Origin: Auanema rhodensis | Lineage: Eukaryota; Animalia; Nematoda | Assembly: GCA_964057225.1 (NCBI GenBank) | Contig: OZ059898.1 | Location: forward strand, 4,340,001 to 4,404,000 | DNA: 64,000 bases | Direction: 5' to 3' | In this document: positions 1 to 64,000 of the stretch, piece after piece | Layout of the letters: each line of letters opens with the position of its first letter | Position numbering within the stretch: position 1 is the first letter of the stretch | Made by a program: the position numbers and the translations under genes | Notes under the pieces: generated by a model | What the model saw: the letters and a program-made list of their open reading frames with translations, nothing else | Told to the model about the DNA's origin: nothing | The model's database searches: none

Positions 1-12
1 TATAATTGAAAC

Positions 13-477
13 CTTCGTATTTTTTCTTCCGTATGAGCTATGCATTGCTCTAAATTATCTATTCTAGCTTGTTCCATTTCAAACATCATTTTCTTTTTAT
101 TAGCTTCATCTTCGTACGTTTTTTTTAATTCATTCATGGCTGAAAATAAAGTTCACAGATTTACTATGTTTTCTTACTATATATACCTGATATCTGTTCA
201 ACAGTAATTTTGTAAGACACAGATAGAGAAGACAGTTTCTCAACTAAAATACTTTACTGATAAGCTGAAACGAACTTATTACTTACTTTCTTTTTGAACA
301 ACTTCGAGAGTTTGTCGAACAACATCTTTAGTTTTTTGACTCAGGCCAGGAGTGTTATATACTTTATGAAGATTTAAAAATGACTAAATAAAATGTATTG
401 AGAAGAAAGTTTAAAAAATAAACCTCCTGAATAGCAGCAAACTTTGGAAAATTATCCTTTTGGGAAAATGACAACAT
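13..477 (-). CDS. Unknown coiled-coil protein, 5' part (4 exons visible; gene continues off the left edge)
   Basis: ATG at 477 just after a TTTTAG acceptor. Phase-consistent GT-AG exons (~424-477, 287-383, 188-243, 13-139) give MLSFSQKDNFPKFAAIQE-SFLNLHKVYNTPGLSQKTKDVVRQTLEVVQKE-IEKLSSLSVSYKITVEQIS-AMNELKKTYEDEANKKKMMFEMEQARIDNLEQCIAHTEEKIR, which is E/K-rich and heptad-like. Family not recognised. Confidence 0.65.
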
Positions 478-1231
478 TTTCTCAAACTAAAATAAATGAC
501 GAACTGAGTGAGGCACGCCAGAACTTGTTAGCTAGGTAATTTACATATTTCGTTACAGGATATTTTTTCAAACTTCACTATGGTATTAATGCTATAGTTA
601 ACTAATTAAGGTGCCATGCTTACTAAGTTAATAAATTACCGCCCTTTAAGAATTTTGTTCCTCATTATTTGATATTTTTGTTGCCAGATATCTTTTTTAA
701 TCATTAAAATACATTATAATACATATATAAAATGAATTTTTGAAAGATATATTCCGAATTCAATTCTTCCTGAAAATAATTGTACTGAATTCTTAGCTAA
801 AAATTAATGCAGAAACACTTCTTTGAAAATACGACTAGAAAGAAAAGTATTATAATATTTCCTATCTTTAATTTACTTTTCAAAAGAGCGAATGATATGA
901 ACAGGAAGTTGCATTGTTCTTTATTATTGGACGAGGATAAGGCCAGAAAAATCAACTTTTTTTAGAAAAAGCTTGAACAAAAAATTCTTGTTTTTTACAT
1001 CTTATTTGATTTTTATATATCTTTTATTTCAAGTGCACACATCGTATAGCTAGATACGGAAGATAAACTGCACCAGTTTTTTTTAATCGACCTTCAAGTT
1101 TTTTGCGCCGTTTTTCCCACATGCATGTTCATAAAAGTACATTTTTTTCTGGTTTCTATCATTCTTATCTGCATTGCTTCGAACACTCGTATCACTGAGG
1201 AGCTTTTTTCTTTCCTCTTTTCAACATCAAC

Positions 1232-2340
1232 ATGTCTAAAGTTTTGTTGGACTCAGTCTTCGGATTGACGTTTTTAACATGCCTTGGTACAGTATTTTGC
1301 ATATTCGCTATTTTATCAGATATTCGTGCTTTACAAGCTCAGTTTAATGTAGATAATGCTGAATATAAGGTAAACACTTTTTTTATGATTTTTCTATATA
1401 TATGTACAAATATCTATTGATTGGACTATACTTTTCAATATACACCACAATATACTTTTTTCTACTTTTCAAGGAATATTCGGACTTAGCATGGACCACT
1501 ATAGATGCAGAAATACAACGTGGTTCTAGAGTTTCAAGAAATACTCGAAAGCCATGTGGCTGTGGTATGCAAATTGATCCATTCATTTAGAAAACAAAAT
1601 GTCTGTTTTTCAATATCGTATTTTTTCAGAATCGTGTCAGCTGGGAGCAAACAACTGTCCTCCTGGACCACCGGGACCACGAGGTAATCCAGGCTCACGT
1701 GGTATTGACGGCGAACCAGGCACCTCCGGAGTTAATGGACGTAAAGGCATATTAATTAATGAAATGAGTGCTGATACTCCAAGTGGTTGTATTCCATGTC
1801 CTGCAGGTCCTATTGGTCCTGCCGGTCCTCCAGGGGTACCTGGTACAATTGGAGCTCATGGACGTCCTGGTACTCCAGGACGCGCAGGACGTAACGGAGC
1901 TCCAGGACAACAGGGATTGCCAGGAGATGAAGGTGTTCCTGGTTGGGATGGAGTAGACGGTGCTGCCGGATACCCTGGAACAAATGGAAATCGTGTACGC
2001 CTTGTACCAGGTCCTCCAGGACCTGTTGGACCCATGGGGTTACCCGGAAAACCAGGACCGATTGGGAAAATCGGAGAGCCTGGCAAGCCAGGCCTTATTG
2101 GTTTAGAAGGAAGCATTGGAAATTCCGGATCTCAAGGCGCATTTGGACCTGCAGGATTAACTGGAGAACTTGGTGTTCCTGGACCTGACGCTGCTTATTG
2201 TTCCTGTCCAGTGCGCTCACAGGTAAGGCTCAAAATGAAATCGACTACATTAAATGTTTGCTTATATTTAGGTGGTGGTTCCTCCAACAGCTCAGACTCA
2301 GGAAGAAACCAAAATTAGAAAGAAGCTCATTGTGAGCTAA
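1232..2340 (+). CDS. Nematode cuticle collagen (4 exons: ~1232-1369, 1474-1564, 1630-2222, 2272-2340)
   Basis: N-terminal hydrophobic Col_cuticle_N-like segment, RVSR furin-type site, CGC..C..C cluster, interrupted Gly-X-Y blocks with C-x-x-C linker, C-terminal AAYCSCP-x-R motif. Confidence 0.95.
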
Positions 2341-4409
2341 ATAAGAGATGTTCATTACGCAAGTGTAGAAATTACTGTACATATTTTAAATAAAATTTGT
2401 TTTCACATATAAATCTACAATTTAAAATTAAATAATTATTTGTTTACTATACATAACAGAGATGAGAAAGCCAGAGATTAAATAAGCGGACTTGCGAACA
2501 TCTTTTTACTAATGTCTTTTACATACGTGCACAAACTTATGTTAGAGAATAAAGTGTGTTTGAAGAATTTTGAAACATGTGCCCGTGAACCTTGATTTGT
2601 ACGGTGTATTTGAAAGATTGATATATGTTTTCTTTAATGAAACAAATCATGTTTTATTTTTCTCTTTATTTAAGAGTTTCCTTCTTTTAAGCACTTGTCT
2701 TATTTGGGCTTCCGTCATATCCAATTGATTATAACACGCATCATGTATTTATCGAGAATATCATTCTTCATTTGCATCAAATCATTTCCATCGGTATCTT
2801 TTAAGATAATGAAACAGTAAAACAGTAAAATAATATAAAATCTAGAATTAAGAAGAAAAAACATAAGACCAAATAATAAATTAATTACCATACTTTTAAA
2901 AATAAGACTTAGAGATAACCGAAGAGATAGTAGGTTATTGCTTCGTACAGTATGATATTAAACAAATTTTGATTAAAAACAAACTTTCATCACACATAGT
3001 TTGGAAAAAATCTTATTGTTCCCATTAATACATGGTGAATGTGTTCAAAAAAAAAAAGAAAAGAACAAGCACTGTTGTTATTTTGTTTATTTTTCGGAAA
3101 GGTTAGAGATCATCTAGAAATTGGAAGCAGGGTGGATAAATGGAGAGCGCATCGTGATCTGTTTTGAAATTGAAGTTATGCTATTATCCTGCTACTTTAG
3201 TTATTCTTTCATTCTCTGTTTCTCATTGGTTCAATGCTTACTAATATCAATCAAACATCTCTTAAAGAAAAAGTCTTCAAATTGATAGTAAATAGCCTTT
3301 TCCACTCGAGATCTATATATAGAACGATATTTAATAATTGTACTTAAAGCACTTATATTAATAAGTATTTTTAAGAGTAATAATGTTATAACTCCAAACA
3401 AGACAGTAATAGCCTTTTCGTTGATTTAGTTGTTTTCATAGTTTTATAGAATCATTTTAATAGTTTTATACTTTGCCTTTCAATCCTAACATACCTATAG
3501 CTTAGATATTCAGAATTTCATTATCAACTGTGAAGATCATGTGTCCAATCTCACGTGAGTAGCTTATGATCACAATTGTGAACTTAATGAACGCAATGAC
3601 CGGTTGTTCTTTTGATTGCACCTGTACTTCATCTCTAGTTCATTGTCTTTAATATAAGTTTTATATTATAAATTTGTTTTTTCTATACTTTATTCTATTC
3701 ACTTAATAATGAATTTTTATTGTACAGTATCATAACATTTTTATTTTGGTAGGAATTTTTTTATTTCAAAATAGTTGTTCTTTGTACCAATTAAAAGCAA
3801 GTTCAAGTTTCTGGAAAACAGAAGATATGTGGGTATGACTGTCCTCTGATTGTCCTCTTTCAACTTGAAGGGCTTCTTAATCTCTCTTAACCACATCAGA
3901 CTGTTATTGCTTCAAGGCACAAGTTGTCAAGGGCGGGACCGGTAGTCATCTGTTCCATTCAGACCCGCCCTCTTTGGTTTATTTGTGGAGGTGAACTAAA
4001 GAAAAGGAAGAAGCTGGCTGAAAAGCAAAGCTTGGTCATCAGATGAACCTCATTCTTTCAAAAAGCATGTGGAGCTCGATGAGTTATTCTTGTTTTATTA
4101 CTTGGTGAAAGCTTTTGATATAATACTGTAAAAAGATTTTGCTTATTGTCACAACTCATCGAAAGGATGTCATTTTTTTGCCAATCACAAGAGTTTTCTG
4201 TTTGCCTCAATTTCAGTACTTCTTCAAATTTTTTTCCAACATTTCTTTTTCCCTCTTACTTTATTTAGCAAATAAATAAAAAATCTCATAATATTTTTCA
4301 GTCATGACTTTGTATAAATTTTTAATGACAATTGTTTCTTTCTGTATAGTATATATAACAATTTCAGTTATCTTTATCAAGAATATAGAAACTAATTGAA
4401 ACGACAAAA

Positions 4410-7400
4410 ATGCTGATTGGTAGCTACGACGGCTGCAGATTCACCGAAGATCAGCAGCAAAAGCTTCAGGTTAACTATTTACAATTGTTTTTTTATTCTT
4501 AATCGTCATCATATTTTTGATGAATAATGATCAATTAATCATATTATGTTTAAACTATGAAACATGTAATAATAAACTTCCTGCTATCACTAGCCACACC
4601 TGAAGATTGAAGTTTCGTTAATCTTTGAGCTTTATGTACACGGACAAAGTTTTCCACGTGATTTATTCTCAAGCTCTGGAATGAGTACTTCATTCACTAT
4701 ACGAAATACATGTGACTTAATCGCCACATTATTATATGTAATTCATGATGTATTCATATGCTGTTTGAACTTAGCACTTCCAGTAATCTGTAAAACTTAA
4801 CAGACAATATCATTTATTCAAATGATAAATGTTATTTTAAAAACAGCTTCTAATGCAATTTGCTCTTTATTCTCTGTTCATTTTGTGTTTTGATTTTTTA
4901 AATTTTATTTTCATTCATCCGTGTGAAACGGATATTCCGAAGTTCAGATGTTTTCGCATACAGACAGAGTGAGCCGAATCAAATACAAACAGAACCGGTA
5001 GGTAGCAGCTTGTCTGTTTCATCTAAAACGATCTACGAACAATCCAGAACAGAGAGAAATCGTTATTTTCGTGAAATCTTATTCTTCAACTATGCTTGGA
5101 AGATTTCTTTTCTAATCTAAATTTTTATTTTCATGGCTCACACTGTCCACAGCCGTTTGTTATCAAAGCTTCATTTAATACTTGTATTTAACACATGTTA
5201 AATCATGACACAATGAGAAAATGTGCTTTGAAAAAAAGAAAATGTTATGATCTATCTTAACAACACTTCTTTACAATTAGGGACTATATGAGTCCAAAGA
5301 GGTATTGAAAGAAAAAAAAACGAAGATTTATCCGACACTTAAGTGTCGTGTTGTTGTTTATCTCATCTACTGATTGATGTTATTGTTGTCACGAAATGGC
5401 CTTTTCAATTTCTATTTTTTGTCTGTTCATCTCTAACACTAGTCTTACTTGGTATCTGTTTTAAATTTGGAAGATCTCCATTTAAAATACCATTCTTCTT
5501 ATAATTTGAATTTGTCTAGTTTTCTCTCTACGTGTTGATCATACATATCCCACATCTTATTCCTTTGTGTGTCTATTCTGTTCAAGAATCGATACTCTAA
5601 ACAGTTTGATCTTCAACAAAAAATAGCAGAACCATTAGTTACATTAGCAACTTGTAAACATTTCAAGAAATTTGTGTTTTGTAAATATTTAGATGAAATA
5701 ATCATATATTTGCAGAGGCAACTTGCCGATAAAATAACAAATTATGCATCTATCGATGAAATTCGAATGCTACTAGTATGTGGAGCACAGGTGTGTATTG
5801 TTATAATTTCGTTTCTAAACATCAAAGAGATAGTTATAGCAACCATTTTAAATAATTAATGAATTAATTTGTTAAATGTCATGAAAATGCTTAATTTGCA
5901 GCCCAATGAACCTGTAACACGAGGATTAACTCCATTACATTACGCCTGTTTCATTAATTATTTTGCTGCCGCTAAACTTCTTTTAAATAGAGGTGCAAAG
6001 GTAAGGGTTTTGCAGTATTTAAATAGATTCCTAAACATATACTTTATGGGTCGATGCTGTTGATGAAGTGGGATGTTCTGCATTACATCTTTGTGCCGAA
6101 CATGGACATTATCGCATGATTAAGCTATTACTTCAATATATGGAAGTAGTTCAACAATATGAAACACCAGTGGTTGTTGAAAATGGTAAATATCCTAGCC
6201 GTGATAATGTTGATGAACCATTACGTCTGGCTATTAAGGTGAAAATAGTCGTCTAAATATTGAAATATTAAAAAAGTTTCAGAACGGTCACTATGATTGT
6301 GCTAGACTTCTATTAGAAAACGGTGCTACTCCTAATGCAGTATACTTCGATGGTCCAGAAATCACACATGTTAGTCCATTGGATACCAATTTCATTGAGC
6401 TTCTGGTAAAATAATATTTTTTACGAAAATCATAATTCCATTTTGGTTTAGCTGGAATATGGCGCAGACCCAAATGTAGTCGATCGTAAAGGTATGACTC
6501 CTATAATGAGAGCTTGTCGAATGAAAAACAAAGGGATTGATGCAATTAAGTAATTTTTCGATTAGTTATAATATTTTTATATGTCATTTCAAGATTATTT
6601 TTAAAATATGGCGCTAATATCAATGCTGAAGCAGAAGAACGCCAAGATAAACGTACAGCTCTTCATTTCGCAGTCTTGAGTGGTAATGCTGAGCTAGTTG
6701 AATTTTTACTTAAGGTAAGATTGATAAATCATTTTTTTAAATATTTTCGGATCTTATTTCCAGAATGGTGCTCAAGTAAACGTTCGTAAAGAATATGATA
6801 AACCATCCGTTCTTGATATTGCTGTTCTTAAAGATGATCCAGCACTTCTAAAAATGGTATTAGATGCTGGTGCAGATGTAAATTCAGTTCATACATACAT
6901 TGGATCATCACTTCATCTTGCCGCTTGTTCTTGTAAGTTATATAAAGGTCAATTGAAAGCTGAAATATTTTTTTTGCAGTTTTAAACAATCAGTTTGAAA
7001 TTATGAAAATGCTTTTGGAAAAAGGCGCTGACGTTAACATACAACATCGATTTTCTGATGGAACATCTTTGAAAAGCCCTTTTGTCGAGTACTTCAAATC
7101 AAGAGATCATGTTAGTTCTTTGCATTAAATTTACAATCTCTTGTGTCATGCTATTCATAACAAAATTTAAATTTTAGATTGAGTCTCGTATTGTAAATTT
7201 GTTTTTATCTTATGGAGGTAGGGTGATCATGAAATCTCCAATTCATGATAATCGAGGTCAGCTACGCAATGTTCTTCGTTTAGCAGCAACAAGAGATCAA
7301 CCAGACGTAATTTAGGAACATTTTTTTCTCAAATTACTTGTATTTGCTCTTAGGTTCTGGAAAGTTTACTTGGATTGGCTGAATCATTTGATAGGATCGC

Positions 7401-7736
7401 AATTGATCGGCTTCCTCTTCCACTTGCACTGAAAGAAGATATCTTACAAGCTTCAAAGTATGTTTTCTTCTCTTTCAAACTTTTCTTGAAGTTTAAACGA
7501 AAAATAGAATAATCCATGAGTACAAAACACAATATTCAACAATTAACTTAATATATTATGCTTATAAATTTATTATTATTATTTTTGAAAAAAATATTTT
7601 TTTTAGGAATCCCAGCACCCTACAGCAAGCATGTCGGCTAGCACTTCGCCAGCAACTGACTCCTTTAAAACCGAGTCGAGTTCAGGATCTTCCAATTCCG
7701 AACCAGATGAAGCTTTTTGTATTGGGACTTATTTGA
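4410..7736 (+). CDS. Ankyrin repeat and SOCS box protein (ASB-like E3 adaptor), about 12 exons
   Basis: Ankyrin repeats GLTPLHYAC, GCSALHLCAEHGH, GMTPIMRAC, RTALHFAVLSGN, GSSLHLAAC. The last exon encodes the SOCS box NPSTLQQACRLALRQQL...VQDLPIPNQMKLFVL. First exon 4410-4469 is less certain, and one acceptor (6049) is non-canonical. Confidence 0.9.
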
Positions 7737-10700
7737 CAATAGGGCTAGATCTTTTTATGGAATTTATAGCTCTATCCAAATATGTCTTTCATTTTTATTT
7801 ATTTCTCTTCATTGGCTCACTCACATTCACGCACTTTTTAGGCTATGCCATTTAATTTCACTCTATATGTTACTGAAGCTTTCGTTCACATCAAAATACT
7901 CAAGTTGTAAAACAAAAATTTAAAACCTGTAATAAGCATAGGTGAGATTAATTGAATTGATTTTACATTGGTCTTTGGCTAATGCGCTTTCATATACATA
8001 AATACAACCTTCACGAGTCTAACTAACGCGTAATTACTTTCTATCTGTAATACAAAAAGATTTAATTTAAAGAGAGATTTTCTCTCTTAAATGTGAGTTT
8101 ATGTTTATCTGTATAATACACCTGTATATAAGATTATAATTTTTTCTTTCAAACAAAAATATTTATTTGGTTGATTTTAGATCTAATAATAATTTGTTTT
8201 GTTGTTCAAATAGTTAAGTGAAATGTTTAATTTTATGTTTAAATGAATTAACTAAGAATATTGTACATATATATAGTTTATTTTCATTTAATATATTTTT
8301 CTTTAAAATATTTATAGTTGTTCTTAATATTCATTTTGAACCGGTATATCAATTTTTACTAGATCATCTATTATTTTGTATATATCTATATTTTTGTTTA
8401 TTATTTATTTGTCTATGGATTGTTAATTTTCATTAAATTTTTTTAGTATTTTTTATTTTTCCCTATAAAACTTGACATACAAAGTAGTTTGACTGAGGTT
8501 AAATCTATTTTTTTTCAATGATTACAATAATTATACATACCACATGACATGTATGGCAATTTTCTAAAAGTACGGAACAATTTAAGATTAATATGTTATA
8601 TAACTTTGTACTTACAAAGTAAATATGTCATTTTTAAAAGAAAATTAGGCTTAGAACTTAGACATAAGCTTTTACATTAATTTAAACTTTTATATTTAAA
8701 TAATGACTTCACACACTTTAAATACATATATGTATATATTATTTTTTTATACATTTGTTATAATATTTGTTTGTAAGAGTTCTAAAGAAGCTTCTTTTAT
8801 AAATTAAAGCTACAAAACGGGTCATTTTAGCAATAATCAGCGGATTTCCAATAGAGCTTAAGGACAAAAGAATATGATATGCTATACAGACACATAACAA
8901 AGAAGTAGATTAACTAGTTCTTATACATTCAATACATTTTGTTGTCGACTTTTTAAAAAAATCTAAGGATTTACATGTTTAGCAAAGCTAGATATTTGAT
9001 GTTTTCTGAATCATTTAATTCTTTCTAGTAATTTTTATTTTTCACCAGCATATGAAAGCTTGATAGACTTTTTACTTGCAGAAAAGTTGTATGTCAATCC
9101 ATTCATGGATTTGTCTTTGAAGGCCTTTTACTTGATGATTATGACATTTGGATAACTACCAGTATATGAAATGACAATAGTATTTTTGACATAAACTTTA
9201 TAAATACAAATATATTCTTTTTTTATTCAAATTGTTTTAAAATTAATAATAATTATATAAATATTTTATACTATATATACTATATATAAGTATTATAATA
9301 GATATCCCTTCATTTTTAGTTTCTTTTCTTCTTTTTTGTGCCTATTGATATAAGATTTTTTGGTTTTTTTTTTATAAAACTCAACGCTATGCCATTCATA
9401 TTGTATTTATATTTACAATACTATATATATTTAGTCATTTGTCTTTAATATTCATGTAATACTTACATATACTATATATATATAGTGAATGTGTACATTT
9501 AAAGGTAATTTTATAATATACTTGATATTATTATACAATACCTAAATACATACTTTTCGTGAGTACTTACTTATAAGAATTGCCTTCTTCACAAAGTTTT
9601 TTTTTTCAATTCAATCTTCATATAGTTTCGTATAAAATCATATATTTTATTATTATTATTATTTACATAATACTAAAACATAAAAATCTAAATGTTTTAT
9701 ACTGATAGCATATTTGAGATAAAATTTAGAAAAAAAAAAAAAAAAGAATTTAAACGATTCTTCCTGCTTAAAGAAAATGTGTAAGCAGATGTCAGGATTT
9801 TCTGTTTTTTTTTTAACTTTTTGACCATCTGTTTCGCTTTTTTTACTTCCATGTTTCTTTGATAATTATTAACGGATATATAATATATATGTAAGTGTAT
9901 TTCTTTAATTTTCAAATATATTATAAACAATTTTCTAATTATCTTTTCTACATTTTTTTAATTTCCAAAGTCATATTATGTTGTTTAGATTGACACTTAT
10001 AAAGTTTTATCAGAATGTAACAATATATATTCATATGTATGTATGTACATGTATGTGTACAACATCATGTCATACATGCTTTTCATTTTACACTAATCTT
10101 TTCTTTCAATCTTTAACTAAGAAACTTCAAAACAAACATCAACAAACCTGTGTTTTTTACTTTGTTATCTTTATTATTAAATATTTAAAACAAAAATGTA
10201 AAATTTCAATATTAAATAGATGTGTTGTATAGATATATTTTCTAATTTCCTAGTATAGACATTGGCAAAGTGTTTAGAAAATTTTCTTGATTTTTCCTTT
10301 CAACATTGCAAACTGCAGAAAGAAGTCATTAGATGTTGATGCAAGCAATTACACTGGTGTGTCTGGACCATTGATTACATATCAGACTTTCTCTTTATTC
10401 TTCCTAGCATTTCGTTTTTATTTCCAAACTAATAAGTTGTATGCTTAAAAATATTAATAATAATAAAATCGTAATAGTTAAAAAATAAATGAAATTGTTT
10501 TTTTAACAATTTAATTTATTTTATATATTTTTTTTATTTCAGGTATAAATAATTGACTTATAACATTTGTTATTATACTTAGTTCGTACAACTAAATTAT
10601 AATTAAGTTTAAGAAATTATAAAATAACTTTAAACTAAAAAGAAGAAATTTCTTGTTGATATTCAAAATTCAAAGTAAATATCTAAAAAACAAAAAATGT

Positions 10701-13497
10701 ATGATGTTTATAAACTAAAAAGATATTTAATAAAATGCTATTTCTAGTATTAAGTAATATTATAAAGATTTTAATGTTCTAAATCTCATTATTTATTTTT
10801 GAATGGAAAAAAAAATAAAGAACAATCGAAAATTTAATCCTTTGTCTAGAAGCGAAAATTAAATTGGCCTCTCTCAGGTTCTTCTTTTCTTCTCTTTTCT
10901 CTCAATCGTACTGTTAATGAAAATATTCTTGAGACCAAAGTTCCTTTTCTTTAACATTCAGAGAAATATGCTTTTCTGAATGTCTTAAACACGACTTTCA
11001 AAATAATTGGAAAAGTATGATCTTAGTAGTTTTCGGGGAAAAAAAAACTTTTTTTTGTACTTGCAATTTTTGGATTTTTTTCGGCCAGAAAGGTCATTCA
11101 TCCATATTGAATATTGAAAAATTTGGCAAGGCCGTAGAGATCAACACGTTTATATAAGTGCATTTTTCTCAAAAGAGATTTTCTTAAAAATGTTCTCTCG
11201 CTACTATATTTCCAAGTTTTTGAAATTTCTCTCAATATTTTGCAAAGGGCGACTTCTGAAAGATTAAAAATATCAAAGAGTTTAGTTTTGAATACTGAAA
11301 CCAGATGTAAGTACCCCCATTTTCCCATTCATATTACTATTGCTTTACTAGAAATTCGGCTTAAATCAAAATGCTTTGAAATGTAGTATGATTGAGCTGA
11401 TATGCCACAGGTTGTAACGTTGAGATCGTTCATGCCTGTGTAAACCATGGTCAGGACAAGTGACCTGAGGCAATCTTACGACTTGCTCACTTTCTATCAA
11501 ACTTTCCTTCTTATTACGACTTTGAATGTCATCGAATATGTCATGGTCATTTATCTTTGTGATTCTCCAAGCTAATCTTTCAAATCTCATTTGACCAGCT
11601 GTTGTTCAGAATTATTACCACCAAAAGTTGTAATATTTTCAAGATATTGACACATCCTGAACTTCATAATCTCGAATATCTTCATCAGTTTTAATTTTCA
11701 TTAAAATCATCAATTGTAAAGCTTTATTGATATGTATATCTCTTTCTTTATATATAATATATGTATCTATCTATATACATATACATATAGAAATCAATAT
11801 GTATCAAACAAATGCTGTAATAATATCTTGCCACACAGCTTCACAGAGAAGAAGCAGTAAAGAGGAGCCAACAAGACTCAAGGCTGTCATGATACACTTT
11901 GAAAGCAATCTTAATTTGATAGTCTAACTAACTGCTTCTTAACGAATATCTTCTGTTTCTATAATATAGATTATTAGATTATATTATACAAATTTATATA
12001 AAATTTAATATTTTAATATTTATTTTAATTTATTCGAAACAGAAGAGCTTATGCTAAAAAGTTTCTACACTATTTCTTCACCATTTAATTTTTTTTTTAT
12101 TCTATTTTCCTTTAAACATTATATATATTTTTCATATAATATATTGGTTTTATACAACTAAAATATATTATATATTATATATAATTAACTACACATTTTT
12201 GACATAAAAACATATCGTAGTTATAAAAATGAAGCTTATTATATATTATATATGTATATCATAGTATAACAAGTAAATTGTATTTATACATAATTTTAAA
12301 AATAAGCTTAAATGGAACAATCATTTCCATCTGTCACAATCTTTTGTGAAATAAAAATAAACCTATACTATTTGAACTTATTTGAACAATTTACGTTTAA
12401 CATATGAAGGAAAGCTTTCTAAACTTCCGGCGTTATAGAGATTTGTTACCTTACATATTCATGCTGTTACATATCCAGTAAAAATATGGGGAAGTCTTAC
12501 TATACGAATTAAAATCTTAAAATAAAATTTTATTTTTATTTTTATGTTTATGTTTATGTTTATTTTGATATAATATTGGTAGGTTTACATGTTATTTATA
12601 TAAGATTAAATTTTTTTTATTTGAAAAAAAATTGATGAAACTGATGTCTAAAGCCAACCCTTACTCTCATTATACTCTTGGGATTTATATGCATTTTAAG
12701 AACAACTGAACTGAGTTAAACACAAGCATAATAACCGTTTTTTTCTTTATTTACATATGTATATTTAATAGTTATACCCTTTTTACTCTGAAAATATCTC
12801 TATTTTGACTTGATCTTTTTAAAAGCTGTATCGTAAAGTTGCATTCAAGTTCATTCAAGTTGATATTATGCTTATGCATCATCGTATTCAAAAATAAACT
12901 TATCTTAAATCTTATCTAAACTTTGCTTACTTCCTCTTTTGCCCTTTTCTCATCTCTCTGAGGGCCTCTAAACTGAAATTTTGTTGTCTTAACACTTCAA
13001 CATATATGAGTCACAACTGTCCTCCCTTATGTCCAAGCCTAGGGGTCATGGAAAGCGAAAACAAATTGTCAAAACAAAATTTTCAACTATACGGTTTATT
13101 TTCGTCTTTGAATAGATATTTTTGCAAAGCCCCTTAAAAGCTTCTTCTTCTTCTTCTCTTTGTAAAAATCGCTTTGGTCAACCCGATATAAGGTGTGACG
13201 CCTCGGATGAGAGATAGGGAATGGGAGAAACGGAAGACGAACAGTTTCATGCTAAGAGCAAATACAAATGATGACGAATGTTCCTTTAACTATGCGCTTA
13301 TATATTATATATATATACATAGAAATGGTTCTAGTTAAGTAGAACATCTTCATTATGTTATTGTGTTTGATCATCAAATGAGCTTAACTTCTTATATTGT
13401 ATAATGTGTTTCTGAAAAGTTGATGATTTAATCAAGAAAAAAAAGAATAATATACATATAAACAATTATAAATTTGTACTATCACTACACTACTTCG

Positions 13498-14364
13498 AAA
13501 CGGTTAATGAAATAACTGCTTTATCTGAATTGTCGAGCAAATATTTGAAATGACAAGTACATAACAATCTCATGCACTTCCTCATTCTTGTTTTCTCTAA
13601 TTATCAACTAAGACATACAATTCAAGATAATGAAAGCCAGAAGCCTATATGTTTCCTATCATCTTTAAGATATGTTGGTTTACTTTTTCAGAACTTTTTA
13701 GTAATTTTTGTTGATTTATCTATTTTTATGTCATTATATTTCATGTTGTTCACCCTACATGTATGTGCATGTATGTTTTTTTCCACTTTTTCACAGTTCC
13801 TTTAATGCTGTTAGTTGGTACGACGTATTATGCTACAAGCTTTTACATCCCTCCCTTTTCTAGCTTTCATCGCTCCCTTATCTTCTGGTTTTCGGCAGTC
13901 CAATTCCAGTCAAAGAGACACGCTTCAGGCATTTCTCTCTCTTCTTCCGCATATGATTACATCGTCTGTGCTGTTAGGTCAACAGAGTCTTTTGCAATTA
14001 CGTCATTTTGATAGTCCTCACACCTTATCGTAGAAAAAATGTCAACTGTGAGTCTTTCCGATTTACAAATCCGGAAGATATATTCCGGTTCCTGACCAGA
14101 AACAGCAATACAACGTCCACTAGCACACAGAGAAAAAACGTTGGGCGTGGTCTTTCGGAAGGAGCACTAGCTACGTCGTTTCATATACACTCACACACAC
14201 AGACATACACACACACACATGCATATCTTTTCCTTCTTTAGAATTCTTAAATTTGTTCAAATTATTTTTGCTTCAAACAAGAATGAGGAAGTGCATGAGA
14301 TTGTTATGTACTTGTCATTTCAAATAATTGCTCGACAATCCAGCAGTTATTTTATTAACCGTTT
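13498..14364. repeat. Long inverted repeat, arms 13498-13593 and 14275-14364, spacer ~680 bp
   Basis: The reverse complement of the right arm matches the left arm almost exactly (a run of >50 identical nt, TATTTGAAATGACAAGTACATAACAATCTCATGCACTTCCTCATTCTTGTTT, plus a short indel). No clear target-site duplication. Confidence 0.9.
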
Positions 14365-15494
14365 AATCTATTATATCATATCATTATAATATATTTTAAA
14401 GTTTTTTGTTCAAAATATAACAAACTTTTCTAGATATATTCCTTATTTATTCAATGAACTATCAAAATTATATTTTATGCTTTTTTTTTCTATTTATTGA
14501 AGCACATATATGTATAAATAAGCGTATTTCTTCTTTTCATTTCTTGTTCTTTTAGAAAAACACAATCATACCGTTTTCTTCTGATCCTCTTTTCCGTAAC
14601 CAACAGCATTTTCTCAAACCCATATAAGGTTTTGTGAAAGCTTTCTATAGAACCGGTCGAATACAACAGCGACCACCAGTGTCACCTCTTTCTCTATGTT
14701 GGTCCATCATCTGAATGAACGTTGATTTACCTTATGGTTCATCCTAGGGTTTTCTTGAACGAACTTTTCCACAAAAAAAGAAAAGTAATTTTTATTTTAT
14801 AAATTAAGTTAATATTCTATCAAACATTCTAATTATTCTAATAATTTTATAACAATTTAATTATAATTATATTATATATGATGAATAGATAAATATAAAT
14901 AGATATTTATTTTTTTTTATTGGACTTTTACTTCTTGAACTTATTTCAATACTGGCCTTGGCTTTGTATTCTTTCTTCTCGTTATTCTTTCGTCTTCTTG
15001 TCTTCTTCGTTTTCTTCTCAATACACATGCAATTGATTTATAACAATGCATTCGTCAGACAGCATTTCCAGGTTTCTAAATGTACATATGTATGTATTTT
15101 AGATGTCTTCTCTTTCTCTCTCTCTCTTCCTCTCTCTTACATAATCTCTCTATCTTTCTTTCTCTTCTTACACATCCTTTAGTCATTTGTGATTATCACC
15201 CTGTTCTTCATTATATTCTGAACAATTTTCATCCATACTTAGTTTTTTTCGATCAAACTTTTCTACAGTAGATAACCTCCAAGTTTATAAAAGGATTAAA
15301 TATGTAAAAGAATGAACGTTGCAGATGCCAAACAAAAAATTTCTAATCCAATTGCTATAGTTCTATACGGATTTCATGATGTTAAATTGTTTTTTCTATC
15401 ATAATTATCATTTTATTACTTGGTTTAGAAGGTGAAAGTGTAAAAATTGGCATGATCACGACTTTAGAAGTATTCCGGTTCCGTTCCACACGCA

Positions 15495-15600
15495 CTCTCT
15501 CCCTATTTATATATCTCTCTCTATCTCTATCCTTCTATTTCTATCTCTCTCTCTCTCTCTTTTTTTTCTCTCTCCCTCTCTCTCTCTTTCTCTCTCTCTC
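15495..15600. repeat. Imperfect (CT)n polypyrimidine microsatellite
   Basis: Visible CT dinucleotide runs. Confidence 0.85.
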
Positions 15601-16865
15601 CTTCTGTTACCTCTTTTTCTATAGTTTTTATTCTATATGCTTACTTTTTCTATCTTCATTTTACTCTATCTTATTCATAATATTTAATTCAACAAAACTC
15701 TCGTTGTGTTAATTGCCGAATTGAACAAATTATACTTCTAGTCCTACACATATGCTTAATTTAACTTTTTTATAATTAAAAACTGTATATTATTATCAAG
15801 GAATAGTAAACAAAACTCTAAAAAAAAAGAATTTTAATTTTGTAATCATTATGATTATCTTATGTAGTAGGCGTTCGATGATTATAGCATAGCATCATCT
15901 AAAATGATTCATTTCAATTCTTGAAATTTAAAATTTAAAAGTATGAAAAAACTTTATATGATAAGAAAGATTCATTACAAATAAATATAAATACATACAT
16001 AGAATGAAAAAGAAATAGAAAAGAAAGATAAACCATTGATTATATAAGTATAAGAATATTAAATACAATTCTTTACTTGACATATTGCTTTCTCAATGTA
16101 AAGTCAAAAGATAGCAGTTATCATGAAAATCATTAATTCCTTTTTCCTCTTTTTTTTTATTCCCTATCATTGATCTTTATGTTTCTGTCTTCTTTTCTAA
16201 CAAAAAAAAGCCGAAGCTCAGCTGGTGTACACTCCAACTAAAGCTATTGTTCCGATCAAGGAGATAACAATAGCCTGAGGCGTACTGTTCCACATTGCCC
16301 CTGTTATTGGCACACAAACAGTCTATCTGTTGTTTTCTGAAACTTTGATTTATGAAAAAAAACTTTTTTCTACGTTATTTATTGAAACGTTATCCACACG
16401 TCTGCTTGTAAGCTATATAAAAAATATTTGAGTATCTATATAAATCCAATTTTTCCTTAAATTTTTTCGTTTCATATATTCTGTTTCAAATACTTTTTAA
16501 TTTTAATTTTTTATAATTGTATATGTTTTTTTGTTTTCATTTTTAACACAAACCATTTAATACAGAAGTGTTTGTAATTATTGTTAGTGTCCATCAACCG
16601 GCTGACCAACATCACCCATACATACCCATGCGTTTCTCTCTCTATCCCTCTCTCTCTCTCTCCCTCTCTGATTCTTTTCATAATTCATTTGTGAATTTAT
16701 ACATATTGATTTCACTTCTTTCTTTTCCTGGTAAGTATTCTACTGTTTTATCATATATTCATATATGCATATTTGCATTTACGCATACATTGGACACGAG
16801 CTATTCCGTTTCCAGATTATTTAGAATTCATGTGTTGGGATGATTTCTCTTTCAGCCAATAAACT

Positions 16866-16868
<3 letters not shown>

Positions 16869-16905
<37 letters not shown>
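16869..16905. repeat. (TA)n microsatellite
   Basis: Perfect TA run; similar runs at ~42079-42110 and ~48736-48774. Confidence 0.9.
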
Positions 16906-16909
<4 letters not shown>

Positions 16910-17396
16910 TTTTATATTTATAAGCTGAAACCATTTCTAGGTCTAGACTATTAGTTCTCCAATTCTTATATCGTCGATCTTTCATCATCATTTATATCTT
17001 CATAATCGTTGGACTCCTTGTCTCTCACTTCTTCCGTCTCTTATCTCCAGCAAATTTAAAAGACAAATTATGGCCTTTTCTGTATCGGAAGCATTCCCCC
17101 ACCAGCATCTGTATCGATTTTCGCGCCTCTGTCCCTGATGATGATCCGTTTGACCCTGATGAAGTTCGGATACCAACGTATGGCGTCTGATGTTGTCATC
17201 ATAGTTGTGGTTTGGTTGATTCCTTAACATCGTCCATGTTTTTACTGCTCATGAACTCCTTATGTATTATTTCCATATTTGGCGTGCATACATGAAATAT
17301 TCCAATCCAACAAATTTTTTGCCGTTCATTTTATTTCGTTTTTTTATTCATTTTACAATAGAATAACTTTTTTCTCAATTTGAATGTTATAGAGTG

Positions 17397-20300
17397 ATGG
17401 CTCCTCGTCAAGACTCACCTTATACCATATTGGGAATTCCTAATAATTCGGACGATCAAGCCATAAAGAAGGCGTAAGTTTTTCATTTTTTCATTATTTA
17501 TATATACTTATAACTGATTTTTTAAAATTTCGTTTTCAATTCAAGTTTTTTGTTTAAAAAAAACAAAATAATTGCTCACTTATTTAACATTATCGTCGAG
17601 AACATGGTGAAGCTCACAAAACGAAAGAGAGAGATTTTATTTATTTTGAACTAGAAGCTAACAAATAATTGAGAACAAATCCGGATAAAGATCAGAATAT
17701 ACGTAAGACGGGTTATGAAAGTGAATATATATATATATATATGCATCTATATTGAGAAAAAATACTTATTTTTATAAACATTTGTCAATACAGCATACTT
17801 ACTAAAAGAAAACATATTGTCTCCACTTCTGGTCTGATATATGCATTCCTTTAAAAGAAAGAAAATGCTTTTCCTCTTTATTATTCGTCGCATTTAGCTT
17901 GAGACGAAGAAATTTGAATAGAAAATACAGGAAGCACGAGAGGAATTGTATGCTATGTCTATTATCAATTGGTATAGTAGAACGAGTGCGCAGCTAGTTT
18001 CTCTGACTTTTTGCTTGTCCTTTTCTTTTAGTTATTTGTCTCTGAATCAAGTCTTCTGTGGTTCTGACGTACGTCAGATACTATTTAAATATGTGTGAGA
18101 AAGGAAAATCCTGTTTTTTTTTTTCGTTTTTTTGTACCAGCTTTTACCCCTTCTGCTGCCTCTTTGACTTTCTTAAATCACTTTGAGTACAAGAACTTGA
18201 AGACTCTGGTCAAGCAAGTTGGCAATGATTGTTTATAAGCAAAGAACGTTGATTACAAGCCACTTTCCCCAAAAATGCTCCCGAACGACATAATAGGTGG
18301 TCTGTACACAGAGAGGAAAAAAACTGTTTTTAGTTTTGAAAAACATAACAAAAAAAGTCAACATTATGTGTGTAACATTACCGGTTTATGTTAGGAGGAT
18401 GAAAGTTGGCCTTGAATAACTGACACAACGATCATTAGGTTGAAAAAATGGGAGATAGATGGAAACAGAATAGGAGATAGAAGTGCGATAGAAATTTACT
18501 AACCATATCTACTTTGGCCGACATTTACGATAATTTCAAGAACAATCAAGCTTGAATAGTCCAAAGAGCTTCATAATACAATTATCATACTTATTATTAT
18601 AAAAAGAAGACAACTATTCTAAAATTAGTATGTCCTTTTTATCTATAACAGTACAATTTTATATAATTCAGTTTTAAAATGTACTTTAAAGTTAAAAACT
18701 GAAAATAGTACTAATACATATGTCACAATTTAATCAATATTCATATAATTTCATTATTAAAAAATATATTATGTATATTGATTAAAATAAAAAGTATTGA
18801 AAAGAAAAAAGTAGTTTGACACTTTATATTGTTTATTTTTCTCTCTAAAAATTCTTATTCTAAACTTTTTTTTATAATATTTTTATCGGGTGACAACATA
18901 TGTTTGCTCGGACATTTGAGTAGCCACTACAGCATTTCTATGAAATTTGAGTATCATCCATATTCATTATTAACACAAAAGAACAAAAATAATAGAAATA
19001 TACTTTTTATTTATTTATAGATACCGAAAATTGGCTTTAAAGTGGCATCCAGACAAACATACAGAGGAAAAAGATAAGGAAACTGCCGAAAAGAAGTTTA
19101 AGAAAATTGCTCAAGCATATGAGATTCTTTCCGATGGTTCGTTTTTTTCAGCACTTTATTCGTTTCTTTTTGAAAAAAAAGTCAATGCACAGGTGAAAAA
19201 CAAATTATGTGTGTGAACTTCATCTATAAAAATATTTTTTGAACCGTGATCTTTCTTTGAACGTAAAAAGATCACGGTTCACACAGGTAAAAACCAATAT
19301 GTCTATTGAACGTTAAAATACTATAAAATCATAGAATTCATTTTTTTATATGTTTATTGATGATAAGGAAAGTTCAATATCATAAAATATAAATTCTATA
19401 AGTTGTTAATCCTTTGATTTGTTCGTTTTGTACGACGCGGAGACGAAGCATATTGTCAAACTGAAAGTTCTAAAAGTTGAGGGAAGAAAGTAGTACAGTA
19501 ATAATTTTCAATTAATTGATTTATTGGTCAAGTAAGATGATGGTCATAATCTATTTGGGATGATTTATAACTTTCGAAAGTATAGATTCCAATCATATGA
19601 GATGCTTCTCATATAGCAAAAAAAGAAACAAAGAGAACTTCAAGAATTTGGATTGGTCATGCTAAAACAAACAAATCTGCTGTCATCTTTATTCGGAGCT
19701 TCCGTTTTCCGGGCAAAATAACCGGTCCAGAACGATTATGTGGTCTTAGACGTTTTTCCTCTTACGACGTTATTCCATCAACGGAAAGCCGTTCAATAGA
19801 TGACGAAAGATGACGAGTTCCGTTTCGCTTTGAAAATAAGTTGGTCAAGCAAATGAAGGGAGTTGATTAGATTTATAGAATACCAACCATCGAAATATTA
19901 TTGAAAAGAAAGAAGATTGAATATGGAAGTTTCAGAAAACGTGTGTAGTATGGTATATATTATAATATTTTATATAAAATATAGAAAACTATATTATACA
20001 ATTACGTATACTTCTATATAGAAATATATATATATGTAATAATATTTTTATATTTCAAATTTCAAAAAATTATATTCAAATAGTTTATGTACTATGATTA
20101 TACATCTGTTATATCAACTAAAATACATATGTAGGTGTTTAAGTGATTGATATATATTAGTTAGATACAGAAAGACTGAATAAAACCACCTGTAAACCGA
20201 TATTATTGACATCTTTTGTTTTAAGACCTATTTGATAAATTGATAGAAATCGTTTCTATAACAGATGAATTCTTACTGTCAAGTGTTTTGAAAAAAGGGA

Positions 20301-21159
20301 ATATTTTCAAATCTTCCAAAATAAATATTTATAATCACATTTTAAATATAAAACAGTCTATTTTTCAAGAATATATCCAATTGAATGCTTTATTTCAGCC
20401 AAAAAACGTCAAGAATTAGATAGATCTGAAAATCCATCGGCATTTGCTCGGTCTAAGCGGTCTGGTATGCCCCGAGGATTCGGAAACCACCATGACGATA
20501 TTTTTCGTTCCCCATTCGATATTTTTAAGGAATTCTTCGGCAACCGTGATCCATTTCAGGTAAGCAAAAATCAAATTCCTAAACGTTTTCTACTAACTTA
20601 AATGAAGAATTCGATGTTTCCTTTATTCGATTCTTTGTTAAATTCTGTTGAATATAAAGCATTCTTGTGAAAATGCAACTAAATTTTTTTTTACAGGACG
20701 TCTTCTTTGATGATGCGTTCGCCTTTCCGTCAGACCCGCTATTCAAGAGTAAGTTTCAAAGTTTCAATTTTTTTAAATAAAAATGTTTTAGAACATAGGT
20801 TTCCATCAAGCCGAGTACACATTTTTTACAACGAGAAGCCACCACGGGATGAGAACGACTGGTAACTTTACATATATTTGATCTCTTAAAACAAAAATGA
20901 ACTTTTAGTAAATTTTCGACGGTAATTCGATTCTCTTCTTCTAAAGATGGTAAAACTCCATTGGTTCGAAAAACATCCACAACTACACGTATGGTAGACG
21001 GTAAACGAGTTGTAACTAAAAAGACGGAAAATGAAGAAGAAGAAATTGTCGAGGTATTAATGTTGTTGTATATTTTGTTAAAACTTTAAATTACAGGTTC
21101 TCGAGGATGGTCATCTGAAATCCCGAACAGTTCACAGTGTAGCTGTAGAAACAAACTAA
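17397..21159 (+). CDS. dnj-24: Class B J-domain co-chaperone (DNAJB2/6/8-like), 7 exons
   Basis: [14 protein letters not shown]...[16 protein letters not shown]...[18 protein letters not shown]-domain, G/F region [17 protein letters not shown], and C-terminal [29 protein letters not shown] typical of DNAJB6. Symbol from recalled similarity to C. elegans DNJ-24. Confidence 0.9.
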
Positions 21160-23377
21160 GGGTCATTCACATCTCGTCTTGATTAACTTAATTCTCATTC
21201 TATGTATATACTACCTATAGTTAAGTATTAATGATACAACATTTGACTAGGGGAAAATTTTGTGAAGATATGTATATGTTTTCACAGACATCCATTTTCT
21301 TTCTCCTTTTTTCAGCAATAGAAGCAATTTTCAAACTTTAAATCTCAGCATTTCATATTTTGTAAGAAAAAAGTGGAACTTGAACGTCTGTAATATCAAG
21401 TTGAATGCATTCCTCTGATTCCTTTCGTATTGTACTTTAATAAGTTCATCTAATCATATATTCTGTTTTAATTTCTAAGTCAACTTCTTTGGCAAAAAAA
21501 GATGAATGGAATTTTTGGAGCAAAAATAGCCATAATTTCAAGATTGTCTGCTTATTCCGAGCATTTATGGTATAATACTATACTATAAACATCTGCTTAG
21601 AAAAGTTTTAAATACTTTGAACTTGCTTTCCGGGTTTTGTTCATGCCTTTTCTTCATTGGAAAATTTGAGACAATTTATAGCTTCGTTCAGCGATGCGAT
21701 ATCACCAAGTTTTGAAAAATCTAAGACAGCCATTCGGCAATTGACTATGTATCTATACATTGATTCCTCATCTTTTCTTGTCCTTATCCTCAGCTTCATA
21801 TAGTATTACATAGATTTTATAATTTTCCGCTAATACTTTTGATGTCACACATCTTTCCAACTTCTTTCAAAATTTGGACCAAGTTCTTTTTTATTGCATT
21901 TATCTATATTTTCATGAAAGCTCTTTCTCGCGTTTTGTGTGCTCTATGAGTGTGTGCTTTGTTTGGACATATTTCAATATAAATATAAGTAGCTTTTTAT
22001 TTTTTTATCCAATTATATGAAAATAAAAAAGATTATTAGCAATAATTCAGTATACTACATATGTAAACTATTATAGAACTTTATCAATATATATAAATAT
22101 GTTTGAAACAATGTCTAAATAATACTATAACCAGTAATACAATTAAGAGCAAAAAAAACGGAAATAATAGGATTTAGAATTTATAGTCAGTAAATAACAG
22201 CTATGAACTAATTAATTATATTTTTATAATATATGATATAGTAGGACGGGTTTATGAAAAAAGATAAGAGCTCTGTGTAGTGTATTTCTTAACAATCACG
22301 GAAAAAGCAAAGAATCATTACTATTCCAAATATACATGTGTCAAAGTAAATCAATATAATCGTTTGAATTGAAGATTATCGAAAGTATTATGGAAAGTTT
22401 CCATGTCTATAGTTTTCGTAATGGATACTACTTATACTATTGTTGTACAATATATACATCAATAGATAAATATGTATAACTAATACACTTGTTCCAGTGT
22501 TTCGTATAAACATCCCAATATAACGACTGTTTATAGTGTTTGGATGTTTGTTAGTCTAATTGAATTACATATCTTCTTATACATTGAATATGCTTTACCC
22601 TTTTCCTTTCTTTTTCATAGATTATATTATTTTTTTACTGTATTAATTAAAACTTTAGCCAATTTCACAAATCTCCAATATAAATATTAACAGTTGCATC
22701 GTGTTTGATTTAACCAAGAATTTGAAATACGCACAGAAGTATGTAGTATCATCAAAAATCGAACGATAAGAATGATATATCAGCAGATTCACAACGAATG
22801 TTTTTTTTTATAAAATATATTTCATTCTGTACTTTCAACTACACTACATCTACATGAATTTTGATTTTTTAATTTTTCCATAATGCAGTTAATTCCAATA
22901 GTTTAAATCTGAAATAGAAAGAAATTGATAATAATAATGATGCAAATATCCAATAAATTTTAAAAAATTTTTTGATCAGCTGATTCAATCAGATATTTAT
23001 TTATATTCCTTGCACTTTGCTCACGTTGACACCGAATAATATCACACGATTTCCTACCAAGAAAACGGAATACATACTTTTAGTGAAAATTGTTATGTAG
23101 ATTTTCATAATAAAAAAATAAAATAACTATACAATATAACCAAATATTTTTGATCATTGGAAAAGTATATTATATTACCAAACGCATATTAAATTAACGT
23201 GAACTATGATGACGCCACTGTTGTATATCTCACAACACAGTGCGTATTTCCATTAATGAGCATTGAAAATAACTTACTGTTGGTTTATATGCTTTTCAAA
23301 TTATTTATGTTTTTTTTTTGTTATTTTTTCTTAAGATTAATGAATATTTTCTATCAAAGAAATAATTTCAGTAAAGG

Positions 23378-25107
23378 ATGGTGACAAAAGCCAGGAAGAA
23401 GGGTAATAAGCGATCGCAGTCTCCACCAAAAGGAAAACGCTCCGAAGCTAGAAATGGAGGGTATGTCGAAGTTTTTGTTCAATAAACTGTATTAATAATT
23501 TCAGTCAAAATAAATCATTAAAAGGATTGAAAACATCTCCATCAATTAACACATTGAATAGAATAGAACGGGAAACCATTGTTTTATGGAAACGACCTTT
23601 TAAAACTATATATTATGCATTTATGGAGATTTTCCACTTAATTTTCGAATTTCTCCAAAGGTTTTTTTGTTATTTTTCTATGCTTTTTGACTTTCATTTT
23701 ATCTTCAGCTTGCTTCATCATAAAGTAATACTGTTTTTGTTATCTGTTCTTTCTGCTGCTTTCTATTATGCTTATATTACTCCTGGATCTCATCAAGAGT
23801 TTATCCTATCTGCTGGTATATAACTTTTTTTTTTCATTATAACTTATACATTTTTCAGAAAAATCGTTAACGTGGTGGGGTTGGTGGGTACTTTTGGGAG
23901 TTTTATCTTCAATTGGCTTGGGCTCCGGTTTACATACTTTCCTGATATATTTAGTAAATTTTTAGCTGCATGAAATATAATTAGATAATCTTCTAGGGTC
24001 CTCATATTGCTGCCGTAACTCTCGCTGCTTATGAATGCAACAGTTTAAATTTTCCTGAGCCACCATATCCGGAAAGGTGTGTATACAATAGAATGATTGT
24101 TTTTTAAAGGAACTTTTAAGCATTGTTTGTCCATCTGAAAAGCCGTCTTCAACTCTCGCAGTTGGATTATGGGACATCGTATCTAAGGTTTATATATTTC
24201 AAACTTACTCTGTAACCCCATTATATTTCAGGTTCGCGTAGAATCTTTCTTGTGGGGGGCTGGAACAGCTATCGGAGAATTACCTCCGTATTTTATGGCC
24301 CGCGCTGCTAGGTGTGCTATGTGGAATAGAATTTTAATAAATTTTTATTAATAGACTGAGTGGTAATGAACCAGAAGATGAAGAGTATCAAGAATTCCTA
24401 GAAATAATGAATTCTGATAAAAAGAAATCAAAGGATATGGTTTGTTTTTTGAAATTTAATCATATTACATTGAAAAATTATATTAGAGCCTTTTGGACCG
24501 CGGAAAAGCTTTGGCTGAGAAGTTCATTTCGAAAGTTGGGTTCCCGGGAATCCTTCTTTTTGCTTCTATCCCAAATCCTCTTTTTGATCTAGCTGGTAAA
24601 CTAGCTGAATTGCGTTATTTATTTATTTAATTGTTTTTTTAGGTATTACTTGCGGTCATTTCTTAGTACCATTTTGGTCTTTCTTTGGAGCAACACTCAT
24701 TGGTAAAGCATTAATAAAAATGCATGTTCAGGTTCGATTGTTCTGTGTTTATTCCTTTTATCATAATAACATTCAGATGCTTTTTGTCATTATCGCATTC
24801 AGTGAGCATCATGTAGAGAATGTAGTCAATTTATTGGCTCGAGTACCTGTTGTCGGAGAATCGATTAGACAACCTATTAAGGAACTTCTTATAAAACAGA
24901 AGAATGCACTGCACAGAGCACCCGGTACTCATGTAGAACAGGTATCGGAATAGTACTAATTAAAAAAAGTTTTCAATTCTTCAGGAGTCCACATGGCTTC
25001 AAACAGCTCTTTCAATGATAGTCACATCTATGATTTTGGTGTTCTTACTTTCGATTTTCAATTCCTTGGCTCAACGTTATCATAAAAGGATTAGTTCGTG
25101 TAAATAA
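23378..25107 (+). CDS. epg-3: VMP1/TMEM49 autophagy ER scramblase, about 13 exons
   Basis: Motifs [93 protein letters not shown]. Confidence 0.95.
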
Positions 25108-25565
25108 AACAAGTGTCGCTCCTCACAACTCTGTTTTGTAACCCAGTGAGATTGGTTCCCACTCATATTATTTAAGAACTCCTCTTTCTTCTATAGATAG
25201 TTTTTGAATCATAAGAATTATCACAGAAGAGGTTAAGTTAAAGACTTAGAGGAATGTGATTAAAGATTTGATATATAAGTTTAGAGATGTATGTGAACAG
25301 AGGAATATGTTTTCTAATGTTTAGAGGGTCGAATTTATTTTTTATCTTCTATCTAAAAATTGTCTAAGTATTTCTCTTTGTAAAGGACTTTTTTTTAAAA
25401 TTCTATTCAATACTTAGGACTTATATTATTATGATAACATCTTAGAATTCTCTAAAAACATGCATGTCTATATTTGTAACAAGGGTTCGGTATATGGTCG
25501 TTTTTCTTGTTTTTTTTTCATATTCTACACTTTTCTTCATATTTTAAGAAGGGGTTAACTGTAGC

Positions 25566-26082
25566 TAATCCATTATCTGTGTTTTATGCACATTCCTAGA
25601 TTAATGATTGGCTTTATTCTGAAGTTTTTCAATTCATTTGTGAATATAATCTTGATTGACATAAGAATTTATATTGTAGAAGACGTAATAAACTTTAATC
25701 GTGAAACTGTAATCCGAGTTCTGCAAAATCTTTTTTAGCTATAGTATTGCTATGAATCTCACAATGGAAATGTTTTGCAATATTGATAGGTTGACAAAGA
25801 TATATAACGGATCACTCAGATCTTTGTACTTTTATTGGACATTTTACTTTAATTCTTTTCTTCTTTTTACATGCAGAATCTCCTTTTCATCATTTCTCTT
25901 CAGTAAACATAGCTACTCTTAGCTTTAGCATGTTCTGCATAAAATACAACGTTAAAGGATGGTATTACGAGAGAGTAAAAGCTTCAATGACGTCATTATT
26001 ACTGAAGCTTTAATTCGTTTTCTTTTCCATGACACTCCTCATACGACGCCTATTCATCAAAACGAGCGATTGCGTTGGATTA
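25566..26082. promoter_or_regulatory. Three TAATCC/GGATTA K50-homeodomain (UNC-30/PITX-type) sites upstream of unc-25
   Basis: TAATCC at 25566 and 25710, GGATTA at 26077. UNC-30 activates C. elegans unc-25 through TAATCC sites. Confidence 0.55.
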
Positions 26083-26220
26083 TGAATACTACCGTATACC
26101 ATCTTCTTCGTGATTTCCAATGCCCTTAAATGGGCGGAGTTTAAAATATTCTGAATCATGAAGAACCAAGAAGTCTAAGCTTCACCTCACCAACTACTTT
26201 TGGATCGGCTGCATCTGGCA

Positions 26221-29200
26221 ATGAGTGGAAGCAAGAAATTGGAAGAACTAATAGCTACGGGTACGTTATTACATGTTATTCCAATCAATCTTTTTCCAAG
26301 TTCATTCTTTTTATTTGCACTCATCAATAAAGAAATATGTGAATTCATAAACATTTCCGAAAGTTTATAAATAATTATTATAGATATTCTTCCTCAAAGC
26401 GATAACTGGCAGGATACAGAACATTTTTTGAAGCAAATCGTCGAAGTAAGATATTTATTAAAAAAAAATAGAAATATTATATTTTATAGCTTCTTCTTAA
26501 ATACATTCATGAGGAAAATCAACGTGATACCAAAATACTTGAATTTCATCATCCTGCTGAAATGCAGGAGCTGATTGATTTAGAAATTCCTGATTTACCA
26601 CAAAACCTCCAAAGTTTGGTTAAGGTATCGTCATAAAATTCATTTAAAAAATATTCGGAAATTGAAATTTATTAAAAAAAGTAAAAAAATAATGTTATGC
26701 TATGTTATTTATATGAAAATATAATTACATGTAAGAAGATAATGTTAAGATTGCATAGCGTTATTTCTTTATTTTTTAAAAATAAATTTAAATATATATA
26801 TAGTTAAGTGTAGTTATATGAGATGTATAGAATGCAAAGAGTAACTAAATTCTTTAGATTTTTCAATATCTACTCTTGACCCAAGCTATCAAATATAAAT
26901 TAAAATCAAACGATATTTATTCTCAAAAAGACATTGAAGATGAATGTGCTACTTTAATTACTCATCTACAAGCACTTTCTATGGTATTTAAAGACAAAAC
27001 AAAATGTGAAAATATATAGTAAACTATAGTTGTTAAAGGCTTAATGGATTTTAAAATGATTTTTGAATTTAATTTTCATTTTAATATTCTTTTTTTTTCA
27101 TTTGAACAAAGACCTTCTAGTCCTATGTATAAGCTTACAGATGAAGTAATTGAAAAAAAACATTTGGAATTGTGGATTGCGCAAAGCACACACAACTAGA
27201 AAATTACTTTTTATTATTGTGTCCAAGAGTTGGAAGCTCATCAGAATGAATCGGAAACCAGCTTTGTTCCTTCTCTGAGGCTTTTGTTGATAAGCCCCCT
27301 CAACGATGGCACTCTTGTATTCTTTATATATGCCCGCCGGCAATCTATATGACGTGATTTCGATGGGGTTTAGCATAGATGGATGGATGGATGGGCTGTC
27401 TGAAAATGAAAATTCTCTAAAGAATGTTTGAAGACAAATGAATGAAGATGGCCATATTGGAAAGATTATTAAAATATTTGAAGAGTTGCCAAACACGAAG
27501 AGATCCAGGAAGTATTACTAATTTCAAAATTTTATATAAAATATATCATTACACAAGTTTTTTTTTCAGAGTTGCGAAGATGTTCTTCGTCTTGGAGTAC
27601 GTACCGGACATCCACGTTTTTTTAACCAAGTTGAACTCATTTAAGTATTCTCTCATAACTTCTTATTATAGATATCCTGTGGTTTGGACATTGTATCAAT
27701 GGCCGGTGAATGGTTAACTGCCACGGCCAATACAAACATGTAAGTTTTTCAACTTCTGACAACTTTAGGCATTTTTTTTTAAATTATAGGTTTACATATG
27801 AGATCGCACCAGTTTTTATTCTCATGGAAAAATCTGTAATGCGACGTATGTGGGAAGCTCTCGGATGGGATGTCGAAAAGGCCGATGGAATATTTGCTCC
27901 AGGTATTATTTTTGACATAAAGCTGTAGCTTATAAGTTAAAAAATACTTTGAAGGAGGCGCTATTGCGAACCTGTACGCTCTCAATGCTGCTCGTCATCA
28001 TCTTTTTCCAAGAGCAAAACATCTTGGAAACAAAGATGTCCCTGTTCTTTGCGCATTCACAAGTGAGGATGTAAGTTTTAAATAATATTAATATATCATT
28101 GTATAATATGTATATTCTTCAGAGTCACTACTCCATAAAAAGTGCTTCTGCTGTAATTGGTATAGGAACAGATTACTGTTTCAGCATTCCCACGGATTCC
28201 CATGGACGTATGGTTCCTGAAGCATTGGAACAAAAAATTATTCAATGCAAGAAAGAAGGTTTATTAGAATGAAAACAAATTTTCTTTATTAAAATTTTCA
28301 AATGTAGGTATGTCTCCTTTATTCGTATGTTGTACAGCTGGAACTACCGTTTATGGCGCATGGGATCCCATCGATAAAATAGCCGACATTGCCGAAAGGC
28401 ATCGCATCTGGCTTCATGTTGATGTAAGTTATAGTTTTTTTAATATTTGAACAGAAAAATCTATTTATAGGCTGCTTGGGGTGGAGGTGTCTTGTTATCT
28501 CCAGAATATCGTTATAAGCTCGCTGGGATCGAAAGAGCAGACAGTGTGACATGGAATCCACATAAGCTCATGGGAGCTATTCTACAGTGCTCAGCATGTC
28601 TATTTAAACGTGATGTATATCTTATATAATAATTAATTAATTTAAATATATATATTTATAGGGATTATTGTTCCAATGTAATCAAATGTCTGCTGATTAT
28701 CTATTCATGCAGGTAATTATTATTTTTCAAAATTCTGATGTTATAACTTTGATTTACAGGATAAACCTTACGATGTCAGTTTCGATACTGGAGATAAAGC
28801 TATACAATGTGGACGTCATAATGATGTTTTCAAGCTTTGGCTCATGTGGAAAAGCAAAGTAACTTAATATATACTTGATTCCATCATACATGCTGCTTAT
28901 ATTACAGGGAATGGAGGGATACAGACAACAGATCAATCGTCTAATGGATCTTACTGCTTACTTCACTCAACGTTTACGTGATACTGATGGATATGAGCTT
29001 GTTGTAGATCCTCCAGAGTTTCTAAATATCTGCTTCTGGTATGTACCGCGTAACATAAGACATCTGGAACCAGCTGAGAAGAAAGCAAGATTGGAAAAGG
29101 TTCATTATTATCCTTAGCATCTGTTAAACATTACAAACTCAGATTGCACCAAAAATCAAGGCCAAAATGATGGAACGTGGAACAACTATGGTTGGATATC

Positions 29201-29316
29201 AGCCAGACAAACAAAGACCTAACTTTTTCCGTATGATCATCTCTAATCAAGCAATAACCAAGCCAGATCTGGATTTCCTTATCCAAGAAATTATTGATAT
29301 TGGTGAAAATTTGTAA
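26221..29316 (+). CDS. unc-25: Glutamate decarboxylase (GAD), PLP-dependent, about 14 exons
   Basis: [69 protein letters not shown] (PLP lysine), [39 protein letters not shown]. Confidence 0.97.
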
Positions 29317-29652
29317 AAGCTTTGACTTACCAAACTGATGTTTTAAAATTAGAAATATAGTTTGCTTTAACTTAAATAATTAAGCTTAGCTTTCATTTAT
29401 TATTTAATTATTATTACTGTTTAGAGAAACAAAGCTTTTCTGAATAGTTTATTAATCACAGAATTGATTATTATTTTACAAAATTCACAAAATATTATGT
29501 TTGTTCCTTAGTTAATATAATATTTAATCAAGTATGGCATTTAGAATGAAGTATTTTTGTAATTTAATTACTTTTCGTAGCATTTTATAAACAAAAGAAA
29601 TATGTCAAATCACAATTAGAATCTATACATCAAAATTCTGAAAGCAGATCTT

Positions 29653-30956
29653 TTAATTTTCACCTCGGATTGATAAACGAGAACGACGAAGTTGATGAAC
29701 ATCAGCCATTGAGATGTCTCTTTCCTTTAAGACTCGAATAAAGCGGCTTTCAGCATTTGGTTCTATCTTATAAATCAACATTGGATCTTGAACTGAAAAA
29801 AATAAAATTAAAATTAAAATATAAATATATTTACATAGAACTCGGGTGAAGATTCCAGCTTTTTGGGCATTCCAGAAATCTTTGTTAACCAAAAACGTAG
29901 AAGAGTACTGAAAACATAAATACTTTGAGCAAGATATAAAACTTTTCAAAAAAATACATTTGGGTCATCTCGCTCCAATCCCCATACAGTAGCTAATTTT
30001 CTTCGATCAGGAATTGTAAATTGAATTATATTACTCTTCGATGAGCCCGAAAAATGAATCAGATGCTCATATCGAGGATCAACAAGTAGTTCCAGCACGA
30101 ATTCGTGAAATCGTTTCATGCTTGCATCTTAAAAGTTGAAAGTTAAAGTTTTTCCATAAAAAAAGAACGAGAAAACCTCTTCTCCTTCTCTTGCTAGCGC
30201 TTCTATCAAACTCTGATTTTACATTCTGACTCTCTGAATAAACTGAAACAAAATATATTTTTCAAAATCAAAGAAATAGAAACAAACTCGACGTTTCAGA
30301 AGGTTTTAAATCATCATCATATGCTGATCCATTTAAGGAGGTATTAAACTTTTTATAAATATCAACTAAAATACAATATATTTTATATTTTATTATAATA
30401 ATATAACTTACACGATGAAGGGTAGTTTGATAACGGTGTACTACAGTTTTGAATGCAACTCATTTCGCTTCTTTTGCCCAAATTCTCTATTGGACGCTCA
30501 GAACACATAGAACTATCCAAATTTGATTCTAATTCAATCTTTATTGGTCGACATGCTTCGATATTTTCCAATTCATTGAGATGAACAGAAACTGATAATA
30601 GTGAGAACGTATCTATACAGAAATAAATTGTTTACCTTTACAACTAGGAGTCATCTCATGAAGAATCGGTGATTTGATAGGTGATGATCCCGATGAGGAA
30701 GAACTGGATGATGTTCCAGTAGAATGAGGCTTAATAGCACAAGAGCATTCTTCTGGTTTTCCTTCACTGCATGAAGATAATTTTTGAAGATCATCCACAA
30801 TCTTAAACGGTTTTATCTGATACATTGCCTGAAATAAAATAAAAACTTAATAATATTCTTTTTAAAAAAGAAAAGTTATAAACTAACCAATAGAGCTAAT
30901 ATTTCTGCATATTCTTCTTCAGTTTTACATTCCATTACAAAGAAAGATTTATCCAT
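29653..30956 (-). CDS. Divergent ETS-domain-like protein, 8 exons
   Basis: Phase-consistent model from ATG 30956 (MDKSFFVMECKTEEEYAEILALL). Ser-rich linker and KRRRR basic patch, then FHEFVLELLVDPRYEHLIHFSG..QFTIPDRRKLATVWGLERDDPNY..AGIFTRV..MLIYKI, which aligns by eye to the ETS consensus LWEFLLELL.D..Y..II.W.G..F...D...VA..WG..K..PNM. Confidence 0.7.
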
Positions 30957-31966
30957 GGATTCACAAGAGCGTAGAAAATTTTAAAAATTCTACAAAATTG
31001 AAATATTTCTTCAAAAACAATTATAATAAAGTTTAATAATCTAATATAACACTTATATTACGTGTTAAAAAAATAAAAAGATAATTACTACATCTAGTAG
31101 TATTGATAAATCCATTCATTAATGATCTTTGTAGTCATTTTTTTAAACTTCAAATTAACAATATATAATCATATATTGATTATTTTTCAAATACTCTTTA
31201 GAAATAATAAATAATTTCTTTTATATTAATAATTTTTATCATATATATTTGTTAACATGACCACTATATGTAGTATTATCATCTTTTACGGTAGTACATC
31301 TAATCTTATTAGTTTATAGTTTCATGCCAGCAATCTTTACAGTATAAAATTTGCGTGTTGTTTGATCTTGGTGTACATACATACATTGAAGAATTCGGTT
31401 CATTTTACTTCACATTGAGTTGGAACATTTTGAATTGTTTAAATATGATAATTATAAATATATATTTGTTTATGAATTATTTTGAATATAAATTAATTTG
31501 TTTTATATAATATATATTTGATGAACTAATTATAATTCATAGTTTTTGGTTGTATAAGTTACTAGAATTTGTTTATGAAACTATTATAATATAAACAATT
31601 TCATCTCTCTTCTTTATAAAGCAAAATTCATTACTTTCTCAACTAAAATATTTTATTCAATTATATTAAATTTTATATTTTCTTTTATAATATTTATGTG
31701 ATAAGTATACTTCAAACGAAAAACTTGTATAAAATATTTTATTGAAAAAAAAGTGAAAAAGAATGTTGTATTGTCATATGTATTCAAATAAAAAATACAT
31801 GTAACTCTTCCGTTCTTTGCAATCTTCTTAGAAAATAATGTGGTAAAGAGATATTCCTTCTTCATTTTTTCTTGTTTCTGTGATCGAATGGATAAATAAT
31901 AAATAATGAACTATAAAGAAGAGAGAAATATAACAATTTAGAGAGTATGAGGAATATAAGTTTGTT

Positions 31967-31968
<2 letters not shown>

Positions 31969-32025
<57 letters not shown>
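31969..32025. repeat. (GA)n microsatellite
   Basis: Perfect GA run; others at ~44991-45039 and ~51414-51466, and (CT)n at ~49316-49348. Confidence 0.9.
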
Positions 32026-32028
<3 letters not shown>

Positions 32029-33559
32029 TGAACACTAAAGGATATATGACAATGTAGAATAGGATTAATAGCTAAAAATATCATATTCTGTCAAAACTTT
32101 AAAATAATGCTTTATGTCGATTACCCATGCATTATAGTATTTGACTATATAATCATTTTTGAATTTTTACATATGTATATAGTACATATTGACTATTTTA
32201 AGCATAATATTTTAGCTTTTTCTATTATATTTTCTATATACAGTAATATATAATATGGGATGAATAATGATAAGACTTTCATGAATAATTCGATAATTTT
32301 GTTATTTCAATGAATTTTTGTTAATCTCTTAACCTTACTTGTCACTAAAATGTAAAACTTTCTCTAAAACTTTTGTCTATTTTTTGTAAAATTCACATAT
32401 AAATATATAGTATACATAGTATATATAGTATATTAGTTTAGTATATATATATAGTATATTGGTTTATAAAAATAATCTCTTATTTATCTGAATGTTAGAT
32501 CCAATAATCACATTTTGGTCGGCTTGTCTTTCATTTCAACTGGAATAATTTAAAAAAAGAAGTATTCTTCGTTGAAGTAAAGTAAATAGAACGTCTAAAG
32601 AATCTTTTCAACATTAAAGATACATAAAATATCTCTTTTAACGTTTATATAGTTTTCGAAACGTTAAATTTCTTTTTTTAATGATAAATTCTTTTAATTA
32701 CATTTAAAAATTTAGTTAATAAAGTAAATTAAAATTGTTTCTTTTTAATGTTTTTAAGATTCTTTTGTATTATTTATATATTGAAAATATCACACATAAT
32801 ATAAACAAACATGTGTTGTTGGTTAAACATTTAATGTTTCAACATTATTTCATTCTTATACAATATTTGGCTTTTATTTCTCTTTTTTTCTCATTTGGTG
32901 CTCTTATGTCATTTTTTAAAATAAGTTTACTGCTCATATTATTCTTTAATTATAATGTTTTTAAAACTATATTATATAATATTTATTGATAACAAAAAAC
33001 TTTTGTTTTTTTTCAATTTTTTAACAAATGTTTGCCCTAAGCCTCCAAAAACTCTAGGCTGTGAATAAGCCTAAGCCTAAGTCTCGAACAGAAACCGATA
33101 AAAGTCCAATATTTATAAAATATCTTCATGAAATTTTGAAATCTTATTGTTAAATATTTAAATTTTGAAAAATTATATGAAATTATAGATATGCTTTAAA
33201 TAAAAAAAGTTATACAAACCATGAGTCGGATACTATCAGCAACTAAACGGTCACTTTGGATTTTATTCTTTTGTGGTATTATTGTAATATTAACAACACC
33301 AACAAAGGTTTTATTAGGACTAGATAAGTTTGAATTTAGATATTCTGAGGTAAATTTATATATAATAAATATAATTATTTGACTTTCCTGCAGACGTTGC
33401 CCCATAAACTCACCCCCCCCCCCATCATTTTTACAAAAAATGAGGGGTGATGGAAGGGGGGGGAATGTATTAGGTTCGAAAGAATGTTCTTGCGGCATAT
33501 AACAAAAAAATTCAAATTTATTTTTTTTCAAATAACAATTACAAATCAATCAAAAGTAT

Positions 33560-34050
33560 TCACTTTTTTGACCTCATCAACATTCTTAAATACCATACCT
33601 TCAATATAACTAGTTAAATGTTTAAACAAGTGAAAATCGGTGGGGGACAAATCGGGTGAATAAGGAGGGTGGGTAGACATTCATAACCTAAATCAAAAAA
33701 TTTTTTCATCGTTGGTCTTGAGACATGGGGTCTGGCGTTCTCTTGTAGTTTCTTCTATTGACTAGTCCTGGCTTCAAACTCAATAATTTTTTAACGAATA
33801 TTCTTCTGCGCCTCGGAAAGTTCATGAGGCACCCATTTATCCAACTTTTTTACTTTTCCGAGTTTTTTCAAAAGAGGTAACGAAGTTGTATTACTCACTG
33901 AAAGTTCATCGACTAAGTTCCTTGAACTGATACTTGAATCCTTTTCCAAAAACTCGTCTAACGTTGTATTATCCAATATCGTATTTCTTCCTTTCTTGGC
34001 TTGATCTTCTAAGTTCACGAAATTTCTTGAACCATAATTGTTTGCCATTG
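33560..34050 (-). mobile_element. Decayed, internally deleted mariner (DD34D) transposase relic, cecropia/Hsmar1-like
   Basis: LGKVKKLDKWVPHELS, then ENARPH (DNARPH motif) and HPPYSPDLSPTDFHLFKHL. Frameshifts and a stop are present, and the first catalytic-Asp region is deleted. Confidence 0.92.
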
Positions 34051-34136
34051 CTCTATAATCTTTAAATTAAAAATTATATTGTGAGTTTATAAAAATAAGT
34101 GAAAAATTATATATTTTATCTTATAAAACATATATA

Positions 34137-34767
34137 CAGTCCTGTGCGAAGAACCCACACCCCTATGTTAGAGGCCCCAGAAAACCCCTTCAAACTACAA
34201 AAAAAATTTTTTTTTAATTTCAAAAATTTCGCGAGTTCATATAGTATATATTCAATGAAAATATATGTTAATATAACTAAAACTGATTTCAATGGGATTT
34301 CTAAATTTATAAGGAAAAACAGTGTTTTTTGACTATTTTGAATAATCTTTTTTGATTTAATAAAATTTGAAATTAGGAACATGTTAATTCATTTAAAATA
34401 TTTTAAAATGATTCTGAGCACAAAGCTCGATCAATAACTAAGTTTTTTCTGGATCATAGCTTCAAACAAGTAAGCTCCAACATCTGAATCTTACTGAATA
34501 TCTATGAAGAGAACTTGGTTAACGTACAACCAAATTCTCCCATTTAAAAGAAAAATAGACGTTTAGTGTACTCCTAACACTATATCAAAAGATTATGTTC
34601 GAAGTTTTGATGAAACTCATGAAATTCAGGAGAGAAGACTTCAAGCAGTTTATGAAAATTTCGGAGACTTCAGAAATTACTTCTAAACATGATTTTTAAA
34701 ATTTTAAAAATTTTTCTAAATTCATTATCGTTTTTAACACTCAAAATAGGTTTTTTGCACATGACTG
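34137..34767 (+). mobile_element. Internally deleted Tc1-like element with both TIRs and TA duplication
   Basis: TA|CAGTCCTGTGCGAAGAACC ... GGTTTTTTGCACATGACTG|TA (16/19 inverted match). Interior peptide relics NDSEHKARSITKFF, LNLTEYL*RELG and RRLQAVYENFG resemble Tc1 DNDPKH, DLNPIEHLW and RRCQAVI..G. Confidence 0.8.
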
Positions 34768-34938
34768 TAATTATTATTTTTGATTTTAACGCCCAGATAA
34801 TTCAAATTAATCAGATGAGTTTGAAAAATGCGCAAGAACATTCTGTGTAACCTAATATGTATGTGGCTACATCTGAAGGAACGTCTAATATTTTATATAT
34901 TTTATTAGAGAAAATATAAATATTTTTATTTTTTTAAG

Positions 34939-36788
34939 ATGAAATCATGTGTATCATACTTAGATACTAATATACAACCTAATACATTTAAGTTAATAAT
35001 AGATGAAGATTTTTTGAGTTCTTTATCACGAAACTACTGCTCAACATTTGGTAATATTATAATTATTCTTATATTTATAATAAATTAATTATTTTCTTTC
35101 AGATAAACCAATTAAAATAGCAATACCTTCTTTTGAAGCTGAAACAATCATATCAGAGCAATATCCCAATTTTCAAATTATTTATTTTGAAAATAGTAGT
35201 TTTACGGATTATTTCAAATTTTATGATGATGTTACACGAATGACACCAAAGTATTTCAATCTTATTTTCAAAATTTTTTTAATTAAACTATTTTTAGATT
35301 TGAATTGACTTCAATAAAATTGTTTCATATTCCAAAAAATTTGACAAGATTCTCCAATTTTTGGAAAAGATCAAAGCGAATTGAATGCCATAATTTAGCA
35401 ATTAATCGTACTTATGCACCTCCAAAATTACCTTTGAGATATTCAGTTGAAACACTTGCTAAATTACGTGATCTTCTAATTGAATTTGATATGTATGCTT
35501 ATTTGGAAGGTGGAACATTACTAGGTTTGTTACTTTTTTGTTTTGAATTTAGTATTAATAAGCGTTTGATTGATTTATGTATATTTAAAAAACTGGCGGC
35601 TCTTCTTTACAATACCGGGACCATTACTATACCCCCCCCCCCCCTATTTTATACGTAATTGCGTATATTTTTTTTTAAAGTTGATCAAAACGAATTGGAG
35701 AGGAGAAAGAGGCTGTGGTCTTAGGTGGGGTTGGCATGAAACACCGATAAGGATCAAACTATTATTTTGATTGTTAAAGAATTTTATTGAATCGAAAACA
35801 AATTATTCTCATTTAGTAGTATTTTTTGGTGGACCCGAGCTTTTTCAAACCTTGAACATTATATTTCTTTTTAAGATACGGTAGACAACTGTGATTTCTT
35901 TTTTTTTTCTGATTTTTCGAGACCTTTTAGAGGTACATGTTTCACTCGTTTTTCCATCGTTTATGACTGTTTATGATCTGATAAGCTTGTAATATGACAT
36001 TGAATCAACCTTATCAATAATTATACCTTTGTCATAATAATTCAGATAGTGACCATATTACATAATAAGTGATTCTATCTATTAAACAGGTTGGTATAGA
36101 GAATGTACTGTGATCCCACATACCTTGGATATGGATCTCGCAGTTTCTATTGAGGAATTTAATCCAAGCTTTGAAAAATTTTTAAAAAGTTCGAATCGTA
36201 CATTCAAACTTCGAAGACATTTAGGAATGGTAAATTTTAAAAGAATAACAAGAAAAATAGTAAAATTTTAAATTTTAGTTAAATGATTCCTTAGAATATA
36301 CGGTCTGTCCTTTGAATTCTTTAAAGCCACCAATAGATATATTCTTTATGTATAATAATGGAAATCATTCATGGGTAGCAGGAACAGGTGGTAAAGGAGA
36401 GAAATACCGTTATATACTTCCTTTGTAATATAATTTTACAATTTTTAAAATCAAATTATATAATTAATTAATAGATATGATCCATACTGTGCTGCTGATC
36501 TACATGGTTATCTATTTTGGATAACATGTTCACCAGATAATGTTCTAAAGGTTATTATTACAATCTTTTTGAATTAAAAAAACATTTATTAATACAATTT
36601 TAATATTTTATATAAACTATATATAAACAAATTGATAATAATATTTATTTCTTTAGGTACAATACGGAAACAATTGGTTTGTTGATCATCCAACTAATAA
36701 GTATAGTTGGAATTCTTCACCCAAAAATGTTATAAAAGTTGGAAAATATGAAAAAAACGAACTTTCTGAAGCTATGCAGATTTTCTAA
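34939..36788 (+). CDS. Fukutin/LicD-family nucleotidyltransferase-fold protein (nematode-expanded family), 7 exons, 5' end uncertain
   Basis: YLEGGTLLGWYRECTVIPHTLDMDLAV, DSLEYTV, IDIFFMY, YDPYCAADLHGYLFWITCSP, YG..WFVDHPT.KYSW..SPKNV. No N-terminal anchor found upstream of 34939. Confidence 0.88.
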
Positions 36789-37331
36789 TGAATATTTTTT
36801 CTTGGATTTAATTAGTCAGAGATTAATGACAACGATTAGTAAAATGATAACAGTCTCACATGACAATCTCTATTTGATTAAAAGATGTATTATTATAATA
36901 TTGATTTTATTAATTAAAACAATGATGATTCATGAATACCAGTTAAAGTTAAATTGCAAAAAAAAGGAAAAAAAGAGGAACTAAGGAAAATAAAATATTT
37001 TATCAAAATGATTACAATCATCATGGTTTCATTGTCATGTTTTGAGTCATGAGATAATGATCTTAACACTCGAATATAGGAGGCGGGACAGTGAATTGTA
37101 ATTTGTGTCATGTCAGACGATGGTTGCCAATCATTTAAGATTAGATGTTACCGTATGCAACGTACCCACGTCTTTCTGCCGAATAAGTGTTAATAAAGTG
37201 AAGATTTTTCTAAGTTTTTTTTTTAAATTATAATAATTTCAATTTTTTTAAAGAAATAATCTTTATTTAGTGAACTTCAACCATTAAAATTGTAACTGGA
37301 TATTGATTGAAAAACAATAGATGTATAGAAG

Positions 37332-38353
37332 ATGAATCAAAATCTCCTTTATAAGTATGCAAAATGCAATTTAAATCCACAAGTATTAATGTATGTCAAC
37401 AAAATATATATTAATTATAATTATTATAGGAAAGACTAATGATGAACAATTTTCACTACTATGTTGCTCCAAATCCTATGGTTACTTCAATTCCTTTAAA
37501 TTCAATTCCTTCACATTTAACTATACCTTCATCTTTATCAGCAATAACATCAACTAGTGTTGCTCCCTGCTCCGATATGAATTCATCATGTAAATATTTC
37601 TTTTTTATTCTTATTCCTTCAAAAATTATTTTTCAGCCGACTCTTCAAATTGCCCTGACAAGACATTCAAAAGACGAGAAGCGAATAGACTTGCACAAAG
37701 AAAAAGTCGCTTAAAGAAAGATGAAATTAAAGAAGTAAATTTACAATTTATAATTTAAATTCTTATTTTTAAATATTCTAAAGCACCTTATACAAGAAAA
37801 TAATCGTTTAAAAGAAGAAATAAGACAACTGCGAGGACAGCTTAGTTTGTATAAACCTCACAACGAGAAGAAGATGAGTTTTTCAAGTGCAAAAGACTTA
37901 GACAAAGACTTTCATCGAGTTAGTTCAAAGTTTAATAATTAATTTCAAATTTTCAAAATATTATTATAGAAAATGGAAATGAAGAAACAGGTTCTTGAGA
38001 AAGTTGACATATTCGCAAACGAAATTAAAAAGGTTAGTAATATACATATACAGTATATTAAAAATTGTATACTAAAATGTTGATTTTTTGTTTTTTATTT
38101 TTAATTGTTTTTCAATCAATTTTAATGATTCTGTCGAAACATTTTAATGATTATTTCAATTTACTGATAACGTTTTTGTTTTCTATACGGTATAAAATTA
38201 TATATTATATTTGCTATATTATAGGATTTATTAGAAATGACAACTGAGGACAATGCTAAAGAATTAGAATTATCTTCCATTTCTTCAACTAATTTTTATC
38301 AAGCAGCACGAACAACAAGAGACTCTTCTATTGAAATGATGGAAATTAGATAA
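37332..38353 (+). CDS. bZIP-like transcription factor, 6 exons
   Basis: Basic region KRREANRLAQRKSRLKK (N-x7-R) followed by heptads L.QENNRLKEEIRQLRGQL. All introns are GT-AG and phase-consistent. Confidence 0.75.
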
Positions 38354-38477
38354 ATCTCAATTAAGTTAAGAACCCAATTTTTCTTCAAAATTTTTGGCTT
38401 ATTCCTCTGAGTTTTTTATCAATTTTCACTTTTTGGTTTTTTTCTTTATTGAGAAGAAGGTTGATTGAGTATAATTA

Positions 38478-38930
38478 AAAAAAAGCAAAATCGTCAAATT
38501 TTTTTTTTGTTCAAGTTTAAACTCAGACATACTGCTTCTTTAACTATTAAAAACATCAATGATGTAAGCAGACAAGACCATATTCTCAAATAGATTTTAC
38601 GTTTCATAAATTTCGGAACGAAGATATCAATTAGGAAGATTATTAAGATTGTGGTCGGCTTCACCCATTGATGAAGATGTTCTGAAGATTCTAGTTGAAT
38701 CAACGATCATAGCTTGATTCTGAACTTCACGTAAGTATATCAACCTTATCTGAGCATTTGAAGAAGTTTGGGAAATCAAAAACGCTGAAATTGTTCGAAA
38801 AGCGAGCAGTAGTAGAGAACGTATTTGAGGAGTTTTTTCGATTTTTCATTCATTCGATTGAGGTGCCAAAATTTTTTCAAACAAGCGATTGATAAGCTGA
38901 TTAAACGTGGGCAGAAAATTGAATGATAAC
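38478..38930 (+). mobile_element. Second decayed mariner relic (cecropia/Hsmar1-like): N-terminal HTH joined to extreme C-terminus
   Basis: KKQNRQIF..FKFKLRHTAS..IKNIN, FHKFRNEDIN*ED..CGR, IDEDVLKILVE, ELHVSISTLSEHLKKFGKSK, then FFKQAIDKLIKRGQK. Compare Hsmar1 KKQIRAIFLFEFKMG..HLKQIGKVKK and GINKLISRWQK. Multiple stops and frameshifts. Confidence 0.8.
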
Positions 38931-39451
38931 TAATTTGGTTGAACTCTTTTCAAGAATATAGTACAATGCTATATATTTATCTTCAAAGATTAAAAATTTG
39001 TGACATACATTTCTCCTTTTTTGTGTCTTGGATCAGTAATCTCAAATCAAGTGTTTTCTGGCGTAAAACGGATTCTCTCAACAGAATTCAAATTTATTAA
39101 AATAATACTAATAGTTTATTATTTTTTAAATTTATCTGGCATCATATTAAAACAAAGTTTTTTTTAAATTAAAAACATATTATAATACTAAAACAAAGAA
39201 AAACTTTTTTAATTTTATAAAAATGAGATTCTGAATCACATTGCTGATTGAAATGAAGAATGTCATTGAGGATAATGAGAGAATACTGAGTATGAAAAAA
39301 GAAAACAAATGAAATGTAGTAATCATTGAGCATATGAAAATTTTTTTTTGAAACAAATTATTATTATTATTGACCCAATGAAATGATATATTATTATTTT
39401 TAAAAAAAGAAAGAAAAGAAAGACTTTCATTGTGATATATTATGTATATTT

Positions 39452-42074
39452 TCATCGTCGAGGAGGTTGATAACCTCGGGGCATTCCAGGATAAAAGACG
39501 AAAGGTTGAGCAGGAACATATGGCCTCCATTGACCACCCATATTTGGCAATTGATTAGGCTCATAGAAGCCATTTCTTGAAGGAGTTTCCGAGGGAACAG
39601 AATTTATATGATATGAACGGCGAGGCGATTCACTTCGAGATGACTGTCTCTTCAAAAATGGATATTTAAATAATATTAATTCATGTGATTTGAACATACT
39701 GGACTAGGTGGAGCTTCGTAAATGGAATCATTACGTGAACTTGCTGAATGATCTTTTCTTCGTCGACGTTCAATTCTAGTTGATGCTGGAGGTTCTCCAA
39801 TTGATGTCTTAATTATATATATATATAATTATATTTAAATATAAAATATTATTACTTCACTATTTCTACGAGAACGACGTGAACGATGATACTTTTTAGT
39901 TTCTCCATATACAGTATTTGTAGATGATATAATTGGTGGAGGTGCTACAATACATTTTAAAACATTTTAAGTTATAAAATAAAATTTATACCAATCGCTA
40001 AATAGTTTGGTGGTGATGGATGAATTGCTGCTGGTACAGAATAAGCATATGAAGCTTGATAGATTCTAATATAAATTATATTTATATATTATAATATATA
40101 TATATATATATTTACCCTTCATTTGAATGAACAATTCTTCCTGTTGTTGGAATATAGTAAATTGAATTTTCATCATCTACATCACAACAGCATTCATAAC
40201 ATGAAAAGGTAAAGCAGGAAATTGATGAATGTTCAGACAAGAAAATCATTAAGCTAAATAGAAATAAGTAAATATCTTTTTTTAAATATTTAGTTTATTA
40301 ACTTACTTTGGCAGGAAGAATAAATAATGAATAACACATGCTGCTGAATTAATAAGAAGAACTTTCCAGATATGGTACACGATGGGAGATCCAATTAGGA
40401 AGAGTGGTAAGTAACTAACTATAGGTACTGCACAAGCAAATACTACGGGGTATAAAGTAGCCTATAATGTAAAATAATTATAATTATCTTTTATTTTGAT
40501 AATAAATACTTGGAAAGTATATTGAATACGAGTTACAGCACGTTGTTGACCACGACCAGAAGCGGAATATGAATAACAGAATGATATAACGATAACACAC
40601 GTTAAAGCATTACCTATAAATATAAAATAAATTATATTTTATATAAATAATAATATAACTAACCAGCAAGAATCATTGTAAATGTAATAATATTTAAAGG
40701 AACACCCCAAAGTGTAGCATATCCAATAGATTCCATTACAACTTTAAAATAATAATTTTAATAAATAAAAATAATTGAAATTACCAGCAGCTGATGTAAA
40801 AAGAAGAAGGAAAGTTAAGGCAGGTTGTCCAAAACATAAAAGTGAAAATAGGAATAAGCAAACCATTAAAATTCCAAGAGCAACCAATACAATACTAATA
40901 GTCTAATATAATAAATAATATTAATTATATATAAAATATAAATGAAATTACCTGCATATCATGAAGAAGTGATAAGGTAAATGGTGCTTTGACAGATACA
41001 GGTAAATGATATATTGAAGCTTTATCTAATAATTGTTCAACCATATATCTTCTAAAATTAAAAAAAATATATAAATTATAAAGAGAAATATATATTTACC
41101 TTTCATTAACACCTTTAGCTGTTAATTCTAAATACATACGTGATCTAACTATTTGTGTTTGAAAACGATCAAATGTTATATCAGATGTAAATCTTTTATA
41201 TGTATCAGTTGTTAAAAATACTAAATTAACAACTGGAACAAATGTATCCTATAATATTAATTATTATTATTATTAATTATTATAATTATATCTTACTGTA
41301 TTTACATCATATATACTGTCTTTTTCAAATTTTTTGAATTCATTCAACCAACTTATACTACGAGCAGCAAATCCATTTGTCTATATAAGATTTAATTTTT
41401 TAATTTTTCAACTTTAATTTACCACAGCCCAATCCATTAATTCAGTTAATGATTTCTGAATAGCTTGATCATGATAATCAATAGGTTGATCAACAATAAC
41501 CTATATGAATATTTATAAAAAAATAAAATATTTAATTATAATCTTACTTCAAGATATTCTTTTGTTTTTCCATACATTTCTTTATATTCTTTTAAAAACA
41601 TACTTGGGGCTGATTCAGATGGAAGAAAGTATTCTTCACGTAAATCAACTCTGAATTTTTAAAAATTTATTTTGACAAAAATAAATAAATAAACATACTT
41701 TACTGTTGAACATCCCCAAGCAGCTAATAAGAGATAAATAGTTCCAAAGAATACTAATGGATAACGAATTCTTGATACAATCAATTGAGAAGCTAATGTT
41801 CTACTGATTGAAGGACGATTATCTAATAGCCGATCATGTAATGAAAACAGTGATGTTGTATCATAATCAGATAAATTTGGAGCTGAAAAATAGAAATATC
41901 TAAAGAAAAAAAAAGTTTTTTTTTTCGAAGTTTTGTGCGGTTTGAGCTTATAAATATTATTTTTAAAAATCTAAACTTTAAATATTTGTTATAGTAGTAT
42001 ATAAAACAAAACAAAATTTCAACAACAAACAATCCTGAATAAACATTTTTTTCAAATTTTAACTAATTTTAGCT

Positions 42075-42118
<44 letters not shown>

Positions 42119-44985
42119 ATTAATATAAATTAAATAATTTACCAGTAAAGTGTGTGTCACCAGTTTTGAAACATTGATACCATTTAACTCCTTTAGCTTC
42201 ACGTCGTCCACCCATATATAAGAATACAGCTAAGAACCTGAATAAAAATTGAAAAATATCAATTATATATTAATTGAAAAAGAGTAATACATAGAAAATG
42301 TATTGAAATCAAATAGTCTTTTCCAGCTATAAGATCAGAAAAAAACAAGAATAAACTCCAGCAAAATACATACATAAAGAGCATGAAAATGAGAGCAGCA
42401 CAGGCTGACGAAAGAGTGACGAAAGTAGATTGCATGTGTAAGTTCTTTGAAAATATGCCAACAATTCCTGAATATATATTCTTATACTTAAAACAAAAAC
42501 ATATATTATATGTATGTTTATTACCAAAACTAATGCTAACAATAGCTATACCACTTGCGATTCCAGGACCATCATAAGATAATATGAAAGCAAGTTTTTC
42601 AGTGGGATGTAAACTGGCAAAAGAGAATCGTGACCAAGCAAAATGTAAATGAAATGAGTATAATAGTCCAATTGCTGAAAGAAGCTCAAAAGTAATATCA
42701 AATATTAAAACCATATATACGTCAATAAAAAATATAAAATAAAGATTTAAAATGAGATAAATTGAATAGGTTTTCATTTTAAACGTCATCATATGAAACA
42801 TTATAAGATTTGAAATCTTATAATATTATAATTAAATATGATAAATAATTCAAAAATTATTAAAATAAATTGTATTTTAACTATTATTTAATAATTAATG
42901 ATTTATATATATTTGAATATAAACAAATATATTTATGGCAATGTTTCATGTCATTCTAACTGAATGTTGCCCTTGTTTCATATAAAATTCCGGTCTTATA
43001 CCTTTATATGTCAAAGAAAAAAAAAAGAAAACTAATTAGAAAACTAACCAATAATAACAAAAAATACTGGCCATAATATGGGATTGTAAATAAATGAAAA
43101 GGCTGATTGAACGAATAAGCCGAAAGCTGAGATGACAAGAAGTATAAAACCTATTTGGACACCAACTAGTGGTTTACTCTGAACATAAAATATATTTAAT
43201 TTGAATAATATTTTTATTTTACCTGGTAAGCATTTGAAGCAAATGTGGCTAAAAAGGCAAAAACAACTAAGATAAGTGCCGAAAATACAAGAAACTGATG
43301 TGTTGTAGTTACAGATTCAATTACAGAAGAATTAAATGTTGTTGGTGACCAAGGTAAGAATGTCACATTTCCAGCTGATGTATGATTAACCTTAAATATT
43401 ATTTTTATAATTTATTTATTATATTTTAATTTTAATGAATCACCTGATCAAAAAAGTTTTTTGTCCACATTTCATGTTGATTATTGTCTAAATCATTACG
43501 GATTTGGAATGTCATTAAGAATGATTGAGCTTTTGATATAGCACCATCTGTATCTGTTTCAACTCCTTAAAAAAATTTTTTTTTATTCAAAATTATTTAT
43601 TTGTATTATAAACCTCCTATTGAAGAACCCAAATAAACACGACTTAAATTACTTGAATCTTTACTCATACTAACAAATGTTTCAGGAAACGTTAAAGCAA
43701 CCTAAAACTTTATTTAAAAATTTAAAAATTGGATTGTTTAAACCTGGGGACTTTTCTTTATTATACGATCAACCATTTCTCGTTCTAGTTCGCAATTAGC
43801 TGAGCAACTTTCTAAGAAATCTCGTCGAGCATTAGGGAAATCGTCGATTTTTCGTTTAAGTACGGTATATGCAAGAACAGCATCACGACGTAAAATTGAA
43901 TCTTTGTTATCCCTTAAGAATATTTGAAAATTTAAAACTTGAAAACTTGAAAACATACAAAGTTTTCATGAGTATGGCATAACTATGTTCATCTAAACAG
44001 TTAAGAGCAGTAAATGCTGGATTACTACTAACAAAAGGTGGAAGAGATGTTCGTGCTACTCCAAACCCATTACTAATCACATCACTTTTTCCAAATAAAT
44101 GAGAGAATGGAAGTGATATAAGCAGTTTGTCATGATTAACTACAGGAGCAATTATTGATAAAGCCAAAAGAATTAGAGGAATAGCCTAAAATAATTTTTT
44201 TTCAAATAAAATTTTTTAATTAATTACCGTAAAAAGAAAAGTATGATTAGCTACAAGTTTTCCCAAATACCATAACATTCTTCTTAATCCAGATTCAATA
44301 AATGATAATGATCGAATTCTGTATACTGCTTGAGTAAAAACTGAAATATAACAAAAATAATTTTCTTTTTTCTTTTAAAATTAAAATTTTTATTTGTAAT
44401 TACCTCCACCACCTCCATAAACAATAGCTGGATGTGATTGTTGTAACATATCCATCTTTTGAACATATTGAGCTAATTGCATATCATTTGTAATTCTTCG
44501 AACTAATGAACGTTGTTTTTCAATTTTTTGCTCACGCCGTTCAAGTGTTGAGGAATTTGAAGTTGGCTCCTTAAATATTAATATATTCGTTTTCTTTCAT
44601 TATATTGGTTATACTTCAACATAGCTTGTACGTTCAGTAGAGCTTGAATTCGTATTTTCTTTTGATTCTGATTTGAAGAAATGTGATTCTAATTGTTCTT
44701 CTTTACTACTTGTAGTTCCGTTTGATACACCATCAGATGGAGGAGGATTATTAGGAATTGTTGGAGGAGGTCCAAGCTAAAGGAGATAATCATTGAGGTT
44801 TTTTATTTATAATTGATAATGTTATAACATTGTTCGTTTTATAACGGAACGGTTTCTGATCAATCAACAAGCCAAATGACTGGAAAATAAGAAATGACAA
44901 ACTACTGATAAGATGTTGACGATTGTCAGATAAGTTAAGAGAGCGTGTTTAGCAATATAGGTGATCTTGACCTATAAATGCGGAG

Positions 44986-45042
<57 letters not shown>

Positions 45043-45505
45043 ATATGAGTGAAAGATAAATGTAATTTCAAAGTAAGTAGATGTAGAATAGCTTCGAATT
45101 AACAAGGTCGATATGGTCACTACTATGACTAACTGCTAGTAATTGAAAAATAAAAGAAAGTTGATTTAAAAAAAAAGAGAAAGAGAGAATTACAGAAAGT
45201 ACTTTTGTAACATTAATAGAAACTATGGTGACAACTTTTTTTTTTGGATTACAATACATGTAACTATTTCAATCAAAAAAATGTACAGATTGTATAAACA
45301 AATGTATTTTTTCTTAAAAACTATTGTCAGTTCATTATGAATAAAATATATTTGGGAATTTTGATAAAGCTTCTGATAAATTGGATTAAAAGATAAAACT
45401 CACAGATTGAGCATCATCATCTGATATAAATCTTCTTTCCATTCGTATGCTTGGAGGCATACGATTCACAGCATCAGGGCCATGAAGACCCTTTTTGTAA
45501 ACCAT
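39452..45505 (-). CDS. Divergent Patched-related (PTR, sterol-sensing/RND-fold) 12-TM protein, about 27 exons
   Basis: 1+5+1+5 TM pattern with two large loops. PTR-like anchors SKPLVG, FVIIAIGLLYSFHLHFAW, EKLAFILSYDGPGI, YMGGRRE, DLREEYFLPSES, QPIDYHD, SWLNEFKKF, SIGYATLWGVPLNIIT. Long Ser/Arg/Pro-rich C-tail. Confidence 0.85.
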
Positions 45506-45887
45506 TACCTGTTACTATAAAAAATTATAAAATATTGAAATATATCGAAAAGAACATATAATTAAATATAAAATTTAAAATTTAAAAAAAGTAAAGTAAG
45601 AGTATATTTCTAATTAAAACATCTGATAAGTTTAGAACAATTAGTGATATGTACTATATGAACTATCAAAAGAATAGTAATAAATAATAAGAATAAAGAG
45701 TCGGGACCTCAATCGATCTCAATAAAAGGTCAATCGAGAGAGCCTACAGGCGAAACACACGGAGAAGAACGGTAGTAACGATGAAGACAATATTGACAAC
45801 GGCGGTATCACGGATTCTTAGAAGGACGATGTACATATATGGGGGGGGGGGTGAGAAAAAGAGATTGGGAACAGAATAGAGAGAGGG

Positions 45888-45919
<32 letters not shown>

Positions 45920-47256
45920 TGAAGTAGTAGCGCTAGATTTCGGCTGATCATATCAGTTGATAAACCATGATCGACCGAATTATACTTTGGAAGGAATTTT
46001 GGTATGATTCAATCATAAGGTCAATTTTACGTTTTGAAAGTATTAACCCTGAGGCGATTCTGGTAGAGAAGAGGCTTAAGAAGTAATAAATAATTGAAAA
46101 GAAAGTTGTAAAGATAGAATTGAAAAAACAGAATTTTTACAAAAAATAAATGGAAGTTAACTGAGAAGATGGTAAGATGCACCTTAATTTGTTCTTGATT
46201 CTATTGAATCCAAAAGTATATTTCCGACAAATGATTTGAGACTAATTAGAAAGATGATTCGATAATACATATGTATCTGAGAATATAAAGATAAGATGTT
46301 TTATAAAGATATAATAAATTATAATTATAATATATAATTTATAAATTAATTATATTTTAATAAAAATTCAAAAATTAAAAGAAAAATTTGAAAAGAAAAA
46401 ATGAAATAAAATGGTGATAACTACTTGTGATACGAATGATTGAAGACGTTCATGAACAACAGAAACAATAAGAATCTCCAGAAGGGAGGAGTCTGTTTAG
46501 AACGATCGAACGGATATTTGACATGTATCCTATCCGTTCAAATCATTTGGCACTCCCCATCATCTATTGATATTGTTATTGAGAAGATTGAAAGAAACAT
46601 TTCTCAGGAAGGAAGAAAGGTATGAATGTAATTTCTCCTTTAGTCTCTCTCTCCCTCTCTCTCTCATTCTCTCTCTCTTTCGCAAACTATATATAATTGA
46701 GAAATCTTGTTGTTAGATACATATAAACATATATTCTATACTAAAGAGTCCAAGATTAAGATGAACATAATCAACATTATCTAATAAAATTATATAAAAT
46801 AGTAATAAAAGACAAGAATATTAATATAAGATTAATTAAATATTTTTTTATAAAAATTCGAATATTTTAAAAATTTATTCAATTATAATAAACAAAAAGA
46901 TTTATGACAATATTTGGTTATAACTATAAGTAGTATTCATTACAAATTGGCTCCTAATTGTTGAATGAGATACATGACCAGCAATGGAAATATTACTTGA
47001 AATAGAATGAGAGAGAGAAAAGAATAAAACAAAAAGAAAATAGAAGAAGACATGTTAATAATAGATTAGTAAGGGATTTTAATTATATTTATTAGTATTT
47101 TGAAAGAACTTCTTAATGATTATATAATATTTGAGGTAGATGAAAAAGGTTTATAATGTGGAAAAAAAAGAATTATTAGATATATATGTATGTATATATA
47201 TATATAGTTAAGTGTATGTTAAGTAAATGTTAGTGTATTTATATACAATATGATAT

Positions 47257-48733
47257 TCACCATAATGATCTTTTAGTATGTTCTTCAACAAAAACTGTTT
47301 TAACACTATTTAGAAGTTGAAAAAATGAATTAAAAATAGTATTAAAGGCAAGAAATATGAACTTGAAAACAAGAGAAATACAATTTCGGATAAAAGATAT
47401 AAGATGATTTACATTTTCGCCCATATTTTCCATTAATTCTTCATAACCTCTATAAATCTAAAACAATTATATTACTTAATAGAAATATTTTATTTGTAAA
47501 TCTAACCGTATCTATAGTTCCTCCGAATATAGCCCACAAAATGGTTTGAATTGCAGCAAAACCATCGAAGATTGATTTAAAGAAGTTTTTGAATCCTAAA
47601 ATTTTAAATTTTAATATCTTCTAAATTAAAAATATATACCTGAATTAGCTTCATATGAAACTTGATTAATTTGAGAAAGTAATTCAGCCAAATAACTTTC
47701 TTGTTCTTCACATAAAGCATCAAACAGAGGACAAAATGGTCCAGCAAAATATCTTTAACATGGAAAAATTATTGTTTTTTTTTTAAATAAATAAAACTCA
47801 CGTGCAGAAAATTCCAGATTCTTGTGGGGAAACGATATGGCGAATAAAGCGGAGAAGTACAACAGAGACGAATAATGCCATGAGAGAAAGAATAGCCAAT
47901 CCACTTAAACGAATGATTTCTCTGAAAATATAGATTTGGCTAAAGAAATAAAGATGAAACTAACTTGTGTTCTTGTGGAAACTGATATAAACAGTTTTTT
48001 AATTTATAAATCTCTGATTTCAAAGTGATTATACATTGAGGTAATTCAGTAGATGATGATTGTGAATCAGTTGTTCCATTTTGATGTTTTGACTCATCAG
48101 AAGATATAGAAGTAGTTGTAACTTCTTGAGTTTGGTCAGGCATTACAGATATCTCGTTAGATGGAGAAATAGGAATTTCAGATGAAGTAGGGATTAATTC
48201 TTTTTCTGAAATATCACAAGAATTGATTAGATGATCACTATTATCAATAGTAATATCATCTATATCATTAGTATTAGAACTAGATGAAGAGCAAGATATT
48301 TGATCCACATTAATATGAATTGTAGTCATAATCATGAATACTATGAATAAAGAATAGAGAAGCTTCAATCTCAAACAATAAGAAAACGAAGAAGAAAAAG
48401 AAAAAAGAAAAAGGTACTTTCTTAAGTAAATATAAGATTGGTAAACGAACCAATTTAACAAAAGAAAATAAAAGTTAACATGATTGAAGTATTGAGACCA
48501 TATGACTGAGTTAACAAGCTCATATCATCTACAAGTTGTAAATGTTTCTTCATTTCAGCTATTGTAGTATTGTGAAACTAAGATTTCTAATTAGTAGTTT
48601 TTACAACTTTTACCACAAAAATTTTAAATGTTAGAATTAATTTTTGGAAGTTATTATATGAAAAGAAGATTTGAAATTAAATAAAATCAGTTAATTATCT
48701 TTATTTGGTTATTAGAAAGGAATAAATTAATAG

Positions 48734-48778
<45 letters not shown>

Positions 48779-48875
48779 GTTAGAACTAACCTTCAGAGGT
48801 TGTTGGCTGAAGTTCTTCAATAATCTTGCTTTTACCCAACTTCTTATTTGAACGTAATTTATTTAAAAAGGCCAT
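47257..48875 (-). CDS. Unknown membrane protein with two alternative N-termini (ATG 48875 or 48335)
   Basis: Phase-consistent exons 48791-48875, 47965-48205 (or -48335), ~47802-47921, 47640-47752, 47507-47595, 47257-47457. Ser/Thr/acidic N-terminus, TM segment LSGLAILSLMALFVSVVLL, C-x7-C-x6-C, and an amphipathic C-terminus ending KRSLW*. Confidence 0.7.
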
Positions 48876-49310
48876 GCTTTCAGATTGAGAGATTATCTAT
48901 ATTGAAATGTTAAAATTAAATTTAAAATAAGGTAAAGAATGGTTAAAAAGAAAAATATTATGTATATAATAAGAAAATGTTATATGAATTATAATATTAG
49001 TTAAATAATATTAAATAAATAAATATAATAAAATAAAGAATGATATAGATAATTCTTATACATTTAATACTTAAAAAATATTTTTAATAAGAAAATTATA
49101 ATTATATATTATTATTATTATAAAAATATATTTATATTATTCAATAATGCTACTTCTCCTGAATTTATATATTATTTTATTTGTATTAGATGAATGAAAT
49201 ATACATACGTATTTATTTCATATCTAGCTTTTTTCTTTATGTCAAAGAAGTCCGAATATTCGGGTATGTATGTTGTACATACATACAATTTGAATTGAAG
49301 ATAGCTTAAG

Positions 49311-49355
<45 letters not shown>

Positions 49356-51398
49356 ATAACATCAAACGTTAGTTAGTCGTTTTTCATTTGAAAATAAAAA
49401 AAACTTTGCCATTGATTGTTCTCGTTAACAACGTGTGACCTAATGGCAATGTCAATAAAGCTTCTAATACTCAACTTGTGAAATACGAAAGAAGAAGAAG
49501 AAGAAGAATAAAGAAGTTGAGTTGACTTAAAGATTGAAGCATTTGGTGATGGAAATATTCCATATGTTAGTCAGCAGTAAGGAAGCTACTAATGACTTAA
49601 AGAGATTATAAATAAGATAAAAGACGATTGTAACCGATTGTTAGTTCTAAAACTAAAGAGATTGAGTTTCCTTTAACCCAATTGAATTTGTTTTTTATTG
49701 GGCAGAAAAACAATACGAAACTTTTCTTTTTGAGCAAAATAGGAATGCCACGAGTATTTTGAATATAAGACAAGATTATATTGAGTGAAATAATAAATTC
49801 TGAAGAATATTATTATTGTATTAACTAATATCAAGAATATAAGAATCAAAATTAGTCTAAGTTAGAGAGTGTAAGTGATCTCACAAGATACAAACAAGGC
49901 GAAAAGCGTGTTTGTTGGTTTTGCAACACTTATGAACTAAACTCCTTTCGGCACCTATCTAAATATTTCTCTTTTCATTGACTTCGTAAGGCTGCTTTCT
50001 CTCTCTCGTTCTCTCTTAAATCAAGAGAACAAAGCAAAACATAAATACATAATCAATCGGATTAGACTGTTTCTAATCGTCTAAATACAACCTTCCGTAT
50101 TCCAGAAAATTTTAAGAAAATTAGTATCTTTTCATAACATTCCGAAAGAGAAAAGTATGATGAAAATAGTGAGAAATAGTGAGAGAGAGAGAATATTAAT
50201 GATTTTAAAAGAGAGAGAGAGAAAGGGAGGAAAGAGAGAGAGAGAGGGGGAGGAAGGAGAGAAAAAAGACAAATATTTGTGATGACATCACATACACACA
50301 CATACATATATCTACATATAACATGATGACCAGATGTTAAAAACCAGATAGAGTATTGGTATTAGAAAGCTTAGAAATATTATTAATATATTTAGTTAGA
50401 AATAGGCTGAATCTCTTATTTCATGTAGCTGGACACATGCGTAAGAGTCAGAGCATTTCTTTGTGATGAGGGAGATAAGCAGCAAGCAAATCAACATTTC
50501 GAATTTGAAAAACAGGAAGACAAATTTCTATTTCGTTGTTCATAACAAATTTTTTAAGGAAATTTAGTAAAATTTAAGAAACGAGTAGCCAATAATTCTG
50601 ATTTTCAACTGAAAACTGTGAGAAATTTATTTAGGACGTGTTTGTCCTTGAATCGCTTCACTAATTGTTTAATAGTGACTATATACGGAAGAAATATGAT
50701 GACAGAATGCTAAAAATTCCAAAAAAAAATAGTTTTTATAAGAAATTCTTAAATGTAGAAGAAAGAGTTATATACTACTTAAGTGAGTTTATGATTTTAT
50801 TGTTAAATAGGATTAATAGAAGTTTAGTGAGAAAAATGGAAGAGAATATGAATTAAATCACATAGTTTGTTTGAAAAAAGTAAATATAAAATATATGATT
50901 ATTTTTATATAAATTCTTTTTTTAAAATATTGAAATAAGTTCAAATTGCAATGAGAACGACGTTTGATATTGATGAACTTTGTACTTAGCAGAAATAGCT
51001 GATCCTAATAAGAGATACGAAATCTCAGTAAAAGCTATCTAGAAACATTTAGCTAGAGCAGCGCAGGGATTTGAAGGAATATTCAATCTGAGGATATGAA
51101 CGAGATACAGAGAAGAAGAGCATGGATAGGGAATAATCTTACTTGGTAAGAGGAGACAGCAGATACTCTTAGTAAACGATATTACACATATTCACACAGA
51201 GTATTCAAGCATTCGAGGATCTAGATAGAGATCTAATTATTCCAAAAGTAAGCTGACGCACATGCATCAGAAACAAGGATACCAAGGGATACTGGAACAG
51301 GGGATGTTAGAGAAAGAGAATAAGAGTAAATGTTAGAGAATATAGAAGGCAGGGTTGAAAATGAACAGAAAAGGAGAAGGAAAATAGAAGAGGGAACT

Positions 51399-51468
<70 letters not shown>

Positions 51469-52946
51469 AGAGAGCAGAGGTCATATGATCCCTTTGCTAC
51501 CAGTCGACAAGCCAGCGGGGTGAGCAGTTAGCTAATTCACAGCAGATTGACCCTCGACCAGCCTGTTCATATACATAAATAATCGAACAATCTCATTAAA
51601 GAGTTCTAATTATGTTTCATTTAGTTTTATTTGTAAATAAAAATATTTTTTCATATTTTTATAGAGAATTTATATAAATAATAATGTTATAAATCGAAAT
51701 ATAAATCGAAATATAAGAAGATGATGATGAAGAAGAAATAATAATTGAAGTTATGAATGACTGAACATGTAATTCCGTTATAAGAGAAACATTAATTCAA
51801 ATATAATTGTTGGTTAATCAAATAGGATGACTATATATGTTTGTATATTAACTATATATATACGCTAATGTAATATTATTCTTTTGAATATTCAACGTCA
51901 AGGTCATTTATTCAGTGTGAAATATTAAAATAAAAGTCATAAACATCTAATTATTATAAAATATTTCAAGAGAAATATAAAATATGTCTATGAATAACTT
52001 TACAATTAATTGAAACCTAATATTAACAAGCTTATGAGTAAGAAACAGAACATTTTCAATATGATGTCGCCAACAGATGGCTATTTCAGGCTTACAACCG
52101 TTATGCTTTTCACATAGGCACTGACCACTCTATGTTCCTTTCTTGAAAGCCAGATTAGGAGAAAGAGAGTCATATAAAATAAGAGGAGAAAGAAAGGCAC
52201 GGAAAGAGAGAAATGGGGAGGGGAGCATAATAACCATCGAATGGCTATCTAGGCGGTCATGCAGCTGCGAGATGCAAAACATGACGACGAACTAGCCTCA
52301 CCCAACTTCAGACAACGAAAGAGGGATTTTAACTAATGTTCATGTAATCCTTACATGTCAGCTTTCTAGGAGTTTAAAAAATTGAAAATTCTATTCTTAT
52401 AGCTTACTATTGATTTTGTTTCTTTTATTTTTATTTGTATTTCAACAACTTTCTCAGCCTATTAACATATCGGAAACATTCATAATAGGAACAAGAATTT
52501 TTCTTTTCTTCGGCTGTTTAAATTGTGTGTGAATGAATGCCCTATTTTTCACTGAGAAAAGTATCTCATTTAAAAACATATTTGTATCTAAATCATTCTA
52601 ACTATGCTGTATCTGAGGAATAAATGTCAGCTTCCAGGACCTTAGTTCCATTAATAGGCAGTTTTCGACTATTCATATATGTGAAAGAGCCTTCTGCTGA
52701 GTTTTTAAGTTGTTCATTTAAGCAAAAAAAAAACATAAATAGAGCACAGTCTTTTACCACAACTTTCTCTTCTTTAATTTCTTTTATTCAACATCTGTTT
52801 TTTTTTCAATGTTATATTCCTTAATATTCCTATATGTATTGTTAGAAAATATAATAAAATTGAATTAAAAATAGAAAAAAAAACTTTTAAAAATGCATAA
52901 CAAAACACATAACTAATAAATTAATAAATATTAACAATTCATCCTA

Positions 52947-54893
52947 TTAATCATCTAAAATTTCTTCTTTTATCTCATTATCATCTTTTTCTTTAATAAG
53001 ATTTCCTAATACTATACCAGTAAATAGTATAGAACCAATCCAAGAATTTGATTTGAACTTTGTCCAACAGTCATCTCTATTATTAATATCAACAGTTCCA
53101 ATTTGCCATGCTAAATGAGCTGCCGTTCCTAAAAATATATTTTATACAAATATATTAATATATTCTTACCAGCTAATCCAGCATAATATGGCCATGTTTG
53201 GTCAGATAAATGTCCAACAGCAGCTAAACTTCCAATCATAACACTTCCGAATGATGTTAACCAAGTTTTAGTTTTATCACCAAATCGCAATGCTGTTGAT
53301 TTCACACCAATCATAATATCGTCATATTTATCCTATAAAAATAACTATAAACATAGAGGAACATTAACCGAAAGGGGAGTGTGGAACGTTCACAAGGACA
53401 AAAAAGCAAGGCACATGAATTTTTTTTCAAAGTAATCTGAAATATTTTAAGACCTGGTGCGCATAAATCGTGTCGTAGATTAATGTCCATTGTAATGAAG
53501 CAAGGTATACAATCAAAGGTATGCTTCCCAATTCGGCACGTACAGCAGTCCAACCAAGAAGAGCTCCCCATGTGAAAGTGAGTCCTGAGAAGAAAGAAAC
53601 GTGAATTCAAAACAACTTAACATGATAGAAGACATGGAAAAAACGAAATAACAGTCACAAGCACACAAAAATTATAAATGCTCATGAGCGCAGAGCCCCA
53701 ATTTTGCAAGCAAACATTATTATGAGCACGTGATAGTTCACAACATGCACGTACAAGCAAACGTTCCAGATGCCCCAAGAAAGGAAGGAGTTCATAAACT
53801 TATAAGACCTGGTGGCTGTAAATCGTATCGTAGATTACAGTGTAAAGAACAGTGGACATATACAAAGGAAGGACTTTGTAAAAGTCCTGAGAGGGAATCA
53901 TCTCTGCCCAAGCTATTAGGACGCCCCAATTCAAGGTGGCACCTGTAAACGAAAGATGAATTTGACGCAGGGTATCTTATATCAAATATCGACAGGTGAT
54001 AAGCAATTACTACAATACGATTTATAAAATGTAGGTTAAATACATTATTTTCGAAAAAAGTATTATTCATACTAATTGAAAACGATAACTAAGGTACAAC
54101 TCACCTAGCATAAACTGCGGCCAATATGTATACCGTTTAGCTAAAGGATAGCCAATAACTAATAGCATTGATGATGCTCCTACAGCGACGCTGAAAAATA
54201 TTTCTTAAAAAATTAATACGACTAATTTAGAAATCCATACCTAAACCAATTAAGCTGCAATAAAATGGCTAAAGATGATGTTAAAAGCCCTCCTAAAAGA
54301 ACGATAGCTTCACTATTAGTCATCGAACCACATGCTAAGGGACGCATTTTTGTTCTTTCAACCTGAAAACACAAATAAATTAGAAAAAAATTTAAGATAT
54401 CTCACCTTTTTATCAAAATCTTTATCCCAAAGATCATTAATCACACAACCAGCACTACGCATTAAAAAAGCTCCAGCTCCAAATAGAGAAAGTAGGTACA
54501 AGGATGGCAATTCACCCGCAGGAGTTGCTAGAGCTATAGACCAGGTACATGGCCAATAAAGGAGCCAGGTTCCTATATAATAACATCAAGTAATTGACAT
54601 TACATTTTTGACTAAAATCAATTAAAATTAAAATTCTAACCTATAGGCTTATCCGCTCTCATTATACTTAGATATGGTTGCCATTTTTGAGGAGCTTTTG
54701 CTACTAAATCAGAAGCAGTAGGAATTCGAAACTTCACAGCTTCTGCCTAAAATTCATCTCTTGTTTCACATTTCTCTCAAAAGCATTAGACTTTGACTGG
54801 ATTTATAGAACATTTTCTATCAAAACTAGTTATAATACTTGACGTGGATGGTCGAGACAGTAAGAAACACCTGGACAAGGTACATGTGAGCAT
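52947..54893 (-). CDS. coq-2: 4-hydroxybenzoate polyprenyltransferase (UbiA/COQ2) with two mutually exclusive exons (53809-53942 e/RQ type; 53454-53584 a/UQ type)
   Basis: [54 protein letters not shown], duplicated YDTIY(S/A)HQ exon, [18 protein letters not shown]. Mitochondrial-presequence-like N-terminus. Confidence 0.97.
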
Positions 54894-55064
54894 CCCTAAG
54901 AAAAAATATATCTGTTATTTTTCGAAAATGTCTTAATGTACTTGTAATGGTAAATACCTCATAATATAGAAAAATTAATTAGTGAAAAATACATTGTTCA
55001 ACAAAAACAACAACAAATAGAAGTTTAACAAAAAGTATAAAACAAAACAAAAATTAACGTGGTT

Positions 55065-56889
55065 TTAAAATTCCATGCTGTCCTTTGGACGATTGGTAAC
55101 TTCTACAGTAGTTATAATTCTGCCATCTTCTGTTTCCTTAGACTCCAGCTCACGTCTAACCTCTGGTGATATAAGGTAATGTCCTTGGAACTAAAACAAG
55201 AAATGCTTTTAGCTTATGAATTAAAAATTACTCTGATCAGATCAAGAATGCTTGCTTTCTGAGTTTCATTCAAATCATTTTTGTAACGTTGACAAAGAGC
55301 TAAAAGACATTGATGCCATAATACAGGCATGTCTCTTTCTTCATTCTTCATTCTATAAACAACAATATATTCCACTAAAACTTCATGATAACATACCTAA
55401 TAAAATGAGCAGCAACAGCGTCAATGGCCTTGTAAGGTAAGGCATATTTTTTATCAATGAGAGCGCGGAGGAAAACAGAATTTGCTCCAGTATAGGGCAT
55501 TTCAGCAATCTGAAACCTAGATATTAAGTAATACTTTCATACAAAAAAACCTTGAGCATGGCAGCTGCGGCATGGAACATAGGAATTGACACTTTTGACA
55601 AAACCGATCCAAATATCATAGCTTCACGTAATGTACAAGTTCCAGACTAAACATTAATCAATAAAAAAAATAAAAAGTACAAAATTACTTCACAAAGAGG
55701 TAGGATCATTCCTTTGAAGAAAGCAGCCGGCTTGTACATTGATTTACATAATGCTTGATACAAATGAAAATTAAGTTTTTTAAATTCATCAATATCATCT
55801 CTTAAGCGGGGTAAAAGAACCAGATTATAAAATCTATAAAGCACGCAAGCTTAGAACAATATTACATGTCCAGTAAAAATACCTTTGACACATTCGAGGA
55901 TTCAAATTTGAAGCAAATATTCTTGTAGCTTCGTACACAGCTGCAGCTGACCAGTTATCAGGGTCAGTTAAACTAAAATCAAATATTTTGATATTAGTTA
56001 GAAATAAGAGACCTACTAAAGAATTTGTTCCCAATTAACCATTTTTGGAATAATTTTAAAAGCCTTAGGAATTTTTCCAGAGCGGTATCTAGCCAGAAGT
56101 GTACCTACTTCTTTGAACATTTCCACTACTTCAGGATCTAAGTCTCGGATCTTAAATATTAAATACGACGTTTAATACGCTCACTAATTCGATCAAACAA
56201 ACATTGAACTCCTGAGGATCAACAGTACTGAAAGAACACTCAGCATCAGCTTTCTTTTGCTCGATTTTCTCCTGAACGACTTCGTATTTTAAAATTCATT
56301 TCCGAAAGTATATACCTGAATAATATCGTACAGTGTTTTTTGAACAGGGGCATCCTCCTTTTTAACCATAAATTTGAGCAATTCTTCTTCATCTTGAGGG
56401 TTAATTTCCTATCAATATTCAAAATAAAACAAGAGAATGAGAATAATGATGTTACAATTATTTGATCGTCATAGTCGTCGTCGTGATCAGGAAAATCATC
56501 AACATCAGAATCTTGATCTTTTGCACCTAAGCTAACATGTCGTAATCTGCAAAATTTCCAAAAAAAATTATATGTTTAACGGTAAAGCAGACCTTTTATT
56601 GGCATCAATGTTAGTTTCATCTTCTTCAAACTCTTCTTGTAATTGCTTACGAGCTTCTTTCAAAATTTTAGTCGATATATCAGTGGGAATAAACTAAGTG
56701 GCAAAAATAAATAAATAATTATTAATGAAATTAAGAACATACTTCTGACTTTTCATCATTTCTTTTTCTTTTAGATTTTTCTCTAGCATTTGCACGCTCA
56801 GTAACAGCATTTCCTGTTTCAATTTGCTTATCAAGAGCACCAGCAGGCTTAATAAGATCTCCTCCTTTCAATTTACGACTTTTGCCCAT
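55065..56889 (-). CDS. byn-1: Bystin/Enp1 40S biogenesis factor
   Basis: [113 protein letters not shown]. Confidence 0.96.
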
Positions 56890-57756
56890 CCTATTTATAA
56901 AAAATTATTTATATTTAAAAAATAACAATGAAATTATGTAAAAATATTATAGGGAACAAATGAATTAAATTTACGCAAATAGCGAAAGATAGGGTCGTTG
57001 ACGTAAATTCGGTGTTTTAATACGTTTGAAGAAACACTGATTTAGTCAATTTTTCAGTTTCATCTCATATCAATAGTATTTATTTTTGTTTTATTAATTG
57101 AATGTGTTTGAAATTTGCGTAGAACTTTAGATTAGATTGTTGAAATATATCTCGTTATATTTGAACAGATCTCGGCTTTACTTTTCTTAATTCTGGCTGA
57201 ATATTCAATTATTTTTAACTCAAAAATATTTAAGCTCCCAAAAAAAAATGCTTTTATTAACTGTTTGATATTTTTTTTGTAGTAAAGTAATAAATTTGAC
57301 TTCGTATGTATTCAGATAGAAAATTAATTCAAGTTTTGCAACTTTGGTTGGTATAATAAACAAATAACTGCTAAGGATTTATTGCAATCCAAAGAAGATA
57401 ACGGAAAAAATTATAAAAAAAAACAACAGAAAATGTGAAGGATAGTAAAAATATCATAACAACACTACGTAAGTAATTTTTCCTAATTTAGAAATTTTAT
57501 TTGGCTGCCACAAGGCTTATATATGATACATTCTATGCTAAGTATACAATAATGTGACAACACCAGTATGTTTCGAAGATAGAAGACTACTTGGAAGCTT
57601 AATAATAAGGTGAATATTAAAACAGTAGCTATCTGGAGATCTGAAAGTCATGGGAAATATGAAACAAGGGCAAAGCAAAACGTTTGAGATATGCGATTAC
57701 AAGTAAATTTTACCACGCAACTACGCGAAAATGTATATAAGTTAAACGAGAGACGA

Positions 57757-60700
57757 CTAGCATTGTTGTCTGTTCTCAGCTGTAGTTCCATCATCTAATT
57801 CGATATTAAGACTTTGGAAAGAATCCATTAACTCTGATTCTTCCAAATATAAAAAAGGGTCAAAATCTGCTCCTAGAGGGGCGATCTGAAGTAATATGTA
57901 TTATATCATATATGTGAAAGTTTAGCTTACAGTTTCTACATGCTTCAACTCTTCCGGAAAATAAACTGGCTCAGAAAACGATAAAGATTCCGGATCTGGT
58001 AAGACTTGTACATTGCGCTTTTTGCGCAAACTGGGAGGAAGGGTAAGTGGACTAGATTGGGTATGATGATCAGAAACACATTCAGTTTTAACAGACATGA
58101 TATTGAATGGCAAAGATGGCTGAAAGTATTTAAATTTAGTAAATTAGAGTGCATTTCATAAAACTTACATAGTTATCGTAATGGAGACTGCTCAATGCCT
58201 GAGTAGCTACATTTAGCTGTCCGACTAGAGAATGAGTATTTGAAAAGGTGAAAGAATCTGAAAAACATGTTTAATAATAATCATTATTTTAAAATTACTC
58301 ACTAAAAAGTGGCTTGTAAGGCCTGAAAGATACTTCAGAAGGCTTCACATCATCAGGAGATAAAACATTTGAATCTTTATAATTTACATCCTGCTGATTC
58401 ATAGCCAATACAGGAAGTTGAGAATCCAGAGAATTTTGAGATGTATCAAAAGATGGGGATTCCGAAAGGCAGGATGGCACAGGTGAATTGAAAGGTGCAT
58501 GTACATCATTTGATGCAGTGAGAACAGCTTGAGAAGCTGGAATTCCTAATATCCGCTGTCTTTCGACATTCTAAACTCATATAATTATTAATGTACTTTA
58601 GTTTTAAGTAAAACCTCTAGAATATCAAAAACTGCACTAATGCTGCTCTGCAAACGGCTGTCAGTAGCTGACTCAGTTGTTGTGTCTTCGTACAGAGGAA
58701 CATATTCGGCTAAATCGTTTTCCTGCACTGCTTGAGATCCTATTTTAACGATATTATTTTAAATTAAATAATCTTAAAACTTACTTTTAACAACAGAATG
58801 ATCATAATTCCTCATCATAGGTATAGCAGCAACTCCTACTCCACCATCGGGAGCATGATCACCCCATAAGGTATCAGGATCCAATTCAAAATTATTCTAA
58901 ATATAATATTTTATAAGAAATAATAGATGTTTAATCTTACGTGTTCATATTCATTATCAAAACTGCCCACTACTCTATTGTCTACAATTGTGGCAGATGT
59001 AACTTCCGGTTTTGCATCAAGCTCATTAAAGGAGAGAGAACTCTACAATTTTATAAATATAGAAACTCAAAAATAGAAATTAATTACCTTGACAGAATTA
59101 TTGAAATAAAACGATTGGGGTGAAGAATATAGGAGGCCTTTATCAGACTTTCGATTGTGATCCAGCATGATTTCGAAAAGTTCTTTATCATAAGGTAATC
59201 CCAAACGGTTCAGAATAGTCTCATAATATGATGAATATTGTAAGATATTCTTAATCAAAAAGCTCGAACTGCCAATTTCTTTCTTTTCTGTAGATCCATT
59301 AGAAGTTGAATCACAGCCAGAAGAGGATGATTCGGCAGGGCTATGAGTTGAAGCAAACGCTGAACCACTTGTAATACCACTATTGCCTCGATCATCAAAA
59401 TCAAATCGCACAGATTTTGTGGCCACAGGCTTAGTGCATTCAGATTTAGCAGGTGAAGTTGTAGAGCTGCTGTCATCTAACTGTTGATGAATAGCTTGAG
59501 CTTGAGCAGCTTGCAACAACATTAATTGCTGAGCTTGTGCAACATGTTGAGCCATTGTTCGCTGTTGGTGAATTGCTAGATTCAGAACATTTGGAGGACT
59601 AATCATTAACTGCTGCTTCTAAACATATTGTGATTATAAAAAATGAATATTTAAACTAACTTTTCTTCTTCCTCCCGTATTTCGAGGCTTGTTACGTTTG
59701 GCTTTTTCATATTCTTCGTCTCCGTGTACAGTTTTAATATGCTTTCGAAGAGAAGACGGGTCAGTATAGCATTTTCTACAAGCTCCCACAGTACATCCAT
59801 AAGGTTTTTCATCAGAGTGGGTCCGATTCTGGTGCTTGGCACGATCACTAGCATTGCTAAAAGCTTTAGTACATCCAGGATGCTCACATGCATAAGGTCT
59901 GAAGAAATATTAAATTAAATTCTATCTGTTTATAGTTAACTTACTTTTCACCCGTATGAGTTCTTACATGAGTTTTTAAGTTTTCAAGTCTACTGTATGC
60001 TTTATTACAATCTTTTAACTGAAATATTTGAAAATTATTTAAATATTCTCTATGTTAAAGTTTACCGGGCAATAGTTTGGTTTCTCTCCTGTATGTCTTC
60101 TTAAATGAACTACTAGCATATACATTGCTCGAAAGGGTTCCGTACGATCACAATCTTTCCATTGGCAAACCCAAAGCCTATCGCAAGCATCAACATGTAT
60201 CCGAAGGTGAGTAATCAAAGCCTATTAAAAGAAAAAAAATAAATTATATGATTATGATGAATGATCTTACTCTAAGTGTTGAGAACATCAAACGACATTC
60301 ACCCCAGAAACATTGAATATCTTCCATAGATTCAACGTCAATCATTTCACTGTTAGACGGTGAATCACAATTTCGTAAATTTTTCTTACAAATCACTGGA
60401 TTTTTTGTAAGACCGAGATCGAACGATGGTCTTTTAAACGTGCCAGGTGGTCGTCCAATACGTTTTCCCTAAAGAATATTTAATAATATACATCGAATAT
60501 TTGGATTACTTACACTTGGATATGTTCTGGGAGGGTTAACGGGTACAGGCAAGGTAGCTTTTCCAGGAGAATTACAGTCGGATTCGAAAGAATTAGCATT
60601 AGATACAGGAACAAGTTCAGGTTTCTCAGGCGAAGTAGGGATATTTGGCAAGTTCAAATGAGATGTCTAGAAATATATTATTTTTATAATTTGAACAACA

Positions 60701-63700
60701 AAAAAATCATTTTAACTTACAGAAGGGGCAGAAAAGGGAATAATACTTTGGGGAGGTGTTTCGGGTTTTGTTTCCGTAACAGTTGAACTAGGAGTAACCG
60801 GCAGGAAAGGGCTATTCTGAAATCAAATAAGAAAGGTTTTTTTTAATTTGTTGAATGCTTACTTGTAATGAACAATACATATTAAGCTGTTGCTGTAGAA
60901 CAGATTGATTGGGTTGAGGAACAACAGAAGATGATTGAATTGGTAATTTTCTTTTTTCAGCAGCTCGAAGCAAATTCTGAGTTTGAATTGCAGCTGAAGT
61001 TGTATAATATTAAAAAAAGTAAAAAATTTTTAACCCTTACCAACTGAAGGAAAGTTTGAGTATTCATACTGTGCTGCATTCGATAAAAATTCTTGAGCTG
61101 ACTGCGAACTGACAGTTGCGGGTTTCAATTCGATCATAGATATGGCATTGCTAAGGGAAGACGACGCAGTGTACCCGTCCAGCGGTCGAGGCTCGTCTTT
61201 GACAGAAACCATGGGTGAAGCAGCATCACTAGTAGTAGTTGAAGCCGGAGCCAAGGCTGCTACTCGGTCCACAGTAATGGATGCACTTGACGGTGTTTCT
61301 AATGATAACGAAACAGCAGATGAGAGACCAAGTGGCAGTCGTATTGGAGCAGACGAACTGGGTGGACTTAGAACCGTAGGCGTAGCTGGAGAGTTGGAAT
61401 ATGAGAATAATTCACAATGGCAGCCCGAATCTCGGGAATGATTAGGAAAAAAGTCTGGATAACCATGTGAATAATCAAATTGATAAGGATAAAACTGGTT
61501 TTCATAAGCTGGTGTACAGTTATATTCTTGAGTTTTGTATTCTGTGGGTTCCAAATCATAACGAAAACGTTTGGCAGCATATAATCCATTGCAATCTTCA
61601 AAATCCGGAATTGCAAAGGAATCTGATCCCAAACAAGAGTTATTGGAACAAAAATAGCTAGCTGGCTCATTTTGAATTGGTGGAGAGTTATGTTTGGAAG
61701 GATATATGCCAAGCATTTGAAGAGCACGGATTACCCCTCGTTTCTTTCTACCTTTGCGTGGCTCATTCATTACCTATACTAAAAATTAAAGTGGAAGCTT
61801 CAAATAGCGAAAATGAGAATTAAAACACGAAAAGAGTAATATAAGTAGGATGTCTCTCACAAAAAATGTTTCACAAATAGTAAGAGGAGGCAGGCCATTA
61901 ACGCTTACATGCAAACTCATTTATATAGCTCAAGTGATTAGTCCATTTATGGCCCATCTATCGGCGACAAGTTTACAACCTTATGTTGAGCATATTGAGC
62001 ATAATAGGGATTATGAAAGAGATAAACTTGTCGTATCGGGACCAAAAAAAGGATTTCTTTACATTCTTGAGCATCATGCATGATTATGGATGATCGTGTC
62101 ATTTGGAATAGCTTGAACAACTCAGGAGCACATAATACTAAACAATACCAAAAACAAAGTAATTTGATTATAAATTGAAAAAAGTGCAATTTAATGTAAA
62201 ACTTTTTAAAATTTCATGGTTGACAAAAAAAATTCGATAGACCACCCATAATATAATTGGTCATGAGTGCATGATAAGAATACCAAATCTCTTGCATTCA
62301 TCAATGATTAGTAAGTCAAACTTGAAATTACATCATAATAATACAATCGTAAAGTTGATTAATAAAAAGTTTTACTATCAAATATGAAAATTATACTTTT
62401 AGAGAAAAGGAAATTATGAGTTATTCTAACGCAGATTTTGCATGTGAGCGGTTGTTGTCAAAGGCTTTAAAAGAATGGAACATTTGATTTAGATAAAAGC
62501 TTTAAATTCAAAGAGTTTTAAATGTCTTTTTCTTTCTTCATTTCAGGTTTTTATATTCGGCTCAAAAATCTAGTCATTTATATCTTATATGTTTTACACG
62601 ATTACGCATAAGAATAGACTAACGTGATATATGGTTGCGAATAACCTTGTCTTTGCCGCATTATGTCTTCTATCTTATACATTTTTTTAGTTTTTCTTCA
62701 TTTCTTTTTTTTTATAAGTTTATATAGATATGTATATAAACTTATACAAAAACATACATGTTTGTATAAAAATTGAAAATTATACATCATCTGCATTTCA
62801 TTTTTTGAAGAAAAAAAATGAAAAAGAAAAGAAATTTGAATGAAATATTTTTCTTCAAATCTTTTTCTAATTTCATGAGTCCTACAAATTGATACCATGC
62901 ACACATGAACATATACGCATCTGCAGAGATTGAATACAGGAGAGGTTTACGACTATTGTTTCCCGCTGTTCAAATCAATTCATCTGCTAATGAGAAATAG
63001 ACTTAAATCTATTCTATATTCTATATATATAAATATCTTAATTTTTACTTTTTAAAGTTTTTAATATTATTGCCTTTCTACTTAAATTAGCATAAAGATT
63101 GTCAAAAGACTATTTAACTGTAGGGATGGATAGATAGATGCTACACTTATATAGGTCTCGGATTAGGCTTAGCCCCCAGCGCGTTTATCCTTTTTTTTTT
63201 CTTCTACCCCCCACCTCATCCAGCATCTATTATGACCTATGTTGACATATAGAATCATGATCAACTAGTAAAAAAGCGGTAACGAACAGCTTTGACAGTT
63301 TTGATTTGTTGCAACATAAGTAAGTAAAACATAAAACAAACTAAGAATAAATAAATAAAGATTAAAACATATAGTTATATGTATATTTGACTAATTAAAT
63401 ATATAAATTATTATCAATATATGATATATTTCACTATTATCCAGACTTCTTATATAAGTAGTAGTAATATGTTAAACAAACTTACGTTGTATCGTATTAT
63501 CAAGTGTAAAGCCTATCACCGGTGGCCGAGAAACCGTTTGGTACATAGCTACAGGCTGTGCTGGCGTTATCTGAATAATTTGTTTGTTAAAAACATAAAA
63601 TATATCATATCCAAACATAATAATATAATTAAAATAATTTTTATGAATCTTACCTGTAATGGACCAGTAGGCAATGTCATCCTGGCCAACTGATTCTGTT

Positions 63701-63713
63701 GCTGTAGCAACAT
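57757..63713 (-). CDS. tra-1: Gli-family five-C2H2-finger sex-determination transcription factor TRA-1
   Basis: Fingers with [74 protein letters not shown], plus nematode TRA-1 flanks [10 protein letters not shown] and [10 protein letters not shown]. The 5'-most exon 63654-63714 splices in frame to 61773 but is less certain, and more exons may lie beyond the window. Confidence 0.93.
62240..62248. promoter_or_regulatory. Perfect Gli/TRA-1 core binding site GACCACCCA in the tra-1 5' intron
   Basis: Exact match to the Gli consensus (TGGGTGGTC on the minus strand), ~470 bp upstream of the large tra-1 exon. Confidence 0.55.
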
Positions 63714-64000
63714 CCTAAAACAGAAAATGAATAAATGATATGAAACTTTTTTTTCTTATAGAAAAAATAAATTTTTGTACATATTTGTGAATATAAATTA
63801 ATATATATATATATAGATATAGATATATATAGATCTAAATATATATATATATAGATATTGATATAAATATATAAAAAAAATAAATAATATCAAAAGATCT
63901 TTTAATATAGGTTATAAATAGGTAGGTTGCTTGATCGATTTGAAGGACATAAAAATACAAATATCACGATTTATTGCTTATATTAACGGAGGAAGATATT

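Follow-up and report, generated by a model that had tools for sequence, protein, structure and literature searches.

Complementary arms in the introns flanking the ubiquinone-type exon of nematode coq-2: a putative long-range RNA helix favouring the rhodoquinone isoform

In the coq-2 pre-mRNA of Auanema rhodensis, the two introns that border the ubiquinone-type alternative exon (exon a) carry complementary arms whose pairing would loop out this exon together with both its splice sites. Arms are kept in a sister species, and arms of unrelated sequence occupy the same two introns in Caenorhabditis. We consider it rather likely that a long-range helix, maintained by selection, loops out exon a and favours the isoform containing the rhodoquinone-type exon (exon e). 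The choice between coq-2a and coq-2e decides between ubiquinone and rhodoquinone, the latter being needed by parasitic helminths to live without oxygen in hosts that make none.

The coq-2 locus and its two arms

The window, i.e. the whole stretch of 64 kb analysed here, carries on its minus strand a nematode coq-2 gene, identified by the translation of its exons (Table 1). Two internal exons, homologous and alike in phase, follow each other: exon e displays a Leu and a Ser where exon a displays a Phe and an Ala. This Leu and this Ser are invariant at two positions of the e exons and diagnostic of the rhodoquinone type versus the ubiquinone type (Tan et al. 2020, PMC7434440). Exons e and a end with an identical weak donor, CAG/GTCTTA.

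The splicing of the locus was read from spliced contigs of four public runs, which belong to one study, are only guessed to be RNA and offer no contrast of conditions. Nine joints were found, all with GT-AG ends on the minus strand. Four of them, each present in the four runs, correspond to transcripts that include exon e or exon a singly: constitutive-to-e (53939 to 54102), e-to-constitutive (53331 to 53808, skipping 476 nt with exon a), constitutive-to-a (53583 to 54104, skipping 520 nt with exon e) and a-to-constitutive (53331 to 53453, skipping 121 nt). No e-to-a joint is among the nine joints of the four runs, in contigs that can miss rare forms. The share of e, estimated by contig depth—a poor measure—is about 0.27-0.59, varying with the joint pair and the run. 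In addition, a contig (53557-53837) spans all of intron U in 4/4 runs, while U0 is without coverage and D is covered in just one of them.

Table 1. Features of the coq-2 locus, in the order of transcription (positions in the window)
Feature	Position	Strand	Description	Basis
Upstream constitutive exon	54105-54190	minus	Donor spliced to exon e or exon a	RNA joints
Intron U0, 5' of exon e	53943-54104	minus	162 nt	RNA joint
U0 element	54010-54023	minus	AAAUCGUAUUGUAG; 14-bp complement to exon e, 3' part (53833-53820)	Lead only
Exon e, rhodoquinone-type alternative	53942-53809	minus	134 nt, phase 3n+2	Translation GATLNW...YSHQ
Intron U, between e and a	53585-53808	minus	224 nt; site of the upstream arm and of a conserved block of 44 nt	RNA joints
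Upstream arm, intron U	53776-53757	minus	GGGGCATCTGGAACGTTTGC	Sequence read and duplex structure
Parts of the upstream arm	53776-53773; 53768-53757	minus	GGGG; 4-nt loop side; UGGAACGUUUGC	
Conserved extension directly 3' of the upstream arm	53733-53756	minus		Alignment with JU1783
Motifs within the extension	53749-53744; 53746-53738	minus	UGCAUG; AUGUUGUGA	
Exon a, ubiquinone-type alternative	53584-53454	minus	131 nt, phase 3n+2	Translation GLTFTW...YAHQ
Intron D, exon a to next constitutive exon	53333-53453	minus	121 nt; holds the downstream arm	RNA joint
Downstream arm, intron D	53393-53374	minus	GTGAACGTTCCACACTCCCC	Sequence read and duplex structure
Parts of the downstream arm	53393-53382; 53377-53374	minus	GUGAACGUUCCA; 4-nt loop side; CCCC	
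Downstream constitutive exon	53170-53332	minus	Acceptor common to both alternative donors	RNA joints

The original prediction had placed the arms at 53776-53757 and 53393-53374, which is exactly where they are found on the minus strand. The upstream arm lies 33-52 nt into intron U, i.e. after exon e, and the downstream arm 61-80 nt into intron D, 41-60 nt before the constitutive acceptor. The structure announced for them was reproduced by RNAduplex: a helix of 12 bp (9 contiguous Watson-Crick pairs, 2 G-U and 1 C-G), a 4x4 internal loop and 4 G-C pairs, with an energy of -22.7 kcal/mol. The identity of the exons and the geometry bear out the further claim that the exon enclosed with its two splice sites is of the a type. 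The arms were also said to be GC-rich within AT-rich introns and the flanking introns to be unusually long; we indeed found 60% G+C in both arms versus 38% and 31% in the introns, and lengths of 162, 224 and 121 nt for the introns beside the alternative exons versus 41-68 nt for the constitutive ones.

Within the 64 kb the motif occurs only at the two arms, and Rfam gives no match for them down to E = 1, so that the motif was taken neither for a dispersed repeat nor for part of a known RNA family. The motif being present only twice in the window, we found no set of several selectors competing for one docking site. Neither did U0 hold a complement to either arm above chance level (P 0.4-0.99 for U0-U, 0.55-0.83 for U0-D), and a second selector looping out exon e was rejected.

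Judged on the window alone, the pairing of the arms is only marginally better than chance. Compared with dinucleotide shuffles of both introns, a Watson-Crick run of at least 9 has a P of 0.09 and a run of at least 12 with G-U allowed a P of 0.12-0.14; the duplex energy of the whole introns is -42.6 versus -31.6 +/- 4.2 when shuffled (P = 0.016). The superiority of the duplex over shuffles, on which the original prediction depended, thus holds for the whole-intron energy but not for the length of the helix. In the fold of the 476 nt running from the donor of e to the constitutive acceptor, the arm helix belongs to the minimum-energy and centroid structures, though this region is no stabler than its shuffles (z -0.63). 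The pair probability of the helix is 0.7-1.0 in the 476-nt and 1021-nt folds and about 0.01 in that of the whole pre-mRNA of 1950 nt, where each arm takes local partners. Single-sequence folding, being so dependent on the context, is therefore not decisive, and we dropped thermodynamic support from the full pre-mRNA.

Conservation of the pairing among nematodes

Among the COQ-2 proteins found, that of Auanema sp. JU1783 is the nearest, with an identity of about 82% in the alignable exons. The whole gene of this species (locus L001) was aligned against the window. In the constitutive introns and U0 the two species show no likeness beyond that of shuffles (z -1.4 to 1.3, the value of U0 being -1.4). 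By contrast intron U is conserved with a z of 5.6, which falls to 1.3 without its 44-nt block, and intron D with a z of 6.4, which falls to 2.6 without the arm. As far as the alignment tells, it is the arm blocks that account for nearly all of the detectable intron conservation between the two species.

In JU1783 the upstream arm is GGGGCTAATCGGAACGTTCGC (L001 7120-7140) and the downstream arm GTGAACGTTCCTCCCC (L001 7495-7510), the latter with a 12-nt block identical to that of the window. The inner helix is of 11 bp, one U-G having become C-G and one terminal pair being lost; GGGG:CCCC is retained, the internal loop turns from 4x4 to 6x1, and the energy is -21.3 kcal/mol. When the conserved blocks of U and D are shuffled and their duplex energy compared, their complementarity exceeds what composition explains, with a P of 0.004 in the window and 0.01 in JU1783. 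For the Auanema pair, RNAalifold places the arm helix outermost.

Both arms are thus present in a close relative, as the original prediction demanded. Its expectation of conservation together with covariation stood for the first part: both arms are kept in JU1783, but there is almost no true covariation within clades, which for Auanema is judged on two sequences. No alignable arm helix contains a both-sided change; the changes are one-sided, apart from the lost terminal pair. Further close relatives were sought in several ways. A search with exon-sized proteins gave only fragments at 72% identity or less, a representative search peaked at 74%, and a full-length search with the JU1783 protein gave no other close genome. 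Two metagenome pattern scans yielded no match for the first and 78 matches for the second, none of them with coq-2 exons.

Some elements beside the arms deserve mention. The motif AUGUUGUGA of the conserved extension is also found 3' of the upstream arm in Caenorhabditis. RNAalifold suggested that a block following the upstream arm, GUGCAUGUUGUG, pairs the 3' end of exon a, which we rejected (P 0.11 and 0.39 versus block shuffles). UGCAUG as a common Fox-1 site was rejected too, for its position is inconsistent across genera and the GCAUG of Caenorhabditis belongs to an extension of the helix (see below); as a Fox-1 site for Auanema only, it is a lead. The duplex of the U0 element with exon e has an energy of -21.3 kcal/mol, equalled by 0/120 shuffles, and in JU1783 8 bp of it remain, with two both-sided changes.

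Exon e lies 5' of exon a in every fetched nematode locus where both could be placed, i.e. all but that of P. pacificus (L009), which shows a single exon-6-like match, split. In U, GGGTTACGGTAGG is common to C. elegans, C. briggsae, C. nigoni and C. brenneri, and so is CCTACCGTAACCC in D; the two form 13/13 Watson-Crick pairs. For this arm pair P is 0.001 in the last three species; in C. elegans, which has longer introns, it is 0.023, and the arms are at BX284603.4 6938187-6938199 (upstream) and 6938624-6938636 (downstream). In C. remanei the pairing consists of 10 bp and 4 bp separated by a bulge of 4 nt, and has one additional C-G pair on the outside. The RNAalifold structure of these five Caenorhabditis has the arm helix outermost, and the helix is extended by a UGC 5' of the upstream arm, which pairs the GCA of a conserved GCAUG 3' of the downstream arm. 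C. bovis has a different pair of 17 bp, GGTGCATTTTGGAATCG with CGATTTCAAAATGCACC (P 0.03); the pair of C. angaria, of 12 bp, is weaker and not significant alone, its TTTTGGA/TCCAAAA core being common with C. bovis. In N. brasiliensis, the only parasite examined, nothing above chance was found in U (1745 nt) and D (316 nt). Apart from the arms, intron U of Caenorhabditis contains several other conserved blocks.

Three unrelated arm sequences are thus found in the same two introns, bracketing the same exon, and the Fisher combination of one P per lineage over these three lineages gives 2e-5 to 3e-4. The arms of Caenorhabditis are non-palindromic and have no motif in common with those of Auanema; across species, the distance from arm to splice site goes from 33 to 454 nt. 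Alignment across nematodes speaks for the original prediction, in the form of different but equally placed arms in Caenorhabditis. With these arms and those of JU1783, sequence comparison gives good support to a pairing of the two introns, kept by selection, that would loop out exon a.

Putative role of the helix and rival explanations

The mechanism that we propose is the following. The arms would pair in the coq-2 pre-mRNA, and selection would keep their helix in Auanema-type and Caenorhabditis nematodes. In vivo the helix would enclose exon a, its acceptor and its donor in some 360 nt of looped RNA, and the weak donor of the distal exon e would be brought beside the acceptor of the constitutive exon that comes next. 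The result would be the skipping of exon a and the making of the rhodoquinone-type mRNA; with the helix unformed, exon a would be available, and the formation of the helix might itself be modulated. The layout of such pairings is known to favour the distal exon at the expense of the looped one, with zip-2 as a precedent, and the helix is therefore taken to promote e-to-constitutive splicing; this direction of its action is drawn from analogous systems. Of the interpretation initially put forward, the selected pairing looping out exon a is well supported by the JU1783 and Caenorhabditis arms, while the promotion of e is what we infer. Altogether, the helix probably has a part in the choice of ubiquinone-type or rhodoquinone-type enzyme, and it may behave as a switch.

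The effect of the helix would be on the e:a ratio rather than on exclusivity. As an enforcer of the latter it is unlikely, because both exons are 3n+2 in length, aberrant forms in C. elegans are cleared by nonsense-mediated decay (NMD) and no second selector was found among the introns. In C. elegans the aberrant forms of coq-2 rise in an NMD mutant, so that the fidelity of mutual exclusion is NMD-dependent, and double inclusion does occur and is removed by NMD (Kuroyanagi et al. 2014, PMC4165533). The frame-shifted products of double inclusion or double skipping would most likely be cleared in the same way in Auanema.

A first alternative is that the conserved blocks are linear binding sites of splicing regulators, intronic enhancers or silencers, whose complementarity is incidental; for example one protein could bind GAACGUU in both introns, beside UGCAUG (Fox-1/ASD-1 type) and UGUUGUG (CELF/UNC-75 type). 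The conservation of the arms as sequence, with almost no covariation, would fit this view, as would the conserved UGCAUG and AUGUUGUGA that adjoin the upstream arm and the other conserved blocks of intron U in Caenorhabditis. Moreover the AACGTT core is palindromic, so that two direct copies of one motif pair automatically over 6/12 bp. However, the non-palindromic flanks of this core (GG:CC, YGC:GUG and GGGG:CCCC) fit a reverse complement only, not a direct repeat, and the complementarity of the blocks is above composition chance in both Auanema. Besides, the arms of Caenorhabditis, neither palindromic nor similar in motif, nevertheless pair perfectly in the same introns, and the GCAUG that follows their downstream arm pairs the UGC that precedes the upstream one. 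We thus hold this explanation for improbable.

It is equally doubtful that the helix is real but has another main role, namely the back-splicing of exon a into a circular RNA, the definition or protection of exon a in favour of its inclusion, or the blocking of e-to-a splicing. Flanking reverse complementary matches do promote both back-splicing and skipping in C. elegans (PMC8330042). The absence of an e-to-a joint, and the contig spanning intron U in all the runs where U0 and D are hardly covered, would also suit such roles. On the other hand the contigs list no backward joint, in probable poly(A) libraries in which rare or non-polyadenylated circles are invisible. Double inclusion also occurs in C. 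elegans before its removal by NMD (PMC4165533). The variation of the arm-to-splice-site distance among species, for its part, argues against a direct masking of the splice sites.

In a broader reading, to which we also give little credit, coq-2 would carry a device of several RNA helices, conserved across rhabditids in its architecture but not in its sequence, where the arm helix hides exon a, a second helix hides exon e, and their balance sets the UQ/RQ ratio. In Caenorhabditis exon e may pair a conserved block of intron U, crossing the arm helix; in the window it may pair the U0 element. The balance could respond to the elongation rate, to temperature, or to hypoxia-regulated helicases or RNA-binding proteins. 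If true, such a device would be a riboswitch-like decision point for anaerobic metabolism.

That the complementarity of the arms is a chance match without function is very unlikely. The P of 0.09-0.14 obtained from the single window, the picking of the pairing by eye from 64 kb and the loss of the helix in the fold of the whole pre-mRNA would all be expected of a fortuitous match. Against this, both arms are conserved in JU1783 while the neighbouring introns are randomised, two further and unrelated classes of analogous arms exist in Caenorhabditis, and the combined probability over the three lineages is low.

Least credible of all is an action of the arms as DNA, i.e. as two palindromic transcription-factor sites nGAAnnTTCn serving as intronic enhancers—a motif which we take to resemble a two-unit heat-shock element: GAACGTTC fits it in both Auanema for the downstream arm, and in JU1783 for the upstream arm as well, but the upstream arm of the window reads GAACGTTT, GGGG and CCCC fall outside such a site, and the arms of Caenorhabditis bear no resemblance to it.

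Significance and relation to known systems

The closest published work is that on the a/e splicing of coq-2 itself (Tan et al. 2020, PMC7434440), which deals with the same gene, the same e-then-a order, the Leu/Ser signature and the expression of both isoforms. It differs in that it describes isoforms and their regulation by life stage, with no cis-acting RNA element; the arms would be one. RNA structures are mentioned by these authors only for mrp-1, citing Yue et al. 2017 (PMC7434440). The original prediction had stated that no cis-mechanism was described for this choice, and in the searchable literature we likewise found no cis element or pairing in coq-2.

If true, an arm pair looping out the ubiquinone exon would be the first handle on the control of the isoforms. 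The same layout in C. elegans, with its perfect 13 bp, makes the idea directly testable there. For anthelmintic purposes a caveat comes from N. brasiliensis, a parasite with a strong switch in which no arms are detectable. Beyond coq-2, nematodes would offer here a clear case where the sequences of the arms are wholly different between genera while their pairing and placement persist.

The docking-site layout of 14-3-3 xi was reportedly described by Yang et al. in 2011. Systems of this docking-site/selector kind (exon 5 of Drosophila 14-3-3 xi, Mhc, Dscam and srp; nematode mrp-1, cited in PMC7434440) resemble coq-2 in their homologous exclusive exons, alike in phase, and in the placing of two complementary elements, one just 3' of the distal variable exon and the other in the last intron, next to the constitutive exon; with the proximal exon looped out by their pairing, the distal one comes to the constitutive acceptor, in a conserved arrangement. 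In coq-2 too, one arm stands beside a variable exon, and the intron adjoining the constitutive exon holds its complement. Unlike these systems, coq-2 has a two-exon cluster and one arm pair only, with no competing selectors; its arm sequences turn over between genera; and its exclusivity, in C. elegans, is at least partly NMD-based (PMC4165533).

A second likeness is with nematode zip-2, where a 13-nt reverse complementary match lies in the introns flanking the skipped exons and its role was shown by its deletion (PMC8330042). In both cases short reverse complements (12-17 bp) flank a skipped exon in nematodes and are conserved among species, and the arms of C. elegans coq-2 are also of exactly 13 nt. 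In the window the matches are in both introns flanking exon a, and a linear joint skips this exon in the four runs. The difference is that the exon bracketed in coq-2 belongs to a mutually exclusive pair, so that its skipping gives a second functional isoform. Nor is a circular exon-a RNA known, in a searchable literature where no paper combines coq-2 and circRNA. The kind of mechanism, whether docking-selector or reverse complementary match, is well known; coq-2 would be a new case of it, as far as the searchable literature tells.

Predicted pairings of exon e with the flanking introns

In Caenorhabditis, a conserved block of intron U, the intron between the alternative exons e and a (ACCGTG.TGCGGTG.TGGTGG), is predicted to form a helix of -28 to -31 kcal/mol with the interior of the rhodoquinone-type exon (exon 6e), and shuffling of the block gave P <= 0.005 in four species. 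This helix crosses the Caenorhabditis arm helix, i.e. the pairing of an upstream arm in intron U with a downstream arm beyond the ubiquinone-type exon a, and may therefore compete with it. C. angaria displays a different helix between exon e and intron U (-34.1 kcal/mol).

In the window, the element AAATCGTATTGTAG of U0, the intron upstream of exon e, shares 14 bp of complementarity (13 Watson-Crick pairs and one G-U pair) with the 3' part of this exon; the duplex, at -21.3 kcal/mol, was matched by 0 of 120 shuffles of U0. Its counterpart in the sister species Auanema sp. JU1783 is down to 8 bp (locus L001, 6908-6915 with 7070-7077), and this remnant carries two both-sided changes that keep the pairs. 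The U0 pairing could hide the acceptor and the body of exon e.

Positions of the pairing elements, donors and motifs in coq-2
Feature	Positions	Strand	Remark
Weak donors of exons e and a	53803-53811 and 53448-53456	minus	identical, CAG/GTCTTA
Conserved intron-U block with inside of exon 6e	L010 (C. elegans), intron U 525-545 with exon 6e 87-107		same in Caenorhabditis loci L004, L006, L007
U0 element AAATCGTATTGTAG with 3' part of exon e	54010-54023 with 53820-53833	minus	14-bp complementarity
UGCAUG and AUGUUGUGA	53738-53749	minus	directly after upstream arm

Intron U in RNA and donor sites

A single contig (53557-53837) spans the entire 224-nt intron U in all four RNA runs, at a depth of 6-11 versus 7-45 at the splice joints; U0 has no RNA coverage, and intron D, which follows exon a, is covered in one run only. 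The coverage of intron U could reflect slow removal or a dead-end product retaining the intron. Both alternative exons of the window end on one weak donor, CAG/GTCTTA; JU1783 retains GTCTCA and GTCTTC at these places, and the exon e donors of Caenorhabditis (GTAGAG, GTGTGG, GTGTGT) are also unusual.

Gene order, exon layout and motifs beside the upstream arm

In the window, the start codon of coq-2 is preceded, at a distance of about 170 nt, by the end of a gene on the same strand (about 55066-55200). Among the nine nematode loci retrieved together with upstream sequence, eight (L001-L004, L006-L008 and L010) have bystin as the gene immediately upstream of coq-2, an arrangement that probably represents a conserved operon. 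In Pristionchus pacificus (L009) the a/e layout may be different, because tblastn gave one exon-6-like match only, split in two, and recognised no separate a-type exon.

By its sequence, the UGCAUG downstream of the upstream arm is a candidate motif of the Fox-1/ASD-1 type, and the neighbouring AUGUUGUGA, which has two mismatches in JU1783 and is found after the upstream arm in Caenorhabditis as well, resembles the UNC-75/CELF motif.
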